The notes beneath the pieces were generated by a model. The model was not told where the DNA came from. It was given only the letters and a program-made list of their open reading frames with translations, and made no database searches. This document shows, in pieces, positions 1 to 64,000 of a stretch of 64,000 nucleotides of DNA. This DNA is from Alistipes sp. UBA934. Lineage in GTDB: Bacteria > Bacteroidota > Bacteroidia > Bacteroidales > Rikenellaceae. The stretch spans positions 311,654 to 375,653 of the forward strand of contig DBDK01000008.1 of assembly GCA_002293535.1 (NCBI GenBank), in the 5' to 3' direction. A program made the translations under genes and the position numbers. The number at the start of each line of letters is the position of its first letter. Position 1 is the stretch's first letter.

Positions 1-281
1 GACACTCCCACTATGAATGGCATCTGATTCAGTAAGATACAAAATAGAGAGGCTATGAATATCACTCCCACATCCCTAAGTGGCACCCTCTCCTGCCGCA
101 CAAAGATCGAAGCCACCCAAAACAGCACCGCCGCACCGGCCATTCGGTAAAATGTCACCGCAAGACCTGTGATCCCTCCCTCGCCGATTATCGACTTGAC
201 GGCCGGTATGTTCAGCCCGAAACAGATGTACGCCAGCGCAATAACCAAATGGCCCTTGAGGCTTTTTTCGCTCAATCTCAT
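1..281 (-). CDS. EamA/DMT-family transporter, N-terminal part only (gene runs off the window start)
   Basis: Absent from the ORF track because it has no stop in the window. A reverse-strand ATG at 279-281 opens MRLSEKSLKGHLVIALAYICFGLNIPAVKSIIGEGGITGLAVTFYRMAGAAVLFWVASIF..., hydrophobic helices typical of an EamA domain. It is more plausible than the listed 76..288 ORF. Confidence 0.6.
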   Translation of the reverse strand, partial: MRLSEKSLKGHLVIALAYICFGLNIPAVKSIIGEGGITGLAVTFYRMAGAAVLFWVASIFVRQERVPLRDVGVIFIASLFCILLNQMPFIVGV

Positions 282-305
282 CGTGCAAAGTTACGCAAAA
301 ACCGC

Positions 306-313
306 TAACTTTG
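306..313 (+). promoter_or_regulatory. Bacteroidota sigma-A -7 box TAACTTTG upstream of ygiQ
   Basis: Matches the TAnnTTTG consensus. It is very close to the ATG at 318, which would imply a near-leaderless transcript. Confidence 0.3.
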
Positions 314-317
314 TGCT

Positions 318-2108
318 ATGAAAAATTTCGACGGCTGGCTTCCTACATCCGCCAAAGAGGTCGCGGCACTGGGGTGGGACGCGGTGGATGTGATCCTCGT
401 TTCGGGCGACGCATATATCGACCACCCCTCTTTCGGTATCGCGGTGATAGCAAGATTGCTTGAAGCCGAGGGATTTAGGGTCGCCGTCATTCCTCAACCG
501 AACTGGCAGGACGATCTGCGCGACTTCAAAAAGCTAGGTGCGCCGCGACTTTTCTTCGGCGTGTCGGCCGGTGCGATGGACTCGATGATGAACCACTATA
601 CCGCCGCGAAACGCCTCCGTAGCGACGATGCTTACACTCCCTCAAGCAAAGCCGGCCGCCGACCCGACCGCGCTGCAACCATCTACAGCCGCATTTTGAA
701 GCAACTTTACCCTCACACGCCGGTCGTGTTGGGTGGCATCGAGGCGTCGCTGAGGCGTCTGACGCATTATGACTACTGGGACGATGCGCTCAGGCCTTCT
801 ATTTTGGTCGATAGCGGCGCCGACATTGTGGCCTATGGAATGGGCGAAGTGTCGATAGTCAAGATTGCAAAAGCACTGCGTAATGGATTCAACACCAATT
901 TGTTACACCAACTGCCTCAGGTTGCTTTTCTGGCCGATAAAGCGTACGTCGAGCGGCTCGAAGCCGCAAAAAACGACCATTTTTGGGGTCGTTTTTTGCG
1001 GTTGAATTCTTATGAGGAGTGCCGCGCCGACAAGCGAAAATTCGCAGAAAATTTCACGCGGATCGAGACGGAATCGAATCTGCTACATCCCTCGCACACC
1101 CTCGTGGAACCCATCGGCGCAGATAGATTAAGCGGTGATAATCAATATGTTGTAGTTACGTCGCCACACCCCGTGATGACCTCCGAGCAACTCGACAGGG
1201 CGTTCGATCTGCCCTACAAACGCGCTCCGCATCCACGCTACGACGGCAAGGGAGACATACCCGCCTGGGAGATGATCCGCAACTCAATTACCTCACACAG
1301 AGGCTGTTTCGGCGGCTGTAGTTTCTGCACGATATCGGCACATCAGGGAAAATTCATAACATCCCGAAGCGAGGCGTCTATCCTCCGTGAGGTGCAACAC
1401 GTCGTCTCGATGCCCTACTTCAAGGGTTACATATCCGACCTCGGCGGCCCGTCGGCAAATATGTATAGTCTTGGTGGAAAGGATATTACGCTGTGCGAAA
1501 AGTGCCGACGACCCAGCTGTCTGACCCCAAAACCCTGCCCCAATCTCGACCGAAATCACGACCGTTTGCTGAACCTGTACGCCCTTGCAAAAAATGTCAA
1601 AAAATTTGACACTCCGATCAAGAAAATCTTCATCGGCAGCGGAATTCGGTACGATCTGTTCGGTCGGAACGCCGACAGCGGCAGCAACTCAGGCGCCGAA
1701 TATCTCCGTGAGGTAATTCTCAACCACACCTCGGGCCGCCTGAAAGTCGCCCCCGAACACACCGAAGATCACGTGTTGCGACTGATGAGAAAACCAGCCT
1801 GGGCCGAGTTCGAAAAACTCAACGCCGACTTCAGAAAAATCTGCGAAAACCAGGGACTGAAAACCCAACTCATCCCCTATTTCGTGTCGAGCCACCCCGG
1901 TTGCACCGAGCACGATATGCAGCAACTGGCCCAAAAGACCCGCCGACTGAAGCTGCATACCGAGCAGGTGCAAGACCTTACCCCCACGCCGATGACACTC
2001 GCCTCCGTGATGTTCTACACCGGCGAAGATCCATATACCGGCGAAAAACTGTATGTCGCCCGAACAACCGAAGAAAAGAGAAGGCAGAAGGGGTGGTTCT
2101 TCAGATAA
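318..2108 (+). CDS. ygiQ: YgiQ-family radical SAM protein (UPF0313)
   Basis: 596 aa. The N-terminus WLPTSAKEVAALGWDAVDVILVSGDAYIDHPSFG and the radical-SAM cluster motif CFGGCSFC are characteristic of YgiQ. Confidence 0.92.
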   Translation: MKNFDGWLPTSAKEVAALGWDAVDVILVSGDAYIDHPSFGIAVIARLLEAEGFRVAVIPQPNWQDDLRDFKKLGAPRLFFGVSAGAMDSMMNHYTAAKRLRSDDAYTPSSKAGRRPDRAATIYSRILKQLYPHTPVVLGGIEASLRRLTHYDYWDDALRPSILVDSGADIVAYGMGEVSIVKIAKALRNGFNTNLLHQLPQVAFLADKAYVERLEAAKNDHFWGRFLRLNSYEECRADKRKFAENFTRIETESNLLHPSHTLVEPIGADRLSGDNQYVVVTSPHPVMTSEQLDRAFDLPYKRAPHPRYDGKGDIPAWEMIRNSITSHRGCFGGCSFCTISAHQGKFITSRSEASILREVQHVVSMPYFKGYISDLGGPSANMYSLGGKDITLCEKCRRPSCLTPKPCPNLDRNHDRLLNLYALAKNVKKFDTPIKKIFIGSGIRYDLFGRNADSGSNSGAEYLREVILNHTSGRLKVAPEHTEDHVLRLMRKPAWAEFEKLNADFRKICENQGLKTQLIPYFVSSHPGCTEHDMQQLAQKTRRLKLHTEQVQDLTPTPMTLASVMFYTGEDPYTGEKLYVARTTEEKRRQKGWFFR

Positions 2109-2184
2109 TTCACTAATGGATAAAAATTTGAAAATGTCAAACAAAGTAGTAACTTTGGCCGTGACAGAACTAATCTACATAGTT

Positions 2185-3270
2185 ATGAAAAAGAAAAATT
2201 TAGCCTTTATATGTCCATTAAGCAAACCAGATTCTCCTACAAGAAGAAGGTCTGATGGTATTATGGAAAGTGTACTTAGTCCAATAGCTGAAGAACTTGG
2301 CTATGAAGTCTTCAGAGCAGATAAGTTGCACGGCAAGCATATTATGGATGACATTATTAAAATGCTGTATAACGCTGATATAGTCGTGGCTGATTTATCA
2401 GATTTGAATGTAAATGTATTTTACGAACTAGGGCTCTATCACGCAATAAAAGGAAAATTTATAACCATAAAAGACACCTTAAAGGACGTACCCTTTGATG
2501 CCACATATTTTAGGGTTTATGAATATAATAGTGGCATACCTGGAGATCTTTTCAAGTTTCAGGAAAATATTAAAGAGGCTATAAAAAATTTGGAAGCCGA
2601 AAAATGGTGCCCTTGTTTTTCTTTTGAACCTCGCCATCTGTCAGATTTTTTTGGTGGCACTGTCGTAATCGAATCTATCACCGGTAAAAAGGAACATTAT
2701 GATCTAGCCCAAAAATTGCTAGATAATGGGAAATGTAAGAGAATTTTTCTTATGCAACGAAGTAGTTCGTTAATTTTGGGAGCTGAACAGGGTTGGGGCG
2801 AAGAAGCAAAATTTATTAATATCTTAAAAAAATTGATAAGCGATTGTGATTATTTCTATCATCTTGTTACGTTAGAGGGAATTGAGGCGCATTTCCTACG
2901 ACAAAACAGCATATTCCCAAAATTTAAGGATTTCCAGAAAAATTTAGTGAATATCGATGGCAAAGTGGCATTAAGAAAAAACATCGACAGTCAAGACTAT
3001 TTTCTTTTAAAAAAGCTTCCATTAGACAATTCCGATGAATTTTTTAAATTGGACAGACAGGCCAGAGTGCTTGTTGTCGAATTTGAAGATGGCAATATCG
3101 AAGCAGTTATCGTCCAAAATTTAGGACCAGAACAATATAGTTTCCATTTAAGAGGGAGAGAATTAGAGGGTTATATATCAAATTGTACAAAATATTACGA
3201 CGAATGCGAATACGTAAGTTGGCGCGATCTCACAAATCTTTATAAAAAATACCAAAGCTTACAGAAATAA
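2185..3270 (+). CDS. Hypothetical protein: N-terminal nucleoside 2-deoxyribosyltransferase/TIR-like (flavodoxin-like fold) domain plus unknown C-terminal domain
   Basis: The ORF is open from 2053. Alternative ATG starts lie at 2116, 2134 and 2185, and 2185 (MKKKNLAFICPLS...) begins directly with the first beta-strand. The motif NADIVVADLSDLNVNVFYELGLYHAIKGKFI resembles the aDlvvA....n.G..fElGyA.alGKp core of the NDT/TIR-like superfamily. The gene is strongly AT-rich relative to both flanks. Confidence 0.75.
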   Translation: MKKKNLAFICPLSKPDSPTRRRSDGIMESVLSPIAEELGYEVFRADKLHGKHIMDDIIKMLYNADIVVADLSDLNVNVFYELGLYHAIKGKFITIKDTLKDVPFDATYFRVYEYNSGIPGDLFKFQENIKEAIKNLEAEKWCPCFSFEPRHLSDFFGGTVVIESITGKKEHYDLAQKLLDNGKCKRIFLMQRSSSLILGAEQGWGEEAKFINILKKLISDCDYFYHLVTLEGIEAHFLRQNSIFPKFKDFQKNLVNIDGKVALRKNIDSQDYFLLKKLPLDNSDEFFKLDRQARVLVVEFEDGNIEAVIVQNLGPEQYSFHLRGRELEGYISNCTKYYDECEYVSWRDLTNLYKKYQSLQK

Positions 3271-3276
3271 ATAAAG

Positions 3277-4716
3277 ATGGCAAAAACCTACAGTCCGGCG
3301 CAGCGAAACAGAGAAACCTACGAGAAGATGCTCGAAGAAGGAGGGCTCGTGCCGCCACAAGCAGTGGAGTTGGAGGAGGCAATATTAGGAGCCCTGATGC
3401 TGGAAAAAGACAGCATAATCGCTGTGCAAGAATACCTTACGGCCGACGCATTCTACAAGGAAACACACAGGACGATATTCAAAGCGATAGAGCAACTCTC
3501 GGCCGAACTGAGCCCCATAGACCTGTATACGGTGACGGAAAGGTTGAAGAGAGACGGCAAACTGAAAGCCGTTGGGGGAGCGACTTTTTTGGCCGAACTT
3601 ACGCAACGAGTGGGATCGGCAGCACACGTGGAATATCACTCCAAGATCATAGCCCAAAAGTACGTCCAAAGGGAGTTGATCCGCGCCTCGACCGAAATTC
3701 AAAAGCGATCATACGACGAAAGCACCGACGTAACCGACCTGATAGATTACGCAGAAAATGAGATCTATCACGTCTCCGAAGGACATATGCAGAGGGCGGT
3801 ACAGTCCTCCGGTGACATCCTGCGGCGAACGATGGAAGCGATCGAGGAGGCATCCAAAAGCGACGGCCTGTTTAACGGCGTACCATCAGGTTTTGCAGGC
3901 ATCGACCGTGTGACGCTGGGCTGGCAACCGAGTGACCTTGTGATAGTTGCGGCCAGGCCTTCGATGGGGAAAACAGCATTCACGCTCTCGATGGCGCGAA
4001 ACGTGGCGATCGACCATAACACACCGGTGGCATTTTTCTCGCTCGAAATGAGTTCAACACAGCTAATGATGCGTCTGATCGTGGCGGAGTCGGGGTTGGA
4101 TGGTAAAGACGTGAAAACCGGCAAGTTAAGTCCTGAACAGTGGCGCCATCTGGAGGACTCGATAAAGCCGCTACAGACCGCTCCGATGTACATAGACGAC
4201 ACTCCGGCATTGTCGGTCTTCGAGTTCCGTTCAAAGGCGCGACGCCTCAAAACGCAACACGACATAAAGCTGATAGTGATCGACTATCTGCAGCTTATGA
4301 CCGGCTCGCAAGACGTGCGAGGCAATCGAGAGCAGGAAGTGGCAGGCATTTCGCGCACACTGAAGGCCATAGCAAAAGAACTGAACGTTCCCATAATCGC
4401 CCTCTCGCAGCTGAACCGTGCGGCGGAACTTCGCGGAGGAAGCAAAAAACCCCAACTAAGTGACCTCAGGGAGTCCGGCGCAATCGAACAAGATGCTGAT
4501 ATTGTGGCATTTATACATCGACCTGAGTATTTCGGAATGAAGGTAGATGAGGACAACCTGCCGCTGCCTCCGGGCCTGGCGGAGTTCATAATCGCCAAGC
4601 ACAGAAACGGCGCAACCGACACGGTGAGGCTGAAGTTCCGAAAGGAGCAGGCACGGTTCCTCGACTTCGACGACGACTTCGAGATCGCCGAAAGCTCGAT
4701 AGGTTCACCATTCTAA
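3277..4716 (+). CDS. dnaB: Replicative DNA helicase DnaB
   Basis: 479 aa. It has the N-terminal PPQAVELEEAILGALML motif, Walker A ARPSMGKTAF, and LRESGAIEQDADIV. Confidence 0.97.
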   Translation: MAKTYSPAQRNRETYEKMLEEGGLVPPQAVELEEAILGALMLEKDSIIAVQEYLTADAFYKETHRTIFKAIEQLSAELSPIDLYTVTERLKRDGKLKAVGGATFLAELTQRVGSAAHVEYHSKIIAQKYVQRELIRASTEIQKRSYDESTDVTDLIDYAENEIYHVSEGHMQRAVQSSGDILRRTMEAIEEASKSDGLFNGVPSGFAGIDRVTLGWQPSDLVIVAARPSMGKTAFTLSMARNVAIDHNTPVAFFSLEMSSTQLMMRLIVAESGLDGKDVKTGKLSPEQWRHLEDSIKPLQTAPMYIDDTPALSVFEFRSKARRLKTQHDIKLIVIDYLQLMTGSQDVRGNREQEVAGISRTLKAIAKELNVPIIALSQLNRAAELRGGSKKPQLSDLRESGAIEQDADIVAFIHRPEYFGMKVDEDNLPLPPGLAEFIIAKHRNGATDTVRLKFRKEQARFLDFDDDFEIAESSIGSPF

Positions 4717-4728
4717 ACTCCTCACCTC

Positions 4729-6264
4729 GTGTTCGTTAAAGCTCATACCGCGACCCTCGCCGGAATCGACGCAATGGCCGTTCAGGTCGAAGCTACGGTT
4801 TCGCCGGGTCTTGGAATGTATCTGGTGGGGCTGCCGGACAGCACCGTCAAGGAGAGTCAGGATCGCATACGTTCAGCGTTGATTAACTGCGAGTTACGTA
4901 TGCCGGGAAAGCGACTGGTAGTGAATCTCGCGCCGGCCGATGTTCGCAAGGAGGGCGCGGCGTTCGACTTACCTATTGCGATTGCGGTGTTGGCAGCCTC
5001 GGAACAGATCGGAGTGAAGCGGTTGGGCGACTATATGATTGTGGGGGAGTTGTCTTTGGACGGCGGCATAAAGCCGGTCAAAGGAGTGCTGTCGATTGCA
5101 GTGGAGGCTCGCCGACTCGGCCTTAAGGGCGTGATCGTGCCGCTCGAAAATGTTCCAGAAGCTGCTGTGGTTCAAGGGCTTGACGTTATCGGTGTGGCTA
5201 ATCTGCGTGAAGCGGTCGGTTTTTTGGACGGCAAGCTCGAAATCGCCCCTGCATCACATTCCACGGACGCGCTGGAAGATGCCGAACAGTCTAATTACGA
5301 GGATTTTAGCGACGTAAAAGGGCAGGCGCACGTCAAACGCGCACTCGAAATAGCTGCCGCCGGGGGTCACAACGTCATTATGATCGGGTCGCCGGGCTCC
5401 GGAAAAACGATGCTGGCACGCCGTCTGCCGTCCATTATGCCACCGATGATGCTTGAGGAAGCACTGGAAACAACCAAGATACACTCCGTGGCGGGCAAAC
5501 TCGGCGGCCAGAAAGGACTGCTGACCACGCGCCCGTTTCGCTCACCACACCACCTCTCCTCGCAGATTGCGCTCATCGGCGGCGGCACGAACCCCCAACC
5601 GGGTGAGGTTTCGCTGGCCCATAACGGTATCCTGTTCCTCGACGAACTACCGGAGTTCGGTCGATCGGCGCTGGAAGTATTACGCCAACCACTTGAAGAA
5701 AAGGGGATTAGGATTAGTCGTGCAAAATACAGTGTCGAATATCCGGCCAATTTTACACTCATCGCGGCGATGAATCCGTGTCCGTGTGGCTATTACAACC
5801 ACCCCACAAAGGAGTGCGTTTGCGGCGGCGGTGCGGTTTTTCGCTATCTGAATCGAATTTCGGGGCCGCTGATGGACCGCATCGACCTGCACATCGAGGT
5901 GACGCCCGTGCCGTTGGCCGAGATGTCCGCCGCTGCGCCTGCCGAACCTTCGTCCGCTATACGTGAACGTGTTATCACCGCCAGACGCATTCAGTCTCAG
6001 CGCTTTAAAGACTTTGAAGGCATTCACACCAATGCAACGATGACCTCTAAAATGCTGCGTCAATTTTGCTCGCTTTCGCAAGAGGCCGGGGCGATGTTGG
6101 CAATGGCGATGGAGCGATTGTCTCTGTCGGCGCGTGCTTATGATCGTATCATCAAGGTCGCCCGTACAATCGCCGATCTGGCTGACTGTCAAGATATTTC
6201 GCCCTCGCACATCGCCGAAGCGATCAATTATCGCTCCTTAGATCGTGAAAGCTGGGGGAGATAG
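4729..6264 (+). CDS. comM: YifB/ComM-family Mg-chelatase-like AAA ATPase
   Basis: 511 aa with a GTG start. It has a Lon-like N-terminal domain, Walker A GSPGSGKT, and the C-terminal ARAYDRIIKVARTIADL. Confidence 0.93.
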   Translation: MFVKAHTATLAGIDAMAVQVEATVSPGLGMYLVGLPDSTVKESQDRIRSALINCELRMPGKRLVVNLAPADVRKEGAAFDLPIAIAVLAASEQIGVKRLGDYMIVGELSLDGGIKPVKGVLSIAVEARRLGLKGVIVPLENVPEAAVVQGLDVIGVANLREAVGFLDGKLEIAPASHSTDALEDAEQSNYEDFSDVKGQAHVKRALEIAAAGGHNVIMIGSPGSGKTMLARRLPSIMPPMMLEEALETTKIHSVAGKLGGQKGLLTTRPFRSPHHLSSQIALIGGGTNPQPGEVSLAHNGILFLDELPEFGRSALEVLRQPLEEKGIRISRAKYSVEYPANFTLIAAMNPCPCGYYNHPTKECVCGGGAVFRYLNRISGPLMDRIDLHIEVTPVPLAEMSAAAPAEPSSAIRERVITARRIQSQRFKDFEGIHTNATMTSKMLRQFCSLSQEAGAMLAMAMERLSLSARAYDRIIKVARTIADLADCQDISPSHIAEAINYRSLDRESWGR

Positions 6265-6301
6265 AGATGAAACAAAATCGTATGATCACGGATAAATTTC
6301 G

Positions 6302-6309
6302 TATCTTTG
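6302..6309 (+). promoter_or_regulatory. -7 box TATCTTTG in the comM-comEC spacer
   Basis: Matches TAnnTTTG and lies about 110 nt upstream of the comEC ATG. Confidence 0.4.
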
Positions 6310-6417
6310 CAATAGTCTTATACCACAGCCCTCGGTTGTGACTTTTACTGGAAACGTGTATCTAATTGATGTAAGACCCTTTAGATCGCCGAGGGCTCTT
6401 TTTTACGCTGAGAGCCG

Positions 6418-7869
6418 ATGTCTGCCGACCTGATTTTTTCGAAAAAACTCCGTACAGTGCCGTTGTTGTGGGCACTCGTGCCGTTGGTCATCGGGATCGT
6501 AACCGGCACCTTTGCACCTGACATACCTATATATATATGGGCCGGCACGGCGGTGATTTTCGGCATAATGGCTGGATTTATGCAGCGCACGATTCTTGTT
6601 TGCCTGACTATTCTGTTTTTCGGGGCAGCGGTGGCGCGGTTACATACTCCACAAAGTACTCTGATTCAAGGAAAAAGAATTCAGCTTGAGCTACAAATCA
6701 CAGACAATCCTGTTTTTCGGGGTCGTTCGGGGCAGTCGTCAGGAATAGTGATTCCGAGCGGAGAACGGCTGTTGGTCGGTTTCGATACAATGTATCGTTT
6801 CGAGGTGGGTCAGCGCGTCTCGTTTCGAGGCTACGTCAATCCAATAGACACTGTTTCAACAAGTTACTCTCGCCTTATGTTGGCGCGAGGCTACGTCGGT
6901 CGCACCTATATTTCACGATACTCACAGCCTCATCTTACCGCCGCAACGAGCCGAAGCTTGGCCACGCGCCTCAAAAAATTGCAGACCGATGCGACCGCAC
7001 GGCTTTGGCGACTGGAGGGAGATCGTGATGCTCTGGCTGTTGCGGCTGTAATGACTACGGGAGATCGGGCAAGCATCACTCCCGAAATTCGTCGGGCCTA
7101 CTCGCGAACCGGAGCATCGCATCTGTTGGCCGTGTCGGGACTTCACGTTGGGATTGTATTCTTGATTATCAACGTCTTACTATATCTGTTGCCCTTGCGC
7201 AGGGGAGGCCATTTCGTCAAAAACATCTTTGCGGTCGTTGCGATTTGGCTCTATGCCGGACTTACGGGTCTGTCTCCATCGGCCACGCGAGCGGCGGTAA
7301 TGTTCACGGGTGCCCAAGCAGCATTGGCCTTTTCGCGCACACGCTCGGCAGCTAACATCCTCTGTGGCACAGCGTTAATAATGTTAGCCCTCAAGCCGGG
7401 CCTTGTCTTCGACATAAGTTTCCAGTTGTCGTTCATCGCAGTTGCAGCCATAACACTTTGGTTCAAACCACTTTACAGCCTTGTTGAGAGCCGTTGGCGG
7501 CTCCTGAACGCTCTGTGGGGCGTACTGGTAGTGGGTTTTGTCGCATCGGCAGCCACACTTCCTCTCGTTTCACATACTTTTGGCGTTTTCTCTCCTATAG
7601 GCGTGATTCTCAATCCGATAGTCATTACTACAGCACATCTTATCGTAGCATTTTCACTGGTTTGGATTCTTGTGCCTTTGCCTTTTCTGGAACCCATTTT
7701 CCGGTGGTTGGTGGTTGGCCCCGCTTGGTTGCAAAACACTGTGGTAGAAGCTGTTGCCAATGTTCCTGCCGCCGCTGTGGAATACACAATGCCGCTGTGG
7801 ATGGTTTTTGCGATTTACGCTGCATTAACTATCTTTGCCACATTTCGCTATGATGGACATTCTAAGTGA
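6418..7869 (+). CDS. comEC: ComEC/Rec2-family competence membrane protein (no C-terminal MBL domain)
   Basis: 483 aa and polytopic. The competence-domain motif is RAYSRTGASHLLAVSGLHVGIV. Confidence 0.88.
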   Translation: MSADLIFSKKLRTVPLLWALVPLVIGIVTGTFAPDIPIYIWAGTAVIFGIMAGFMQRTILVCLTILFFGAAVARLHTPQSTLIQGKRIQLELQITDNPVFRGRSGQSSGIVIPSGERLLVGFDTMYRFEVGQRVSFRGYVNPIDTVSTSYSRLMLARGYVGRTYISRYSQPHLTAATSRSLATRLKKLQTDATARLWRLEGDRDALAVAAVMTTGDRASITPEIRRAYSRTGASHLLAVSGLHVGIVFLIINVLLYLLPLRRGGHFVKNIFAVVAIWLYAGLTGLSPSATRAAVMFTGAQAALAFSRTRSAANILCGTALIMLALKPGLVFDISFQLSFIAVAAITLWFKPLYSLVESRWRLLNALWGVLVVGFVASAATLPLVSHTFGVFSPIGVILNPIVITTAHLIVAFSLVWILVPLPFLEPIFRWLVVGPAWLQNTVVEAVANVPAAAVEYTMPLWMVFAIYAALTIFATFRYDGHSK

Positions 7870-9058
7870 CGAGTTTCGGGCCGTTGTGGAGGCCAATCGC
7901 GCGCGCGACCCAATACAGATTGCGCTCGACGGGCGTGTGCCGAATGCAGCAAAAGTGGCATCCCAAGTCAAGTACTTGCAGCGCGCAGAGCATAAATTGC
8001 CGAGCTGGTTTGCCGCCAGATGTATCATTCCGCCGTTGGCTTTCGAGCAATCTTCGAGCGAAGCAACCGCGACACGTAAGAACTTTTCGGGGCATTCGGG
8101 ACGTCTGGCCATAGACCTGACTTGCGGACTTGGCGTAGATGCGTGGGCCTTGTCGCGCAATTTCGAGCAGGTTATTGCCATTGAGCGGGATTCGACCCTG
8201 GCGGCAATTGCGCAAGAGAATTTCAGGCGACTCGGAGCACATAACATTCAGGTAATCAATACGTCAGCAGAAGAATTCTTATCCTGTCCACCTGCACATA
8301 TCGACCTGATTTATGCCGATCCGGACCGTCGCAGTGCTGAAGGTCGAAAACTCGTGCGTCTGGAAGATTGTTCGCCGAATATCATCGCATTATCACCTAT
8401 TATTCAGCAAATTACGCCACTTTTAGTCGTGAAACTCTCACCCATTTTCGATGTCGATGAGATTTTTCGCATATTCGCCGGAAAAGTCAATAGTGAGTTG
8501 TCCCATTCTGTGCAAATCGAGGTGGTCTCGCTCGACGGAGAGTGCAAAGAGATAATCGCCCAAGTCGCATTCTCGGCGCCAAATGGTTTACCAACGATCG
8601 GATCTATTCGTGCTGTTTCGATAAATGTAGGCGAGCCGGATCGTATATTTTTTGCCAATCCGGACGAGCCGGATCACAATTCTGAACTTCAACCGTTTGA
8701 TCCGGAGGGTTTTCACTGGCTAATTGTGCCCGACGTGGCTTTGCAAAAAGCTCGCCTTGCGCGACGTTACTTTTGGGAACGCGGCGTTTGGACAGACTCG
8801 GATAACAGCTATGGATTTTCGATCGACAAGCCAATCGAAGTGATAGGGAAAGTGTTTGAAATTCAGCGCATTGAGCCGTTTGATCCTAAATGTTTGAAAG
8901 CAAAAAAACTAAAGAATATCGACATTATGAAGCGTAATTTTCCGCTTTCTACTGCCGAGATCGCACGTCAAATCGGCGTAAAACAGGGTGGCGAAACAAA
9001 AATCGCCTTCACCCGCGCCGACGGTCGCCTATGGCAAATCTACCTCGTAAACCGGTAA
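7850..9058 (+). CDS. Class I SAM-dependent methyltransferase with THUMP-like C-terminal domain
   Basis: The first ATG is at 7850; the ORF track opens at TTG 7835. The SAM motif is AIDLTCGLGVDAW. The architecture is common in Bacteroidota. Confidence 0.75.
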   Translation: MMDILSDEFRAVVEANRARDPIQIALDGRVPNAAKVASQVKYLQRAEHKLPSWFAARCIIPPLAFEQSSSEATATRKNFSGHSGRLAIDLTCGLGVDAWALSRNFEQVIAIERDSTLAAIAQENFRRLGAHNIQVINTSAEEFLSCPPAHIDLIYADPDRRSAEGRKLVRLEDCSPNIIALSPIIQQITPLLVVKLSPIFDVDEIFRIFAGKVNSELSHSVQIEVVSLDGECKEIIAQVAFSAPNGLPTIGSIRAVSINVGEPDRIFFANPDEPDHNSELQPFDPEGFHWLIVPDVALQKARLARRYFWERGVWTDSDNSYGFSIDKPIEVIGKVFEIQRIEPFDPKCLKAKKLKNIDIMKRNFPLSTAEIARQIGVKQGGETKIAFTRADGRLWQIYLVNR

Positions 9059-9939
9059 TAGACCCCTAATGGCAACTTCTTACCAGCCCGATCGGAGAAA
9101 TAGAGCTCGCCGAACTGCTCATTGGGCGGCGTATCAAAATATTGATGTACAGCCGTTTGTGCCAACAGAGCCGACAGGCCCATCGAATAGAGATTCAGTA
9201 CAAGAAATCCCTGCGGCCTCAGCAACGTGGCGCACAGGTTTAGCATCTCGTCCAAACCCTGCTCCAAGACCCATTTCTCGCCGTCCGGCCCACGCCCATA
9301 AGCCGGCGGATCGAGCACAATTCCGTCGTAAGTGTTGCCGCGACGAACTTCCCGTCGAACAAATTTCAGTGCGTCATCTACAATCCAACGCACACTGTCT
9401 AAACCACTTAGCTGTGCATTGTCCGCAGCCCAATTTACCGTTTGCTTTACCGAATCCACGTGTGTGACCTCGGCTCCTGCAGCCAGCGTTGCCAGAGTAG
9501 CCCCGCCCGTGTAGGCAAAAAGATTCAGTACGCGCGGGCGTGGGGTCGGCGACGGCGAATCCGCCCGCCACGCCGTAAGTACATCGTAGATAAAATTCCA
9601 GTTGGCGGCCTGCTCCGGAAACACACCAACGTGCTTGAACCCAGTGAGTGCCAGGCGCATACGCAAATGCATCCCGCCATAATCGTAACGCATTGTCCAA
9701 CGCTCGCTAACCCCCGGCTTGACCTCCCAGCTGCCCCTTTCATCGCTGCCACCGGTTTTTACAAAAGTCGCATCGGCAAGGCCGGCCCACTCGTCATCCG
9801 GGAGGCTTCGATGCCACAAGGCCTGGGGTTCGGGACGCGCTACAATGCGATCACCAAACCGTTCGAGTTTAGCAAAATCGCCACTGTCAATAAGTTCGTA
9901 ATCAGCTAATTGTGGCTGTAAAAGTTCCGGGGTTCTCAT
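9040..9939 (-). CDS. Class I SAM-dependent RNA methyltransferase (RlmI/RlmK-like, Methyltrans_SAM type)
   Basis: 299 aa with the motifs VLNLFAYTGGATL and DGIVLDPPAYGRG. Confidence 0.8.
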   Translation of the reverse strand: MRTPELLQPQLADYELIDSGDFAKLERFGDRIVARPEPQALWHRSLPDDEWAGLADATFVKTGGSDERGSWEVKPGVSERWTMRYDYGGMHLRMRLALTGFKHVGVFPEQAANWNFIYDVLTAWRADSPSPTPRPRVLNLFAYTGGATLATLAAGAEVTHVDSVKQTVNWAADNAQLSGLDSVRWIVDDALKFVRREVRRGNTYDGIVLDPPAYGRGPDGEKWVLEQGLDEMLNLCATLLRPQGFLVLNLYSMGLSALLAQTAVHQYFDTPPNEQFGELYFSDRAGKKLPLGVYYRFTR

Positions 9940-9949
9940 TCTGTTTCTC

Positions 9950-11917
9950 TCATTTTAATTTCGCTGTGGCCGTTGCCACCATTTCGCACTTGGCGCAATC
10001 GAAATCGAGCCATAAACGAGTTCGGCCGCGCTCTAAAAACAGGTCGCCTCTCTCCTTCGGGACATCGCACAAGCACTCGCTCAACTCTCTGCGAATACAG
10101 TATTTAGTTCGCATAACCACTTCACCGTCAAGATTTTGCCGCAATTCGAGGCTGGGTTCTATCTCCGTCACGCCGTGATCGCGATAAAACTTCTCGGCAA
10201 GATGATTGGTGACATTTTCCGCAGCAGTCAGGTGCGTGCGCGGAAACTCACAGTCAAAGACTTCGCTGGAGGCGTCTCGCGAGGGAGATAACACCGGATC
10301 CTTTTGTCGCTCATCCAAAAGCTTCTGCAACCCCTCGCGACGCAGGGAGGCAAGCATCGACACAGGCACAAATGTCGGAACGCCAACTATCTCGGTTTCA
10401 GTAACATTGAAGATAGTATCACCACTTCGCGAAAGCTCCTCGCGAGCCGTGGCTACCATCTTTGCCTGATCTCGCGCCTGATCGAACCGAGTGCCGACCG
10501 AAGGAGTTCGCGTCGCCTCGACCGAGAGTCCGGTTTCATCTGTGAAGTGTACACAAACCTGCTCCGCAGTCGCCTCCAATCGCGCCGATACATTGATTTT
10601 TCGGCGTGTCCTGCTACGCTCCAACGCTCGATTGAAAAGGATATCAAAATTGCGATAGACCTCTGTATTCGTCGTAATTCCCTGAATTTCATTGGGATAA
10701 ATACGATCTGTTTCGATGCGATTTATGTTCGTCCCTCGCAGCTCTCCATCGGCGAAGTAGCAGATCCCGTCGCCGGGTGCGAGTTTGGCGGTCGGATCTG
10801 CAAGCGTAAAAAACCAATTACCGGTACGCTCGCAGGCTACTTTTTCGACCCTTCCAACAGGCTCGCCCATCGCCTTGGGTGTGTCGAAAGATGCAACGCC
10901 CGAAGCCCATCGTGAACTTGCCTCACCCTTCGTCGGGCCGCCAAAAAAGTAGTCGGATGCGCCACGTGTGAAACTTTTTGCAAGGTCAGGCACGAAATCA
11001 GGCTTCGAATGACCAATCGATGCGCGCTGCACGTTTGGCCTCTCGACCAAAGTTGCGTCAAGCGCTGAACGATAATAGCTTACCACGTTGCGAACATAAC
11101 CGATATCCTTCAATCGACCCTCGATTTTCAGCGACATCACCCCGGCATCCAACAGTTCGCCAAGATGGGCCGACAGGTCGAGATCGCGCACCGAGAGCAG
11201 ATGCTTACCTTTAATGATAACCTGCCCCGAAGAGTCCACAAGATCCCACGCCAGTCTGCAAGGCTGACTACAATTGCCTCTGTTTCCGCTTCTTACGTCG
11301 TGATTACCAGTCATCGCGCGACTCAAAAAACAGCGCCCGCTATAACCGACGCAAATTGCCCCGTGGACGAAAACTTCGAGCCCGACAGAACGAGAGGCAA
11401 CAGAGGAATCGGAATATGTGACCGATGCCGGCACAGTGGCGCGGCGGATATTTCGAATCTCATCCAGTGAAAGTGCACGCTCCAAAATCACGCGCGAAAA
11501 ACCCACACTACCCAAAAACACAGCGTCTTGAGGAGTACGGCAAGAGGTCTGAGTGGAAGCGTGCAGTTCGATAGTGCCTAAACTCACCGCCGTAGCAACA
11601 GCCGGAATCCTCAGCCACGCCATATCCTGAACAATGAAAGCATCCACACCGGCATCGATCAATTCGCGCGCAGCTTGCTCTGCGTCAGAAAGTTCGTTGT
11701 CGAAAAGGAGTGTGTTAAGCGTGGCATAGACCCTCACTGAGAACGGGCGGGCATAACGCACCAAAGCGGCGATATCCTCCACCGGATTGCCAGCCGCGTG
11801 CCTCGCTCCGAAACCCGGCCCACCGATATAAACAGCATCGGCACCGCAATCAATAGCAGCACGGCCCGCTTCGAGATTGCGGGCCGGTGCCAAAAGTTCT
11901 ATTTTTGTGGGGCTCAA
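9950..11917 (-). CDS. Peptidase U32 family protein (long form)
   Basis: 655 aa. The N-terminus ELLAPARNLEAGRAAIDCGADAVYIGG and FVHGAICVGYSGRCFLS are typical of U32. Confidence 0.88.
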   Translation of the reverse strand: MSPTKIELLAPARNLEAGRAAIDCGADAVYIGGPGFGARHAAGNPVEDIAALVRYARPFSVRVYATLNTLLFDNELSDAEQAARELIDAGVDAFIVQDMAWLRIPAVATAVSLGTIELHASTQTSCRTPQDAVFLGSVGFSRVILERALSLDEIRNIRRATVPASVTYSDSSVASRSVGLEVFVHGAICVGYSGRCFLSRAMTGNHDVRSGNRGNCSQPCRLAWDLVDSSGQVIIKGKHLLSVRDLDLSAHLGELLDAGVMSLKIEGRLKDIGYVRNVVSYYRSALDATLVERPNVQRASIGHSKPDFVPDLAKSFTRGASDYFFGGPTKGEASSRWASGVASFDTPKAMGEPVGRVEKVACERTGNWFFTLADPTAKLAPGDGICYFADGELRGTNINRIETDRIYPNEIQGITTNTEVYRNFDILFNRALERSRTRRKINVSARLEATAEQVCVHFTDETGLSVEATRTPSVGTRFDQARDQAKMVATAREELSRSGDTIFNVTETEIVGVPTFVPVSMLASLRREGLQKLLDERQKDPVLSPSRDASSEVFDCEFPRTHLTAAENVTNHLAEKFYRDHGVTEIEPSLELRQNLDGEVVMRTKYCIRRELSECLCDVPKERGDLFLERGRTRLWLDFDCAKCEMVATATAKLK

Positions 11918-12693
11918 TTTGCCGGCTGAGCAGCAGCCTTCTGGAACTCAACGATCTGGGTTTTCATTGCGGTGGCCTTTTCATCGGCAGGAATGGCGGA
12001 GAGAATCTCGTCCAACGCGGCAAGAGCGGAGACAAGGTCCTGAGCCTGAGCTGCTTCATTAGCACGTATGAGGTTGTCTTCCGAAAACTTCGCGGCGGCT
12101 TGGGCAGCAGCTTCAGCAAAGCGGCTATCCTGCTCGCCGAGAGCCATAACGGCCCTGTAAACTTCGTTACCTTTGGTGTAGTCGCCCATTCCTATATAGC
12201 TCATAGCCAGATTCATCGCAACAGCAGTATCGTTCGGATTCCCTGCGTAACCCTTTGCAAAAATAGCGGCTGCCGTGGCGTAATCCTTAGCGTTGAACGC
12301 ATCGGCACCCTGACGCAACACCGTGCGGCCAATCCAAGTGCGAGCGTTGTTCATAACCGACACGTTACCATACAGTTCCGCTAATTCGGCAGCGCGAGAG
12401 AACGAAGCCAACGCTTCGTCCAATTTGCCGCCCCGAAACTGCTGACCGCCCACTTGGAAGACTGCGGTCGGCAGGTGTTTTTTGGCTTCTACGACCAATT
12501 CTTCGGCACCATCTGTTTCCAGTCCTTCGTCTATAACTGCCTCGAACAGAGGAATTGCGGCGATAAAATTTTTAGCCTTCAGAGCTTCTGCGGCTTCGGA
12601 GAATTTAGCGTTCACGGCGGTCAGATCTTGCGCCGAAACATTGCACGCGACCACCAGAGCTGTGGCTACGAGCGCGATTTTGAGCATTTTCAT
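11914..12693 (-). CDS. Secreted TPR-repeat protein
   Basis: The start was trimmed to MKMLKIALVATALVVACNVSAQ, a signal peptide. The longer ORF that extends to 12942 would overlap tadA. The sequence is Ala-rich with TPR-like repeats. Confidence 0.75.
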   Translation of the reverse strand: MKMLKIALVATALVVACNVSAQDLTAVNAKFSEAAEALKAKNFIAAIPLFEAVIDEGLETDGAEELVVEAKKHLPTAVFQVGGQQFRGGKLDEALASFSRAAELAELYGNVSVMNNARTWIGRTVLRQGADAFNAKDYATAAAIFAKGYAGNPNDTAVAMNLAMSYIGMGDYTKGNEVYRAVMALGEQDSRFAEAAAQAAAKFSEDNLIRANEAAQAQDLVSALAALDEILSAIPADEKATAMKTQIVEFQKAAAQPAN

Positions 12694-12739
12694 AGTCTTT
12701 AATATTCGATTGATTAGTGTGTTCGTTTTGCAAAAATAA

Positions 12740-13198
12740 TTATTTTCTGACATTTTGAAAAAAATCACCCACCAATCGGCCACATTCGTCGGCCAAAACG
12801 CCGGAAACGACCGTGGTTCGGGGATGGAGAAGAGGATGGTTCGAAGGGGCGGAGGCGGATTCGTACTTAGAAAATCCGCGTTTCGGGTCGTCGGCACCCC
12901 ACACCAATCTTCCCAACTGGCTCCAAGCCATCGCACCGGCACACATTACGCACGGTTCGATGGTGACATATAACGTACAGTCGTTCAGATACTTGCCTCC
13001 AAGAGCCGACGAGGCGGCGGTGATCGCCTGCATCTCGGCGTGAGCGGTTGCATCGGTGAGAGTTTCGACAAGATTGTGACCGCGACCGATGATAACGCCG
13101 TTAGCAACAACCACTGCCCCGATGGGTACTTCACCCCGTTCGAGAGCCGTGCGAGCCTCATTTAGCGCTTGGCGCATAAATTTTTCGTCGGTTTCCAT
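12740..13198 (-). CDS. tadA: tRNA adenosine(34) deaminase
   Basis: 152 aa with the CDA zinc motifs HAEMQAI and PCVMCAGA. Confidence 0.93.
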   Translation of the reverse strand: METDEKFMRQALNEARTALERGEVPIGAVVVANGVIIGRGHNLVETLTDATAHAEMQAITAASSALGGKYLNDCTLYVTIEPCVMCAGAMAWSQLGRLVWGADDPKRGFSKYESASAPSNHPLLHPRTTVVSGVLADECGRLVGDFFQNVRK

Positions 13199-13207
13199 AA
13201 AAAATCG

Positions 13208-13215
13208 TACTTTTG
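13208..13215 (+). promoter_or_regulatory. -7 box TACTTTTG upstream of aspS
   Basis: Matches TAnnTTTG and lies 22 nt upstream of the ATG at 13237. Confidence 0.45.
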
Positions 13216-13236
13216 CGAACGTAAAGATAGAAAATT

Positions 13237-14988
13237 ATGTACAGAACAAATACTTGCGGCGAATTAGGGCTCGCAAATGCAGGCGAAAACGTGACTCTGG
13301 CCGGCTGGGTGCAAAAGGTGCGCAATCTTGGGGCGATGACGTTTATTGATTTACGTGACCGTTACGGGATTACGCAGCTTGTTGTGGATGAGCACGCTGA
13401 GGCGGAACTCAAGGAAGCTGCCGATGGGCTTGGACGCGAATTCGTGATTCAGGTCAAAGGGCGAGTCATCGAGCGGGCGAGCAAAAACCCCAAAATGGTC
13501 ACAGGCGACATAGAGGTGGTTCTCAGTGAGTTGAAGGTTTTGAGCAAGGCCGACACTCCGCCGTTCACGATCGAAGAAACGAGCGACGGCGGCGACGACC
13601 TGCGAATGAAATACAGGTATCTGGATCTGCGCCGCCCACCGCTGCAAAGAGCAATGATGCTGAGACACAGAGTGGCACAGGCGGCAAGAAGGTTCCTCGA
13701 CGGTGAAGGATTTATGGAGATAGAGACGCCGTTCCTGATAGGATCGACTCCGGAAGGAGCGAGAGATTTCGTGGTGCCGTCGAGAATGAACGCCGGCCAA
13801 TTTTACGCACTGCCGCAGAGTCCGCAGACCTTCAAGCAACTGCTGATGGTGGCGGGCTATGATAAATATTTCCAGATAGTCAGGTGTTTCCGAGATGAAG
13901 ACCTGAGAGCCGACCGCCAACCGGAGTTCACCCAGATCGATTGCGAGATGTCGTTCGTAGAGCAGGAAGATGTGCTTGCGACCTTCGAGGGGATGATGCG
14001 GTTTATGTTTCGCGAGACGCTTGGGGTCGAGTTCGGGGCCGAACCGTTCAGGCGGATGAGTTGGGTCGAGGCAATGACGAAATATGGCAACGACAAACCC
14101 GACCTGCGCTTCGGAATGGAGATCCACGAGCTGACCGGTCTTGCTAAAGGTCACGGATTCAGCGTGTTCGACGATGCGGAATACATCGGCGCGATCGTTG
14201 CGACCGGCTGCGGAAACTACACGAGAAAGCAGATAGACGAACTGACCGAATATGTTAAGCGACCACAGATCGGTGCCAAAGGGCTGGTCTGGGTGCGACT
14301 CGAAGAGGACGGCAGCATCAAATCGAGTGTGGATAAATTCTACGCACCGGAAGTTTTGCGGGCCTGGGCAACCGAGCTGGAAGCCGTTGCCGGAGATATA
14401 ATATTCGTGGTGAGCGGCACGCGGACGCAGTCGCTGAGAGTGTTGAGCGAATTGAGACTGGAGATGGGCGAACGATTGGGGCTTCGCGACCGTGCGAAAT
14501 TTGCGCCACTGTGGGTAGTGGATTTTCCGCTACTCGAATGGGACGACGAAACCAAGCGCTATTACGCTATGCACCACCCGTTTACATCGCCAAAACCGGA
14601 AGACATTCCCCTGCTCGGCTCAGATCCGGGAAAGGTGAGGGCAAATGCTTATGACTTCGTGGTGAACGGCGTGGAAGTAGGCGGTGGTTCGATTCGTATT
14701 TTTGACTCGTCGCTACAGGCACAAATGTTTGACCTGCTGGGCTTTACCCCTGAAAAAGCGCAAGAACAATTCGGCTTCCTGATGAACGCTTTCCGCTTTG
14801 GCGCACCACCCCACGGAGGTATAGCATTCGGTTTCGACCGCCTGTGCTCGCTGTTCGGAGGAGCCGACTCTATCCGCGACTATATCGCCTTTCCGAAGAA
14901 CAACTCCGGCCGCGACGTGATGATAGATGCACCCTCGACCATTGACCCTGAACAACTTAAAGAGCTATGTTTGGAAATAAAACTTTGA
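13237..14988 (+). CDS. aspS: Aspartate--tRNA ligase
   Basis: 583 aa with [10 protein letters not shown]..., class II motifs [18 protein letters not shown] and GGGSIRI. Confidence 0.98.
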
Positions 14989-15890
14989 CTATAGGTCTGC
15001 TGGCGGCGGGGTTGCTGGCGGCGTGTACGGGAAAAGAGATCGTGGAGTACGAAATTCCGGTCAAAAGCGTGAGCGTCCAGCCCACACAAATGGTATTGGC
15101 ATTGGGTAGCAAGGAAACGATTGTAGCGACGGTTTTACCCGAAGACGCAACTAATAAAAACGTAGACTGGACTTCGAATGCTCCCGAAATCGCGAGTGTC
15201 GATGACAGAGGCAGGGTAGCCGGTCTCATTGTTGGTCAAGCGGTTATAACGGCAACGACTGAAGATGGCAGGAAAACGGCGACTTGTACGGTAACTGTCA
15301 GAGAATCGGTGCCATTCTATGTTTCGGTGAGCGACTTTCCCGATTTTTCGGGTGAGGTGGATGTTCCGTTCGACAAGGTTTTCGACAACGTGAGAGCCGA
15401 GATCACCGGTTTCGATTGGCAGGTGATAGAAACCATCCAAGCGACCATTGAGGATGGCCGAGTTATCCTCGATCTTCCTGATTCGTTCTCCGCCGAACAA
15501 TTATGCAAGGTTGCACGCGACACTTACTCTGATTATGAGGGATTTTGGCCGGCCGAACAGGTTAGTGATCGCAATGCGAAAGTGGCGGGCCTGGGCGACT
15601 TCATAGCTTATAGAGGCGATGAGCGTGTAGGAAGAATATTTTTGTCCGACTGGGACGGCGATCACGCCAATAAGTTGGGCGTCACGTATATTTATTTTCA
15701 CTTTGCCGATCGACCATTTACACTGGCAGGCAACAACTTACGCCGCGCAAATCAACAGACCTCTTTCCATTATAGCGCTTCGTTCGCCGAGGGTTGGAAC
15801 GCATACGCAAATATAGACGGCGGAACGAACCCAACAATCTGTATCACAGACCTTTCCGGCGTTTCAAGCCTTCACTGGCGATTCGAGTAA
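14967..15890 (+). CDS. Lipoprotein with Big_2 (bacterial Ig-like) domain
   Basis: It has the lipobox LLAAC. The Big_2-like stretch is [45 protein letters not shown]. Confidence 0.8.
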
Positions 15891-15921
15891 GACGCAACGG
15901 TGGCGGCGAGTTATTGCTACG

Positions 15922-15959
15922 CAAGACTTACAAATAATCACAAGACTTACAAATAATCA
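15922..15959. repeat. Perfect 19-bp tandem duplication (caagacttacaaataatca x2)
   Basis: Copy 1 is at 15922-15940 and copy 2 at 15941-15959. Copy 2 contains the nadB stop codon and the last codons of the gene. Confidence 0.9.
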
Positions 15960-17500
15960 GTCGAATAATGCAGGCCGACGCTTTCGTGGCGGGCACGGGC
16001 TTGCTTTATTATAAGGTATCCTACCGTGATCATATTTCGAAGCTCGCAAAGAGGCTTGCTGGGGGTGGTTTTCGCGTAGAGCTCCTCGGTCTCCTGCCAG
16101 ATTATTTGCAGACGCCGCATAGCCCTTTCGAGGCGCAGGTTGGAACGAACGATGCCCACATAGTTACTCATAATTTGTTGCATCTCCTTGGCATTCTGCG
16201 TGATAAGCACCATCTCTTCGGGTGCGGCAGTGCCATCGTCATTCCAGTCCGGAATCCCTTCCTGAAGTTCCACCTTTTTTAGACGCTCTGATGCGTGACG
16301 CGCTGCCTGATCGGCATAAACTATCGCCTCGATCAATGAATTGGAAGCCAGACGATTGGCTCCGTGAAGGCCGGTACACGACGCCTCGCCCAGCGCATAA
16401 AGCCGGTTAATGGAGCTCTCGCCATCGAGATTCACCTTGATGCCGCCCGTACAATAGTGTGCAGCCGGAACAACCGGGATACACTGGCGCGTAATATCGA
16501 TCCCGCGAGAGAGGCATTTGTCGTAAATGTTGGGGAAATGGTCGATGATGTCTTGCGCCTGACGATGCGTAACATCCAGATACACAAATTCATCTCCGCG
16601 GATTTTCATTTCGTGGTCGATGCTTCGGGCCACAATATCGCGCGGCGCAAGAGAACCCATCGGATGGTAGCGATGCATAAACTCTTTGCCGTTCTGGAGC
16701 TTCAACACCGCCCCGAAGCCGCGCATAGCCTCCGAAATGAGAAACGAGGGCCGCTCGCCGGGATCGTACAACGAGGTGGGATGGAACTGAATGAACTCCA
16801 TATCCTGGGTCAAACCCTTGGCTCTATGCACCATAGCGATGCCGTCGCCTGTAGCCACTGCCGGATTCGTTGTGGTGTTATAAACATTGCCCACACCGCC
16901 GGTAGCCACAATCGTAAACTTAGCGCGAAAGGCTTCGATCAGACCGCTCTCCAGGTCCAAAACATACGCCCCGAAGCATACTATCTTTTTGCTATGCTTG
17001 GTAACTATCTCACCCAGATGGTGTTGCGTCAAAAGATCGACTGCAAAATGGTTTTCGTGGATGGTAATGTCGGGATGCAGGCGAACCTGTTCTACGAGAG
17101 CACGCTCGATCTCGGCCCCGGTTAAATCCTTGTGGTGCAGGATCCTGTGCTCGGTGTGGCCTCCTTCGCGCGCCAACTCGTACGTACCGTCGGGTTTCTT
17201 GTCGAACCGCGTGCCCCACTCTATCAGATCGCTAATCAGTTCCGGAGCCCTCCTCACAACGAGATTCACCGCCTCCGGGTCGTTTTTGCCTGCACCGGCT
17301 GCCATCGTGTCAGCAATATGACGCTCAAAAGAATCGGAAGCGTCCGTCACCGAGCTAATCCCGCCCTGAGCAAAGCGCGTGTTACTCTCGGTGACCGCGG
17401 CTTTGGTCACAATAGTCACCTTACCAAATTCGGCAGCCTTCAGCGCGAAGCTCAACCCGGCAGCCCCGCTGCCGATCACCAAAAAATCCGTGTCAATCAT
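15947..17500 (-). CDS. nadB: L-aspartate oxidase
   Basis: 517 aa with the FAD motif VIGSGAAGL, plus HGANRLASNSL. Confidence 0.96.
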   Translation of the reverse strand: MIDTDFLVIGSGAAGLSFALKAAEFGKVTIVTKAAVTESNTRFAQGGISSVTDASDSFERHIADTMAAGAGKNDPEAVNLVVRRAPELISDLIEWGTRFDKKPDGTYELAREGGHTEHRILHHKDLTGAEIERALVEQVRLHPDITIHENHFAVDLLTQHHLGEIVTKHSKKIVCFGAYVLDLESGLIEAFRAKFTIVATGGVGNVYNTTTNPAVATGDGIAMVHRAKGLTQDMEFIQFHPTSLYDPGERPSFLISEAMRGFGAVLKLQNGKEFMHRYHPMGSLAPRDIVARSIDHEMKIRGDEFVYLDVTHRQAQDIIDHFPNIYDKCLSRGIDITRQCIPVVPAAHYCTGGIKVNLDGESSINRLYALGEASCTGLHGANRLASNSLIEAIVYADQAARHASERLKKVELQEGIPDWNDDGTAAPEEMVLITQNAKEMQQIMSNYVGIVRSNLRLERAMRRLQIIWQETEELYAKTTPSKPLCELRNMITVGYLIIKQARARHESVGLHYSTDYL

Positions 17501-17514
17501 ATTGCAAATTTAAC

Positions 17515-17522
17515 TATTTTTG
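17515..17522 (+). promoter_or_regulatory. -7 box TATTTTTG upstream of xerD
   Basis: Matches TAnnTTTG just upstream of the ATG at 17527. Confidence 0.35.
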
Positions 17523-17526
17523 CAAT

Positions 17527-18429
17527 ATGAGCGACGTCTCCAAAAGATGGGATGATATTTCCCGAAAATACCGTAACTACATCCGGCTTGAAAAACGTCT
17601 TGCGGGTAACACCGTCGAGAGTTATATGCGTGATCTTGAGCAGTTTGCCAATTTCGTATGCACAGAGCACAACGTCGTTCCACGCTGGGTGACGGCTCCG
17701 ATGGTGGAGCAGTTTATGGCCTCGCTCTATGACCTTGGAGCCGAGAAAGCCACTCAAGCGCGCATCCTGAGCGGGGTTAAGAGCTTTTTCAACTACCTGC
17801 TCCTGGAGGAGATTATCGACTCGTCGCCCGCCGAATTCGTGGATGGCCCAAAACTGGCTCGCAAGCTGCCCGACGTACTCTCCACCGATGAGATCGACCG
17901 AATCCTGGCTACCTTCGATGGGGGAAGCGATCTGGGTATTCGCAACACAGCGATGATGGAGACTCTTTACAGTTGCGGCCTGAGGGTTTCGGAGCTCGTG
18001 GGGTTGAGGCTCAGCGACCTGTTTTTCGACGACGGATTTGTTCGCATCACCGGTAAGGGCGATCGCCAACGTCTTGTTCCTCTAAGTGGTACGGCCCGTC
18101 AGCGCATCCAGAAATACCTCTCTGTTCGAGACTCCGCCGTGACGACCGATACGTTGTTTTTAAACGTTCGCGGACGTGGTCTAACCCGCGTGATGGTGTT
18201 TCTTGTGCTCAAGGAGGCGGTCGCAGCGGCAGGAATCGACAAAACGGTAAGTCCTCACACTCTGCGACATAGCTTTGCCACTCATCTTCTCGAGGGTGGA
18301 GCCAGTATTCGTCAGGTTCAGGAACTCCTGGGCCACGAGAGCATACTCACTACCGAAATTTACACCCACCTGGACACCTCCCACCTGCGTAAAACCATCG
18401 ACGAGCACCATCCGCTATCACGGAAATAA
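17527..18429 (+). CDS. xerD: Site-specific tyrosine recombinase XerD
   Basis: 300 aa with HTLRHSFATHLLEGGASIRQVQELLGHESILTTEIYTH. Confidence 0.94.
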   Translation: MSDVSKRWDDISRKYRNYIRLEKRLAGNTVESYMRDLEQFANFVCTEHNVVPRWVTAPMVEQFMASLYDLGAEKATQARILSGVKSFFNYLLLEEIIDSSPAEFVDGPKLARKLPDVLSTDEIDRILATFDGGSDLGIRNTAMMETLYSCGLRVSELVGLRLSDLFFDDGFVRITGKGDRQRLVPLSGTARQRIQKYLSVRDSAVTTDTLFLNVRGRGLTRVMVFLVLKEAVAAAGIDKTVSPHTLRHSFATHLLEGGASIRQVQELLGHESILTTEIYTHLDTSHLRKTIDEHHPLSRK

Positions 18430-18433
18430 AAAA

Positions 18434-18530
18434 GGGCAGGCTATTTGTGTCGCACCGCTACGACCCACACGCCCTTGCTGCCTTCCGGCCCTGGGGGATT
18501 AGCGGGGAGCTGGTCGCACAAGACCTACCC
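18434..18530 (-). ncRNA. ffs: Signal recognition particle RNA (small bacterial 4.5S type)
   Basis: The reverse strand reads GGGUAGGUCUUGUGCGACCAGCUCCCCGCUAAUCCCCCAGGGCCGGAAGGCAGCAAGGGCGUGUGGGUCGUAGCGGUGCGACACAAAUAGCCUGCCC. It contains the conserved domain IV motif CAGGnCCGGAAGGnAGCA with a GGAA tetraloop. The 5' and 3' ends pair, a U-run follows, and a TACTTTTG box sits about 10 nt upstream. Confidence 0.82.
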
Positions 18531-18539
18531 TTAGAGGGA

Positions 18540-18547
18540 CAAAAGTA
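18540..18547 (-). promoter_or_regulatory. -7 box TACTTTTG for the SRP RNA
   Basis: The reverse complement of caaaagta. It sits about 10 nt upstream of the predicted RNA 5' end. Confidence 0.55.
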
Positions 18548-18634
18548 CGAAAAGCCGAGCGCAATTGCAAGCTTACTTGTAAAATTGCCGAGGCGGAGTA
18601 CTTAAGACGAAGTCAAAAGTACAAAAAAAGTGCG

Positions 18635-18642
18635 TATCTTTG
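18635..18642 (+). promoter_or_regulatory. -7 box TATCTTTG upstream of mltG
   Basis: Matches TAnnTTTG. The ATG at 18651 follows closely. Confidence 0.4.
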
Positions 18643-18650
18643 CGCCGCAT

Positions 18651-19673
18651 ATGAAAAAATCTGTTGTAATTTGGGTTCTACTCGCCGTATTGGCACTTGG
18701 AGCGGTGGCTGCGGTGACGGTTATGTGCGTGGTCAAGTCGGGTGCAGTAGTTCGCGAAGGTTCGTTGTATGTTCCTACGGGTACGACTTTTGATGTGCTG
18801 GTCGATTCACTCCGCGCCGGCCAGAAGATCCGTTTTGTGAGACCTTTCGAGCACTATGCGCGGCGAATCGGCCTGACGGAAAACGTGAAGCCCGGACATT
18901 ACACTCTAACTAAAGGTCAGACTATCATTCAGTTGGCCCGAATGCTTAATCTGGGGCAGCAGACTCCTGTTAATGTTATCGTTCGTCAGTCGAGGCTGCC
19001 GGGGATTTTGGCAGCTCGCGTAGCCGGCCAACTCGAACTCGATTCGGTGTCGCTGCATCAGGCTATGCGCGATCCGGCAATTCTCAAGGAGTACGGGTTC
19101 GACAACGAGTTGGAGCTGTTTTCTCTCTTCATACCAAACACCTACGAAATGTGGTGGACAGCCACGCCTCAGGACTTCATCGCTCGAATGGCTCGTGAAT
19201 ATAATACGTTTTGGAACGAAGACCGCAAAGCCAAACTTCCCCGCACGCGCCTAACCCAAATGGAAGTGAGCAGTCTGGCAGCAATTCTGAACGAAGAGAC
19301 CACCAAGACCGACGAAATGCCCACAATGGCAGGGGTTTACATCAATCGCCTGAGGGCCGGAATGCCTCTTCAGGCCGACCCTACAGTGAAATATGCGATG
19401 GGCGATTTTGCTCTGCGCCGAATCCTCAACAAGCACCTCAAGACTCCTTCACCTTACAATACCTATATTAATAAGGGTCTGCCCCCGACACCCATCACAA
19501 TGCCCTCGATTGCGGCGATCGACGCGGTGCTCGATTTCAAGGAGAGTAACTATCTATATTTCTGCGCAAAAGAGGATTTTTCAGGTTATCATAACTTCGC
19601 GGCAACTTACGCACAGCATCTGGTGAATGCCCGCCGCTATGCCGCCGCACTAAACGCCCGCGGGATAAAATAA
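18651..19673 (+). CDS. mltG: Endolytic transglycosylase MltG (YceG family)
   Basis: The ATG at 18651 gives MKKSVVIWVLLAVLALG, a membrane anchor. The YceG core is MPTMAGVYINRLRAGMPLQADPTVKY. Confidence 0.9.
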   Translation: MKKSVVIWVLLAVLALGAVAAVTVMCVVKSGAVVREGSLYVPTGTTFDVLVDSLRAGQKIRFVRPFEHYARRIGLTENVKPGHYTLTKGQTIIQLARMLNLGQQTPVNVIVRQSRLPGILAARVAGQLELDSVSLHQAMRDPAILKEYGFDNELELFSLFIPNTYEMWWTATPQDFIARMAREYNTFWNEDRKAKLPRTRLTQMEVSSLAAILNEETTKTDEMPTMAGVYINRLRAGMPLQADPTVKYAMGDFALRRILNKHLKTPSPYNTYINKGLPPTPITMPSIAAIDAVLDFKESNYLYFCAKEDFSGYHNFAATYAQHLVNARRYAAALNARGIK

Positions 19674-20464
19674 TGGAGCTGTTTCGGGTCTTTCACCCCT
19701 CGCCGTTGCTTGCTCCGTATGTCAAGCAATATTGGTTGTTGAAGACGGCTGCCGATTCGGCCGAGATACGAACCGTGCCAACGGGTATGACGAACCTCGT
19801 TTTCCATCGTGGCAACCGCCCTTTTTCACTCCGCAACGATGCGTTCCATCCACGGGCCTTTCTTTGCGGCCAGGAGCGCACTTTCTCCGATTTGCGCTAT
19901 CACGGTCAGGTGAATATGATCTCGGTGGTTTTTCGTCCGGCAGGAGCAAGGGCGTTCTTCGATCTGCCTGTCGATCGGTCAGCCGATTTGTGCCTATCGG
20001 CGAGTGACCTTGAGGATAAGGATTTTTCTGCACTGGAAGCCTCGCTGACAAACACACAGGAAGACGACGTGTGTATTCTTTTAATAGAACGGTTTCTGTT
20101 GAACAGGCTCTCCAGCCTTGCCGCGCACAACCTCAAACGCATCGAATCGACCATCGATCTTATCAACTCAGGTCAAACTAACGTCTCCTGTCTTGCCAGT
20201 GCCGCCTGTCTGAGTACCAAACAGTTCGATCGAGTTTTCTCGGAATATGTCGGTGCCCGGCCAAAGGAATTTTCGCGAACCGTTCGTTTTCAGCGCGCGT
20301 TGCATCTGCTCGAAACCGTCCCTAAGATCTCGTTCACCCGGCTTGCTTTCGAGTGCGGTTATTTCGACCAGTCACATCTTATCAAGGAGTTCCGTGCGTT
20401 TTCGGGCTACACTCCGGGGGAGTACCTCTTTGTTTGCTCGCCCCACTCAGATTATTTCAGTTAG
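19673..20464 (+). CDS. AraC-family transcriptional regulator
   Basis: 263 aa with the C-terminal HTH LAFECGYFDQSHLIKEFRAFSGYTPGEY. Confidence 0.88.
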   Translation: MELFRVFHPSPLLAPYVKQYWLLKTAADSAEIRTVPTGMTNLVFHRGNRPFSLRNDAFHPRAFLCGQERTFSDLRYHGQVNMISVVFRPAGARAFFDLPVDRSADLCLSASDLEDKDFSALEASLTNTQEDDVCILLIERFLLNRLSSLAAHNLKRIESTIDLINSGQTNVSCLASAACLSTKQFDRVFSEYVGARPKEFSRTVRFQRALHLLETVPKISFTRLAFECGYFDQSHLIKEFRAFSGYTPGEYLFVCSPHSDYFS

Positions 20465-20533
20465 TCTGTTTTTTACAATTCCGACTCGAACGCCATCTCT
20501 ATTTTTGTACCGTAAACCAAAACCAAAATTGAG

Positions 20534-20938
20534 ATGAACAGTTTAGTAGCTTTTTTTGAGATTCCCGCCGCGGATTTTCCCAGAGCGGTAAAATTTTACG
20601 AATCGGTACTCGGTATCCCGCTTTCCGTTGTCGATTGTGGCCCCACCGAAAAGATGGCGTGCTTCCCCAATGAGGATGATCGGTGTCCCGGTGCGATTTC
20701 GTGGTCGGCCAACTTCAAGCCAAGCTCCGACGGCCCTCTTGTCAGTCTTCAGGTCAATGACATCGAAACCGCTTTGGCGTCTGTTGTCCAACTCGGCGGT
20801 CGCGTAACTATCCCTAAAACCGCGATCGAGGCGGAGGGGTTGGGATCATTCGCGACGTTTATCGACTCCGAGGGGAATCGGATTGGCTTGTTTGAAAAAA
20901 TCGCCACAAATTGTCGCCCTCAGGAACCGGCGCTATAA
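20534..20938 (+). CDS. VOC (glyoxalase/bleomycin-resistance fold) family protein
   Basis: 134 aa. The motifs FFEIPAADFPRAVKFYESVLG and FIDSEGNRIGLFE are typical of VOC proteins. Confidence 0.8.
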   Translation: MNSLVAFFEIPAADFPRAVKFYESVLGIPLSVVDCGPTEKMACFPNEDDRCPGAISWSANFKPSSDGPLVSLQVNDIETALASVVQLGGRVTIPKTAIEAEGLGSFATFIDSEGNRIGLFEKIATNCRPQEPAL

Positions 20939-21584
20939 CCTCAAGAGGCTCTTTCTTAACAGGATGCGTCAATGCGATGCGTCGCGAATGGAGCGAGATG
21001 CCACCATTTTCGTTGGAACGTTTCGCTCCATACTTCAGGTCGCCCTTGATCGGCGCTCCCTCCTTTGAGAACTGCGCACGAATTTGGTGATGCCGACCCG
21101 TAAGCAACTTAACCTCATAGAGATAGTAGTTTTTGCTTCCTGCCAACATCTTGTACTCCAGCCGCGCCTCCTTACTGTCTTTTTGCGGGGAGGCGTGAGC
21201 TCGCGAACGATTTGTTTTGCCGTCTCTGACAATGTGGTGGGTGAGAGTGCCTGTCTCAGATGGCAGAAGCGCCTCTGTCACAACCCAATAGGTCTTGTCA
21301 ATCTGACCGTCGCGAATCATTTCGTTCAGCCTCACCAGAGCCTTGCTTGTTTTAGCAAAAAGCACGACCCCGCTTACCGGTCGGTCGATACGATGCACCA
21401 CGCCGAGGAAAACGTCACCCGGCTTATTGTCGCGCCTGCGGATAAACGATTTGATATCATCTTCGAGTACCAAATAATCGCCTGTGCGACTCGTACCCCC
21501 TGCCGCATCGGCTTGCACCAAATCGCCCGCACGCTTGTTCACGACCAGAAGATGGTTGTCTTCGTACAAAATCTCCGGCTTCAT
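20859..21584 (-). CDS. RluA-family RNA pseudouridine synthase
   Basis: 241 aa with the catalytic motif HRIDRPVSG, plus LLTGRHHQIRAQ. Confidence 0.9.
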   Translation of the reverse strand: MKPEILYEDNHLLVVNKRAGDLVQADAAGGTSRTGDYLVLEDDIKSFIRRRDNKPGDVFLGVVHRIDRPVSGVVLFAKTSKALVRLNEMIRDGQIDKTYWVVTEALLPSETGTLTHHIVRDGKTNRSRAHASPQKDSKEARLEYKMLAGSKNYYLYEVKLLTGRHHQIRAQFSKEGAPIKGDLKYGAKRSNENGGISLHSRRIALTHPVKKEPLEVIAPVPEGDNLWRFFQTSQSDSPRSR

Positions 21585-22030
21585 AACTTGAAACTGAATG
21601 GTAGAAGGTCTTCCGCGCTGCCAACAGCAGAAGCGGTCGAATCACTGCACATTATCACTCTTATCGGGCTGCCCTGACGCCTCTCGCTGTCCAACAGCAC
21701 TTGCCTGCATTGTCCGCAGGGATAACATTCTCTTTCGCCCGGCACTGACGCAATTGCAAAGGATTCGATGGGGTCGTCACTGTGCCGTGCCTGCCAGTGA
21801 AACAGCAACGTCCGCTCGGCACACATCCCCGCCGGAAACACTTCGCTTTCCTGATTCGAACCGGTCATTATTCGGCCACTCTTCAGCCTCGCCGCCGAAC
21901 CTACCCTGAAATTCGAATAGGGCGCATAGGCTCTGTCGCATTCCCGTTTCGCCGCCTCGCAAAGCTGGCGGTCTGAGGAAGGCATCTCGTCCCAGTTTGT
22001 AAACTTCTCGTAATCAAAACTATACCTCAT
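21581..22030 (-). CDS. cdd: Cytidine deaminase
   Basis: 149 aa with the zinc motifs CAERTLLF and PCGQCRQVL. Confidence 0.9.
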   Translation of the reverse strand: MRYSFDYEKFTNWDEMPSSDRQLCEAAKRECDRAYAPYSNFRVGSAARLKSGRIMTGSNQESEVFPAGMCAERTLLFHWQARHSDDPIESFAIASVPGERECYPCGQCRQVLLDSERRQGSPIRVIMCSDSTASAVGSAEDLLPFSFKL

Positions 22031-22040
22031 ATCTTGGTCG

Positions 22041-22604
22041 CTATATCTTGGTCGCTTTTGTCATATGTCTTTTCCCCAGTGCGCCCGGCAATCTCTCCAC
22101 GCTGAATCCCGCCGTTTGGAGCGCTCTCCGCACCTCTCCTTTCGCCGAATAGGTCACCAGTACTCCGCCTTGCACCATCTTTTCGGCCACTCGGCTAAAA
22201 ATCTTAGCCGTCCACAGTTCGGGCTGAGTATCAGGCGCAAAGGCATCCCAATAAACAAGATCGAACACTCCTGGGGCTGTCTCCAACATCTCTGCCACGT
22301 CCCCTTGCAACTTCAGCAGTCGAAACGCGGGAGTCGCAGGGCTGGTTGATGCAGGCGAAATTTGGGCCCATTCTCCCCAGGCGACGGAGTGCATAAACCC
22401 GAAACGCTGATCGTCCGTGTAGCCAAGCGTCGCGGCAATTTGCTCACTAACAGGATATTTCTCCACCGCCACATATTCCACCCGCCGTCCCTGCCGCTGA
22501 GCTTCTTCAAGTGTCAGCCACGCATTGAGCCCCGTCCCGAAACCCATTTCGAGAATCCTCGTTCCAACCATCGCATCCACAAAAACGTGCCTCGCTTCAC
22601 CCAC
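22041..22604 (-). CDS. mnmD: tRNA (mnm5s2U34) methyltransferase MnmD/MnmC-C-like; minimal call from the GTG start
   Basis: The SAM motif is ILEMGFGTGLN, followed by DLVYWDAFAP. The conserved N-terminal block continues in frame upstream of this start (see findings). Confidence 0.8.
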   Translation of the reverse strand: MGEARHVFVDAMVGTRILEMGFGTGLNAWLTLEEAQRQGRRVEYVAVEKYPVSEQIAATLGYTDDQRFGFMHSVAWGEWAQISPASTSPATPAFRLLKLQGDVAEMLETAPGVFDLVYWDAFAPDTQPELWTAKIFSRVAEKMVQGGVLVTYSAKGEVRRALQTAGFSVERLPGALGKRHMTKATKI

Positions 22605-22693
22605 CGCTCCGCGCAGTGAATGGTATGTCTCGCCCAGCCCGTCCTCGCCAACAAAAAACTCCGAACGTAGCGTCGCCGAACCGTCTGCAGTAG

Positions 22694-23383
22694 TTATTTT
22701 CGGTTCAGTATGAATTTGACCGAGATGTTATAGGTGATGGTAATTTCCTGCATATCGATGCCTTGTTCGGCTGTTCCGGCGGCATAAACCGAATCCATCG
22801 CCATCTCCGCTTTGGCATAGCGCACCATCGGCATCGGCGACGATTCGTAATAGCCATTGTCGAAGATCCACACGGCATTCCCTATGCTTTGACCCACAGC
22901 TTCGGCGATAACGGTGGCCGTCTGCTTGGCATCCTTAACAGCAGCAATGCGAACCTCTTTTCGGAACTCATCTATCTTGGAATGAGACACTTTCGTCACG
23001 CCTGCCTGCGTCACTCCCATCTCTCCCAGCAGCTCGAATACCGAACCCAAAATCCACGTATCACCGACTTTCAACTCATAAGAACGTCGGGTATCTGCAT
23101 CGGTCTTTTTGCGCGGTGCTATATTCTGGCTGGTGACCTTCAGCGCGCTGGCAACGTCTATGCCCATAGCCTGAAGTTCGCTTTTGAGACGGGACTCCAA
23201 TTGATTGACCGTCTGCCCCTTCGTATCACCATCCCGAAGTGTGATCGCCACATAGATTTCGTCCGGCGTTACCTTTTTTTCTGCTTTTCCGTTCACCTGA
23301 ATAGCATCTTCGTAATGATACCCTGAGAGGTCTTGCGCCCCTGCTACGGAGACGAGCAAAATCGCCGCCGCCATCAAAATCAT
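22694..23383 (-). CDS. SIMPL (DUF541) domain periplasmic protein
   Basis: The start was chosen at MILMAAAILLVSVAGAQ, a signal peptide. The ORF is open up to 23470. Confidence 0.75.
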   Translation of the reverse strand: MILMAAAILLVSVAGAQDLSGYHYEDAIQVNGKAEKKVTPDEIYVAITLRDGDTKGQTVNQLESRLKSELQAMGIDVASALKVTSQNIAPRKKTDADTRRSYELKVGDTWILGSVFELLGEMGVTQAGVTKVSHSKIDEFRKEVRIAAVKDAKQTATVIAEAVGQSIGNAVWIFDNGYYESSPMPMVRYAKAEMAMDSVYAAGTAEQGIDMQEITITYNISVKFILNRK

Positions 23384-23466
23384 CTTTTTAACTGCGCTAC
23401 GCTTGTTTTCCTCCTTCGTGCTTCGGCAATCCGTGCAAGCACGATTGCTCTCTTCTTGTCGTCGGT

Positions 23467-24906
23467 TCATACCTTAATTTTTTTAAGTTTAACAACATTT
23501 TCAACGTGGTGCGTGTGCGGAAACATATCGACCGGCTGCACTGCGGCCAGAGCATATTCACTGGCCATCAGCGCAATGTCCCTGGCTTGAGTAGCCGGAT
23601 TGCAACTCACATAAACTATCGCTTCAGGAGCTGCACGCAGGATCACTTCGATTACCGGAGCATCGACCCCTGCCCGTGGCGGGTCTAAAATAACAACGTC
23701 GGGATGGCCGTTTTCGTGTATGAAGTCGTCGGTCAGCACACGCCGCATATCGCCGGCAAAAAATGTGGTGTTGGCGATTCCGTTCAACGCCGAATTCTCA
23801 CGCGCATCCTCTATGGCCTCTTCAACATATTCTATGCCAACAACTTTGCCAGCTTCCCGCGCCACAAAATTCGCAATCGTTCCCGTGCCGGTATAAAGGT
23901 CATAGACGGTTTCGGTGCCGGATAGATCAGCGAGTTCGCGAGCCACCTTGTAGAGCTCATACGCCTGCTCGGAGTTGGTTTGGTAGAACGACTTGGGTCC
24001 TATTTTGAAGCGAAGACCTTCCATCTGCTCGAAAATGTGGTCACGACCGGCAAAAAGTTTCGGGGTCTGGTCGCCCAAAGAGTCGTTCAGCTTAGTGTTT
24101 ACGATGTATTGCAGAGACGTGATTTCGGGAAAAAACTCTTTCAGGTGGTTCATAAGTGCCGCAATCCTCTCACAATCGGGCTGAGCAAAGACCACAATGA
24201 CCATAACCTCTCCGGTCGAAGCGGTGCGAACAACCACATTACGCATCAGCCCCTCGTGCGCCCGAATATCGTAGAACGAATAACCGTGCTCGATGCAAAA
24301 ACGCTTGATCTCCAGTCTGATGGCATTCGACGGATCGGGTTGCAACCAGCACTTATTAATATCCAGCACCTTATCGAACATACCGGGAACGTGGAATCCC
24401 AGCGCCGGTCGGAACGCCGACTGCGATTTATTTTCGTCCCCGCGCTCCCGATCCGCTTGAAACTCTTCTCGTGTCACCCATCTGCGCGGCGCAAAGGTAA
24501 ACTCCAGCTTGTTGCGATAGAACCGCGTGTTCGCGGAACCGATAATCGATTTAATTTCAGGTAGCTCCAAATGGCCTATGCGAGTGAGCTGATCCACCAC
24601 CTGCTGCTGCTTTTGCCGGAGTTGCTCCTCATAAGGCAAATTCTGCCAGCTACAACCGCCACAAACACCGAAATGTTCACAAAAAGGCTCGACACGAAGA
24701 GGAGAAGGGCGAACGAGGCGCAAAATGTACGCCTCCATAAACCGCCGCCGTTTGCTACGCACCTGAACATCGACCATATCCCCCGGCACGGCCCCCGGAA
24801 CAAACACCACAACACCGTCCCAATGACCCATTGCCTTCCCTTCGGCGGCCAACGCCGTAATCTCCAACCCCTCTATGACGGGATTCTCCTTGTGCCTTTT
24901 ACCCAT
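23467..24906 (-). CDS. rlmD: 23S rRNA (uracil-C5)-methyltransferase RlmD/RumA
   Basis: The start is at MGKRHKENPVIEGLEI (ATG 24904-24906), followed by a TRAM domain, the Fe-S motif CEHFGVCGGCSWQ and a C-terminal SAM methyltransferase domain. The 867-aa ORF in the track is an artefactual upstream extension. Confidence 0.92.
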   Translation of the reverse strand: MGKRHKENPVIEGLEITALAAEGKAMGHWDGVVVFVPGAVPGDMVDVQVRSKRRRFMEAYILRLVRPSPLRVEPFCEHFGVCGGCSWQNLPYEEQLRQKQQQVVDQLTRIGHLELPEIKSIIGSANTRFYRNKLEFTFAPRRWVTREEFQADRERGDENKSQSAFRPALGFHVPGMFDKVLDINKCWLQPDPSNAIRLEIKRFCIEHGYSFYDIRAHEGLMRNVVVRTASTGEVMVIVVFAQPDCERIAALMNHLKEFFPEITSLQYIVNTKLNDSLGDQTPKLFAGRDHIFEQMEGLRFKIGPKSFYQTNSEQAYELYKVARELADLSGTETVYDLYTGTGTIANFVAREAGKVVGIEYVEEAIEDARENSALNGIANTTFFAGDMRRVLTDDFIHENGHPDVVILDPPRAGVDAPVIEVILRAAPEAIVYVSCNPATQARDIALMASEYALAAVQPVDMFPHTHHVENVVKLKKIKV

Positions 24907-24956
24907 AAAAATTGCCGTTTCAGCAACACAAAGATAGGAAATTTCGCGCAATTTCT

Positions 24957-24964
24957 TAAATTTG
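24957..24964 (+). promoter_or_regulatory. -7 box TAAATTTG upstream of the oxidoreductase operon
   Basis: Matches TAnnTTTG and lies 9 nt upstream of the ATG at 24973. Confidence 0.4.
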
Positions 24965-24972
24965 CAAACACT

Positions 24973-26061
24973 ATGCTCAACATTGGTATTATCGGCTTCG
25001 GACGTATGGGCCAAAAGTTCTGTAAAGAGCTTTTGGTCAGTCCTATGTGGAATGTGACGCACATTTGCGACCCCAGCCCGGAAGCCCGCAGGACGGCAGC
25101 AAAGATGGTGCCGGACGCTTTGATCACATTCGACGAAGATGTTATTTTCGCCGACCCGTCGGTGGATGTAGTCGGTCTTTTCGCCCTTGCCGACTCCCGC
25201 CCCGAACAGATTAGTAAAGGGCTGGCTGCCGGCAAACACCTGCTGCTCGAAAAACCCGTCGCCGAGACCATCGAAGCCGAGTGGGATGTCGTGCGAATGG
25301 TGGAGAGCTCCGATCGGATGGTGGCGGTGAATATGTTCAACCGTTCGGCGTGGTACCACAAGGTAATTATGGATTTCATCCGCGAAGGCCAGATCGGAGA
25401 GCTGGCCATTGTTCGCATCTGCCATATGACTCCCGGCCATATGCCTCAGGAGGGGCACGGTCCCGAAGGCCCTGCGTTCCACGACTGCGGAATGCACTAT
25501 GTGGATGCCGCCAGGATGTATGCCGGCAGCGAATATAAGACTTTTCACGCACAGGGTATCCGTATGTGGAGCCACACCGACCCGTGGTGGGTTCAGGTGC
25601 ACGGGACTTTCGACAACGGCGTCGTGTTCGATATCACGCAAGGTTTTGTTTACGGCCATATGGCTGAGCAACAGACCCATAACTGCTATGTAGACATTAT
25701 TGGTACAAAGGGTATCGCCAGAATGACGCACGATTTCAAAAATGCTACTGTCGAACTGCACGGCACCGGACGTACCGAAAAGATCGTTAAAGAGTTCGGT
25801 GACAAGAAGATAGACGTATTGGTGGATGTTTTTGCCCGTTCGATCATTGCCGGCCGTAATTTGGGTTTTCCTCAGGTGCGTGACAGTGTAGTGGCTTCTG
25901 AAATGGCGTGGAGGATGCTTGACGATGCGGTCGCCAACGGCTCGCCGTGCATCGGTCGTGTGGAAGATATGGATGAGATTATGACCCGCCGCCGTACTCT
26001 GAGTAACGGTTACAGCCTTCCGGTTTGGAAGATACTCGACGAAAAAACCGACAAAAGATGA
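24973..26061 (+). CDS. Gfo/Idh/MocA-family oxidoreductase
   Basis: The start is at MLNIGIIGFGRMGQKF, a Rossmann motif. The protein is 362 aa. Confidence 0.88.
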   Translation: MLNIGIIGFGRMGQKFCKELLVSPMWNVTHICDPSPEARRTAAKMVPDALITFDEDVIFADPSVDVVGLFALADSRPEQISKGLAAGKHLLLEKPVAETIEAEWDVVRMVESSDRMVAVNMFNRSAWYHKVIMDFIREGQIGELAIVRICHMTPGHMPQEGHGPEGPAFHDCGMHYVDAARMYAGSEYKTFHAQGIRMWSHTDPWWVQVHGTFDNGVVFDITQGFVYGHMAEQQTHNCYVDIIGTKGIARMTHDFKNATVELHGTGRTEKIVKEFGDKKIDVLVDVFARSIIAGRNLGFPQVRDSVVASEMAWRMLDDAVANGSPCIGRVEDMDEIMTRRRTLSNGYSLPVWKILDEKTDKR

Positions 26062-26708
26062 ACATCGCAAAATTCACATTCAATCCCATAGCCGAAAACA
26101 CCTACCTTATCTGGGACGAAACCGGGGAGGCAGCCATTATTGACGCAGGCAACTCCTCGCCCGCCGAAAATCGTGCACTGGATAATTTCATCACCGAAAA
26201 AGGGCTCAAACCTGTACTTGCACTGGGCACCCACGGCCACTTCGACCACACGATGGGAATGCCACATATTAAAGGTGCATACGGGGTGCCGTTTGCGGTG
26301 CATTCCGACGACAGTTTTTTGCTCGAAAATTCCGTTCCCAGCGCAGCGATCTTCGGCGTTAAGGTTGAGGAGCTCCCCGCCATAGACATCGACCTTTCCT
26401 CTCTGCCCGAAATATCGTTCGGCAACACCACTCTTCAGATTATTCCCACTCCTGGGCATACTCCGGGTCACGTCTGCTTTTTCGAACCACAGAGCCGCGT
26501 CGTCTTCACCGGAGATACTCTTTTTGCCGACACTATCGGGCGTACCGACCTTCCGGGGGGCGACTACAGCTGGATAATGAAGAGCATAATCGAAAATCTT
26601 CTCCCACTGGGGGATGACGTGAAAGTCTATCCCGGCCACGGTCGCGACACCACAATCGGTCAGGAGGCTGCAGGCAATCCTTTCATAACAGAAGTACTCG
26701 AAGGATGA
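26058..26708 (+). CDS. MBL-fold metallo-hydrolase (glyoxalase II-like)
   Basis: The start is at MNIAKFTFNPIAENTYLIWD, with an ATGA overlap to the upstream gene. The metal motif is HGHFDH. Confidence 0.88.
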   Translation: MNIAKFTFNPIAENTYLIWDETGEAAIIDAGNSSPAENRALDNFITEKGLKPVLALGTHGHFDHTMGMPHIKGAYGVPFAVHSDDSFLLENSVPSAAIFGVKVEELPAIDIDLSSLPEISFGNTTLQIIPTPGHTPGHVCFFEPQSRVVFTGDTLFADTIGRTDLPGGDYSWIMKSIIENLLPLGDDVKVYPGHGRDTTIGQEAAGNPFITEVLEG

Positions 26709-27487
26709 GCCTGTCGGTCGCCATAAAGAAATTCCTTTATCGACATCTGTCGCTGGAGCGCTACCTGGGCGTGTTGAGTTGGGGATTTTTCGCGGGTCTG
26801 CGATTAGGGCTTGGCAAGCGCTCTGCTGCTTACGAATATCCTCTCTATTTGCAACATCTTGTACGCCAAGGCGATGTGGCCATCGACATAGGAGCCAATC
26901 TCGGTTACTACTCTCGCATTCTATCCCGTCTCGTCGGAGAGGGCGGTAAGGTCTATTCAGTCGAACCCGTCAAACCTATCCTCGGTGTGTTGGAGCACAA
27001 CCTGCGTCGCTGCACCAATGTCGAGATCGTTCCCTTTGCTCTTGGGACTGAGGACAAACCGATACTGATGGTGAACGATTCAGCCTGCCTGGCGGGGTAT
27101 ATGGGCACGGGAAGGAATTGCGTTGCCGAACCGGAGCTACTTCCCTCCGAATCTGCCGACGGCGGCGAGCTTGAGTTCGAAGCCCAGATGCGGCGCGGAA
27201 GTGAACTTTTCGGACGACTGCAAAGACTTGACTTCATAAAATGCGACGTGGAGGGATACGAGAACGTGGTTATTCCCGAGCTCGCTCCCGTAATTGAAAA
27301 ACATTTGCCAATCGTATTGCTCGAAACCGGCGGCCCCGCTCGCCAAAAAATGATCGAGTTGTTCCGCGGTTGGGGTTACGCGGGTTATGTTTTACAGGAT
27401 GGTAAACTTGTGTCGGTTATGCGCGGGCCCGAAAAAGATATTGTATTCATTCCCGGCCATCGCCATAAAGACTTCCTGCAACGATGA
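26705..27487 (+). CDS. FkbM-family methyltransferase
   Basis: 260 aa with the motifs [10 protein letters not shown] and IKCDVEGYE. Confidence 0.85.
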
Positions 27488-28158
27488 GAATCGACATTCT
27501 GAGCGTTGTGCCTGAGCTTCTCGTGTCGCCTCTAAACGAGTCGATCCTCAAGCGTGCGCAGCAGTCGGGCCTTGTCGAGATCGTGATTCACAATCCTCGC
27601 GACTACACCACCGACCGCCATCGTCAGGTGGACGACTATCCGTTCGGCGGCGAGGCGGGTATGGTGCTCAAACCCGAACCGATCGGGAGCCTGATCGACC
27701 ATCTGTGTAGCGAGCGCTCCTACGACGAGATTATCTACACCTCACCCGACGGCATTACTCTCAACCAACACGAAGCCAACCGACTCTCCACGCTTGGTAA
27801 CATTATTATTCTTTGCGGCCACTACAAGGGTCTCGACCAGCGCATTCGCGACACTTACATTACACGCGAGATATCCATCGGTGACTATGTTCTTACGGGT
27901 GGTGAGCTTGCCGCGGCTGTGATCGTCGATAGCGTCGTTCGCATCATTCCGGGGGCGATCGGCGACGGAGAAAGTGCCCTCACCGATTGCTTTCAGGACG
28001 ATATGCTCGCCCCTCCTGTCTACACTCGTCCGGCAGAGTGGCGCGGAATGAAAGTTCCGGATGTTCTTCTCTCCGGTAATCCCGTTTTGATCCGGCAGTG
28101 GCAACAGGAACAATCACTGGAACGCACCGAACGCCTAAGACCCGACCTGCTCAAATGA
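27484..28158 (+). CDS. trmD: tRNA (guanine37-N1)-methyltransferase
   Basis: 224 aa with the motifs [11 protein letters not shown] and [11 protein letters not shown]. Confidence 0.96.
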
Positions 28159-28814
28159 AAATTATCTGCATAGCAAAGAATTACCGTGCCCACATAGACG
28201 AGATGAGGACGATGGTCGAATTGGGCGGCGGTGGCAACGGCCACGGCGATTTCAGTGTCGCGCCCAAAAGCCTTTCATTCTTCCTGAAGCCCGACACGGC
28301 GCTTCTACGCAACGGTGACCCGTTTTACATTCCCGACTTCTCTGCACAGGTAGATTACGAGTGCGAGCTCGTGGTACGCATTAACCGCGTCGGTCGGGCC
28401 ATTGCTCAAAAGTTCGCCCACCGCTATTACGACGAGGTAGGGTTGGGAATTGATTTTACCGCTCGCGACCTCCAGCGGGAAGCCATCGCTGCAGGTCTGC
28501 CGTGGGAGGCATCCAAGGCATTCGACCGGTCGGCTGCGCTTTCGCCCATATTTCTGAAACTCGCCGATTTGGGTGATGTACAAAATCTGCATTTCGAAAT
28601 GGCACTGGGTGGCGTTGTAAAGCAACAAGGCTTCACTGGCGATATGATTTTCACTGTGGATCAGATCATTGCACACGTCTCGCGCTTTGTCACTCTGAAG
28701 ATGGGCGACCTTATATATACAGGTACACCCGTCGGCGTTGGCTCGGTTTGTGCAGGTGATCATCTCACTGCTTCACTTGAGGGGCACGGGTTGCTTGATT
28801 TTCAGATCAGATGA
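28155..28814 (+). CDS. Fumarylacetoacetate hydrolase family protein
   Basis: The start is at [17 protein letters not shown], with an ATGA overlap to trmD. It also has ECELVVRI and [13 protein letters not shown]. Confidence 0.88.
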
Positions 28815-29398
28815 CCGACCGCCAACTCATACTTGCTTCCGGTTCGCCTCGGCGCCGTCAGATTCTTGCAGATGCAGGATTGGAGTTCTCTATCGCCGAA
28901 CATTATCACGTCAAGGAGAGTTGGCCTGCGGAAATGCCTGCCGAACAGGTTGCAGAATATCTCGCCGCGCTTAAATCCGATGCCTATCCAAAACTATTGG
29001 GAAACAACGACATACTCCTCACCGCTGACACAACCGTAGTTCTGGATAACGAGCTTCTCGGAAAACCACACGACACACAAGAAGCCAAAAGGATGCTACG
29101 AAAACTCTCCGGCAGAGTACACAAGGTCATTACCGGGGTGGTGTTGAGAACCGGCAGGGATGGATCGGGCCTCGAAAAACGTGAAAGTTTCAGCGCCGAG
29201 ACGCTCGTCTGGTTTCGCCAACTGACACCACAAGAGATTGATTATTACGTTGATACATTTCAGCCTCTCGACAAAGCCGGCGCTTATGGTATTCAGGAAT
29301 GGATCGGCTATGTGGGCATCTCACGGATCGAGGGTTCGTTCTACAACGTGATGGGCCTGCCCATACAAATGATCTACACCAAACTCAACGACTTATGA
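28811..29398 (+). CDS. maf: Maf-family nucleoside triphosphate pyrophosphatase
   Basis: 195 aa with the motifs LASGSPRRRQIL and KAGAYGIQE. Confidence 0.94.
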   Translation: MTDRQLILASGSPRRRQILADAGLEFSIAEHYHVKESWPAEMPAEQVAEYLAALKSDAYPKLLGNNDILLTADTTVVLDNELLGKPHDTQEAKRMLRKLSGRVHKVITGVVLRTGRDGSGLEKRESFSAETLVWFRQLTPQEIDYYVDTFQPLDKAGAYGIQEWIGYVGISRIEGSFYNVMGLPIQMIYTKLNDL

Positions 29399-31101
29399 AA
29401 AAACTTACGATACTTATTTTAGCGCTCACAGGCGCATTGACAGCGCGCGCCGATGAGGGTCTTTGGCTCCCTTACCAGATCGAAAGCCAAGTCAAAGATA
29501 TGCGCTCCAAGGGTTTTCGCCTCTCCGCGGACGACCTTTACAGCGTCAATAAACCCTCTCTGAGCGATGCCGTTGTGCTGTTCGGCGGTGGTTGTACGGG
29601 GGCGATCGTCTCCTCCGAAGGCCTGCTGCTTACCAATCACCACTGCGGTTTCGATCACATTGCCGATCACAGCACCCTTGAGCACGACTACCTTAAAAAC
29701 GGTTTTTGGGCTATGTCACAATCTGAAGAGCTGCCCAACCCCGACCTCGAAGTGCGCATCCTTGTACGAATGGAGAACGTGACAGATGCCGTCGATGCCG
29801 GCCAGCGACAGGTAATCCTTGAGCGTGCCACCGAAAACGGACGCTATAGGGCTGACATTAAGCCACTTTATTACGGTAATGAGCATTGGCTGTGGGTCTA
29901 TGAAGTCTTCACCGACGTGAGGCTCGTTGCAGCTCCACCCTCGGCGATCGGTAAGTTCGGCGGCGACACCGACAACTGGATGTGGCCTCGTCACACGGGC
30001 GATTTCTCGGTCTTCCGCATCTATGCCGACCGTAACAACCGCCCCGCAAACTTCTCGCCCGACAATGTACCCTATCGTCCCAAAAAGTTCTTCACCATCT
30101 CCACCGAGGGCTTGCAAGAAGGCGATTTCACATTCGTTTACGGTTTTCCGGGTACGACTCGCCAGTATGTCACATCAGACGAAGTGAAATATGTGGTCGA
30201 ACGCTCCAACCCGATGAAAATTCACGTCCGCACCCAGCGCCTCGCCGGTATCAAAGCGCTGATGGACAATAGTACCGCCGAGCGCATTGCCCTTGCATCA
30301 TTGCAGTCATCCATAGCTAACGGTTGGAAAAAGTGGCAAGGTGAGAGTTGGGGCCTTCAGCGTCGCAGAACAATCGCCCGCAAGCAGATTTATGAGGAGC
30401 GCTTCCGCCACTGGGCTGCCTCCCGACCCGAATATGCACGCTTGTTGGACAGTCTCGCAACAGCATACTCCCACGCCTCCGATCGACTGTTTTGGGGCGA
30501 ACTTCAGAACGAATCCACGGGCCTTGTGCGCTTCCCCGGTACCTTTAACTACGTCCCTGATGTGGTTCGCTGGTACACCCCATATATGAAAGCCCTGCGC
30601 GAATTCGACCCGGATCGCCGCTTCTATCCCGATGCAAACCTCACACTCAGAATCTCTTACGGAGCGATTGCGGGTTATCACGACGAGAACGACATTTGGC
30701 ATACTCCCTTTACCGACCTCGACGGAGTTATGGCAAAAGACAACCCCGATATTTACGATTACGACATACCGACGCGTCTGCGCGAACTCTTTGCCGAACA
30801 AGATTATGGACGTTGGGCTATCGCCACATCCTGTGGCCACAAGACCGTTCCCGTGTGCTTCCTGGCCTCGAACCACACCGCAGGAGGAAACTCCGGTAGT
30901 CCGGTTTTAAACGGTCACGGCCAAATCATCGGGTTGAACTTCGACCGCACGTGGCTCAGCACGATGAGCGATCTTGAGTTCGACGGTGAGTTTTGCCGCA
31001 ACATTTCGGTCGATATTCGCTATGTGATGTTCGTCATCGAGAAAGTGGGTGGCGCCGGATGGCTCACCCGTGAGATGACGTTTTCCAGGAGTAGGAACTG
31101 A
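29395..31101 (+). CDS. S46-family serine peptidase (dipeptidyl-peptidase 7/11-like)
   Basis: The start is at MKKLTILILALTGALTARADEGLWLP. The catalytic His motif is TNHHCG and the catalytic Ser motif is GGNSGSPVLN. Confidence 0.9.
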   Translation: MKKLTILILALTGALTARADEGLWLPYQIESQVKDMRSKGFRLSADDLYSVNKPSLSDAVVLFGGGCTGAIVSSEGLLLTNHHCGFDHIADHSTLEHDYLKNGFWAMSQSEELPNPDLEVRILVRMENVTDAVDAGQRQVILERATENGRYRADIKPLYYGNEHWLWVYEVFTDVRLVAAPPSAIGKFGGDTDNWMWPRHTGDFSVFRIYADRNNRPANFSPDNVPYRPKKFFTISTEGLQEGDFTFVYGFPGTTRQYVTSDEVKYVVERSNPMKIHVRTQRLAGIKALMDNSTAERIALASLQSSIANGWKKWQGESWGLQRRRTIARKQIYEERFRHWAASRPEYARLLDSLATAYSHASDRLFWGELQNESTGLVRFPGTFNYVPDVVRWYTPYMKALREFDPDRRFYPDANLTLRISYGAIAGYHDENDIWHTPFTDLDGVMAKDNPDIYDYDIPTRLRELFAEQDYGRWAIATSCGHKTVPVCFLASNHTAGGNSGSPVLNGHGQIIGLNFDRTWLSTMSDLEFDGEFCRNISVDIRYVMFVIEKVGGAGWLTREMTFSRSRN

Positions 31102-31103
31102 GA

Positions 31104-31126
31104 TAATCCCCCCCCGACAGGGATTA
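31104..31126. terminator. Possible bidirectional hairpin between convergent genes
   Basis: taatccc (31104-31110) pairs with gggatta (31120-31126) across a 9-nt loop. The stem is short and there is no clear U-tract. Confidence 0.3.
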
Positions 31127-31453
31127 AAGACTGTCAAATTCGGCGTCGGCAGCTGCACGTGCTTCCTGCTCGAAGAATTCGGGTTTGTGCTTCTTGACAT
31201 AGTCCACCACGTCCTCGAACCCTTCGGCGAATTTTGCGAAATCCTCCTTGTAAAGGAAGATCTTGTTCTTCTCGAACACCGGTGCTCCATCACGGTCGCT
31301 TCTTTTGCGCGACTCGGTCAGGGTCAGATAGTAATCGCCTCCGCGCGTCGATTTCACGTCGAAGAAATAGGTGCGTTTGCCCGCTTTCACGACTTTTGAA
31401 TACACGTCCTCACTTCCGCCATCGTCGCCGGCGCGGTAAAAATCGTCTCTCAT
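31124..31453 (-). CDS. PUR-alpha-like DNA/RNA-binding protein (DUF3276)
   Basis: 109 aa. KAGKRTYFFDVKSTRGGDYYLTLTESRK is typical of DUF3276. Confidence 0.85.
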   Translation of the reverse strand: MRDDFYRAGDDGGSEDVYSKVVKAGKRTYFFDVKSTRGGDYYLTLTESRKRSDRDGAPVFEKNKIFLYKEDFAKFAEGFEDVVDYVKKHKPEFFEQEARAAADAEFDSL

Positions 31454-31510
31454 CTCTCTTTTAGGTTACTTAAGGGAATTACAACTGCAAAGGTAATAAT
31501 ATCTTTTTAA

Positions 31511-32071
31511 TTACCAATTCTTTCCGCTCCGTCCCACCGTCGGCACTTTTTCACCTTCCATCTCTTCGCGGGTTTTGTCCTCTTCGACTTGCATCGCTTC
31601 CAGCATTTGCTCCGCCTCCTGGGGTGTTATTTGGGGTTGGCCACCTTGAGGTTGTTGTTCTTGGGGTTGCTCGTTCTCATTTTCTCCGCCTCCGCCCTGG
31701 GGTTGCTCCTGCTGTTCTTGTTCTTGTTCCTGCTCTTGCTCCTGCTCTTGTTCCTGCTTCAGCTTTTGTGCATAAGCAAGGTTATATTTCGCCTCATCGT
31801 CGTCCGGGGTTTGGCGCAGGGTCTGTTTGTAGAGCTCTATCGCCTCGTCCAACTTTTCGCCAACAAGCGCCACGTTTCCAAGATTGAAACTCACCTCCGG
31901 AAATGCCGGCTTCATCTGGAGCGCCTCGCCATATTTCGTTGCGGCTCCCGCCGTGTCGTTCTTTTCGAACAGCCGATTCCCCTCGCGCGCAACTCTCCGT
32001 TCGGGATACTTTTGCGCCCAGACCGAAGTCGCCACCAGCAGCAGTACGATTATACAGACGGTATTTCGCAT
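31511..32071 (-). CDS. Secreted TPR protein with (EQ)n/Q-rich acidic tail (BatC-like position)
   Basis: It has a signal peptide (MRNTVCIIVLLLVATSVWAQ), TPR repeats, and then QEQEQEQEQEQEQEQQEQPQGGGG. Confidence 0.8.
   Translation of the reverse strand: MRNTVCIIVLLLVATSVWAQKYPERRVAREGNRLFEKNDTAGAATKYGEALQMKPAFPEVSFNLGNVALVGEKLDEAIELYKQTLRQTPDDDEAKYNLAYAQKLKQEQEQEQEQEQEQEQQEQPQGGGGENENEQPQEQQPQGGQPQITPQEAEQMLEAMQVEEDKTREEMEGEKVPTVGRSGKNW
31705..31758. repeat. Hexanucleotide-type tandem repeat (ctgYtc/ttgYtc)n encoding (EQ)n on the minus strand
   Basis: The sequence reads tcctgctgttcttgttcttgttcctgctcttgctcctgctcttgttcctgc. Confidence 0.85.
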
Positions 32072-33006
32072 TTGGTCTCCTCCACAAAATAGTATGCGTT
32101 ATTCCAATAGGCTTCTGCTGCAGGAACATCGGGCGTAAGTTTGGCAAATTTCACCAAGTCGGCCGTCCTCAGCAGTTCGCCCAAATCACTGTAACGTTTT
32201 TCGTCCACAGTTCCCTCCTTGCGTGGTTCGTCCAGCGCGTCCAGGATCTCTGCCGAGGTCATCTCCATCGCCCCTATGCTGAAGCGTGCATCCAAATATT
32301 CGCGCAAAATGTCCGTCAGACCACTGTAGTATTGCTTGTGGCGTCCGTTTTGGGGTAATTTTTGATCTTTCAGCTCCTCCAGTCGGCGTATTGCTTCCAC
32401 GTGGGGCGGCTCTTTTTCGCGCTCGCCTCCCAACAGAGGTATTTTGTGGCGGTATTTAATAAGCAACCAGATCCCCGTTCCAATCACAGCCAGCCCCAGC
32501 AATCCCAATGCCAGCCACCCGGCTATCTCTCCGAATTTCAACGGTATGTGCTTTATTCCGTAGGGTTTGTCAGTCTCCAGATTTATATCGAAAGTGGAGA
32601 CTGTGATGCGCAAACTGTCGGCGGTAAGCAGCGTATCGACCGTATTTTTATCTACTAACAGCGCCGGAAAGCGCCCCATATTATAATTCCCCTCGCGCCA
32701 TATCGTCATCAGATAGCGCTTTCGCAAGGTTTGCCGCCGTCCATCCTCGGAAAGCGTATCCACCGCTTCACTCAGCACCTCCACGTTTTCAATCAGTTCC
32801 TCACCCGGCTCCCCCATCAGAGTCGGAAAATCGACCACCTGCATCAGGTCCTTTTCCACCTTCACCTCAAGATTGAACTGGTCGCCGATCATCACACTGT
32901 CGCGATCGAACGACGCAGTCACCGTTGGCAGCTCCTGCGCCCCCATCTCCGTCAAAGCTCCCGCACCAGCCAGCATCACGGCCACTATCGTTCTCAGCCA
33001 CTTCAT
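32050..33006 (-). CDS. BatD-like/DUF4381-like membrane protein of the MoxR-DUF58 operon
   Basis: 318 aa with a signal peptide. An internal TM helix (IAGWLALGLLGLAVIGTGIWLLI) is followed by EAIRRLEELK.... Confidence 0.65.
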   Translation of the reverse strand: MKWLRTIVAVMLAGAGALTEMGAQELPTVTASFDRDSVMIGDQFNLEVKVEKDLMQVVDFPTLMGEPGEELIENVEVLSEAVDTLSEDGRRQTLRKRYLMTIWREGNYNMGRFPALLVDKNTVDTLLTADSLRITVSTFDINLETDKPYGIKHIPLKFGEIAGWLALGLLGLAVIGTGIWLLIKYRHKIPLLGGEREKEPPHVEAIRRLEELKDQKLPQNGRHKQYYSGLTDILREYLDARFSIGAMEMTSAEILDALDEPRKEGTVDEKRYSDLGELLRTADLVKFAKLTPDVPAAEAYWNNAYYFVEETKCEIPSV

Positions 33007-33890
33007 CTCTTCTTGAACAGTTTTACTAACTCGCGCACATAATCCTCACCTGTGCGCGCCGTGGCGGTATCTACTTTATAATGTTTAAGCAACGCCTCTA
33101 TTGCCGTGATGCGAGCCTGGTGCGCCACTGCATAATTTTCGCGCAGACGTTTTGACGAAGTATCGACCCACATCCGCCGCCCTGTCTCAGCATCCTCGAC
33201 CTCCATCACCCCAACGTCCGGCATCTCCCCTTCGCGCCTGTCCTCCACCCTCACTGCCACCAGGTCGTGTTTTCCTGTCGCGATCTTCAGCGCATCCCTG
33301 AGCGGGGCTTCGTCGCTCGCCGGGAACAGGAAGTCCGACAAAACGAACGCCGTGGAACGCTTCGGAAGCACATTTGTCAAGGCCCTCAACGGTTCGGCCA
33401 AAGAGGTTCCGCGTCCCACCGCCTCGAACTCCAGCAACTCCCTTATGATCATTAAAATATGTCCTCTGCCCTTTGCCGGCGGTATGAACTTTTCCACACG
33501 GTCGCTAAATAGCATTGCCCCCACCTTGTCGCCCGTCTGCGACGCCGAAAATGCCAACACCGCCGCGATCTCCGTTTGCAGCCCCTTCTTGGTCTGCGCC
33601 GTTGTCCCGAATGCCGACGAGCCGCTAATATCCACCAGCAACATCACCGTAAGCTCCCTTTCTTCTTCGTAGATTTTCACGTGCGGGCGGTTCGAGCGGG
33701 CGGTCACGTTCCAGTCGATATCTCTCACATCGTCGCCCACGCGATATTCCCTTACTTCGCTGAACGACATACCTCTCCCGCGAAACGCGCTATGGTATTG
33801 ACCTGCAAAGATCTCGTTCGACAGCCCGCGGCTCTTTATCTCCAGCCGCCGTACCTTTTTCAGTATGTCTTTCTCAGGGGACGATGACAT
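33003..33890 (-). CDS. DUF58 domain protein
   Basis: 295 aa with the motif FSEVREYRVGDDVRDIDWN. Confidence 0.9.
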   Translation of the reverse strand: MSSSPEKDILKKVRRLEIKSRGLSNEIFAGQYHSAFRGRGMSFSEVREYRVGDDVRDIDWNVTARSNRPHVKIYEEERELTVMLLVDISGSSAFGTTAQTKKGLQTEIAAVLAFSASQTGDKVGAMLFSDRVEKFIPPAKGRGHILMIIRELLEFEAVGRGTSLAEPLRALTNVLPKRSTAFVLSDFLFPASDEAPLRDALKIATGKHDLVAVRVEDRREGEMPDVGVMEVEDAETGRRMWVDTSSKRLRENYAVAHQARITAIEALLKHYKVDTATARTGEDYVRELVKLFKKR

Positions 33891-34875
33891 TATTCAGAAT
33901 CTGCGCAATAATTTCTTCCGTGGTAACATTTTCTGCTTCGGCTTCGTACGTCAGCCCGATGCGATGGCGCAAAACATCCGCACATACCGCCCTCACGTCT
34001 TCCGGGATCACATAACCGCGTCGCTTTATGAATGCATAGCTCTTTGCCGCCCGCGCCAACGAGATACTTGCCCTGGGCGAACCACCATAACTAATGAGCG
34101 TCGAAAGAGACTCCAGCCCATATTCCGCCGGCGTGCGCGTTGCAAAGACTATATCGATTATGTACTTCTCGATCTTCTCGTCCATATAAACTTCGCTCAC
34201 CACTCCCCTCGCTCTCACGATATCTTCCGGCTCGATGACTTTATTCGGATGTGGCATCCCCCCGCCCGCAAGGTTCATTCTCACGATGTCACGCTCCTCC
34301 TGCTTCTTGGGATAAGTCAATTTAACCTTAAGCAGGAAGCGATCCACCTGCGCTTCGGGTAACGGATAGGTACCTTCTTGTTCCAGAGGGTTTTGCGTTG
34401 CCATCACAAGGAACGGTTGAGGCAGTGGGTAGGTTTCGTCGCCGATGGTCACCTGCCGCTCCTGCATCGCTTCCAGCAACGCACTTTGCACCTTTGCCGG
34501 CGAGCGGTTTATTTCATCCGCCAGTACGAAGTTTGCAAAGATCGGCCCCTTGCGCACCGTGAACTCCTCTTTCTTCTGCGAGTAGATCATTGTTCCCACC
34601 AAGTCTGCCGGCAACAGGTCGGGGGTGAACTGAATCCTCGCGAACTTCGCATCTACCGCTTCAGACAACGTCGTGATAGCCAATGTTTTTGCCAGTCCCG
34701 GCACCCCTTCCAGCAATATGTGCCCATTGCTCAACAGCCCGATCAGTAGCGAATCCACCAAATGTTTTTGGCCCACGATCACCTTTCCCATCTCCATTTG
34801 CAGCGTATCCACAAACAGACTTTCGCGCTCTATGCGCTCGCTCAACTCTTTGATATTAACCACTTCACTCATCAC
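33874..34875 (-). CDS. MoxR-family AAA+ ATPase
   Basis: 333 aa with Walker A GVPGLAKT, plus FANFVLADEINRSPAKVQSALLEAMQE. Confidence 0.95.
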   Translation of the reverse strand: MMSEVVNIKELSERIERESLFVDTLQMEMGKVIVGQKHLVDSLLIGLLSNGHILLEGVPGLAKTLAITTLSEAVDAKFARIQFTPDLLPADLVGTMIYSQKKEEFTVRKGPIFANFVLADEINRSPAKVQSALLEAMQERQVTIGDETYPLPQPFLVMATQNPLEQEGTYPLPEAQVDRFLLKVKLTYPKKQEERDIVRMNLAGGGMPHPNKVIEPEDIVRARGVVSEVYMDEKIEKYIIDIVFATRTPAEYGLESLSTLISYGGSPRASISLARAAKSYAFIKRRGYVIPEDVRAVCADVLRHRIGLTYEAEAENVTTEEIIAQILNNVIVP

Positions 34876-34899
34876 TCCTTAAATTTATTGCAAAAATAA

Positions 34900-35421
34900 T
34901 TATTTCTGTCGAATGAAAAAATCGCTGCCGGCGTTCCGGCCTTTCTTTTGAAAAGCATCCCTGGGCGTCCCGTCTGTCAAAATAATTACTCCGCAACGCA
35001 CAAATCCCTCTCGCTCTAACAGGCTCTGCATCACGTCGTTATTACTGTGTGTATCCACTCTCAGGTTGCCGCATTGCTCCAGACTCCACCTCAGACACTC
35101 TTCCCCTACCCCTTTCACGCTTCCGTCCGAGGCCAGCCTGTGCACCACTCCATAAGGTTCGCAATCGAGCCACTCTCCGTCGTATATCTTCACGTATGTC
35201 GGCTCCGGCGCCACTGCAAACCAAAAAGTCGCCACCACCGTCCCGTCCTGCACCGTCACCCATTGCTCCCCTGCGTCGATTCCTGCTCCCACCAGCTCCA
35301 CCGAGGGGTAGCCTCCCACCCACTGCACGTTGTTCCCGCGCGAGCGCATAAACCTTCGCGCGGCGTCGTAAATCTCCATAAGCCGCGGCAGTTCATCGCG
35401 CCGCGCACGCCTAATTTCCAT
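34900..35421 (-). CDS. GNAT-family N-acetyltransferase
   Basis: The start is at MEIRRARRDELPRLMEIYDAARRFM (ATG 35419-35421). The protein is 173 aa. Confidence 0.8.
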   Translation of the reverse strand: MEIRRARRDELPRLMEIYDAARRFMRSRGNNVQWVGGYPSVELVGAGIDAGEQWVTVQDGTVVATFWFAVAPEPTYVKIYDGEWLDCEPYGVVHRLASDGSVKGVGEECLRWSLEQCGNLRVDTHSNNDVMQSLLEREGFVRCGVIILTDGTPRDAFQKKGRNAGSDFFIRQK

Positions 35422-35522
35422 AAACGACAAAATTAGTATATTTTTACGAAAGATATCTCTTTCGTGAATATAGGCCGCGCCTCGGCAAAGAAAATAAATT
35501 TTCATTTGCTCTCGGCTTGCAC

Positions 35523-35530
35523 TATATTTG
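35523..35530 (+). promoter_or_regulatory. -7 box TATATTTG upstream of the helicase gene
   Basis: Matches TAnnTTTG. The ATG at 35535 follows closely. Confidence 0.4.
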
Positions 35531-35534
35531 CAGA

Positions 35535-37766
35535 ATGAACCAAATTCTTGAAAACTTAAATCCCCCGCAGCGCGAGGCAGTTGTCTATTTCGAGGGACCG
35601 TCGTTGATTATTGCCGGGGCCGGGTCGGGCAAAACGCGCGTACTCACCTCGCGCATAGCATATATGATCTCCCAGGGTGTTCCGCCGCACAATATTCTCG
35701 CACTCACCTTTACCAACAAAGCCGCCAACGAAATGCGTAGCCGCATAGCGGAGATGGTCGGGCGCTCCAGTCGCTACATCCAGATGGGCACCTTCCACTC
35801 GATCTTCCTGCGAATCCTGCGCACCGAGCACGAAAAGATAGGCTACCCTCAGGCGTTCACGATCTATGATACGACCGACTCTCAGAACCTTGTGAAGTCG
35901 ATTTGCAAAGAGCTCGGATTGTGCAACAGTGACAAAGATAACGACAAATACAAGCCCCGCTCGGTATTCGCCAAAATTTCGCGCCTCAAAAACGACCTCG
36001 TCACCCCCGGTGTGTGCGAAAAAGAGGAGAAGGACGCCAATTTCGTCGAGATTTACCGCCGCTATGTAGCCCGGTGCAAGGCCAACGGTGCTATGGATTT
36101 CGACGACCTGCTCGTCAATATGGTCATCCTGCTCAAGAACAATCCCGACGTGCTTGAGAAGTATCGCGCTATGTTCCGTTATATCCTCGTGGACGAGTAT
36201 CAGGACACCAACCACGTTCAGTACCTGATAGTCAAGGCACTCGCAATGGATCACAAAAACATTTGCGTCGTGGGCGACGACTCCCAGAGTATTTACTCTT
36301 TCCGCGGCGCGAGAATCGAGAATATCCTCAATTTCAAGCGCGATTTTCCTGCTGCGCAAGTTTACAAGCTGGAGCAAAATTACCGTTCTACTCAGGTCAT
36401 CGTCAAGGCTGCCAACGGTGTGATATCCAGGAACCGCTCGTCGCAGGAGCTCAAAAAGGAGTGCTTTTCGGATGGAGCGCGGGGTGAGAACATCAAACTT
36501 CTGAAGGCTTATACCGACCGCGAGGAGGCCGAGGTGGTTGCCGGCGAGATCCGCAATCTTGGGCGCACCGGCGTTCCGTGGGAGCAGATCGCCGTTCTGT
36601 ACCGTATCAATGCCCTTTCGCGCGGTATCGAAGAGAGTCTCCGCCGGCGCGACATACCTTATAAGATATACCGCGGCCACTCGTTTTTCGACCGCAAGGA
36701 GATCAAAGACCTGTTGGCCTATTTTCGGCTGATCGTCAATCCGCGCGACGACGAGGCTTTCCGGCGCATTGTCAATTATCCCACACGCGGCATCGGTGAG
36801 GTCACTCTCGGTAAGGTCACCGCCGCTGCCCGTGAAAAAGGCATCTCTCTTTGGGAGGCCGCCGTGGAAACAGACGACAAGAAGATCTCCGCCTTTGCCG
36901 AGCTTATCGAGAGTCTGGCTTTTCTGCTCACCGAATCGAGCCTCTATGATTTCGGTCACCAGGTGGCCGTTCGCTCCGGCATCGTCGGTTCATATCGTGC
37001 CGACCGCTCTATGGAGGCGACCTCCGCACTGGAAAACATCGAAGAGCTCTTAAACTCTATGGCCGGCGACCCAGACTCCGACAACCTTATCGACTCTCCC
37101 GCTCCCCTTTCGCTCGACGAATGGTTGCAGAACGTGGCCCTTATGACCGACGGCGATGACGACGCCGGCGACAACCCCCACAAAGTTTCGCTGATGACCG
37201 TCCATTCGGCTAAGGGTTTGGAGTTCAAATATGTCTTTGTGATGGGGCTTGAGGAGGATCTGTTCCCTTCGACCCGTGAGGGTGACTCATCCGAGATCGA
37301 AGAGGAACGGCGACTGTTTTATGTTGCCCTCACCCGTGCCCGCGAACGCGCTTTCGTTTCGATGGCCGAGATGCGCTTCATTCACGGCTCGATGGATTTT
37401 CGCCGTCCCAGCCGCTTTGTGGGCGAGATCGACGAGGACTTTCTCGACAGCGGCAGCAGGCCCTCCCCCAAGCCTCCGCAATCTTCTCGCCCGAATTTCC
37501 AACCACCCAGCCCTCGCCTCCGACCCATAGGCAGCCGTCCTGTCGCAGAGCCGATGCCACCTCGTCCCGCTCCTGCTTCCAATGACGGTTTGGTGCCCGA
37601 TGCCCGCGTAAGCCACTCAAAGTTCGGTCCCGGTACGATTCTCGAAGTCGAGTTGGCCGCCGGCGCCACCAATCCTAACGACCTTAAGATCGTCGTCTCG
37701 TTCGACAACCCCGACCACGGTAGAAAGACGCTCCTGAGTAAATTCGCCCGCCTCGATTTGTTATGA
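35535..37766 (+). CDS. ATP-dependent DNA helicase, UvrD/PcrA/Rep family
   Basis: The start is at MNQILENLNPPQREAV. It has Walker A AGAGSGKT and the DEYQDTN motif, plus a P-rich linker before the C-terminal Tudor-like tail. Confidence 0.95.
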   Translation: MNQILENLNPPQREAVVYFEGPSLIIAGAGSGKTRVLTSRIAYMISQGVPPHNILALTFTNKAANEMRSRIAEMVGRSSRYIQMGTFHSIFLRILRTEHEKIGYPQAFTIYDTTDSQNLVKSICKELGLCNSDKDNDKYKPRSVFAKISRLKNDLVTPGVCEKEEKDANFVEIYRRYVARCKANGAMDFDDLLVNMVILLKNNPDVLEKYRAMFRYILVDEYQDTNHVQYLIVKALAMDHKNICVVGDDSQSIYSFRGARIENILNFKRDFPAAQVYKLEQNYRSTQVIVKAANGVISRNRSSQELKKECFSDGARGENIKLLKAYTDREEAEVVAGEIRNLGRTGVPWEQIAVLYRINALSRGIEESLRRRDIPYKIYRGHSFFDRKEIKDLLAYFRLIVNPRDDEAFRRIVNYPTRGIGEVTLGKVTAAAREKGISLWEAAVETDDKKISAFAELIESLAFLLTESSLYDFGHQVAVRSGIVGSYRADRSMEATSALENIEELLNSMAGDPDSDNLIDSPAPLSLDEWLQNVALMTDGDDDAGDNPHKVSLMTVHSAKGLEFKYVFVMGLEEDLFPSTREGDSSEIEEERRLFYVALTRARERAFVSMAEMRFIHGSMDFRRPSRFVGEIDEDFLDSGSRPSPKPPQSSRPNFQPPSPRLRPIGSRPVAEPMPPRPAPASNDGLVPDARVSHSKFGPGTILEVELAAGATNPNDLKIVVSFDNPDHGRKTLLSKFARLDLL

Positions 37767-38407
37767 CACTGAAAGAAAGATACGAAGGCATCCTTTCGTG
37801 GTTTGCTGCAAACGTTCCCGTAGCCGAAACCGAGCTCCGGTACGAAAATCCCTGGCAGTTGCTCGTGGCCGTAGTCCTCTCTGCCCAGTGCACCGACAAG
37901 CGCGTGAACCTTACCACTCCCGCGCTTCTCGAACGCTTTCCCACTCCTGCTGCAATGGCCCAAGCCGACGCCGACGACATTTATCCATACATACGCAGTA
38001 TCTCCTATCCCAACAACAAGGCTAAAAACCTCGCCGCACTGGCGCGCAAACTTACAGAGGAACATAACGGCATCATCCCTGCCGAACGCGACGAGCTCGT
38101 GAAACTTCCGGGCGTGGGTCGCAAGACCGCCAACGTAATTGGTGCAGTGTTGTTCGACAAACCCGTAATGGCGGTCGATACCCACGTTTTCCGCGTCTCC
38201 CGCCGTACCGGTCTCGCCCCGCAAGATGCCAAAACCCCTCTTGCCGTCGAGCTTGCCCTAACCGCTAACATTCCCCCGGAGCTCGTACCTAAGGCTCATC
38301 ATTGGTTGATTCTCCACGGTCGTTATGTTTGTACGGCCCGCCGGCCCCACTGCGAAAGTTGCGGCATCGCTCCTTGGTGCAAAAAAATCATTACCTTTGC
38401 AGGGTGA
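37763..38407 (+). CDS. nth: Endonuclease III
   Basis: 214 aa with the HhH motif LPGVGRKTANV and the Fe-S cluster CTARRPHCESCGIAPWC. Confidence 0.96.
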   Translation: MTLKERYEGILSWFAANVPVAETELRYENPWQLLVAVVLSAQCTDKRVNLTTPALLERFPTPAAMAQADADDIYPYIRSISYPNNKAKNLAALARKLTEEHNGIIPAERDELVKLPGVGRKTANVIGAVLFDKPVMAVDTHVFRVSRRTGLAPQDAKTPLAVELALTANIPPELVPKAHHWLILHGRYVCTARRPHCESCGIAPWCKKIITFAG

Positions 38408-40236
38408 AGCGATACCTATATATACTGTTGTTTGCGACCCTCGCGGCTTGTGCGGGCGACGATATGTATGACAATTCGCCGGACGGGCCGCTCGAACTTT
38501 CCCAAGACCACATTACCGTAGGTAAGAGTGCCACCACCGTGAATCTCGGCGTCACTGCCCGCGAGGCGACCTGGACACTCTCAGGTGTTGAAGATTGGTT
38601 TAGCATCAATCCCTCAAGCGGCCCTCAGGGTATCACCACGATCGTGATCACCTTTACCGAAAATGCCGACCCGAATCCGGAGCCCGATCCCGATGATCCG
38701 CCAGACCCAGACCCTGACGATCCGGAGCCGGAGCCAGATCCCGATACTGATACTGATACTGAGCCGCAAACCCGCGCCACAGAAACTCGCACAGCAACTC
38801 TGACTTTCTCATCGGGCGGTGTCACCAAGACCGTTACCATCGAGCAACTCCCGACCGATGTCACGCCTCCCGTCCAGAGCCCCGAATACGATGTTAATAA
38901 ACAGATTCACGAGGACCTTCTCAACGTTTGGTATTATAACGGTGAGACCCGCAACGCCAAGGCCGACTATAACCAGAGCTACAAAAATTTCTACGAAAGC
39001 TATCTCAAGACGCTCACTCGCAACACGTTGGAAGGCAACACCTGGTCTCAGAACAACGATCGTTATCTATACTCCTATATCGAGCGCGACCCATCGGGCC
39101 TGAATTACGGTATGGAGTTCGATCTGGGTAATTACGACGGCAAGCTGGTCGGACGCATCCTCTATGTCGAACCCGAAGGCCCTGCCGCCCAAGCCGGACT
39201 CAAGCGCGGCGACTGGTTCTGGAAGGTGAACGACCAACAGATGTTTAACCAGATTAACACCGCGGGACGACTGCAGTATAACGACCGAATCGACACACTG
39301 GTGAACCCCATTGCAGACTTCTCGCCCAAGCTCGGTATGCTCACTTTCCGACCATTTGCCGCTCAGCTGCTGGACGAGGGCCGCACCGTTACTCTCACAC
39401 CCACGCAGTTCAAGGGTAATCCCATTCTCGGCAGCCAACTTATAAGGCAGAACAATCTCGCAGGCGAGCCTACTCTCACCGGTTACCTTATGCTCAACAG
39501 CTTCGAGCCGGGCTATGAGACCGAGATCACCAGCATTTTTGCGGGCTTCAAAGAGGGCGCCGTGACCTCTATGATTCTCGACCTTCGCTATAACAAGACG
39601 GGTACCGCGGCAACCGCCGAACTCGTAGGTAATCTGATCGTTCCCGCTGAAGCGGCTGAGATGACCTTTGCGCGTTATGAGTTTGCCGACGGCGAAGCTG
39701 CGGACAGCAACCATATTTCCAAGTTCGAACCACACGAGAGCAGTATAGGTGTTCCGCTCGTTTTTGTTCTCACTTCGAGCCACACCTCCGGTGCTGCCGA
39801 GCTGCTGATCAACGCATTGAGGGGACTCGAACCCGTTGTTAAGGTCGTCGTCGTTGGCGATGTCACCGAAGGGATGAATGTCGGGATGGTGCACAAGCGT
39901 ATAACCGCTACAGAGACCGGACACCAGTACGATGTTTGGATGGCAGCCTGGCGCACATACAACGCCAATGGCGATGGTAATTACGGTTATGGCCTCACTC
40001 CCAACGGTGGCACATTGAACGAATGGCAGGGCGACAATGTACTCTGGAGCGATACCTGGGAGTGGAAAGGTTGGGAGGGCGCCACGGAAGACCCGCTATT
40101 GGAGCGTGCAATGGAGTTCGTGAGGGGCATCTCGCCGTTACCCACCAGCCGCGTGCTCGACAACCCTTCGCGCAAACGTTCGGGCTTCCCAAGACAATTT
40201 TCTGTTAAAGCTAATATGTTGTTAGACAATGAATAA
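38404..40236 (+). CDS. Lipoprotein: BACON-like N-terminal domain, acidic P/D/E/T linker, PDZ and S41-peptidase-like domain (predicted catalytically inactive)
   Basis: A GTG start (GTGA overlap with nth) gives (M)KRYLYILLFATLAAC, a lipobox. The BACON-like stretch is TWTLSGVEDWFSINPSSGPQGITTIVITF. The PDZ stretch is EPEGPAAQAGLKRGDWF. The S41 motif positions read TSGAAE and TEGMNVG. Confidence 0.8.
   Translation: MKRYLYILLFATLAACAGDDMYDNSPDGPLELSQDHITVGKSATTVNLGVTAREATWTLSGVEDWFSINPSSGPQGITTIVITFTENADPNPEPDPDDPPDPDPDDPEPEPDPDTDTDTEPQTRATETRTATLTFSSGGVTKTVTIEQLPTDVTPPVQSPEYDVNKQIHEDLLNVWYYNGETRNAKADYNQSYKNFYESYLKTLTRNTLEGNTWSQNNDRYLYSYIERDPSGLNYGMEFDLGNYDGKLVGRILYVEPEGPAAQAGLKRGDWFWKVNDQQMFNQINTAGRLQYNDRIDTLVNPIADFSPKLGMLTFRPFAAQLLDEGRTVTLTPTQFKGNPILGSQLIRQNNLAGEPTLTGYLMLNSFEPGYETEITSIFAGFKEGAVTSMILDLRYNKTGTAATAELVGNLIVPAEAAEMTFARYEFADGEAADSNHISKFEPHESSIGVPLVFVLTSSHTSGAAELLINALRGLEPVVKVVVVGDVTEGMNVGMVHKRITATETGHQYDVWMAAWRTYNANGDGNYGYGLTPNGGTLNEWQGDNVLWSDTWEWKGWEGATEDPLLERAMEFVRGISPLPTSRVLDNPSRKRSGFPRQFSVKANMLLDNE
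38666..38766. repeat. Low-complexity P/D/E/T-coding tract including (gatact)x3 at 38743-38760
   Basis: It encodes ADPNPEPDPDDPPDPDPDDPEPEPDPDTDTDTEP. Confidence 0.85.
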
Positions 40237-41704
40237 GACAGTTTTCCTCATAACATTCGCGGCGGTATTTCTTTTCGTCTCCTGCGGCAATGACCCTGTT
40301 ATCACACCGCCACCCCCTCCTCCCACGAACACCCTTTCCGGAGTTAATAAGTGGATCGACGAGGAATTGAAAGACTGGTACTATTGGAACAACGCTGTCA
40401 AAAGTGCCACTCCGCCAAGTAATTCGCTGGCCTACGACGAGTTCCTGGACAAACTGCTTCTCAGTCTCAAGGGCGCACAAGACAACACCGAGTCGCCTCC
40501 CACAATCGACGGAGGGTACAATTCCGATGGGTCGCGTTTTTTATATTCATACATCGAGCGCACCTCCGCCACTACGCGTGCCTCTCAAAATGAGGCTCTC
40601 ACTTTCGGGTTCGATATCGAGGCGTTCCGCATCGAGCAGAACAGCACCGGTGACCACATCAACTTTTTGGTCTCGTGGGTTCAGCCTGACTCTCCCGCCG
40701 ACGAGGAGGGGTTCAAACGCGGAATGTGGATCACCCAATATCAGGGCGAAGAGATCTATATGCCTCAGTATGAGAAATTCTGGAATCAACTACACTTCTT
40801 CCAGGGTGGTAACACAATGACTCTCAAGGATAGCAGCGGCACCTCATACACCCTCACTGCTGCGACTGCCAGTGCCTCGCCGATCATCTTTCACGACATC
40901 GTCGAAACCGGCAGTGGCAAAAAGGTGGCATATTTGGTTTACAACGAGTTCAAACAGGGAGACAAGGGTACGTTCGATGCCGAGTTGCGTGAGATTTTTG
41001 CTCAGTTCAAGGCCGACGGCGCCCAGGAGCTTGTGCTCGACCTGAGGTTCAATCCCGGTGGGGCTGTCTCTTCGTGCCAACTACTCACCAGCCTCGCGGC
41101 CAATGTCGGTCCATCGAAAATTTTCTGCAAACTGCTTTACAACAAAGATATACCCGTCAAAGAGCACTTTGCCAATCCCTCCGTGGCCAGCTTCTTTGAC
41201 GAACAGGACGGCCTAAAGCTAAATAAGATCTATGTTTTGGCTACCGACGACACGGCTTCGGCCTCGGAGATGTTCATCAACTCCCTTCGCGGCGTAGATA
41301 TCGACATTGTTCACATCGGCACCACCACTGAGGGTAAGAACGTTGGTATGAATCTGTTGGAACACAGTGCAGGTGGTTACAGCTACGAGATGTGGCCCAT
41401 CACGTTCAAGATTCTCAACGCCAAAGATTTCTGCGACTATGCTGGCGGCCTCGAACCCGATTACAGCAAAAACCAGTATTGGGACATTCAATATGTCAGC
41501 CGCAACAGCCCCGTTTACGAGCTCGGCGACCCGCGCGAAAGGCTTCTGGAAGCTGCTCTGACGCTTATCGACGGCGGCACGGTAACAGATGACGTAGTCC
41601 CGGCCCGTACCCGCACTGCCACCGCTCCCTTAACCAAAAAAATGCACGACCCGCGCCTTGGCGGCGCAAGAGTTTATGAACGTCCTGGTTCTGTCTCATT
41701 ATAA
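40229..41704 (+). CDS. S41-family peptidase lipoprotein (catalytic motifs intact)
   Basis: It has the lipobox FLFVSC. The S41 motifs TASASEMF and GTTTEGKNVG are present. The gene overlaps the upstream paralogue by 8 nt. Confidence 0.85.
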   Translation: MNKTVFLITFAAVFLFVSCGNDPVITPPPPPPTNTLSGVNKWIDEELKDWYYWNNAVKSATPPSNSLAYDEFLDKLLLSLKGAQDNTESPPTIDGGYNSDGSRFLYSYIERTSATTRASQNEALTFGFDIEAFRIEQNSTGDHINFLVSWVQPDSPADEEGFKRGMWITQYQGEEIYMPQYEKFWNQLHFFQGGNTMTLKDSSGTSYTLTAATASASPIIFHDIVETGSGKKVAYLVYNEFKQGDKGTFDAELREIFAQFKADGAQELVLDLRFNPGGAVSSCQLLTSLAANVGPSKIFCKLLYNKDIPVKEHFANPSVASFFDEQDGLKLNKIYVLATDDTASASEMFINSLRGVDIDIVHIGTTTEGKNVGMNLLEHSAGGYSYEMWPITFKILNAKDFCDYAGGLEPDYSKNQYWDIQYVSRNSPVYELGDPRERLLEAALTLIDGGTVTDDVVPARTRTATAPLTKKMHDPRLGGARVYERPGSVSL

Positions 41705-42635
41705 CCCCGACGGCGACGCGCTGGGGGCTTCCATCGCTTGGGCAAGGGTGCTCGAAGGGATGGGTCATAGTGTTATGTGCGTGGTTCCCAACAAGTTTCC
41801 GTATTTTCTGGATTGGATGCCAGGCATAGAACGCATCAGAATTTTCACCGAACACGGCGACGAGATCCGCGCCGCCGCTGCTGAAGCCGACCTGGTTTGC
41901 TGCCTGGATTTCAACAATATTTCACGCCTTGAGGGTCTATCGGAAGCTATCGAGGCCAATACCAAAGCACAAAAGCTACTCATAGATCACCACTTAGACC
42001 CTCCTGAAGGTTATTTCGACCTTGTGTTCTCTTATCCTCACGCCTCTTCGACCTCTTATATCGTCTTTAAGCTCATCGTCGAACTCGTTGGCGTAGAGGC
42101 CATCGACCGCGATATGGCTACTGACCTTTACGTTGGTATGATGACCGATACAGGTAATTTCTCCTATTCCTACCTTACTCCCGATTTGTTCCGCGTCGTT
42201 GCAACTCTTGTCGAGCGGGGTATCGACATTCCGGACATCAACCGGCGCGTCTATAACTCCTACTCCGAGGGTCGCGTCCGGCTTTTGAGCTATGCCCTGG
42301 GGCCCAAGATGGAGGTTTTGGCTAAAGGTCAGGCTGCGCTCATTTCACTTAAAGAGAGCGAGTTGCGCAGGTTCAAGTTTCGTCAGGGCGATAGCGAGGG
42401 TTTCGTCAATTATCCTCTTTCGATCGAGGGGGTTAAGATGTCTGCTCTGTTCCTCCAGAACCATCGTTTCATTCGGGTTTCGCTTCGTTCTCGCGGCGAT
42501 GTCGATGTTAATGATTTCGCCCGCAGGTATTTCGATGGAGGAGGTCACCGCAATGCCGCCGGTGGCAAATCGACCGACACTATGGAGATCACCATCGAAC
42601 GTTTCCGCGCTGCCGTTAAGGAGTACTTTCAATAG
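41676..42635 (+). CDS. nrnA: DHH-family phosphoesterase (NrnA-like oligoribonuclease/pAp phosphatase)
   Basis: The ATG at 41676 gives MNVLVLSHYNPDGDALGAS. It has the DHH motif LIDHHL and the DHHA1 motif GGGHRNAAGG. An alternative TTG start lies at 41658. Confidence 0.85.
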   Translation: MNVLVLSHYNPDGDALGASIAWARVLEGMGHSVMCVVPNKFPYFLDWMPGIERIRIFTEHGDEIRAAAAEADLVCCLDFNNISRLEGLSEAIEANTKAQKLLIDHHLDPPEGYFDLVFSYPHASSTSYIVFKLIVELVGVEAIDRDMATDLYVGMMTDTGNFSYSYLTPDLFRVVATLVERGIDIPDINRRVYNSYSEGRVRLLSYALGPKMEVLAKGQAALISLKESELRRFKFRQGDSEGFVNYPLSIEGVKMSALFLQNHRFIRVSLRSRGDVDVNDFARRYFDGGGHRNAAGGKSTDTMEITIERFRAAVKEYFQ

Positions 42636-42645
42636 ATTACCAAAA

Positions 42646-42673
42646 AGCGACACCCCCTTCGAGAGATGTCGCT
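42646..42673. terminator. Hairpin between convergent nrnA and rplS
   Basis: agcgaca (42646-42652) pairs with tgtcgct (42667-42673) across a 14-nt loop. There is no strong U-tract. Confidence 0.35.
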
Positions 42674-42700
42674 CTGTTGCCTTGCATAGCGCTTATAGAT

Positions 42701-43081
42701 CTATGCTTCTTCTTTTTTCGCACCGCCGAAACGTTTCTCCTTGATGCGGGCTTTTTTGCCGGTAAGTTTGCGCAGGTAGAAGATTCTCGCGCGACGAACC
42801 ACCCCGCGCTTGTTCACTTCGATGCTGTCGATATGGGGCGAGTAGAGCGGGAAGATGCGTTCCACACCCACTCCGTTGGAGACTTTGCGAATGGTGAACA
42901 TCTTGGTTTTGCCAGTTCCTTTGATTTGGATCACCACGCCGCGGAAACTTTGCAGACGCTCTTTATTACCCTCGATGATCTTGTAGGTCACGGTAATAGT
43001 GTCCCCACTATTGAAAGCAGGTACCTCTTTTTCGGGCCACATAGCCTCTTGGGCCACTTTGATGAGTTGTTCTTTGTTCAT
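42701..43081 (-). CDS. rplS: 50S ribosomal protein L19
   Basis: 126 aa with the motifs [29 protein letters not shown] and RRARIFYLR. Confidence 0.97.
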
Positions 43082-43153
43082 AGCTGTTTCTTTTTAGTCC
43101 AACGTCACCGCGTTTCGTGAGAGGTTGGGGGTGCAAAGGTAAACAAATTTTTC

Positions 43154-43161
43154 TATCTTTG
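43154..43161 (+). promoter_or_regulatory. -7 box TATCTTTG upstream of surE
   Basis: Matches TAnnTTTG and lies 20 nt upstream of the ATG at 43181. Confidence 0.45.
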
Positions 43162-43180
43162 TGACTTGAACTGCAAAATT

Positions 43181-43972
43181 ATGAGTGAAAGATTGATTTT
43201 TTTGACTAACGACGATGGTTTCGGTGCTCGCGGCCTAGAGCGTATGATCGAGGTGATGCGCCCGTTCGGACATATCGTCGTAGTTGCTCCGGAAACGACC
43301 CAGAGCGGTATGGCTCACGCGATAACTATGTCCAACCCACTGTTTCTCAGAGAGGTGCGCAACGAACCCGGTCTCGAAGTTTACGCCTGCTCCGGCACTC
43401 CGGTCGATTGCGTGAAGATGGCTCTCGACCACCTGCTGCCCGACCGTAAGTTGGATTTGATCTGTTCGGGTATCAACCACGGCTCCAACGCTGCGATCAA
43501 CGTTCTCTATTCTGGCACTATGGGCGCTGCGATCGAGGGTAGCTTTTACGACGTGCCATCGATCGGGTTTTCCCTTTCCGACCATTCGTTGGATGCCGAT
43601 TTCGAGGCTGCCGGCGAGGTTGTGTATCAGATCGTCAATGGGATACTGGAAGCGAAGACAAATTTTCCGGAAGTGCAACTTGCACCTTTGTGTCTCAATG
43701 TGAATATTCCCATCGGTCGTCCCGAAGACCTCAAGGGCATTAGGGTTTGCCGTCAGTGCCGGGGTTATTGGCGTGAGGAGTTTTTCATTCGTAAGAATCC
43801 GGCCGGCCGCGACTATTATTGGCTCACTGGCGAATTCCAGAACCACGAACCCGACGCTACCGACACCGACGAGTGGGCCCTTGCTCACAACTATGTTTCG
43901 GTAGTGCCTATTCAGGTCGATCTCACTAATCACACACAGGTAACTTCACTTGGCAAGATTCTTGATAAATAA
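43181..43972 (+). CDS. surE: 5'/3'-nucleotidase SurE
   Basis: The start is at MSERLIFLTNDDGF, and GINHGSN is also present. Confidence 0.94.
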   Translation: MSERLIFLTNDDGFGARGLERMIEVMRPFGHIVVVAPETTQSGMAHAITMSNPLFLREVRNEPGLEVYACSGTPVDCVKMALDHLLPDRKLDLICSGINHGSNAAINVLYSGTMGAAIEGSFYDVPSIGFSLSDHSLDADFEAAGEVVYQIVNGILEAKTNFPEVQLAPLCLNVNIPIGRPEDLKGIRVCRQCRGYWREEFFIRKNPAGRDYYWLTGEFQNHEPDATDTDEWALAHNYVSVVPIQVDLTNHTQVTSLGKILDK

Positions 43973-43978
43973 CAAGTT

Positions 43979-44926
43979 ATGACTCTAAAGATCCTTCTTA
44001 TCGTCTCGATCCTGTTTCAGTTGGCGGCGACGGGCCTTGCCATCGGGCTTGTGAGAAAGACCAAGTTCAACTCCGTTTGGATTCTTTTCATCGTCGCATT
44101 GCTGTTGATGACCGCCTCTCGCGTGCTGCAGTTCATCCACTTCATTCCGCGAGGCGAGTCCTCGCCGTGGTTCGTTGCGCTCATTTGGATCGACATCGCC
44201 ACCTCGCTTTGTATCACCGTTCTGTTATTCAACGCACGACGGCTTGTGGAGTACATCGACCGACTGATTTTCCAGACCGGCCTCACTTCCAAACGCATAC
44301 TTTCGGCTACTCTTCGCGCCGAGGAACGGGAGCGCATCCGCTTTTCCAAAGAGCTTCACGACGGCTTGGGCCCGCTGCTTTCGTCTGCCAAGATGTCGCT
44401 TTCGGCACTTTCCCGTGAGGGTCAATCGGCCGAAAATGTAGAGATTATCGACTCGGCCGGTTACGTCATTGACGAGGCCATCCGCTCTCTTCGCGAGATC
44501 TCCAACAACCTCAGCCCCCACGTTCTGGGTGAGTTCGGACTGGGCCGAGGCGTAGGTAATTTCATCAACCGCCTCTCCGGTATCCACGATATGCAGATCG
44601 ACTATCGCACCAATCTTCGCGACGAGCGCTTCGATACCGACGTCGAAGTTGTCCTCTATCGGGTTATCTGCGAGTTGATTAACAACTCCCTCAAGCATTC
44701 CGGCGCCACCTCTGCCACGCTCGAACTCACTTATGAGGACGGTACGGCCATCTCTTTGGATTACAGCGACAACGGTCGCGGATTCACCCCCTCGTCCGAC
44801 GAGAGTTCGGGTATGGGCCTCGGTAATATCGCCTCTCGTATCAATACTCTCAACGGTCACCTCGATATCGATAGCGCTCGCGGCAGCGGTATGCGCGCTC
44901 GCGCCCGCATCCAGCTTCGCCGATGA
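43979..44926 (+). CDS. Sensor histidine kinase (HisKA_3/NarL-partner type)
   Basis: It has three or four N-terminal TM helices, the H-box SKELHDGLGP and a C-terminal HATPase domain (DNGRGF ... GMGLGNI). Confidence 0.9.
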   Translation: MTLKILLIVSILFQLAATGLAIGLVRKTKFNSVWILFIVALLLMTASRVLQFIHFIPRGESSPWFVALIWIDIATSLCITVLLFNARRLVEYIDRLIFQTGLTSKRILSATLRAEERERIRFSKELHDGLGPLLSSAKMSLSALSREGQSAENVEIIDSAGYVIDEAIRSLREISNNLSPHVLGEFGLGRGVGNFINRLSGIHDMQIDYRTNLRDERFDTDVEVVLYRVICELINNSLKHSGATSATLELTYEDGTAISLDYSDNGRGFTPSSDESSGMGLGNIASRINTLNGHLDIDSARGSGMRARARIQLRR

Positions 44927-45537
44927 GCTCGCCCATCAGCATAATCCTTGTCGATGACCACCGGTTGTTCCGCGACGGCCTCAGGCGGCTTTTAGCATCC
45001 GATACCCGCTTCGAGGTTGTGGGCGAGGCTTCCAGCGGCGAAGAATTTCTCGAACTTGCAGAAGAGCTGTTTTCCCATAGCACGCAGCAGCCGGCGTTCC
45101 GGCTTGTTTTTATGGATATAGATATGCCCGGCATCGGCGGCATCGAGACCACCCGACGCGCACTGGAGCGTTGGCCCGACCTTCGCATCATCGCTCTCTC
45201 GATGCACGCCCAGCAGGAGTTCCAGGCCCCTATGATGGAAGCTGGCGCGGCAGGGTTTTTGCTCAAGGACTCTGATTTCGCACAGGTCACAGCGGCAGCA
45301 CTCAGGGCCGTGGGCGAAAACACGCAACACGATAATACAGAATCACTTAGCGAGCGCGAGATGGAGGTTCTCCCGTTGATCTGCCAGGGCCTTTCCACTC
45401 AACAGATCGCCGAGCGGCTCTTCATTTCCCGGCGCACCGTCGATAAGCACCGCGCTAATATCCTCGCCAAGACACTCTGTAACAACACTGCCAGCCTTGT
45501 GGTCTATGCAGTTAAAAATCAATTAATTAAACTATAG
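44923..45537 (+). CDS. LuxR/NarL-family response regulator
   Basis: The receiver domain has ILVDDH and FMDIDMPG. The C-terminal LuxR HTH is SEREMEVLPLICQGLSTQQIAERLFISRRTVDKH. The gene shares an ATGA overlap with the kinase. Confidence 0.92.
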   Translation: MSSPISIILVDDHRLFRDGLRRLLASDTRFEVVGEASSGEEFLELAEELFSHSTQQPAFRLVFMDIDMPGIGGIETTRRALERWPDLRIIALSMHAQQEFQAPMMEAGAAGFLLKDSDFAQVTAAALRAVGENTQHDNTESLSEREMEVLPLICQGLSTQQIAERLFISRRTVDKHRANILAKTLCNNTASLVVYAVKNQLIKL

Positions 45538-45539
45538 CA

Positions 45540-46358
45540 ATGGAGACAACGATCAAATCTTTCCCCCGCCAGCTCGAAACCCTTCACGAGAGGTGTTACC
45601 GCGAGGTACCGTCCAAGACGGGCGCTGTGGAGTTCCTCGGCGGCCTCGTTGCGCTGCTTTTTCCGGTCACCCACGGCCAGCTCCTCACGCTCGACGAGAT
45701 CGAATACCGCTGGGCCGACCTTCAGTTGCACTTCAGTCGTCTCATCCATCCCGTTATTCCCGCCCACCAGAGCCGTTCCGAGACGACCAAACGTTTTTTC
45801 GCCTGCATTCCGGAACTATATCTCGACCTTATAGAGGATGCGGAGATGTTCAACGAAAGCGACCCCGCGGCCCATTCGATGGAGGAGATAGTGCTCTCCT
45901 ATCCGGGGTTCTATGCCATTATGGTTCACCGCTTTGCGCACGCCATTCACAACCTCGGCATTCCCATCCTTCCGCGCATCCTTTCCGAGCACGCCCACTC
46001 TCGCACCGGCATCGACATCCATCCCGGAGCCACCGTGGGGCGCCACTTTTACATCGACCACGGTACCGGCATCGTCATTGGGGAGACCTGCGTTATCGGC
46101 CAAAATGTTAAAATGTATCAGGGAGTTACACTCGGAGCCACGTTCGTCAAAAAGGAGCTCGAAGGTAAAAAGCGCCACCCCACGATCGAGGATAACGTCA
46201 TTCTTTATGCCGGCTGCACGATCCTCGGCGGCGACACCGTCGTTGGCGCCGGCTCGATTATCGGCGGTAGCGTTTGGCTCACCGAAAGCGTCCCTGCCGG
46301 CACAAAAGTTTTTCATAAAGCCGACATAATTACTACCTTTGCATCTGAACGCCTATAG
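45540..46358 (+). CDS. cysE: Serine O-acetyltransferase
   Basis: 272 aa with the hexapeptide repeats IDHGTGIVIGETCVIGQNVKMYQGVTLG. Confidence 0.88.
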   Translation: METTIKSFPRQLETLHERCYREVPSKTGAVEFLGGLVALLFPVTHGQLLTLDEIEYRWADLQLHFSRLIHPVIPAHQSRSETTKRFFACIPELYLDLIEDAEMFNESDPAAHSMEEIVLSYPGFYAIMVHRFAHAIHNLGIPILPRILSEHAHSRTGIDIHPGATVGRHFYIDHGTGIVIGETCVIGQNVKMYQGVTLGATFVKKELEGKKRHPTIEDNVILYAGCTILGGDTVVGAGSIIGGSVWLTESVPAGTKVFHKADIITTFASERL

Positions 46359-46386
46359 CAACAGCAACTGACTCATCCATAAATCT

Positions 46387-47490
46387 ATGATCATCAAGAA
46401 ATCCCCACGTTGGGCGCTCGTTGTGCCGACCAGTATGGGCATTCGACTCACGGCAGCGCAGGCGGGCCAACCGGTTCAGTCGGGCACGGGCCTTGTTATG
46501 CAGGCAACCAGCGCTGAGAGCAACGTAGCCAGCATTTCGTCCTATTTGGGACTGCCTGTCAAGGCTTTAACTGCGTTTGTCAAAGGTAGCCCGATCGCCG
46601 CTTTCATCAAGGCGGAGCTTCGCGCTCGCGGCATCGAAGCCGAGGGGCCGGAAGTCGAACAAGGAGGGCCGTGGGGTTATCGTCATCAGATAAACATTGC
46701 CGATAGCGGCTTCGGCGCTCGCGGCCCTCGCGTTTGGAACGATCGCGCCGGCGAGGTGGGCAGAACGCTAAATATCAAGGACTTCGATCTCGATCGCCTG
46801 TTCGCTTCCGAGGGCGTCGGTATCCTTCATTTGTCGGGACTTATAGCCGCTCTTTCGCCCGAAACGGGACAATTCTGCCTCGAACTCGCCCACGCCGCAC
46901 ACAAAAACGGCACGTTGGTTTCGTTCGATCTGAACCACCGCGCAACTTTTTGGGAGGGGCGCGAAAAGGAGTTGGCGCAAATTTTCCACGAGATCGCTTC
47001 CCAGACCGATATATTAATAGGTAACGAAGAAGATTTCCAACTTGCTTTGGGCCTTGCCGGGCCTCCTGCGGGCGGCGAAGGACTTGGCGCCAAGATGGAT
47101 GGCTTCAAGGCTATGATCGAAACTGCTCGCGCTAAATATCCTCAGACTCAAGTTTTTTCCACCACTCTTCGTGAAGTCTTGAGCGCCGGACGTCATCTTT
47201 GGGGTGCCGTGCTTTGGGCCGGCGACGGGAACTCCGATACGGCCTCCTCCGGTCAGTGGTATCAGGTCGAACCACGCGAGATCACGGTACTCGATCGCAT
47301 CGGCGGCGGAGATGGATTCGTAGGCGGAATGTTGTATGCCATATTGCGCGGTTGGGAACCCGAAAAGTGGATCCAGTTCGGTTGGGCAAGTGGAGCATTG
47401 GCCACAACTTTTCTCACTGACTACGCCCAACCTGCTGACGAACAGCAGATTTGGAGCGTCTGGAAAGGTAACGCAAGAGTTCTCCGCTAA
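46387..47490 (+). CDS. PfkB-family sugar kinase (2-dehydro-3-deoxygluconokinase-like)
   Basis: 367 aa with the C-terminal motif DRIGGGDGFVGGMLYA. Confidence 0.8.
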   Translation: MIIKKSPRWALVVPTSMGIRLTAAQAGQPVQSGTGLVMQATSAESNVASISSYLGLPVKALTAFVKGSPIAAFIKAELRARGIEAEGPEVEQGGPWGYRHQINIADSGFGARGPRVWNDRAGEVGRTLNIKDFDLDRLFASEGVGILHLSGLIAALSPETGQFCLELAHAAHKNGTLVSFDLNHRATFWEGREKELAQIFHEIASQTDILIGNEEDFQLALGLAGPPAGGEGLGAKMDGFKAMIETARAKYPQTQVFSTTLREVLSAGRHLWGAVLWAGDGNSDTASSGQWYQVEPREITVLDRIGGGDGFVGGMLYAILRGWEPEKWIQFGWASGALATTFLTDYAQPADEQQIWSVWKGNARVLR

Positions 47491-47525
47491 GCCGGAACGC
47501 CGGTAGCGATTTTTGGTTTGACAGT

Positions 47526-48824
47526 ATGATTTTTTTCAGTCAAGGAGCCCCTGAGCGGGCATTCACGGGAGAGGAGCTTCGTGAGGCAGTTTTTGCCTCG
47601 CTCGAAAAGTTGGGGTCGCGCCGAAAAGTTTTGGTTATTCCGCCCGACTTCACGCGGCTATTTTCACGTGCCGGTGAGATAACTCGCTACATATATGACT
47701 TTTATGGCGACGCTATAACGGATATTTTACCCGCCCTCGGCACCCATTTTGCGATGACCCCTGAGGAGATCGAGCGGATGTTCCCTGGCGTGCCCTCTAC
47801 ACTTTTTCGCGTTCACGACTGGCGCAAAGACGTTGTCACTCTGGGAGTTATCCCTGCTGAGATTGTCGGCCAAATTACCGGCGGCGTGGTCGATTATCCT
47901 TGGCCCGCGCAGGTCAATCGCCTGCTCGTGGAGGGTGGTCACGACCTTATTCTCTCTGTGGGCCAAGTGGTTCCGCACGAAGTACTGGGGATGGCCAACT
48001 ACAATAAGAATATTTTCATAGGCACGGGGGGCGCCGAAGGAATCAACCGTAGCCATTTTATCGGCGCGGCTTATGGTATGGAGCGTGTGATGGGTGTTGC
48101 ACAAAACCCTGTACGACAGGTGCTTAACTACGCCTCCGAACATTTTGCCGCCCATCTGCCGATCGTTTATATGCAGACCGTGGTGGGACGTGCAAATGCC
48201 TCAGAGCGAGCGCAAGGCACTGATGGGCTACAACTTCGTGGATTTTTCGCGGGTGACGACTCCGAGTGCTTCGAGCGGGCGGCTGAACTCTCGCTGAAAG
48301 TCAATTTTCAGACGGTGGAACGTCCTCTGACGAAGGTAGTCGTGTGGCTCGATCCGGAAGAATTCCGCTCCACCTGGCTTGGCAACAAGAGCATCTACCG
48401 CACACGGATGGCTATTGCGGATGGAGGCGAGCTGTTGGTGCTGGCACCGGGGTTGAAGCAGTTCGGTGAAGATGCCGATAATGACCTACTTATACGCAAA
48501 TACGGCTACCGAACGACGCCAGAAGTGATGGAACTCGTGAAAACTCCAGGCAATGAACTTGCCGACAATCTGGGAGTTGCAGCACACCTGATCCACGGAA
48601 CCTCGGAGGGTCGTTTCCGGATAGTTTATGCTCCGGGCCACCTTACGCGCCAAGAGATAGAAAGTGTGGGCTTCGAGTGGGCCGATCTCGACGAAATGAT
48701 GCAACGTTATAATCCACACCAACTTAGCGACGGTTGGAATACCATAGCAGGCAACGACGATGGTGCCCTCGACGAGGAGATCTTTTTCATCTCCAATCCC
48801 GCGATAGGCTTATGGAAGAATTAA
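47526..48824 (+). CDS. Lactate racemase (LarA)-like / DUF2088 domain protein
   Basis: 432 aa. VLVIPPDFTRLFSRAG and ILPALGTHFAMTPEE resemble the DUF2088 N-terminal domain. This call is moderately uncertain. Confidence 0.6.
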   Translation: MIFFSQGAPERAFTGEELREAVFASLEKLGSRRKVLVIPPDFTRLFSRAGEITRYIYDFYGDAITDILPALGTHFAMTPEEIERMFPGVPSTLFRVHDWRKDVVTLGVIPAEIVGQITGGVVDYPWPAQVNRLLVEGGHDLILSVGQVVPHEVLGMANYNKNIFIGTGGAEGINRSHFIGAAYGMERVMGVAQNPVRQVLNYASEHFAAHLPIVYMQTVVGRANASERAQGTDGLQLRGFFAGDDSECFERAAELSLKVNFQTVERPLTKVVVWLDPEEFRSTWLGNKSIYRTRMAIADGGELLVLAPGLKQFGEDADNDLLIRKYGYRTTPEVMELVKTPGNELADNLGVAAHLIHGTSEGRFRIVYAPGHLTRQEIESVGFEWADLDEMMQRYNPHQLSDGWNTIAGNDDGALDEEIFFISNPAIGLWKN

Positions 48825-48948
48825 CCGAGCGCAACAGCGCAAGCTCAATGACTCAAGTCCGCTGGTCAGACGCAGGTTGCCGCGGAAAATCTGAAGGAAT
48901 TAAAAAATTTAACTTTAGCAATAACTAAAAATTTAAATAATTTAACTT

Positions 48949-50427
48949 ATGAAAGCAGACATCGGCCTGATAGGGCTGGCGGTTATGGGCGAAAATCTCG
49001 TCCTGAATATGGAGAGCAAGGGTTTTCGTGTCGCCGTGTTTAACCGAACCACCTCCAAGGTGAAAACCTTCGTCGAAGGACGCGGAAAACTTAAAAAATT
49101 TAACCCGGCATACTCACTGGAGGAGCTCGTGGCCAATTTGGAGCGCCCACGAAAGGTGATGATGCTGGTGAAGGCGGGCTCGGCAGTAGATGATTTCATC
49201 GAACAACTCATCCCGTTGCTCGAACCGGGCGACGTGATCATCGACGGAGGAAACACCCACTTCCCGGATACCATCAGGCGTACGAAATACGTTGAGAGTA
49301 AGGGACTTCTATACATAGGCACGGGTGTTTCGGGCGGCGAAGAGGGAGCTCTGCTGGGCCCTTCGATGATGCCCGGAGGATCACCCGAAGCGTGGCCTCT
49401 GGTGAAACCTATTTTTCAGAGTATCAGCGCGAAAGTCGATGGGCAGCCCTGTTGCGACTGGGTTGGTTCGGATGGTGCAGGCCACTTCGTGAAGATGGTG
49501 CACAATGGCATCGAATATGGCGATATGCAGCTGATCTGTGAGGCCTATCAGATTATGCGCGACGGGCTGGGAATGACGGCGGGCGAGATGTCGGAGGTTT
49601 TCGGCGAGTGGAATCGCGGCGAACTGGACAGCTATCTCATTGAAATTACGAGAGATATACTCGCCTACAAGGACGCCGAGGGACAGTATGTTGTCGATCA
49701 TATTCTCGACGCGGCGGGTCAAAAGGGCACGGGCAAATGGACCGGTGTTTCGGCGCTGGAACTCGGTGTGCCTCTGACACTTATCGCCGAAGCTGTCTTC
49801 GCACGCTGCCTGTCGTCACAAAAAGATGAACGGGTTCTGGCAAGCCAAAGATTTACGGGGCCGGAGAACGCAGGGACTGGCTCGGCGGGCTCTGGGACGA
49901 GGGGTTTTGTGGGCGACCGTAAGGCGTTTTTGGATGACCTGCGACAAGCTCTATATGCCTCGAAGATAGTCTCTTACGCGCAAGGATATCTGCTGATGCG
50001 TGAGGCTGCCAAAGAGTATGGCTGGGCGCTGGATTACGGCTCGATAGCACTGATGTGGCGCGGGGGTTGCATAATCCGTTCGGCATTTTTGAGCAAGATC
50101 AAGGAGGCTTTCGAGCGCAACGGAGAACTAAGTAACTTGCTGATGGACAACTTCTTTGCCGAAAAAGTACAGGCCTCGCAAGCGGCGTGGCGCAGGGTTT
50201 TGGTGGCTGCAATGGAGGGCGGAATTCCGGTGCCGTCGATGGCCGCAGCACTGACATATTTCGATGGCTACAGATGCAAAAGCCTGCCAGCCAACCTGTT
50301 ACAAGCCCAAAGAGACTACTTCGGCGCCCACACCTACGAGCGCACGGACAGGCCAAGGGGCGAATTTTTCCACACCAACTGGACAGGACGCGGCGGCGAT
50401 ACAGCCTCCTCGGCATATAACGTATAG
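48949..50427 (+). CDS. gnd: NADP-dependent 6-phosphogluconate dehydrogenase (decarboxylating)
   Basis: 492 aa with the motifs [21 protein letters not shown] and [16 protein letters not shown]. Confidence 0.97.
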
Positions 50428-50431
50428 TGCT

Positions 50432-51262
50432 ATGAATGAATTATTTAGTGTGGCCGGAAAGGTCGTAGTGATCACTGGCGGCACGGGAGTTTTGGGCATT
50501 GGGATGGTGCGCCATTTTGCCACCGAAGGAGCGCGCGTGGTCGTATTGGGACGGAATGTGGAAAAGGCTCAGGCGCTGGTCGATGAGGTTACGGCGGCGG
50601 GCGGTGGGCGCAATGGAGGCGACAACGCAATGGCCTTGCACTGTGATGTAACTGACACAGAGAATGTTAAAGCAAGCTATAATGCCGTGATGGAGCGATA
50701 CGGACGGGTCGATGTGCTGATAAACGGTGCGGGAGGAAACGTGGCCGGAGCGACGATCGCGCCCGACAAGACAATATTCGATCTCGATCAGGCGGCGATG
50801 CGCGCGGTGGTGGATCTGAATTTCTTCGGAACCCTCATACCCACAATGATTTACGCGCGCGCAATGGCCGAGCAAAAAGAGGGTTCGATAATCAACGTGG
50901 CCAGCGAATCGGCCCTGAGACCCCTCACGAGAGTGGCAGGTTACGGGGCCGCAAAGGCGGCGGTGGTCAATCTAACCAAGTATCTGTGCGGCGAACTGGC
51001 GACTAAATTCGGGCCGAGACTGAGGGTGAACGCGATCGCGCCGGGGTTCTTCCTCACAGAGCAAAATCGAACACTACTGACCAACCCAGACGGCAGCTTA
51101 ACACCTCGTGCTGAGACGATTATAGCCCACACGCCGTTCGGACGATTCGGCGAACCGGAAGAAATTCTGGGGACATTACAGTGGCTGGCCAGCGACGCCT
51201 CCAAGTTCGTTTCGGGCACACTGACGGTGATCGACGGCGGGTTCGACGCTTTTTCCATCTGA
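50432..51262 (+). CDS. SDR-family oxidoreductase
   Basis: The start is at MNELFSVAGKVVVITGGTGVLG. The catalytic motif is YGAAKAA (YxxxK). The ORF-track extension from 50264 overlaps gnd. Confidence 0.9.
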   Translation: MNELFSVAGKVVVITGGTGVLGIGMVRHFATEGARVVVLGRNVEKAQALVDEVTAAGGGRNGGDNAMALHCDVTDTENVKASYNAVMERYGRVDVLINGAGGNVAGATIAPDKTIFDLDQAAMRAVVDLNFFGTLIPTMIYARAMAEQKEGSIINVASESALRPLTRVAGYGAAKAAVVNLTKYLCGELATKFGPRLRVNAIAPGFFLTEQNRTLLTNPDGSLTPRAETIIAHTPFGRFGEPEEILGTLQWLASDASKFVSGTLTVIDGGFDAFSI

Positions 51263-51290
51263 GCCGAGTTGGATATTTGAAAAAAGTGTG

Positions 51291-51298
51291 TATATTTG
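51291..51298 (+). promoter_or_regulatory. -7 box TATATTTG upstream of tRNA-Leu
   Basis: Matches TAnnTTTG and lies about 29 nt upstream of the tRNA 5' end. Confidence 0.45.
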
Positions 51299-51326
51299 CA
51301 GTCCGAAAATCTTTTCGGGAGTCTAT

Positions 51327-51410
51327 GCCCAGGTGGTGGAATTGGTAGACACGCTACTTTGAGGGGGTAGTGCCGGTTACGGTGTGTGAGTTCAAATCTC
51401 GTCCTGGGTA
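51327..51410 (+). tRNA. tRNA-Leu (anticodon GAG)
   Basis: GCCCAGG pairs with CCTGGGT as the acceptor stem. The anticodon stem is CTACT/GGTAG with loop TTGAGGG (anticodon GAG). There is a long variable arm (TGCCGGTTACGGTGT) and the T-loop TTCAAAT. CCA is not encoded. Confidence 0.9.
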
Positions 51411-51411
51411 C
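51396..51411 (+). repeat. attL core (16-bp direct repeat, part of the tRNA 3' end)
   Basis: The sequence is identical to 57142-57157. Confidence 0.85.
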
Positions 51412-51419
51412 AGTGAAAG

Positions 51420-51448
51420 TGGCTTGCAAGCGATTGCGGGCCATTTTT
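51420..51448 (+). terminator. Rho-independent terminator supplied by the islet immediately after the tRNA
   Basis: tggcttgca (51420-51428) pairs with tgcgggcca (51435-51443); the 9-bp stem includes two G-U pairs and the loop is agcgat. It is followed by ttttt (51444-51448). Confidence 0.6.
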
Positions 51449-51458
51449 CATTTCTGCC

Positions 51459-51489
51459 GTGTCCGCACGGTGTCCGCATTTTTGGAAAA
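51459..51489 (+). repeat. 31-bp repeat, copy 1 (gtgtccgcacggtgtccgcatttttggaaaa), itself a GTGTCCGCA doublet
   Basis: 29 of 31 positions are identical to 56997-57027, in the same orientation. Confidence 0.85.
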
Positions 51490-51621
51490 GATAAAAATCG
51501 CATAAAAAATATTTGCGCGGGAGAGGAAATTACTCGCATAAGTTAATCTCCGGCAAGAACACACATCCACCATTACATACGCTTCTGTAAGAGCAATGAC
51601 ATTGACTATTCCGTGTTTTTT

Positions 51622-51846
51622 CTATGTGCTGAATGAAGTATGGATTATTATGCCATATCTCCTGGATTGAGCTATTAAATTACCAGAGGAAGGCGTATTT
51701 GCCATAAATGAGCAAGGATACATCTTCATATCCTCGGAGATAAACGCGCTAAATCTTGCTGCCTCACAAGATTCATACAAAAATGGCTTTGTGTTTAGGT
51801 TTTTCACTATCCCAGAAATGCTACAACTATCAAACCCTATCTTTAC
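51622..51846 (-). pseudogene. Remnant resembling the C-terminal SPASM/twitch segment of a radical SAM enzyme
   Basis: A 74-codon open frame reads VKIGFDSCSISGIVKNLNTKPFLYESCEAARFSAFISEDMKMYPCSF..., matching the Cx..A...x.I..dG.v.PC pattern. It is closed by a stop immediately upstream, and no radical-SAM core is present. Confidence 0.35.
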
Positions 51847-51916
51847 CTAAAAAGTTAGGAAAATTCCACGATAAACTCACTCTGTCGCTATATTGGGATT
51901 TTTCATAAGATTTTGT

Positions 51917-51924
51917 TATTTTTG
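51917..51924 (+). promoter_or_regulatory. -7 box TATTTTTG upstream of the three-gene cassette
   Basis: Matches TAnnTTTG and lies 65 nt upstream of the ATG at 51989. Confidence 0.4.
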
Positions 51925-51988
51925 TAAAGACTGTCTTTGCCAGCATCTTGGCTAAAAAGAAAGTTATTGAACTAAGATAGATAAGAGT

Positions 51989-52468
51989 ATGGTGCAAGTA
52001 GATAGCATCGCTAATTATGTAAGTGAGAATTTGTCCAGCACAAACGAAATGGCAGAGTCCATAATTCCAATATCCGACAAGATTACTCCCCTATTATGGC
52101 TACTGATAGCCAATATTGTAATTATCATTGCAAAATTTGTTACGGACAGTCGATTAAAGAAAAAAGATGTAAATGTTCACAGAAAAGGGTTGATAAATGA
52201 GTTCATAATAAACATCGAAAAGGAATTGTTTTATAGATTGGAAACATTATCTCGATTTGATGCCGATCAAACGGACGAGTTATTAGTTGAAATTTTAAAC
52301 ATCGAAACTTATTGTAGAATAAATAGAATTTTTTTACGAAAGAACGTCAGCAATGTAGCTATTAAAATATTGGACTACTACAAGGCTGTCTCTTCCAATT
52401 ATGCAAAAAAGGATATTAAGAAAGAAAATGAACTAATGGCTAAATACTCAGACAAGTTTTATGAATAA
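51989..52468 (+). CDS. Small membrane-anchored hypothetical protein (cassette gene A)
   Basis: 159 aa with a single hydrophobic helix (ITPLLWLLIANIVIIIAKFV) and no recognisable domain. It overlaps gene B by 8 nt (ATGAATAA). It is very AT-rich. Confidence 0.7.
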   Translation: MVQVDSIANYVSENLSSTNEMAESIIPISDKITPLLWLLIANIVIIIAKFVTDSRLKKKDVNVHRKGLINEFIINIEKELFYRLETLSRFDADQTDELLVEILNIETYCRINRIFLRKNVSNVAIKILDYYKAVSSNYAKKDIKKENELMAKYSDKFYE

Positions 52469-53408
52469 CCAATCTAATAAAATTACATTTCCCAGTCACA
52501 TAACAACAAATTCAATTTTGTCGTTAATACGGGCAATGAGTTTTGTTTTCAAGCTGAAGGATAGGATGGCGGCGAATTATGTTGTAGACATTTCTAACGT
52601 TAAAGAGATAAATATGTTAGGAGTGCTATTATTATGTAAATTTCTTGAATTTTCTATTTCACATAGATGCTTTTCGGAACCCCAATTAGGAATAAATGAT
52701 ATTGTTAAGGAGGCTATTGCAAAATATGGTTGTTTGTCCTTAGTACAATCCTTTATGAATCCCAAAGGAGACAATAGAAAAGAACTTGAATCGCTAAAGA
52801 CAAAAATACAAGACAATTTTATCATTGCCCCTAAGGCCCTATTACGGAATGATAGTTACTCTAAAGAATCACTCAACACAGATTATTTACCTGCAATTAA
52901 TGATTATTATAGTAATACTATTAAGGCGAGTGATATGATCTTACAGGTATTTTCAGAAATATTGTTGAATTTTTGGGAGCACGCAGTGGATGACACCCGT
53001 TCAATAATTATCGCTCACGGGACAAAAACAAATATCGAAATAGCCTGTATAGATACTGGGAATGGAATAAAGACCACACTTAGTGAAAACGTTAAGTTAA
53101 AAAAGAGTGAAAAATCAGACATCCTATTGTCCAAAGCTGTCCAAAAGGGCGTAACATCAAAAACGAATACAGATCATATGGGTTTTGGTCTATGGATTGT
53201 AGATGAGATAGTATCAAAGGTAGGAGGAAGATTGCGCCTTATTTCGGAAAGTTCTGCATATATAAATGATTCCGGAAAAAAGACTACCACAGGTTGCGAT
53301 TATTGGGGCGGTACTATAATTTATGTATATTTGCCATTAGAGAATCCTGTCACAATAGCTGATATTGAAAAAGGGAAGCAATTAAACGCAAAAATTTGTT
53401 GGATATGA
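52461..53408 (+). CDS. STAS-like N-terminal domain fused to a GHKL (HATPase_c) ATPase/kinase-like domain (cassette gene B)
   Basis: 315 aa. The N-terminal part (VVDISNVKEINMLGVLLLCKFLEF) is STAS-like. The Bergerat-fold motifs are the N-box EILLNFWEHA, G1 IDTGNGI and G2 MGFGLWIV. Confidence 0.75.
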   Translation: MNNQSNKITFPSHITTNSILSLIRAMSFVFKLKDRMAANYVVDISNVKEINMLGVLLLCKFLEFSISHRCFSEPQLGINDIVKEAIAKYGCLSLVQSFMNPKGDNRKELESLKTKIQDNFIIAPKALLRNDSYSKESLNTDYLPAINDYYSNTIKASDMILQVFSEILLNFWEHAVDDTRSIIIAHGTKTNIEIACIDTGNGIKTTLSENVKLKKSEKSDILLSKAVQKGVTSKTNTDHMGFGLWIVDEIVSKVGGRLRLISESSAYINDSGKKTTTGCDYWGGTIIYVYLPLENPVTIADIEKGKQLNAKICWI

Positions 53409-53704
53409 GAACAATAGAATTGAAAAAATATGCTCCGATAATAAGTGATAAGGAAATAGGAGCAGAAATCTTAGGGGAGATTAAAACGGTCCTCAATAGC
53501 GACAATGGTGTGATTATCGATATGCAGGATATTCGCTCTATGGCTACGTTTTGCGCGAAGCAAATCTTTGGTGCTCTATATGTAGAGATGGGTTCTGAGG
53601 ATTTTTTTAATAAAATACGTATAAAGTCCGCAACGGATGATGTTAAATACATCATCAATCTTGGAATAGAAAAAGCATTGGAAGACAATTCATTCCATCT
53701 CTAA
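53405..53704 (+). CDS. DUF4325-type STAS-like protein (cassette gene C)
   Basis: The ATG at 53405 overlaps the stop of gene B (ATGA). The protein is 99 aa, and NGVIIDMQDIRSMATFCAKQIFGALY resembles DUF4325. Confidence 0.7.
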   Translation: MRTIELKKYAPIISDKEIGAEILGEIKTVLNSDNGVIIDMQDIRSMATFCAKQIFGALYVEMGSEDFFNKIRIKSATDDVKYIINLGIEKALEDNSFHL

Positions 53705-53878
53705 ATCGTCCTCTTCGATGGCAATGACGTTTGCGAGATTCTGAACATCAGCAAACGCACTCTGCAAACCTATCGCGACAGTGGACGGCTGTCGTTTTCG
53801 AACATCGGCAACAAGATTTATTATAAGCCGACGGATGTGCAGAAAATTGTCGAAAGAGGGGAGGTGAGCGATGTATAG
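53705..53878 (+). pseudogene. 5'-truncated HTH_17/excisionase-like gene remnant
   Basis: It reads IVLFDGNDVCEILNISKRTLQTYRDSGRLSFSNIGNKIYYKPTDVQKIVERGEVSDV*. The first codon follows the gene C stop codon directly, and there is no in-frame ATG/GTG/TTG ahead of the HTH. Confidence 0.6.
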
Positions 53879-54137
53879 CAGCTACGACGTAATCACGATG
53901 GACAGTCCCGAAACGAAGAAATTCTTCGAGATGCTCGATAGGTTGTTCAAGCAAACAGAACAGCTGACCGATGTGGAACTATCTTTGCGTCTGAAAGCCA
54001 GCCGCCGAACCTTGCAGGAATGGCGCGATAAGGGTACGCTGTCGTTCTTCAAAATCGGTGGCAAAATCCTCTACCGCGAAAGCGATATCCAAAAACTCCT
54101 CAACAGAAATTACTTTAAGGCGTATAGAGATGTTTAG
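53871..54137 (+). CDS. Helix-turn-helix (excisionase/MerR-like HTH_17) protein
   Basis: 88 aa with the motif RRTLQEWRDKGTLSFFKIGGKILYRESDIQKLL. Confidence 0.8.
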   Translation: MYSSYDVITMDSPETKKFFEMLDRLFKQTEQLTDVELSLRLKASRRTLQEWRDKGTLSFFKIGGKILYRESDIQKLLNRNYFKAYRDV

Positions 54138-54186
54138 GCGAAAAACTCCCTATGTCGCCCGTCAATGGCATTGAAGGTGTCGGAAT

Positions 54187-55443
54187 TTACGACTCCAACA
54201 GCCACTTCCAGACGGGGATCACTTCAATAGTTTTACCTTCAACCTCCAACATCCGCTCGGTGTCGCGGGTTATGATCACGAGCCGACGGCATTCCAATAC
54301 ATCGGAAATTTTGGCCAGTGCCTTCATCTCGCGATCCAACGTTCCGTCGGCATTGTCAAGATTGTAGCACACCTGAATTGCGGTATAGTTATCGGGGATA
54401 TAGAAATCGACCTCGATATTGTGGTTGTAAAAATATACGGCATCCTCCCGCCCGTATTTACGCAACAGGGTTACGGCGACAAGATTTTCCAAAAGAGAGG
54501 TCTCACCACCCATCAAAAAGAGATTCAGAATGCCATTGTCCGTGTAATAGTATTTTTGCGAGCTCTCCTTGTCGACCAACTTACTCGCTATGTTTTGCAC
54601 GGGAGAAATGAGCCACGCATCTTTGGCGTACTCCATATAGTTAATCACCGTCTGTGTCCCGATCTTCGCGCCGGTCGATGATATGATGTTTGCTATTCGG
54701 GTAAACGATAAAGGTTGCTTTATGCTTTCGGCCAACTTTTTGAACATCACTCGCAGGGCGAAGGTGTTCTCTATATTGTTACGTGCAGCGATATCACCCA
54801 AGTAGATTTTTTGATAGGTGCTGGTCAGGTAGTCGCGCTTTACTGCAAGCGAGGCTCCTTCGGGGAATCCGCCGAAATAGAAGTAGTCATTGAATTTCCG
54901 CAGCACTTCGGCACGTCCCTCCGTGGAGATTAAATCCACGGGCGTGTCGTTCGCCGTCAAAAACTCTTTGAACGAATAAGGATAAACATCGGCGGTTATA
55001 TAGCGGCTACCGAGCGTAGTTTGAATCTCCTTGCTCAACATTTTTGCGTTGCTTCCCGTTATGTAAACCCTGTGCTTGGTGTCGGCCATCCGGCGGGCAA
55101 ACTTCTCCCAGCCGGTGATGTTCTGTATCTCGTCGAGAAAAAGCATAGGCTTCTTTCCATACATCTCCAAGTGCACCTCCAACAACAGGTTCAGATCTGC
55201 GGCGGTCATTCCGGTAAGGCGTTCGTCCTCAAAGTTTATGTATAGCATCTCGTCCCAACCGGTACCCCCTGCGAGAAGCTGCTGCATCCTTTGGTAGAGC
55301 AGAAACGACTTTCCGGCCCGCCTGATGCCGACAAAGACGTAATTGCCGAATTCCTCGAAAGTGAAGTCTCGGGGAACAACGTTGAACTTAGGAACTTCCG
55401 CCTGATTGTCTGCAATGACCGATTTTAAGATTTCTCTGTCCAT
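54187..55443 (-). CDS. AAA_14 ATPase with C-terminal DUF4143 domain
   Basis: The start is at MDREILKSVI (ATG 55441-55443). It has Walker A GIRRAGKS and Walker B MLFLDEIQ, followed by a DUF4143-like C-terminal half. Confidence 0.85.
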   Translation of the reverse strand: MDREILKSVIADNQAEVPKFNVVPRDFTFEEFGNYVFVGIRRAGKSFLLYQRMQQLLAGGTGWDEMLYINFEDERLTGMTAADLNLLLEVHLEMYGKKPMLFLDEIQNITGWEKFARRMADTKHRVYITGSNAKMLSKEIQTTLGSRYITADVYPYSFKEFLTANDTPVDLISTEGRAEVLRKFNDYFYFGGFPEGASLAVKRDYLTSTYQKIYLGDIAARNNIENTFALRVMFKKLAESIKQPLSFTRIANIISSTGAKIGTQTVINYMEYAKDAWLISPVQNIASKLVDKESSQKYYYTDNGILNLFLMGGETSLLENLVAVTLLRKYGREDAVYFYNHNIEVDFYIPDNYTAIQVCYNLDNADGTLDREMKALAKISDVLECRRLVIITRDTERMLEVEGKTIEVIPVWKWLLES

Positions 55444-55471
55444 AACCTCCCGTTTTATTTTATCGACAAAA

Positions 55472-55479
55472 CAAAGATA
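55472..55479 (-). promoter_or_regulatory. -7 box TATCTTTG upstream of the AAA_14 gene
   Basis: The reverse complement of caaagata. It lies 29 nt upstream of the ATG. Confidence 0.4.
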
Positions 55480-55565
55480 ATGCATTTTTGTTTTACCGAC
55501 AAAACAATATTGAATTATTTTTGTTTTGTAGGTAGAACATGCTTAATAGAGTCACATAGATATGC

Positions 55566-56936
55566 CTAATCCAAAAACCCTATCAACTCCTTCTTCATCT
55601 CCTCGTCGATGTCGCGGTAGCGGGCAAAGGCTTTCGAGCCTTCTTTGTGGCCGGAGAGTGCACCCACGAGGTTTGGGTCTTTGACCTGTTTGTAGATATT
55701 CCCGATGAAACTGCGGCGAGCCATGTGGGACGAGGCCACCTCATAAATAGGTTTTTGTACCTCCTGCCGGGTGCGCTGGTCGATGACCGTCACCATTCTG
55801 TCAAGCCCCGCCCGCTCGAACGCCTCCTTTATATTGTCGTTATACTTCTGCGACGAAATGAACGGCAACAAGCTCTCGCGCTCCGGGTCGCGGTAACGCT
55901 CCATAATCTCCTTTGCCGTCTCGCTCAACGGAACTCGTACCGTCTGCACCCGATCCTCTTTCGTCTTTTTGGGGATGTACTCGATGGCTCCGTTTATGAC
56001 ATTCTTCCAAGTAAACTTCATAAGATCACTAACCCGACAACCGATCAGACATTGAAAAACGAAAATGTCCCTCTGCACGGCCAACGACGGAGTGGCTGAC
56101 ATGTCAGCCTCGTAAAGTTTTTTCCTTTCATCGTTGCTGATATAGATAGGGGTACCGTACACGCTTTCGCCGACCGAGTACCCTTTGAATGGGTTGTTGG
56201 TCGTGTAGCCGTTATCGTTCGCCCAGATGATGAACGACCGGAACCGCGTCATCATATCCGAAATGTAGTTTTGCCCTCGCTCCCTCGGTGCTCCGGTCGG
56301 TGTCTTCCGGGGGCGATGGGTCTTCGGAGCTTGCTTTACGGAATAGGGCACTGCCTCGTATATCTCCGGGTACTTCTTGAACACCTCATGCTCGTTGGTC
56401 AGGAAGTCCTCGATGTCCTCCAACTGCTCATAGGACAGCGTGCCGATGTTCAGTTTGAAAGTCCGGTTACCGGTCGCCCGTTTGTACAACTCATAACGCT
56501 TAATACAGCGTACTAACACGTTGAAGTGTTTTGTACGGGACTCCGACAGCTTGTGTTTCGCCAGATAGTCGGCCATGATGTCGAAAAAGTCTTTAATTCG
56601 CTCTTTCGTGGTCTTCGATGGCTTGTGGAATTTTTTCACAAGCCTATCCATCCAATCTTTGGTAAGGACGCTCTTGTCGGTCGCCGAATTTATCTCGGCC
56701 TCAATCAAATCAGTAAGAGCTTTCAGTCTGGCTCTTTTCTCCAGTAGCGCGTCTCGCTCATCGCCGGGCGTGAGCGGAACATTAATGTCGTTTTTCTTAC
56801 CCCACCGCTTACGGTCGAGCCAAATCCCGGATGCAACCCGCAAACGAATATCGCGCGAAACATAGAGCCGGAGATGTATCTGCGATTCACCTGCGCTGTT
56901 GGTCGATTTTGTGAGGACATAGTTTGTTTGAGCCAT
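55566..56936 (-). CDS. Tyrosine-type site-specific integrase (Bacteroidota Arm-DNA-binding + SAM-like + catalytic domains)
   Basis: The start is at MAQTNYVLTKST (ATG 56934-56936). The catalytic residues lie in GCRVSDL, HMARRSF and AFARYRD. A TACCTTTG box sits at 56961-56968 on the minus strand. Confidence 0.92.
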   Translation of the reverse strand: MAQTNYVLTKSTNSAGESQIHLRLYVSRDIRLRVASGIWLDRKRWGKKNDINVPLTPGDERDALLEKRARLKALTDLIEAEINSATDKSVLTKDWMDRLVKKFHKPSKTTKERIKDFFDIMADYLAKHKLSESRTKHFNVLVRCIKRYELYKRATGNRTFKLNIGTLSYEQLEDIEDFLTNEHEVFKKYPEIYEAVPYSVKQAPKTHRPRKTPTGAPRERGQNYISDMMTRFRSFIIWANDNGYTTNNPFKGYSVGESVYGTPIYISNDERKKLYEADMSATPSLAVQRDIFVFQCLIGCRVSDLMKFTWKNVINGAIEYIPKKTKEDRVQTVRVPLSETAKEIMERYRDPERESLLPFISSQKYNDNIKEAFERAGLDRMVTVIDQRTRQEVQKPIYEVASSHMARRSFIGNIYKQVKDPNLVGALSGHKEGSKAFARYRDIDEEMKKELIGFLD

Positions 56937-56996
56937 CTTTACTACCGTTATTTGTTTCCTCAAAGGTACGGCTATTTTCGGGAAAAACAAATTTTC

Positions 56997-57027
56997 GTGT
57001 CCGCACCGTGTCCGCATTTTTGAAAAA
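56997..57027 (+). repeat. 31-bp repeat, copy 2 (gtgtccgcaccgtgtccgcatttttgaaaaa)
   Basis: 29 of 31 positions are identical to 51459-51489. It lies just upstream of the integrase promoter. Confidence 0.85.
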
Positions 57028-57141
57028 CGGCCAAAATTGCACCCGAACACATTCAATCAAAAACAATTATAAAATACTATTCTTCAATATATTATAAAAT
57101 TGTTTCGATTTTGAAGTTTTGGAAGCATTTGCATTCTGCGT

Positions 57142-57157
57142 ATCTCGTCCTGGGTAC
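57142..57157 (+). repeat. attR core (16-bp direct repeat)
   Basis: The sequence is identical to 51396-51411. Confidence 0.85.
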
Positions 57158-57159
57158 GG

Positions 57160-57195
57160 AAAAATAAGGGGAGCATAAATGCTCCCCTTATTTTT
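57160..57195. terminator. Strong bidirectional rho-independent terminator abutting attR
   Basis: aaaataaggggagca pairs with tgctccccttatttt to form a near-perfect ~16-bp stem with a 4-nt loop. It is U-rich on both strands and lies 20 nt downstream of the 57216-57989 gene. Confidence 0.75.
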
Positions 57196-57215
57196 ATGCG
57201 AAGTGGCAAATAGAT

Positions 57216-57989
57216 TTAGTGTTTTATGATGTGAACCATCACATTTTCACTATTTTCGAACGACTGTTTGAATTTATCGACATCCCGAATAGTGCTTATG
57301 TCGTAAACGATGAATAAAACACTTGGAAATTGTGTCTTATAAGCTAATATGTCATCGTTTAGCTGTTGAATAAGTGCTTTTTCATTTTCGTTACACAATT
57401 TGACCTCAACGGCTAAACCGATATTGTCGAAACTGAAATCGGGAATATACTCTTTGGAAGAATATTGTATATGAGGAGATTCCCTATTGTAATCTATCTC
57501 TGCCCCAATCAACAAATTCTCAAAGCTATCTTGAATTTCCTTTTCTCGCGTGGGTTGTGTCCGTATGGTTTTTCGCAATTTGTTTTCCGACAGAGAAAGA
57601 ACTTTCATAAGATCATTTGTGGCGTTTTTATTGCTCGGTGCTGTATAAACATCGTTTATAGAGTGATTTTCCAAATAATCTTTTGCGGCTAAAAGATATC
57701 CTTTAGCAATGCCGAGTTGCTCAATATATGCGTCTTGATTAAGGCGTTCCTTCTCTCCCTCAAAATCCCAAGCCTCAACTATGTAGCTGCCGGTAAAGCG
57801 CCAAGGAAGACTTTTAATATTGGCAAAATGAATCGAATCACTACCAAATACCTCATTCAAAAAGACAAGTGTATTAGTTAGCCATCGAGTATGTTCGGTT
57901 GATAATCTTTCGACCTGTTTTAGAGCATCTATCTCTGCTATAAGATTATCCAAACAATCCAATGCAGCTTCTTTTGTCCATTTTCCCAT
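57216..57989 (-). CDS. Hypothetical protein with C-terminal PD-(D/E)xK nuclease-like motifs
   Basis: 257 aa and AT-rich. The C-terminal part reads EKEIQDSFENLL ... IPDFSF ... GLAVEVKL ... VLFIVYD, which fits the E / D / ExK restriction-endonuclease-fold pattern. Confidence 0.65.
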   Translation of the reverse strand: MGKWTKEAALDCLDNLIAEIDALKQVERLSTEHTRWLTNTLVFLNEVFGSDSIHFANIKSLPWRFTGSYIVEAWDFEGEKERLNQDAYIEQLGIAKGYLLAAKDYLENHSINDVYTAPSNKNATNDLMKVLSLSENKLRKTIRTQPTREKEIQDSFENLLIGAEIDYNRESPHIQYSSKEYIPDFSFDNIGLAVEVKLCNENEKALIQQLNDDILAYKTQFPSVLFIVYDISTIRDVDKFKQSFENSENVMVHIIKH

Positions 57990-58063
57990 ATATGCGTTCT
58001 CTAATTAATAGGTTCAAACTACACAACAAAGATAATCAAAACCATACTATTCAATATTATTAC

Positions 58064-58071
58064 TATCTTTG
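58064..58071 (+). promoter_or_regulatory. -7 box TATCTTTG upstream of the GH16 gene (a second copy is at 58083-58090)
   Basis: Matches TAnnTTTG. Confidence 0.4.
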
Positions 58072-58093
58072 TTGGGAGTAAATATCTTTGTTT

Positions 58094-58969
58094 ATGGGAA
58101 AGAAACTTTTTTTGATTCTGGTGGCGATCCTACTGGCGATACCGGGGGTGAGAGCGCAATACCACGAGAGCTTTGTGGAGAACTTCGACGGAGCAGTGCT
58201 TGAAAATTTCGATGTGAATATAAGGCCCCAGGGAGACGATTTCAGATATTATTCGGGGGTTCCATCGCTGAGCGAGAAGGGGACGAGAGTGATGATCTAC
58301 AGGATGGATCCGACCGACCCGGCGGGAGCGGGAAAAGGTCCTGAGATTGTCTCGAAACAACTGACCTATTACGGCACATACTCGGCGCGCCTAAGAGTGC
58401 CGGACGTGACGAAAGTACAACCGAATCTTGGAGCGGTAGTCGGATATTTCACATACCACGTGGACGATGTGGATGGGCTGAGCGAGATAGATTTCGAATG
58501 GCTGGTGGCCGACCCGGAGATAATATATATCGGCACCTGGACGGGCAAACGGCCCATAGACAGGATCGGGCGGGTGATAAATCTGGCGGAAGGTGAGATC
58601 TACAACACCTCATACAGGGCCGACGGAGGAACGGACGTACCTTTCGAAGGGGTACAAAATCTACCGGAAAAGGTCGAACCGATAGAGGGCTACAACGCAG
58701 CCGAGAGGTTCTACACTTATGGGTTCGACTGGTTGCCTGACAGGCTCATCTGGTGGATCGAACATCCCGAAACGGGCGAGAAAGTGGTGCTTTGGGACTA
58801 CACGGGTACTACGCCTGACTTCAGCGGAATACCGAACAACCCCACTCACTACAGGTTGAACTTTTGGCACACGAACAATTGGCCGGTACAGACAAACCCC
58901 CACTCCATCGAACCGCCGCTATATCCTTACGAGCTGGAAGTGGACTGGATGAAATATGTACCACTATGA
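58094..58969 (+). CDS. Glycoside hydrolase family 16 protein
   Basis: The start is at MGKKLFLILVAILLAIPGVRAQ. The catalytic motif is SEIDFEW (ExDxE). Confidence 0.88.
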   Translation: MGKKLFLILVAILLAIPGVRAQYHESFVENFDGAVLENFDVNIRPQGDDFRYYSGVPSLSEKGTRVMIYRMDPTDPAGAGKGPEIVSKQLTYYGTYSARLRVPDVTKVQPNLGAVVGYFTYHVDDVDGLSEIDFEWLVADPEIIYIGTWTGKRPIDRIGRVINLAEGEIYNTSYRADGGTDVPFEGVQNLPEKVEPIEGYNAAERFYTYGFDWLPDRLIWWIEHPETGEKVVLWDYTGTTPDFSGIPNNPTHYRLNFWHTNNWPVQTNPHSIEPPLYPYELEVDWMKYVPL

Positions 58970-59511
58970 AAGAACTCGAACTACAAAAGGCATTTACGCT
59001 GATCGAACCGGGGCCGGTGACGATGATCAGCACGAGAGGACGCGACGGGAGGCCCAATGCAATGACACTCACCTGGATAACCGTGCTGGACTGGGGGCCG
59101 ACATTTGCATTGTGCACCGGGCCGTGGAACTACAGTTACGAGGCCTTGGTGAGCGAAAAGGAGTGTGTGGTGAACATCGCCACGGCGGATATGCTGGAAA
59201 CGATCCTCAAAGTGGGTACCTGCACGGGGCGAGAAGTGGATAAATTTGCGAAATTCGGGCTGACGGAAGTGAAAGGTTCGAAAGTGACGGCACCGATAAT
59301 CGGCGAGTGCTGGGCGAGTGTGGAGTGCAAGGTGGTAGATCACGTGGAGAGGCACAACATCTTTGTTTTAGAGGGAGTTAAGGCCTGGCACAATCCCGAT
59401 CACAAAGACAAGCGCCTGTTACACGCAATCGGAGACGGAACATTCACGGCGGACGGAGAGGTGTTCCATCGCCGAGCCGAAATGGGTGAAAAACTGCCGC
59501 CGGCCGTGTAA
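58966..59511 (+). CDS. Flavin reductase-like (FMN-binding split-barrel) protein
   Basis: The start is at MKELELQKAFTLIEPGPVTMISTRGRDGRPNAMTLTW, with an ATGA overlap to the GH16 gene. Confidence 0.85.
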   Translation: MKELELQKAFTLIEPGPVTMISTRGRDGRPNAMTLTWITVLDWGPTFALCTGPWNYSYEALVSEKECVVNIATADMLETILKVGTCTGREVDKFAKFGLTEVKGSKVTAPIIGECWASVECKVVDHVERHNIFVLEGVKAWHNPDHKDKRLLHAIGDGTFTADGEVFHRRAEMGEKLPPAV

Positions 59512-59517
59512 CAACAG

Positions 59518-60633
59518 CTAAGGCAACAACCGAAGCGTTCCCTTGAGATTGGTAAACGAGCCGTCTGGAGCGCTGATGTTGGTATAGGCCACGCCGTTGC
59601 CATAATCCTGAACGTGAACGACGTGGGTGTTGTCGCTCTCAGTCCAATAAACCATCCAAACTTGCAGAGCAACTTCGACGGGAGTATAATTAACGGTATC
59701 TGTTACCGGGCGCCCATTGGCGCGTTGAACCAGGCCTCTGAAAGTCATTGATTTTTCGTCGTGGAAAGTCAGGATAAAATCATACTCGCCACCGAAATTG
59801 ACCTCGACCTGACGGGCGATGGCGGGAAACGAGTGAGCGGTCTTCCAGGGGGTTTCGCCGGTGAGAACCTTGGCTGTCATTTCGAGATTGCTCTCGCCGC
59901 CCAGATTCGGATAAAGCGCTTTCATCGATGATATTACCTCGGCGGAAGTGCGGGACTCGTCGAGAACTTTTTCGAGCGCGGTCAAATAGTTGCGTATAGA
60001 TGCAATGGGATCATCGGAGGAAGAAGAGCCGAAGTGAGCCGGAATGACACGTGAGGGTTTCAGCAAGGCCATCGTGTCGAGTGCAGCGATCCATTTGGCG
60101 CGCTCCTGTTTGGTTTGTGAATCAGCAACCCAAAGATGCTCACCCTCATCGAGATAGACTCCTCCAAGAATAGTGCGGGACGAAGGGATCCAAAGAAATG
60201 CGTGCTGCTCGTCGCCACGAATCTGTCGGATCTCGATGCGCTCCCCATCTACCATAAAATGGTCGGAGGCGATGGCGGCGGGAACGATGATCTTTCTGGG
60301 AGCCTTGTCGCCGAGCTGAGGAGCCCAAATCGCAATTTTTTCGTCCTTGGTCGCGTTGATCAATGAGACCGTCTGCGGAGTGGCAAGAATCTTAGCGTCG
60401 GGAAACGCCTGCGAAATCACATCGAGTCCGAAATAATAATCGGGATCGGAGTAGCTCACAAAAATCGTAGTAAGCGGTTTGCCGGTCGAACGGATTAGCT
60501 CGACTACGGCCTGAGCGTTGTCGGCACTGAATTGAGCATCGATGAGCGCGACCTCCGTAGGGCCCTCGACAACCACTGAAGCCACCTGAAAAATTACGGG
60601 CCAAGAGTGGAAAATATGGATGATAGTATTCAT
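59518..60633 (-). CDS. MBL-fold protein with C-terminal lipocalin/MoaF-like domain
   Basis: The start is at MNTIIHIFHSW (ATG 60631-60633). The motifs VALIDAQF, SYSDPDYYFG and VIPAHF are MBL-like. Confidence 0.6.
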   Translation of the reverse strand: MNTIIHIFHSWPVIFQVASVVVEGPTEVALIDAQFSADNAQAVVELIRSTGKPLTTIFVSYSDPDYYFGLDVISQAFPDAKILATPQTVSLINATKDEKIAIWAPQLGDKAPRKIIVPAAIASDHFMVDGERIEIRQIRGDEQHAFLWIPSSRTILGGVYLDEGEHLWVADSQTKQERAKWIAALDTMALLKPSRVIPAHFGSSSSDDPIASIRNYLTALEKVLDESRTSAEVISSMKALYPNLGGESNLEMTAKVLTGETPWKTAHSFPAIARQVEVNFGGEYDFILTFHDEKSMTFRGLVQRANGRPVTDTVNYTPVEVALQVWMVYWTESDNTHVVHVQDYGNGVAYTNISAPDGSFTNLKGTLRLLP

Positions 60634-60702
60634 AATCCTATGGCATTCCAAATTTCGGGCCAAATTAGCAAGCGGGGAAAAGCCCTCGACGTGATCGACA
60701 AC

Positions 60703-60710
60703 TATCTTTG
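60703..60710 (+). promoter_or_regulatory. -7 box TATCTTTG upstream of the AraC/GyrI gene
   Basis: Matches TAnnTTTG and lies 5 nt before the ATG at 60715. Confidence 0.35.
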
Positions 60711-60714
60711 CGCT

Positions 60715-61602
60715 ATGAAAACAACCCAAATTTACGAGCAACGAATCGAAAAGGCGGTCGAATACATAAACCGGCATCTGGACGAAGAACTGGAACTGGA
60801 ACGAATTGCAGATGTCGCCCACTTCTCACCTTACCATTTTCACAGGATCTTCCGTGCGTTCAGGGGTGAGCCTTTGGGAAGCTATATCACGAGACTGAGA
60901 GTCGAAGCGGCCGCGAAACTACTTAGATACAGTGACCTGTCAGTTGAAAGCATAGCCTACAATGTGGGATTTGGCGTACCCTCGTCCCTCACAAAAGCGT
61001 TCCAGAGACTGTATGAGGTAACTCCGAGCGAATATCGCTCAAATAAAATAATACAAATTATGAAAACACATCAAACATCACCATCGTCGATCAAACTGAA
61101 AGCCCCCAAGATCGTGGAGCTGGAACCGAAAACAGCGCTGTGTCTGTCGTTTACGGGCGAATACAGCAGCATAGATTTCTCAGGAGCGTTCGGGCGTCTG
61201 TGGGCGGAAGTCAAAAAGCAGGGGCTCTATAGTGCAGGAATAGAACATATCGGAGTCTATTACGACGACCCGAAAGTGACCGAACACTCGAAGCTACGCA
61301 CGGACGTCTGTCTGGTGGTGCACAAACCGGCAAAGGCAGTAGGCGACATCACAGTGAAAGAGATTGCAGGAGGACGTTACGCAGTGTTTACGCACACTGG
61401 GCCATACGACGAAGTCACATCGGTCTATGACGCGATCTTCGGCGAATGGGTGCCGGCAAACTGCGACTGTGAAGAGTGCACCTGCGAGGGAAATTGCACC
61501 TGCGCCCTGAGGGACGAACCCGTCTTCGAGAAGTACTGCAACGACCCGACTAAAACCGCACCCGAAAAACTAAAAACCCAAATCTACTTGCCGCTCAAGT
61601 AA
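60715..61602 (+). CDS. AraC-family regulator with GyrI-like effector-binding domain
   Basis: The start is at MKTTQIYEQRIEKAVEYI. The HTH is IADVAHFSPYHFHRIFRA, and a GyrI-like C-terminal half follows. Confidence 0.88.
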   Translation: MKTTQIYEQRIEKAVEYINRHLDEELELERIADVAHFSPYHFHRIFRAFRGEPLGSYITRLRVEAAAKLLRYSDLSVESIAYNVGFGVPSSLTKAFQRLYEVTPSEYRSNKIIQIMKTHQTSPSSIKLKAPKIVELEPKTALCLSFTGEYSSIDFSGAFGRLWAEVKKQGLYSAGIEHIGVYYDDPKVTEHSKLRTDVCLVVHKPAKAVGDITVKEIAGGRYAVFTHTGPYDEVTSVYDAIFGEWVPANCDCEECTCEGNCTCALRDEPVFEKYCNDPTKTAPEKLKTQIYLPLK

Positions 61603-62885
61603 ATCTTTTCAGGACCGGGAACGGCCTCATAGAGCACGAAAGCGCCCTTGTCCGAATGATGGACGGGGGCGCTTTTTGTGACCTTGCCCTGCTTAACGAT
61701 AACCTCTTTCCAAGCGGGATCGACCGAGGTTTTGAGCGTGAGAGGAAGATCGAAAAGGGTCTTATCTAACGGGTGATCGACGCTGACGACGATCTTGCGA
61801 CCCTTCTTTGCAGAGGTCACAGTGGCGCTCATACGCTCCTTAATATACCGGGCAGCATCACCGAAAGTGGCAACCCAAAGCTCGTCCTTAGAAGCAATAT
61901 GGGAGAAGTGGGCCTCGACATCGGAAGTAGTCAGCGGTTCCCAGCCGATACCGTCGATGCCGTGGATAACAGTAACCAACCACATATTCTGCTGCTCGGC
62001 CGCGGTATCGACCCAACCGTTCATCTCGTCCAGAGAGGTGCGCGAAACTATGCCGCGCTGCCACTGGACATACTCGTGCTCGGGAGCGATGGGAGAAAGG
62101 CGGGAAGAGCGGTGAAGCTCAAGCATATAAGGCAAGTCCATACGATTACGAGAGACAGGATAGACCTTCATCATATAACCTACGGCTCGGTCGTCATTGG
62201 TGCCATAGGGCATCTCGGTCGAGATAGTCGAACGAACACCCAACTGAGAGAGAATCTCCTCGCGGGACTTTTCGAGCTCATAGACAAGATTAGCCTCGTC
62301 GAGCGCCGCCATAAACGGATGAGTGACCATATGGCTGGCGAACTCGTGACCCTCGGCGGTGAGGCGACGGGCGTCGTCCCAAGTGAGAGCGCCAACAGTG
62401 GTGGGATCGGCAGGTCGGGTGGGCTGAGATTCGATCTCGCCAGCGCGAACCTTCGCATAGAAGTCATCGAGAATCTGGAAAGCGGCATCCATTCTACCAG
62501 CGTCGATCTGACCTCCAGCACGCGAGAAATAGTCGTCGGCGCCCTTAACGGGAACGAACCTTGCGGCAGAGGCCCGCTCGAAGATGTTACCGATGTCGGT
62601 TGGCGTACTCTCGGTTTCGGCAATGATCTGCTCGATGGAGCGGCCGATGAAAATGGGCTGGTGGGTGGAACCGGGAATGGCACTCGTGTTGATGAAGAAC
62701 GTACCAGGCAGCCCCAGGCGGTTCATAATTGGAACTGCAACGCGGAATTGATTGATAGAGCCGTCGTCATAAGTGATGGAAACGGCACCGCGTTTGTCAT
62801 CGGGCCAACGGGTGATCTCGGTCTGCTGGGCGTGGATGGCAATAGTGGCGATGCACGCGAAAATGAGGAAAAAGGTCTTTTTCAT
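61584..62885 (-). CDS. Polysaccharide deacetylase (CE4/NodB) family protein, secreted
   Basis: It has a signal peptide, the SITYDDG motif and the HMVTH motif. Confidence 0.85.
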   Translation of the reverse strand: MKKTFFLIFACIATIAIHAQQTEITRWPDDKRGAVSITYDDGSINQFRVAVPIMNRLGLPGTFFINTSAIPGSTHQPIFIGRSIEQIIAETESTPTDIGNIFERASAARFVPVKGADDYFSRAGGQIDAGRMDAAFQILDDFYAKVRAGEIESQPTRPADPTTVGALTWDDARRLTAEGHEFASHMVTHPFMAALDEANLVYELEKSREEILSQLGVRSTISTEMPYGTNDDRAVGYMMKVYPVSRNRMDLPYMLELHRSSRLSPIAPEHEYVQWQRGIVSRTSLDEMNGWVDTAAEQQNMWLVTVIHGIDGIGWEPLTTSDVEAHFSHIASKDELWVATFGDAARYIKERMSATVTSAKKGRKIVVSVDHPLDKTLFDLPLTLKTSVDPAWKEVIVKQGKVTKSAPVHHSDKGAFVLYEAVPGPEKIYLSGK

Positions 62886-64000
62886 AGTTTTTGGGTTATA
62901 GCATCTGCAATTTCTACGACGGAGTCGCTCTTTTCGGGCGAAAAGCCCTGTTTAATTTCGAGAGGCGGGGCGACAAGTGGCCAACCCATACGCTCGGAAA
63001 ACTCGGTGAGGCGCTTAACGGCCACCCCGGCCCAAGTGAACCCGCCGAAGCAGGCGAACGTACGAGAAGGAATGACGCGAAGTTCGAGATCATCGACAAG
63101 CGCCTGAACCTCAGGATAGAGGTGCATATTATAAGTGGGACTACCGATGACCAGAGCGCTGTAACGGAAAATGTCGCGAATGACGAACGAATGGTGGGAC
63201 GAAGAGAGGTTGTGAACGACGATCTTCTGAACCCCGCGGGCAGCAAGTTCGCGCGCAAGGCGTTCGGCGGTCTGCTCGGTGTTGCCATACATACTGCCGT
63301 AAGCGATGACAACTCCCTTTTCGAGAGGCTCATAGCGGCTAAGGCGATCATAGAGGTCGAGCACTTTGGGGAAATCTTTCTCAGTCCAAACGGGGCCGTG
63401 AGTGGGGCAAACGGTCTTCAGAGGGAGCAATGGCTTCAGTTTTTCGAGTGCCTTTTGAACCGGGCCACCATACTTACCGACGATGTTGGAGTAGTAGCGA
63501 ACCATCTCATCCCAAAATCGCGAAGTGTCGAGCTGGGTGTCGATAATGCCGCCGTCAAGCGCGCCGAAAGTACCGAATGCATCGCCGGAAAATACCAGCT
63601 TCTCGCACGGGCAATAGGTAACCATAGTTTCGGGCCAATGAACCATCGGGATGAGGAAGAATTGGAACTCGCGACGGCCGAGGCGCAGTATGTCACCATC
63701 GCCGACGGTGAGGATGTCAGTCTTAGTCGGAGCGTTTTCGCCGATACCGTAGAAGCCCTCGACCATCTGGAGAGTTTTGGCGTTACCGACAATTGTTATG
63801 TCGGGATAAGCCTGCCGGATGGCGTGGATCGAAGCCGAGTGATCGGGCTCCATATGATTGATGATAAGGTAATCTACGGGACGGTCGCCGATCACGGCAC
63901 GGATGTTTTCGAGCAGGCGGCCGGTGAAAGAAGCGTCGATGGTGTCGATAAGCGCAACTTTCTCGTCATCAACAAGATAGGCATTATAAGAGACACCATA
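62882..64000 (-). CDS. FprA-family A-type flavoprotein (flavodiiron: MBL + flavodoxin), 5' end outside the window
   Basis: The frame stays open to position 64000 (YGVSYNAYLVDDEKVALIDT...). It has the NHMEPDHS di-iron motif and a flavodoxin-like C-terminus (VIAYGSMYGNTE). Confidence 0.9.
   Translation of the reverse strand, partial: YGVSYNAYLVDDEKVALIDTIDASFTGRLLENIRAVIGDRPVDYLIINHMEPDHSASIHAIRQAYPDITIVGNAKTLQMVEGFYGIGENAPTKTDILTVGDGDILRLGRREFQFFLIPMVHWPETMVTYCPCEKLVFSGDAFGTFGALDGGIIDTQLDTSRFWDEMVRYYSNIVGKYGGPVQKALEKLKPLLPLKTVCPTHGPVWTEKDFPKVLDLYDRLSRYEPLEKGVVIAYGSMYGNTEQTAERLARELAARGVQKIVVHNLSSSHHSFVIRDIFRYSALVIGSPTYNMHLYPEVQALVDDLELRVIPSRTFACFGGFTWAGVAVKRLTEFSERMGWPLVAPPLEIKQGFSPEKSDSVVEIADAITQKL

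Follow-up and report, generated by a model that had tools for sequence, protein, structure and literature searches.

A candidate sensor-effector gene between ygiQ and dnaB of an Alistipes genome, predicted to join an NDT/DNPH1-like domain to a rare PLD-like domain

Introduction

A single AT-rich gene lies between the core genes ygiQ and dnaB of a termite-gut Alistipes-like bacterium, which raises the question of where this gene came from and what its protein may do. The initial annotation, made from the letters of the 64-kb window (the whole stretch of DNA analysed here), had proposed a horizontally acquired defence gene with a domain of the nucleoside 2-deoxyribosyltransferase (NDT)/TIR type in front of a possible sensor. 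We examined the locus, the two halves of the protein, their relatives and the neighbourhoods of these relatives.

Results

The gap between ygiQ and dnaB is indeed occupied by one intact open reading frame on the + strand (2116/2185..3270), the frame being open without interruption from 2053 to the stop codon at 3268-3270. The motifs quoted earlier from its translation, 'KNLAFICPLS' and 'NADIVVADLSDLNVNVFYELGLYHAIKGKFITI', are both present. In-frame ATG codons are found at 2116, 2134 and 2185, and an in-frame GTG at 2161. Homologue alignments cover the protein from query residue ~24, which suggests that ATG 2185 is probably the true start; the start at 2116 given by the initial annotation is a possible alternative, but this coverage favors 2185. 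An identical protein, P0001, encoded on a 428-kb termite-gut contig, was called from GTG 2161.

Computed values bear out the composition first estimated by eye, one-third G+C between flanks above one half. GC is 0.34-0.35 in each 300-bp interval between 2101 and 3300 against 0.50-0.59 in the flanks on both sides, and the whole insert (GC 0.341) departs from the window mean of 0.522 (sd 0.044) with z = -4.1. The GC3 of the inserted gene is 0.30, compared to 0.50-0.69 for 20 other open reading frames. The insert is not the sole AT-rich island of the 64-kb window, a second one being located at ~51.3-53.7 kb. On the + strand, no terminator-like site separates ygiQ from the insert or the insert from dnaB, which suggests co-transcription, and the inserted gene probably rides the ygiQ-dnaB transcript. 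A promoter and terminator scan, performed with the sigma-70 consensus, which is ill-suited to Bacteroidota, gave results at chance level.

The junction was compared in the five closest relatives keeping the ygiQ-dnaB order (L013, L014, L015, L017 and L053), whose DnaB proteins are 73-90% identical; the ygiQ orthologues adjoining dnaB in relatives are 61-77% identical. All five junctions are empty, with 19-46 bp between the two genes in L053, L013 and L014 and 118-203 bp in L017 and L015, and the gene is present in none of 49 related loci (0/49). It is thus not conserved at this position. The AT-rich composition, the absence from the 49 related loci and the empty sites of 19-203 bp argue together that the inserted gene is most likely foreign and horizontally acquired. 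No integrase, flanking repeat, target-site duplication or tRNA target was found at the window copy, and the junction alignments revealed neither a duplication nor an inverted repeat. Looking for repeats or a target-site duplication as traces of the insertion mechanism gave short repeats at chance level only. Elsewhere, homologues occur in contexts unrelated to each other, some of them adjoining transposase fragments or an integrase, and at most loci they are AT-poorer than the host.

Table 1. Coordinates in the window of the inserted gene, its domains and motifs, and the two flanking core genes
Feature	Coordinates	Strand	Description and basis
YgiQ-family radical SAM gene, upstream core gene	318..2108	+	Radical_SAM_N + DUF3362
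AT-rich insert in place of a short ygiQ-dnaB spacer	2109..3276	.	GC 0.34 vs 0.52; empty sites in relatives
Inserted gene	2185..3270	+	361 aa from ATG 2185 ('MKKKNLAF'); stop 3268-3270; ORF and translation, homologue coverage
NDT/DNPH1-like (TIR-related) predicted N-glycosidase domain	2185..2595	+	Residues 1-137; AF2, Foldseek and profile evidence
Glu81 codon in 'FYELG', predicted catalytic nucleophile	2425..2427	+	Kept in 66/67 family members; aligned to DNPH1
Rare PLD-like-fold domain	2629..3267	+	Residues ~149-361 (~215 aa); predicted ligand-sensing/regulatory module
'QRSSS' loop Q191-S195, core C-domain signature	2755..2769	+	Q191 invariant, S194 nearly so across architectures
'H226...G232...H236' motif of the C domain	2860..2892	+	Invariant in 67/67 family members
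'DRQAR' motif D290-R294, second half of the C domain	3052..3066	+	D290, R291, Q292 and R294 invariant in 67/67
dnaB, downstream core gene	3277..4716	+	Start 6 bp past the insert's stop codon

The AF2 model of the N-terminal domain (pLDDT 91.9) agrees with the NDT/TIR-like fold first proposed and places it closer to one side of that superfamily. The best Foldseek match is the NDT 8qc0 (E 3.6e-5, TM on target 0.64), the DNPH1 structures 9ia6 and 8os9 reach a TM on target of 0.65-0.75, and the best NDT/DNPH1 matches overall fall between E 3.6e-5 and 1e-3 with a TM on target of 0.6-0.75, while TIR structures score below them. The model thus fits NDT/DNPH1 better than canonical TIR. A profile of the family retrieved DNPH1 from the PDB (E 1.4e-3) and aligned 'YELG' on the catalytic-Glu motif of that enzyme, so that the conserved acidic signature noticed initially corresponds to Glu81 (Table 1); this residue also aligns with the 'YELG' Glu of a ThsI-like protein.

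The inserted protein scores 15 bits against Pfam PF05014, under the gathering cutoff of 28.8, which marks it as a divergent superfamily member and not as a member of the PF05014 family itself; the same model matches 38/67 family members at E<=1, with a best value of 1.8e-5. On these models, the N domain is a divergent member of the NDT/DNPH1 superfamily with a predicted N-glycosidase activity. Other profiles gave scattered signals: PF10137 matches 4/67 family members weakly (E >= 0.051), PF13271 (DUF4062) a single one of the 67 (E 0.17), and the PADLOC CBASS-type 'Effector TIR' model PDLC00733 matches the N domain with E 1.4e-8. The NCBIfam search returned no match, and the full-length protein fits no complete PADLOC system.

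Regarding the C-terminal part, which the initial annotation had left as about 230 residues without a nameable domain, a fold can now be assigned. The model (pLDDT 88.8, pTM 0.86) is of the alpha/beta type, and its Foldseek matches are led by the FAM83A/B pseudo-PLD domains (prob 0.97-1.0, E 3.5e-3 to 2.5e-2), followed by PLD3/PLD4/PLD1. Matches in BFVD are the PPK C1 domain (prob 1.0) and a poxvirus F13-like lipase (prob 0.75). The TM values of these fold matches are only 0.44-0.58, with an rmsd of 6-7 A, so support for the modelled PLD-type alpha/beta fold is moderate. At the sequence level, a C-domain profile gave no significant match, and no PLDc, against Pfam and PDB sequences; a sister protein weakly matches Mokosh MkoB (E 1.2e-4). 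Inspection of the alignments for the HxK(x)4D(x)6G(S/T)xN (HKD) motif revealed no HxK; residues 292-299 ('QAR(x)4E') are possibly what is left of it in degenerate form.

The domain is rare: a search of 1.84 billion proteins (1.84e9) yielded 98 representative clusters. It carries a signature of its own, Y..Q-x-[ST]-S..LG..E..H, that crosses architectures and defines a single module. Within the NDT+C family Q191, R192 and S193 are invariant, H226 is nearly invariant in all C-domain architectures, and the 'DRQAR' motif is also present in variants where transmembrane (TM) helices precede the C domain.

The 98 C-domain representatives, classified locally by architecture, revealed that the same domain occurs behind quite different N-termini. 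The full C domain follows NDT-like N-termini in 23 representative clusters, 1-3 TM helices in 14, a Cap12/Pycsar TIR (PF10137) in at least seven and a DUF4062 NADase (PF13271) in at least three (e.g. P0134). Its first half is found behind a cytidine deaminase in a sister family (P0193) and behind another set of TIR and DUF4062-like N-termini (P0196, P0209 and relatives), and there are C-domain-only and TM+C proteins without a recognisable attached enzyme. The occurrence of one C domain behind several effector-type N-termini points to a regulatory or sensor module driving swapped effectors, and this architecture evidence backs the sensor role suggested initially for the remainder of the protein. 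A database search with the cross-architecture core alignment A6 gave no matches. P0137 (3134 aa, Big_3 repeats), in which 22 stretches weakly resemble the C domain, was treated as spurious.

The C domain might instead be the killer itself, a divergent phosphodiesterase, nuclease or lipid-headgroup enzyme in a two-enzyme toxin whose N domains are regulators or second catalytic modules. Its PLD-superfamily fold, the weak match of the sister protein to the PLD nuclease of Mokosh, the proteins in which it stands alone or behind TM helices, and the invariant His, Arg, Ser, Glu and Asp residues, which could make an active site, are compatible with this. We nevertheless consider it quite unlikely: the HxK(x)4D motif is lacking and the top folds are the catalytically dead FAM83 pseudo-PLDs, the N partners are all well-known effector types, and the catalytic Glu is kept in most NDT+C members, the reverse of what is expected from a regulator.

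In agreement with the earlier claim that the gene has no partner, no neighbor family recurs across 18 NDT+C loci, and neither does an antitoxin-like partner or a TIR neighbor. No cyclase or CD-NTase was detected in the homologue contexts. Some homologues adjoin defence genes (a SIR2 protein, PDC-S15, PDC-S50 and others), a signal that is partial, the DinG, TatD/QatD and AAA/IetA matches being generic. The window copy is surrounded by housekeeping genes, outside any defence island, which counts against a defence role. Further PADLOC matches among neighbors, without locus assignment, are ThsB-like, PDC-M13A/B, PDC-S66, PDC-M10A and PDC-S23. One homologue adjoins a BrnA-type antitoxin gene.

Relatives consisting of the N domain only are common among the accessory genes of temperate phages and plasmids (243 viral-contig matches; phrog_3634, E 1.5e-30). 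Together with the BrnA-type neighbor, this would fit a selfish or offensive element, for instance an addiction toxin, or a counter-defence enzyme derived from a mobile element or phage that destroys a nucleotide or ADP-ribose derivative serving as immune signal. This reading appears very unlikely, since the full two-domain protein was found in none of the viral contigs, phage and plasmid records searched, no antitoxin-like partner recurs, and prophage accessory genes of this kind are usually defence genes themselves. A Salinibacter plasmid match (H1) to part of the C domain was rejected as an N-domain protein with an unrelated tail.

A second association concerns isoprenoid metabolism. A dedicated cis-prenyltransferase-like gene follows TIR+C in 3/3 clusters examined, with a 4-bp overlap in two, and IPP isomerase (Idi) is fused to NDT+C in two clusters, forming Idi-NDT-C triple fusions. 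P0140, taken at first for a domain swap involving NUDIX, consists by sequence of Idi and a complete NDT+C, and the second fusion agrees. UppS or polyprenyl synthase genes are neighbors at some C-domain loci. Overall, an isoprenoid-diphosphate enzyme is present in 8/50 C-domain loci against 0/129 control loci, a tally in which the queries were drawn from the C-domain loci themselves and two loci (L009 and L159) are not independent. No isoprenoid enzyme was detected in the 64-kb window, and a literature search found no paper tying a prenyltransferase to a TIR defence system.

From these repeated fusions and operon links, a candidate ligand of the C domain is an isoprenoid diphosphate or a compound derived from one. 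We tentatively propose, as a possibility that we hold with low confidence, that the C domain acts as the receptor of such a molecule, switching NDT-, TIR-, DUF4062- and TM-type immune effectors by an isoprenoid rather than a nucleotide signal. The dedicated cis-prenyltransferase-like gene that accompanies TIR+C would then encode the synthase of this signal, taking the place of a CD-NTase in a two-gene system, and Idi, where it is fused, would provide DMAPP. Solitary copies, that of the window included, would monitor the isoprenoids or cell-wall carriers of their own cell, or listen in on a synthase located elsewhere.

The same links could also be those of a bifunctional metabolic enzyme of the prenylated-nucleotide (cytokinin-like) or nucleoside-antibiotic type, in which the C domain would serve to bind or transfer a prenyl diphosphate, and release of the modified base from the nucleotide would fall to the NDT/DNPH1/LOG-like domain. 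The two Idi fusions, the cis-prenyltransferase-like operon partner and the UppS/polyprenyl synthase neighbors would fit such an enzyme, as would the nearest solved folds, DNPH1/Rcl, crystallised with N6-substituted AMP analogues (4kxn, 4kxl), and the CMP-hydrolase relatives that work in nucleoside biosynthesis, as cited in bioRxiv 10.64898/2025.12.03.692087. We judge it unlikely: fusions of the C domain to Cap12-type TIR, to DUF4062 (a TIR-like family shown to be a defence NADase) and to bare TM helices do not fit biosynthesis, no biosynthetic cluster surrounds any copy examined, and the gene stands alone, is patchily distributed, has a foreign composition and at times lies in defence islands.

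Discussion

Our preferred reading, which we hold with somewhat more confidence than doubt, is that the inserted gene was acquired horizontally and encodes a sensor-effector that works alone, of the type found in abortive-infection defence against phages. The computational checks suggested with the initial annotation all turned out in its favor. The analysis shows the insertion, both folds, the conservation of the Glu, the exchange of effectors, the lack of a partner gene and the link with isoprenoid enzymes; beyond these, we infer a defence role, a substrate, a ligand and an activation logic. First, the NDT/DNPH1-like N domain would be the effector, Glu81 cleaving the N-glycosidic bond of an abundant nucleotide-type metabolite; candidate substrates are NAD+ or a (deoxy)nucleoside monophosphate or derivative, whose cleavage would starve the infected cell. 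Secondly, the C domain, devoid of an HKD motif, would be a regulatory module keeping the effector inactive until a phosphate-bearing ligand binds. Thirdly, the putative ligand pocket, compact and polar, would include Y172, Q191, S193/S194, E207 and H226, with R192, H236 and D290-R-Q-x-R294 in addition in the NDT+C family; such an invariant polar pocket would be compatible with catalysis as well as binding.

One of the closest known systems is type VIII Thoeris, whose effector ThsI ('CMP hydrolase' + TPR) is reported to defend (bioRxiv 10.64898/2025.12.03.692087). Over 117 aa, the N domain shares 37% identity (E 7e-16) with an NDT+TPR protein whose gene adjoins a TIR gene on the Klebsiella plasmid pKGB1a (L173), which is the type VIII Thoeris layout; the two sequences share 'ADIVVAD..N.N..YELG..HA'. 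Like ThsI, the inserted protein is predicted to combine an NDT-family glycosidase effector with a C-terminal sensing domain. Unlike the Thoeris system, it has no TPR and no adjacent TIR signal-producing gene; its C module is PLD-like and the gene is solitary.

Swarozyc is a horizontally spread single gene encoding a DUF4062 TIR-like NADase and AUX, which has a winged-helix/HTH fold binding the phage portal (bioRxiv 10.64898/2026.05.01.722283). The inserted gene resembles it by its one-gene layout, its probable horizontal transfer and its N-terminal TIR/NDT-superfamily domain with a predicted catalytic Glu followed by a putative sensor, and DUF4062 is itself found fused to this type of C domain in P0134. 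The N domain is however NDT/DNPH1-like and not DUF4062, and since AUX is a winged-helix domain and the C domain an alpha/beta PLD-like one, identity of the two modules is ruled out.

DNPH1/Rcl and the nucleoside 2-deoxyribosyltransferases (PF05014) provide the best fold matches and the aligned catalytic-Glu motif, but they act alone in housekeeping or salvage and have no C-terminal domain, and the inserted protein stays under the Pfam threshold. For an NDT-like retron effector, a depletion of adenine derivatives has been described (10.1101/2023.08.16.553469). As in CBASS/Pycsar (Cap12 TIR-SAVED, PycTIR, PycTM) and retron Ec86, one domain, here a predicted ligand sensor, is combined with interchangeable TIR-like or TM effectors; unlike these systems, the inserted gene has no partner that would generate a signal, such as a cyclase or a reverse transcriptase, and its C domain is none of SAVED, STING, cNMP-binding and SLOG. 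With the PLD superfamily (FAM83 DUF1669, PLD3/4, PPK C1, MkoB) the C domain shares its fold and, through the sister protein, a weak sequence link, but it lacks HKD and any PLDc match and forms one module, recognisable by a signature of its own.

The window copy is a clean natural 'knock-in', a foreign gene 6 bp before dnaB with the corresponding sites empty in sister genomes, and offers a convenient case of gene acquisition without visible mobility machinery. Single-protein TIR/NDT-type glycosidase defence genes form a fast-growing class (Swarozyc, ThsI, DSR-like systems), to whose sensor-effector members the C domain, common to at least five effector types and without a Pfam, PADLOC or NCBIfam model, would add a new sensing module. 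Should the isoprenoid association be explained by the ligand, this would be a first sign that bacterial immunity can use a cue or messenger built on isoprenoids and not on nucleotides.

Insertion of an AT-rich gene at the ygiQ-dnaB junction

As the initial annotation had proposed, one uninterrupted frame fills the interval between the YgiQ-family gene and dnaB; it is open from 2053 to a stop at 3268-3270. Of its in-frame ATGs (2116, 2134 and 2185), the third is the likely start codon, since the alignment of about 150 homologues begins around residue 24 of the 384-aa translation; the predicted protein has 361 aa and begins 'MKKKNLAF...'. The G+C content of about one-third first estimated by eye, against flanks above one half, was borne out by measurement. 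Each 300-bp window over 2101-3300 showed a GC of 0.34-0.35, compared with 0.50-0.59 on both flanks, and the whole insert reached 0.341 versus 0.522 +/- 0.044 in other windows of equal size (z = -4.1), with a GC3 of 0.30 versus 0.50-0.69 in 20 other ORFs of the window.

The insert is not the sole AT-rich stretch of the window. A second island (~51.3-53.7 kb, GC ~0.32) contains three small ORFs with no match in PADLOC, of which the 315-aa one displays GHKL-ATPase-like motifs ('GNGI', 'GFGLWIV'). The adjoining 432-aa ATPase matches candidate defence family PDC-S01 (E 1.7e-95), and this island may be another acquired defence-type cassette.

Comparison of the junction in relatives revealed that the insert stands in place of a short spacer. 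The gene is present at 0 of 49 DnaB-anchored related loci, and in six relatives with adjacent ygiQ and dnaB the gap measures 19 (L053), 41 (L013), 46 (L014), 118 (L017), 203 (L015) or 471 bp (L018). DnaB itself shares 84-90% identity with its counterparts in six Alistipes sp. MAGs, and an identical copy of the inserted protein, with the same neighbours, was found on a 428-kb termite-gut metagenome contig. In agreement with the integrase- and repeat-free insertion described initially, no target-site duplication, inverted repeat, integrase or tRNA was found at the window copy.

The start of the gene lies 7-76 bp beyond the ygiQ stop, 6 bp separate its end from dnaB, and a scan detected no terminator-like site on the + strand between ygiQ and dnaB. 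From this tight spacing and the lack of a terminator, we infer that the gene is carried on the ygiQ-dnaB transcript. As a foreign gene ending so close to the dnaB start with no terminator between, its expression is probably coupled to that of the essential dnaB. Homologues elsewhere also depart from the composition of their host DNA at most loci ('AT-poorer'; for example 0.29 versus 0.44, 0.51 versus 0.64, 0.31 versus 0.47), a mismatch which points to repeated horizontal transfer.

Coordinates of the features discussed, in the window or in the comparison locus named
Feature	Locus	Position	Strand	Remark
YgiQ-family radical-SAM gene	window	318..2108		upstream flank of inserted gene
Inserted gene	window	2185..3270	+	from likely start codon
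dnaB	window	3277..4716		downstream flank of inserted gene
Second AT-rich island	window	51300-53700
Second-island ORF	window	51989..52468	+
Second-island ORF	window	52461..53408	+
Second-island ORF	window	53396..53704	+
ATPase adjoining second island	window	54187..55485	-
TIR+C/prenyltransferase pair	L175	183-1990		4-bp overlap
TIR+C/prenyltransferase pair	L182	570-2359		4-bp overlap
TIR+C/prenyltransferase pair	L180	2552-4289		20-bp gap
ThsB-type TIR gene, then caspase-like Peptidase_C14 gene	L180	1022-2430		directly upstream of the pair
Idi-NDT-C fusion	L169	321..1985		554 aa
N-domain-only gene	L063	9971-10630		temperate phage
N-domain-only gene	L112	9935-10801		temperate phage; between repressor and integrase
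NDT+TPR gene, then TIR gene	L173	23152-31553 (record)		plasmid pKGB1a
DUF4062+C gene (P0134)	L176 / L177	4825-5901 / 1105-2181		solitary insertion; between alcohol dehydrogenase gene and rpsF-ssb-rpsR block

The N-terminal domain belongs to the NDT/DNPH1 branch

Searched singly, the window protein fell below the Pfam threshold for PF05014 membership (E 0.028; 15 bits versus a cutoff of 28.8), had no match in NCBIfam and retrieved DNPH1 from the PDB at E~1. PF05014 was matched by 38 of 67 homologues (best 1.8e-5), and the family profile found DNPH1 at E 1.4e-3, aligning 'ADlviADLt..npnvfYELG' on 'ADVVVAEVTQPSLGVGYELG', the catalytic-Glu motif. The AlphaFold model of this N domain (residues 1-137; pLDDT 91.9, pTM 0.80) agreed with the NDT/TIR-like fold noted from sequence: its best PDB matches were a cyanobacterial NDT (E 3.6e-5) and DNPH1 (TM on target 0.65-0.75), TIR-STING and TIR domains ranking behind. 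The acidic 'ElG' signature recognized at the outset proved conserved as well. Among the predicted catalytic residues, Glu81 is kept in 66 of 67 family members, while D70 and R44 are invariant. The protein also matched the CBASS-type 'Effector TIR' model of PADLOC (E 1.4e-8) and the uncharacterised phage family phrog_3634 (E 1.5e-30). Finally, a plasmid protein resembling the type VIII Thoeris effector ThsI (NDT+TPR, locus L173) shares 37% identity with it over 117 aa, Glu motif included (E 7e-16). Together, the profile, model, conserved-residue and ThsI-like evidence places the N domain in the NDT/DNPH1 branch of the TIR-NDT assemblage, and it is, judged by sequence, homologous to the enzymatic module of a described defence effector.

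ThsI, a 'CMP hydrolase'+TPR effector, is reported to respond to cADPR (bioRxiv 10.64898/2025.12.03.692087), and NDT-like effectors depleting adenine derivatives are known (10.1101/2023.08.16.553469). On the conjugative IncF plasmid pKGB1a of Klebsiella variicola (L173), the NDT+TPR gene, with the TIR gene immediately behind it, lies beside a TIR + DUF4231 (SLATT) pair, with a recombinase and a Tn3 transposase adjoining; the two neighbouring units match the Thoeris layouts of types VIII and VII.

Relatives consisting of the N domain only occur commonly as accessory genes in plasmids and in temperate phages of Staphylococcus, Streptococcus and Klebsiella, with 243 matches in viral contigs. The phage proteins (219-288 aa, with variable tails) match the same 'Effector TIR' model, without a complete system. 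No full-length protein bearing both domains (NDT+C) was found in the viral contigs, phage genomes or plasmids searched, and we regard it as very unlikely that the window gene is a selfish or counter-defence element.

The C-terminal domain adopts a predicted PLD-like fold

No other part of the protein is as well conserved as the C domain (residues ~149-361). Its invariant residues comprise L189-M-Q-R-S193, L198, E201, E207, F210, H226, G232, H236, F244, D290-R-Q-x-R294, G314, F320 and G324. The initial annotation could name no domain here; this holds for sequence, with no match in Pfam, NCBIfam, PADLOC, PHROG or PDB, and no longer for structure. A separate model (pLDDT 88.8, pTM 0.86) matched the pseudo-PLD domains of FAM83A/B first (prob 0.97-1.0, E 3.5e-3 to 2.5e-2, TM 0.44-0.58), followed by PLD3, PLD4 and PLD1, while matches among viral models were a polyphosphate-kinase C1 domain (prob 1.0) and a poxvirus F13-type lipase. 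Because the HxK(x)4D motif that defines PLD enzymes is absent, the domain is assigned, with moderate confidence, a predicted PLD-like fold without a PLD active site. A catalytic PLD-like toxin domain is, on our estimate, quite improbable.

In a sister family (P0193, P0194, P0202, P0206), the first half of the C domain ('LCQRT[ST]T.LL.PE...H') is all that is shared, and the ~200-aa tail behind it is different; the N-termini of this family are a cytidine deaminase (P0193) or NDT-like with the catalytic Glu lost ('VSYGLAV', 'VFYKLAV'). Over the homologous stretch, a protein of this family weakly matches the Mokosh PLD nuclease MkoB (E 1.2e-4).

One C domain behind several effector-type modules

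When 1.84 billion representative proteins were searched exhaustively with the profile, only 98 C-domain clusters emerged, and these were classified by local HMMs, hydropathy, BLAST, Pfam scans and precomputed Pfam annotations. The full domain follows an NDT-like N-terminus in 23 clusters (the family of the window gene), a Cap12/Pycsar-type TIR (PF10137) in at least 7 (P0148, P0151, P0158-P0162) and DUF4062 (PF13271) in at least 3 (P0123, P0134, P0156). It is full or nearly full behind one to three TM helices in 14 clusters, and present to a variable extent in ~40 clusters that lack an N-terminal module or are fragments. A more distant set retains the first half only, behind TIR (P0196), DUF4062-like (P0209 and relatives), cytidine deaminase (P0193) or Glu-less NDT-like modules (P0194, P0202). 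All architectures share the core signature Y..Q-x-[ST]-S..L-G..E..H. The C-domain profile also hit a 3134-aa Big_3/Ig-repeat surface protein (P0137, E 3e-54), rejected as an artefact of 22 weak repeated stretches rather than homology.

By analogy, a constant C domain with rotating NADase, glycosidase, deaminase or membrane modules resembles the way signal-sensing domains are built into CBASS, Pycsar and Thoeris effectors, which favours the sensor role suggested initially for this region. Its strictly conserved small polar pocket suggests that the trigger would be a conserved small ligand rather than a fast-evolving phage protein.

No neighbour family recurs among 18 NDT+C loci beyond the housekeeping genes that two related genomes share in synteny, consistent with the early observation that the gene has no partner. 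The surroundings are unrelated to one another: the window copy lies in a core operon, and others lie near transposase fragments, an integrase, kdp genes with a BrnA antitoxin, or genes for tRNA synthetases. About a dozen of 134 neighbour ORFs matched PADLOC at E<=1e-8, including a 998-aa SIR2 protein 1.3 kb downstream of the homologue at L007, PDC-S15 near that at L147 and PDC-S50 directly adjoining that at L158; others are in part generic (DinG, TatD/QatD, AAA/IetA). Association with defence islands is partial and inconsistent. Taken together, these contexts depict an accessory gene of the chromosome that is self-contained and mobile.

Association with isoprenoid-diphosphate enzymes

In all three TIR+C clusters with readable context (P0151, P0160, P0161), the next gene encodes a cis-prenyltransferase-family protein (PF01255). 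These TIR+C proteins are ~35% mutually identical and come from DNA of 0.42, 0.49 and 0.62 GC. Their prenyltransferase-like partners form a family of their own (34% mutual identity, E 3e-43), distantly related to cyclolavandulyl-diphosphate synthase (E 2e-19) and UPPS (E 1e-16), and keep the motifs 'IPDGxRRWA' and 'RTGxxxRLSNFxPxQxxYAE'. The genes upstream of the L180 pair suggest a small defence island. An Idi-type IPP isomerase (NUDIX) is fused to NDT-like and C domains in one polypeptide at L169 and in P0140 (538 aa); these clusters are <50% identical and represent independent fusions. Moreover, one NDT+C member is convergent with uppS, and a polyprenyl synthase lies within 3 kb at three NDT+C loci.

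Overall, an isoprenoid-diphosphate enzyme occurs at 8 of 50 C-domain loci (372 kb), versus 0 of 49 DnaB loci (601 kb) and 0 of 80 viral loci (1.1 Mb), in a tally whose queries were drawn from those same C-domain loci and in which two loci are not independent. The window contains no isoprenoid enzyme gene. In the simplest reading, the ligand of the PLD-like domain would be a prenyl diphosphate or a compound derived from one. That the protein is a metabolic enzyme for prenylated nucleotides seems unlikely to us. We found no paper linking a prenyltransferase to a TIR defence system or describing the TIR+C/prenyltransferase unit.

A putative ligand-released glycosidase

Each computational test run on the initial interpretation, a possible stand-alone sensor-effector defence gene, came out in its support. 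Our favoured reading, to which we lean modestly, is a stand-alone abortive-infection-type protein. The PLD-like domain would keep the NDT-like glycosidase off until bound by a phosphate-bearing ligand that appears or changes upon infection; the activated enzyme would then cleave NAD+ or a nucleotide via Glu81, leading to its depletion. This mode of working is likened to that of ThsI, whose enzyme domain is homologous, although the window gene has neither TPR domain nor TIR partner. Swarozyc (bioRxiv 10.64898/2026.05.01.722283) similarly combines a TIR/NDT-superfamily enzyme and sensor logic in a single gene, but its enzyme is DUF4062 and its AUX a winged-helix portal binder. The window protein belongs to no complete PADLOC system.

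As far as the libraries searched and the searchable literature show, the C domain would be an undescribed sensing module on a TIR/NDT glycosidase. Its interest rests on the rarity of a sensor-like domain that several architectures share and that is reproducibly associated with isoprenoid-diphosphate enzymes.

Follow-up and report, generated by a model that had tools for sequence, protein, structure and literature searches.

A mobile three-gene cassette of Bacteroidota combines a VapK-like kinase and a DUF4325 STAS protein with a candidate membrane effector

Two systems that were characterised in 2026, VapKSC and CapK/CapS, provide the closest described precedents for the locus considered here (Chambers et al., EMBO J 2026, PMC13373217). 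VapKSC, which consists of the kinase VapK, the STAS antitoxin VapS and the PIN toxin VapC, has been shown experimentally to be a toxin-antitoxin system that protects against a phage; VapS is the antitoxin of VapC and blocks it by means of a C-terminal extension, a helix that reaches the active site of the toxin, and a phospho-mimic at Ser48 of VapS frees the toxin (PMC13373217). [quoted passage not shown] Binding of single-stranded DNA by an aromatic residue has been shown for CapK (Trp68) and predicted for VapK (Phe54), and toxicity of either kinase by itself is not reported (PMC13373217).

In a stretch of 64,000 nucleotides from Alistipes sp. UBA934, hereafter the window, three overlapping open reading frames on the forward strand form a cassette: A (51989-52468, 159 aa), B (52461-53408, 315 aa) and C (53405-53704, 99 aa from its ATG, with an alternative TTG at 53396). 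A and B overlap by ATGAATAA at 52461-52468, and B and C by ATGA at 53405-53408. The initial annotation had drawn these frames and both overlaps exactly as we find them in the sequence; it had also read A as a protein devoid of any recognisable domain, B as a STAS-like domain followed by a GHKL domain with N-box, G1 and G2 motifs, and C as a DUF4325 protein, and each of these assignments stands. The additional statement that the architecture matches no named system is outdated: with the publication of VapKSC and CapK/CapS in 2026, the cassette is no longer without a named match. The profile-HMM and structure searches that had been suggested as a check lead from B to the VapK-type kinases and from C to DUF4325 and VapS, and yield no significant match for A. 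By its sequence, A-B-C belongs to the superfamily that includes CapK/CapS and VapKSC, with a membrane protein in the place of the PIN nuclease.

Homology identifies B as a full-length relative of the VapK-type kinases that combine STAS and GHKL domains. When the B family was compared with VapK and three phage kinases, the profiles aligned over 256 columns that span B residues 9-291 (hhalign, 98.8%, E 9e-17); in a BLASTP comparison, B and VapK share 27% identity over 143 aa (E 2e-5), and phrog_3364 matches B over its full length (E 3e-22). The GHKL ATP-binding domain occupies residues 158-294 (52932-53342; Pfam HATPase_c, E 5e-10), with the N-box Asn170 encoded at 52968-52970, the G1 motif D198xGxG and the G2 motif H239-M-G-x-G-L-W; among the 42 unique B homologues, counting at each position the sequences that have a residue there, E166, N170, H174, D198, G200, G202, G241 and G243 are conserved throughout. 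In the AlphaFold2 model of B (pTM 0.83; A and B were modelled as single chains), this domain resembles SpoIIAB and RsbW (Foldseek TM 0.53-0.68, normalised by target), with SpoIIAB the nearest (0.66-0.68), and the Pfam model HATPase_c_2 of anti-sigma kinases matches B weakly. A search of the B profile against PDB sequences gave chance matches only (CTB10, E ~0.5). The N-terminal domain (residues ~6-100, 52476-52760) has the predicted topology beta-alpha-beta-alpha-beta-alpha-alpha, which fits the STAS fold. A comparison of the N-terminal 118 residues with the profile of the C (DUF4325) family is non-significant (E 0.07-0.12, a local match of 14 columns that covers a beta-strand and a loop), so the STAS assignment draws on the homology with VapK-type kinases and the predicted topology, not on direct likeness to C. 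Pfam detects no HisKA in B, the ATP-binding domain being the only match of this kind, and no receiver domain in the cassette; the NCBIfam histidine-kinase models match B weakly, over the ATP-binding part. In lacking HisKA/DHp and a response regulator, the cassette differs from two-component histidine kinases.

Gene C encodes, as judged by its matches, a single-domain DUF4325 STAS protein like VapS. The Pfam DUF4325 model matches C with E 4e-9 and VapS with E 2.7e-17, and C consists of the STAS domain alone, with no HTH match in Pfam; a search against PDB sequences returned nothing up to E 10. The BLASTP alignment of C with VapS (E 1e-5) is free of gaps around the acceptor and brings Thr48 of C (53546-53548, in the motif S-M-A-T-F-C-A-K-Q-I-F-G) opposite Ser48 of VapS. 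This threonine is invariant in 42/42 C sequences, and we propose it as the phospho-acceptor of C. The conservation of the catalytic residues of B and of the acceptor of C among homologues suggests that both are under purifying selection, and C would be the substrate that B phosphorylates.

How closely, then, does the cassette follow the described systems? Like VapKSC, it is a three-gene operon that has no phosphatase, occurs in the vicinity of defence genes and on mobile DNA, and comprises a STAS-GHKL kinase and a DUF4325 protein that are homologous to VapK and VapS, respectively; the conserved Ser/Thr acceptors of the two STAS proteins, where helix 2 begins, fall opposite each other in the alignment. 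It differs from VapKSC in that the third gene encodes a single-pass membrane protein instead of a PIN nuclease, in the gene order, which is A-kinase-STAS in all loci as opposed to kinase-STAS-toxin, in the lack of the VapS C-terminal helix from C, and in its hosts, which are mainly Bacteroidota. With CapK/CapS it shares a STAS+GHKL kinase and a STAS-domain partner; however, CapK has an extra N-terminal HTH whereas B starts directly with the STAS-like domain and gives no HTH match in Pfam, and CapS is a repressor with a C-terminal winged-helix DNA-binding domain that C does not possess. Downstream of CapK/CapS lies an immune operon, whereas C is followed by an HTH_17 pseudogene in the window and by unrelated genes in other genomes. 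The pairing of a GHKL serine kinase with a single-domain STAS substrate is also that of SpoIIAB/SpoIIAA and RsbW/RsbV, from which the cassette is set apart by the STAS-like domain of B itself, by its mobility and patchy distribution, and by the absence of a recurrent sigma factor or PP2C phosphatase nearby, among the families listed. Finally, two-gene kinase-STAS (K-S) modules of temperate phages (Burkholderia vB_E188, Marinitoga MPV1, Streptococcus Javan140) consist of a VapK-like kinase of ~300-320 aa and an overlapping STAS protein of ~100-120 aa; their kinases end in tryptophan, and the B family ends in I-N-W/F. An integrase adjoins the pair in 2/3 of these phages, vB_E188 among them, and other genes flank the MPV1 pair. 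Unlike in our cassette, an A-like gene and a recognisable effector are absent beside these pairs.

The position of the aromatic residue implicated in DNA binding merits separate comment. Phe54 is invariant in VapK and the three phage kinases and aligns with the non-aromatic Glu49 of B, a position at which members of the B family have E, Q, K, V, S or D. Thus, the ssDNA-binding aromatic appears not to be conserved in B, a conclusion of moderate strength given that it derives from a profile alignment of a divergent region.

The remaining gene, A, encodes a protein with a short N-terminal tail, one transmembrane helix (~residues 32-51), a basic stretch and a helical bundle that is predicted to be cytoplasmic, and hence to be placed where it could meet C. 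The flank on the C-terminal side of the helix is the more positive one in 32/42 sequences. Within the transmembrane helix lies the polar Asn42, at a position that is always N, S or D across the family, and Asp129-Tyr130, in the region of the bundle, are invariant; the bundle is the best-conserved part of A, and the segment outside the membrane is poorly conserved and has ~20-30 residues in most of the proteins, some homologues combining a signal-peptide-like start with an outside segment of ~60 residues. The AlphaFold2 model of A has a pLDDT of 80, exceeding 90 in the bundle. No match to A was found in Pfam, NCBIfam, PHROG or PADLOC, and a Foldseek search of the model against PDB gave nothing significant (best E 1.4, to generic four-helix bundles, HPt proteins among them); among BFVD models, the best match was an uncharacterised Siphoviridae protein (E 0.016, not significant). 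Thus, neither these databases nor Foldseek reveal similarity to a known toxin, holin or pore. A role as an HPt protein was considered and rejected, the A family having no conserved histidine. A word-indexed search found 2 matches when the single sequence was the query and 12 when a profile was used, and an exhaustive search was required to recover the family, which comprises 207 representative clusters, almost all of them stand-alone proteins of 140-165 aa. One protein of 430 aa, P0210, resembles A at its C-terminus; it looks like a chimeric gene call, and we do not accept it as a true fusion. By sequence comparison, then, A appears to represent a family of ~150-residue proteins with no detectable relatives outside it.

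By its position in the cassette and by analogy, A would be the membrane effector of the module. The CRISPR-associated protein Cam1 has one N-terminal membrane helix and a cytoplasmic regulatory domain, and its helices assemble and depolarise the membrane; the gating signal of Cam1 is a cyclic nucleotide and not the release from a partner that can be phosphorylated. A would resemble Cam1 in general logic alone, that of a small membrane-anchored protein with a signal-receiving cytoplasmic domain; the comparison is an analogy, and no similarity of A to Cam1 in sequence or structure was found.

The three genes recur as a unit, which was one of the checks proposed in the initial annotation. Among 33 genome loci and 16 viral-contig loci, every complete locus has the order A-B-C with genes that overlap or abut, and this arrangement is therefore not due to chance. 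Where upstream DNA is available, an A-like gene that overlaps or abuts the start of B is present in 32/32 genome loci and 16/16 viral contigs, in addition to the window. This constant presence, together with the invariant residues and the stand-alone size, makes A an integral part of the module. No output gene other than A recurs beside B and C: among 176 flanking genes, for which the 25 most frequent Pfam families were listed, there is no recurrent neighbour, the most recurrent families being Epimerase, Polysacc_synt_2 and similar ones. The same 25 families include no sigma factor, PP2C or PIN domain, and a PIN domain is likewise absent from A, B and C. The carriers are mostly Bacteroidota and their prophages, along with a Lachnospiraceae, a Spirochaetota and a Bosea MAG. 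The triad stands alone between housekeeping genes in some genomes, and many chromosomal copies have no mobile-element genes within 8 kb; in others, neighbouring genes give raw matches to bSEFIR, PD-T7-4, DRT-type reverse transcriptases, DolB and several PADLOC candidate systems. The cassette genes themselves were compared with PADLOC-DB v2.0.0, with 0 matches for A, 0 for B and a weak local DrmA match for C (E 0.0027). The triad is present in 16 predicted viral contigs of IMG/VR, where its neighbours are integrase, CI/Cro-type HTH, antirepressor, Rad52 and SSB genes. The link to viruses comes from these contigs; tblastn searches with B and C as queries gave no match in 50,697 phage genomes, and a tblastn search of B against 72,556 plasmids gave none either.

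In the window, the cassette lies inside a 5.7-kb integrase element at a tRNA gene, in agreement with the annotation, which had described an integrase-bearing tRNA islet. The integration target is tRNA-Leu(GAG) (51327-51411, forward strand; ARAGORN, Rfam tRNA 45 bits), the last 16 nt of which, ATCTCGTCCTGGGTAC (51396-51411), form the left att repeat; an exact copy at 57142-57157, also on the forward strand, forms the right one and represents the displaced 3' end of the tRNA, with a hairpin following at 57166-57189. At up to 3 mismatches, the repeat has 3 matches compared with 0.46 expected, namely the 2 exact copies and a 3-mismatch site at 48995-49010. Just inside the left end are two tandem copies of GTGTCCGCA (51459-51478, forward strand), and the pair occurs again at 56997-57016, as part of a repeat family of 32 nt with 94% identity; these pairs may be arm-type binding sites of the integrase. 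The tyrosine integrase (55566-57056, reverse strand; Pfam Phage_integrase and Phage_int_SAM_5) is accompanied by an intact HTH_17 excisionase-like gene (53871-54137, forward strand; Pfam E 1e-10, NCBIfam excisionase domain E 3e-5). Between the latter and the cassette is a 5'-truncated HTH_17 pseudogene (53705-53872, forward strand; Pfam E 5.8e-12), which has no start codon and continues the reading frame of C immediately past the C stop codon. The GC content steps from 0.30 to 0.49 at 53700, and the pseudogene marks the right junction of the low-GC cassette within the element. Neither a sigma factor nor PP2C is detected in the islet by Pfam; the annotation had remarked on the missing sigma factor, and that observation now extends to the listed families of the flanking genes.

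We favour a reading of these data, to which we give an even chance of being correct, in which A-B-C is a self-contained mobile phospho-switch and C restrains the membrane effector A until B phosphorylates C. In a resting cell, C would be bound to the cytoplasmic bundle of A, which would be inert. A stress or infection signal would then activate B; B would phosphorylate Thr48 at the start of STAS helix 2, and phospho-C would release A. Free A could assemble in the membrane via the helix with the conserved polar residue and damage or depolarise the membrane, with growth arrest or death ensuing before the phage cycle is completed. The switch would be one-way since there is no phosphatase. Within this scheme, the kinase activity of B on C, the binding of C to A, the toxicity of A, the trigger and the anti-phage outcome are the steps that we infer. 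Against it weigh the single membrane helix of A together with its lack of a known toxin, holin or pore relative, the order of the genes, which is not that of vapKSC, and the missing toxin-blocking extension of the VapS type in C. Moreover, the two-gene K-S modules of phages have no obvious effector, which implies that the K-S pair may have an output of its own, with A as an accessory.

A different wiring, of the SpoIIAB type, is one that we regard as unlikely: A would still be the membrane effector but the wiring would be inverted, with B holding A and unphosphorylated C displacing B and thereby freeing A. When ATP is ample, C would be phosphorylated and inert; upon a fall in ATP, C would capture B, and A would be freed. 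Such a switch would suit the structure of the GHKL domain of B, which is nearest to SpoIIAB/RsbW and has the weak HATPase_c_2 match, the adjacency of A and B with their overlapping stop and start codons, and the nature of C as a bare STAS domain with no inhibitory helix. [quoted passage not shown] The annotation had proposed a partner-switching conflict module with A as the membrane effector; in classic partner switching, the kinase sequesters its target. The conflict part of that proposal has gained strength from the homology with VapK and VapS, the integrative element and viral contigs, and the lack of a recurring sigma factor or other neighbour among the families listed; the sequestration logic has become one of two possible wirings.

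We also doubt, to a similar extent, a scenario in which B itself is toxic, as a promiscuous Ser/Thr kinase or an ATP-burning GHKL ATPase, with C as its decoy substrate and antitoxin and A as either a membrane anchor that tethers the pair or a sensor that triggers it, for instance via perturbation of the envelope at phage entry. The K-S pairs of vB_E188 and Javan140 are compatible with this possibility in that neither a membrane protein nor a nuclease adjoins them, as is the ~60-residue outside segment of some A homologues, which would suit a sensor, and the non-conservation of the aromatic, in view of which B may receive its signal from another source, possibly A. However, the outside segment of most A proteins is too short for a typical sensor domain, the part of A that is best conserved is the cytoplasmic one, and no toxicity of CapK or VapK alone is reported.

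The mobile context raises the question of whom the cassette serves. It might promote the maintenance of a prophage or element through superinfection exclusion, lysis timing or post-segregational killing, as opposed to defence of the cell, a possibility that we consider very unlikely even though the triad lies near lysogeny and early genes in 16/16 viral-contig loci and is cargo of an integrative element in the window, and one divergent A-like protein (L031) has a sub-threshold match to a holin family (E 0.037). That match is not significant, the many chromosomal copies far from mobile-element genes speak against maintenance, and the mechanism overlaps with that of the phospho-switch, the difference being mainly in the beneficiary. 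Ordinary signalling, with A as a membrane sensor and the B-C pair acting in trans on a host sigma factor or regulator, is highly improbable as well: STAS and GHKL pairs are classic sigma factor regulators and the triad sits among housekeeping genes in many genomes, but its distribution is patchy with movement between phyla, it is carried on an integrative element and prophage-like contigs at a GC content 20 points under that of the host, no sigma factor, phosphatase or regulator recurs nearby among the families listed, and a module that needs a host-specific target in trans would not be expected to transfer so freely.

Returning to the phospho-switch, a more specific version can be put forward tentatively, and we would not bet on it in full: A founds a new family of membrane effectors gated by a STAS phospho-switch, B reads a signal other than ssDNA, and the whole is an unrecognised Bacteroidota defence or abortive-infection system. 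The suggestion on the signal follows from the lack in B of the DNA-stacking aromatic of VapK and CapK; the signal could possibly be the membrane or energy state, relayed through A. A kinase/STAS partner switch in control of a membrane toxin would, under this version, be a first. We found no kinase/STAS module with a membrane effector in the literature that we searched. If the phospho-switch reading is true, a membrane protein would be the third output of the kinase/STAS switch, after transcriptional regulation (CapK/CapS) and toxin-antitoxin (VapKSC), which would support the notion of the K-S pair as a portable sensor to which various effectors can be joined. The cassette gives the A family, with its ~200 clusters, a concrete and testable role, and the absence of the DNA-binding aromatic raises the question of what other signals are sensed by the B kinase family. 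Few defence systems have been tested experimentally in Bacteroidota, and A-B-C is a candidate for these bacteria, including gut and termite-gut lineages and their temperate phages.

Some further features of the islet can be mentioned. The cassette was described in the annotation as richer in AT than both the chromosome and the remainder of the islet, and the GC contents bear this out (0.336 for the cassette compared with 0.54 and 0.479, respectively). A putative -7 box upstream of A fared less well. The motif TATTTTTG is present on the forward strand at 51917-51924, 65 nt upstream of the start of A, and fits the -7 consensus TAnnTTTG of Bacteroidota, of which the window has an excess (71 sites vs 27 expected); the exact motif is found upstream of A homologues in 11/41 loci against a background of 15%, which is unconvincing, and we reject it as a conserved feature. 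A promoter role of TATTTTTG is for this reason merely plausible. Scans of the islet for sigma-70 promoters, terminators and Rfam families gave nothing apart from the tRNA, and a SPASM-like fragment at 51622-51807 could not be established (Pfam E 0.18). The public gene call for the integrase has 456 aa and starts near 56936. Of two islet neighbours named in the annotation, the PD-(D/E)xK-like gene (57216-57989) is not cargo of the islet, as it is located beyond the right-hand repeat; the other, an AAA_14/DUF4143 ATPase (54187-55485, reverse strand; Pfam), does lie within the element and is further cargo, corresponding to the PADLOC candidate defence gene PDC-S01 (E 1.7e-95).

The initial annotation held that no named system matches the cassette; this view has to be revised, because B and C are homologous to VapK and VapS, respectively (PMC13373217, 2026). 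VapKSC is a three-gene system consisting of VapK (STAS plus GHKL), the small STAS antitoxin VapS and the PIN toxin VapC; it protected E. coli against a phage, and VapK has been proposed to phosphorylate VapS, thereby freeing VapC (PMC13373217). The system is related to CapK, an HTH-STAS-GHKL kinase whose target, with ssDNA present, is a conserved serine of the STAS-wHTH repressor CapS (PMC13373217, 2026). The VapK and VapS sequences used here were transcribed by hand from the model file deposited with that paper, and both give the Pfam matches and alignments one would expect.

The ORF analysis places the three genes exactly where they had been put, A at 51989-52468 (159 aa), B at 52461-53408 (315 aa) and C at 53405-53704 (99 aa), and confirms the claimed overlaps, ATGAATAA at 52461-52468 (A/B) and ATGA at 53405-53408 (B/C). 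The expected GHKL ATPase domain of B is detected as HATPase_c (residues 158-294, Pfam E 5e-10), and its N-box (E166, N170, H174), G1 (D198, G200, G202) and G2 (H239-M-G-x-G-L-W) residues are conserved in essentially all homologues that have these positions. B is 27% identical to VapK over 143 aa of the GHKL domain (E 2e-5), and the match of the B family to VapK together with kinases from three temperate phages spans the full length of the protein (hhalign 98.8%, E 9e-17, 256 columns, B residues 9-291). The 189 database relatives of B are all about 310-320 aa long and 42-50% identical; for the cassette as a whole, the only addition from NCBIfam, PHROGs and PADLOC is phrog_3364, a family of unknown function that B matches over its full length. 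The AlphaFold2 models were built on shallow alignments (24 and 11 sequences); in that of B (pLDDT 79, pTM 0.83), residues 6-100 have a predicted beta-alpha-beta-alpha-beta-alpha-alpha topology that fits a STAS fold and, along with the full-length profile match to VapK-type kinases, agrees with the STAS-like N-terminus proposed at the outset. C is, as anticipated, a DUF4325 protein (Pfam E 4e-9), and so is VapS (E 2.7e-17). Since the alignment of the two (E 1e-5) is ungapped around the acceptor site, Thr48 of C is the counterpart of Ser48 of VapS; this threonine is invariant in all 42 unique C homologues, within the near-invariant motif S-M-A-T-F-C-A-K-Q-I-F-G.

Does the triad recur as a unit? 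It does in every locus with flanks present. With one genome scanned per species, 33 loci were recovered, mainly from Bacteroidota (Cytophagales, Chitinophagales, Flavobacteriales, Sphingobacteriales and Bacteroidales), the remainder being one Balneola, one Lachnospiraceae, one Spirochaetota and a truncated Bosea contig; 16 predicted viral contigs (IMG/VR) also carry the triad. In 32/32 genome loci with flanks and 16/16 viral loci, the end of an A-like gene overlaps or abuts the start of B. A C-like gene follows B in 32 of the 33 genome loci and all 16 viral ones, the one locus without it being a short contig with a truncated B; it begins at the B stop, overlapping or a few bases away, except in L016, where the gap is 37 nt. 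Two loci with an apparently split or truncated B, L030 (two overlapping ORFs, 8001-8928) and L028 (short B without C), may be decaying copies or assembly errors. Among the 176 flanking genes, called by a simple longest-ORF heuristic and counted per family rather than per locus, the 25 most frequent Pfam families are mostly housekeeping, and no sigma factor, phosphatase or other gene recurs beside A-B-C, in line with the claim that no sigma factor accompanies the cassette. Some chromosomal loci do adjoin matches to defence models (bSEFIR, twice, PD-T7-4, a DRT-type reverse transcriptase, DolB and several PADLOC candidates); as raw matches, these are suggestive only.

The distinctive component is A, which, as first noted, has no recognisable domain: Pfam, PHROGs, PADLOC, PDB and BFVD yielded no relative that hints at a function. 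An exhaustive search of 1.84 billion representatives yielded 207 A clusters, almost all stand-alone proteins of 140-165 aa. After a short, poorly conserved N-tail come the single hydrophobic helix already described (mean hydropathy 2.4), a basic segment and a helical domain, the latter about 100 residues long; in the AlphaFold2 model, a long helix (28-89) extends out of the membrane and packs with three others in a bundle (bundle pLDDT >90). Asp129-Tyr130 are invariant in the family, Glu146 is nearly so, and position 42 in the membrane helix is always polar (N, S or D). The bundle is predicted to be cytoplasmic, given that the membrane helix has its more positive flank on the C-terminal side in 32/42 sequences and that some homologues have signal-peptide-like starts. 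The latter (P0228, P0236 and P0260, 198-206 aa) carry some 60 additional residues ahead of the membrane helix, which points to a segment facing the outside in part of the family.

The cassette differs from VapKSC in that it has no PIN toxin and a different gene order, C lacks the C-terminal helix of VapS, and Phe54, the predicted ssDNA-binding residue that is invariant across VapK and the three phage kinases, aligns with a non-aromatic position in B. It differs from CapK/CapS as well: B has no HTH, C no wHTH, and no operon follows downstream. In the literature searched, no kinase/STAS pair is coupled to a membrane protein. The cassette is probably a conflict module of the VapKSC type, and the best-supported reading is VapKSC logic with a different effector, although for the specific wiring that follows we see an even chance. 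A would be held inactive by C bound to its cytoplasmic bundle; an infection or stress signal would switch on B, which would phosphorylate C on Thr48, and the released A would then act on the membrane. As no phosphatase is present, the switch would be one-way, which would suit an abortive-infection or growth-arrest output.

Two other wirings appear unlikely. In an inverted, SpoIIAB-like arrangement, A would be held by B; SpoIIAB is the nearest structure to the GHKL domain of B (Foldseek TM 0.66-0.68 on target), but the cassette differs from SpoIIAB/RsbW in lacking a sigma factor and a phosphatase. Alternatively, B could be a toxic kinase, with C as decoy and A as anchor or sensor. This is supported by the VapK-like and small STAS gene pairs, in that order, of Burkholderia phage vB_E188 (L055), Marinitoga phage MPV1 (L056) and Streptococcus phage Javan140 (L057), which adjoin an integrase in the first two and a lysin in the third, with no PIN or A-like gene or other recognisable effector alongside. 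In the kinases of these pairs, the C-terminal tail is acidic and its last residue is tryptophan (..EEFSW, ..DEEW, ..EFEW); B-family proteins end in I-N-W/F. According to its gene table, the Francisella prophage vB_FhiM_KIRK has three consecutive genes near the integrase, for a hypothetical protein of 293 aa, a DUF4325 protein of 112 aa and a hypothetical transmembrane protein of 125 aa (PMC7924643); kinase, STAS protein and membrane protein may have been combined here independently, in K-S-TM order. Still less probable is a role of the triad in prophage or element maintenance. On viral contigs, next to integrase, CI/Cro-type HTH, antirepressor, Rad52 and SSB genes, it occupies the lysogeny/early region, the usual site of prophage accessory genes, and in some genomes it stands alone between ribosomal-protein genes and ffh. 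A non-conflict signalling module is disfavoured by the mobility and patchy distribution of the triad.

The 5.7-kb element is bracketed by two exact 16-nt repeats, the 3' end of tRNA-Leu(GAG) (51396-51411) and its displaced copy (57142-57157), and encodes a tyrosine integrase at the right end, an excisionase-like HTH_17 protein and an AAA_14/DUF4143 ATPase (Pfam, PADLOC). The ATPase (54187-55485, reverse strand) matches the PADLOC candidate single-gene system PDC-S01 (E 1.7e-95), so that the element has two candidate defence cargos. The cassette is, as claimed, AT-rich (33.6% GC, against 47.9% in the remaining islet and 53-54% in the flanking chromosome). Directly 3' of the C stop codon, in the frame of C, begins a 5'-truncated HTH_17 pseudogene without a start codon (53705-53872, forward strand, Pfam E 5.8e-12), and GC rises from 0.30 to 0.49 across this junction; by these sequence features, the cassette is a later arrival, cargo within cargo, inserted into or replacing part of an older integrative element. 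The DpnII/MboI-like gene (57216-57989, reverse strand, 257 aa, Pfam E 7e-7, weak matches to PADLOC PDC-S35 and Aga helical-REase), originally counted among the neighbours of the cassette as PD-(D/E)xK-like, is excluded from the element by its position beyond the right repeat; it lies in a region of 36% GC and could be what is left of a separate acquisition. Just inside the element ends lie tandem GTGTCCGCA pairs (51459-51478 and 56997-57016), each within a 32-nt repeat (94% identical, direct orientation), which may be arm-type integrase binding sites. The GC-rich hairpin (57166-57189) and T run 3' of the right repeat are probably the original tRNA terminator.

Upstream of A, TATTTTTG (51917-51924) does match the Bacteroidota -7 motif, but homologous cassettes do not conserve the exact motif in their upstream DNA (11/41 loci, against a 15% background), which leaves it a plausible promoter at most. 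The motif, TAnnTTTG, is strongly enriched in the whole window (71 sites, 27 expected), and a further copy starts at 51291, 29 nt upstream of the tRNA-Leu gene; both fit a Bacteroidota host using this promoter element. The contig comes from a termite-gut metagenome. The AT-rich leader that separates gene A from the tRNA contains a 61-aa ORF (51622-51807, reverse strand) with a SPASM-like Cys pattern (Pfam E 0.18, not significant), perhaps a fragment of a gene brought in with the cassette.
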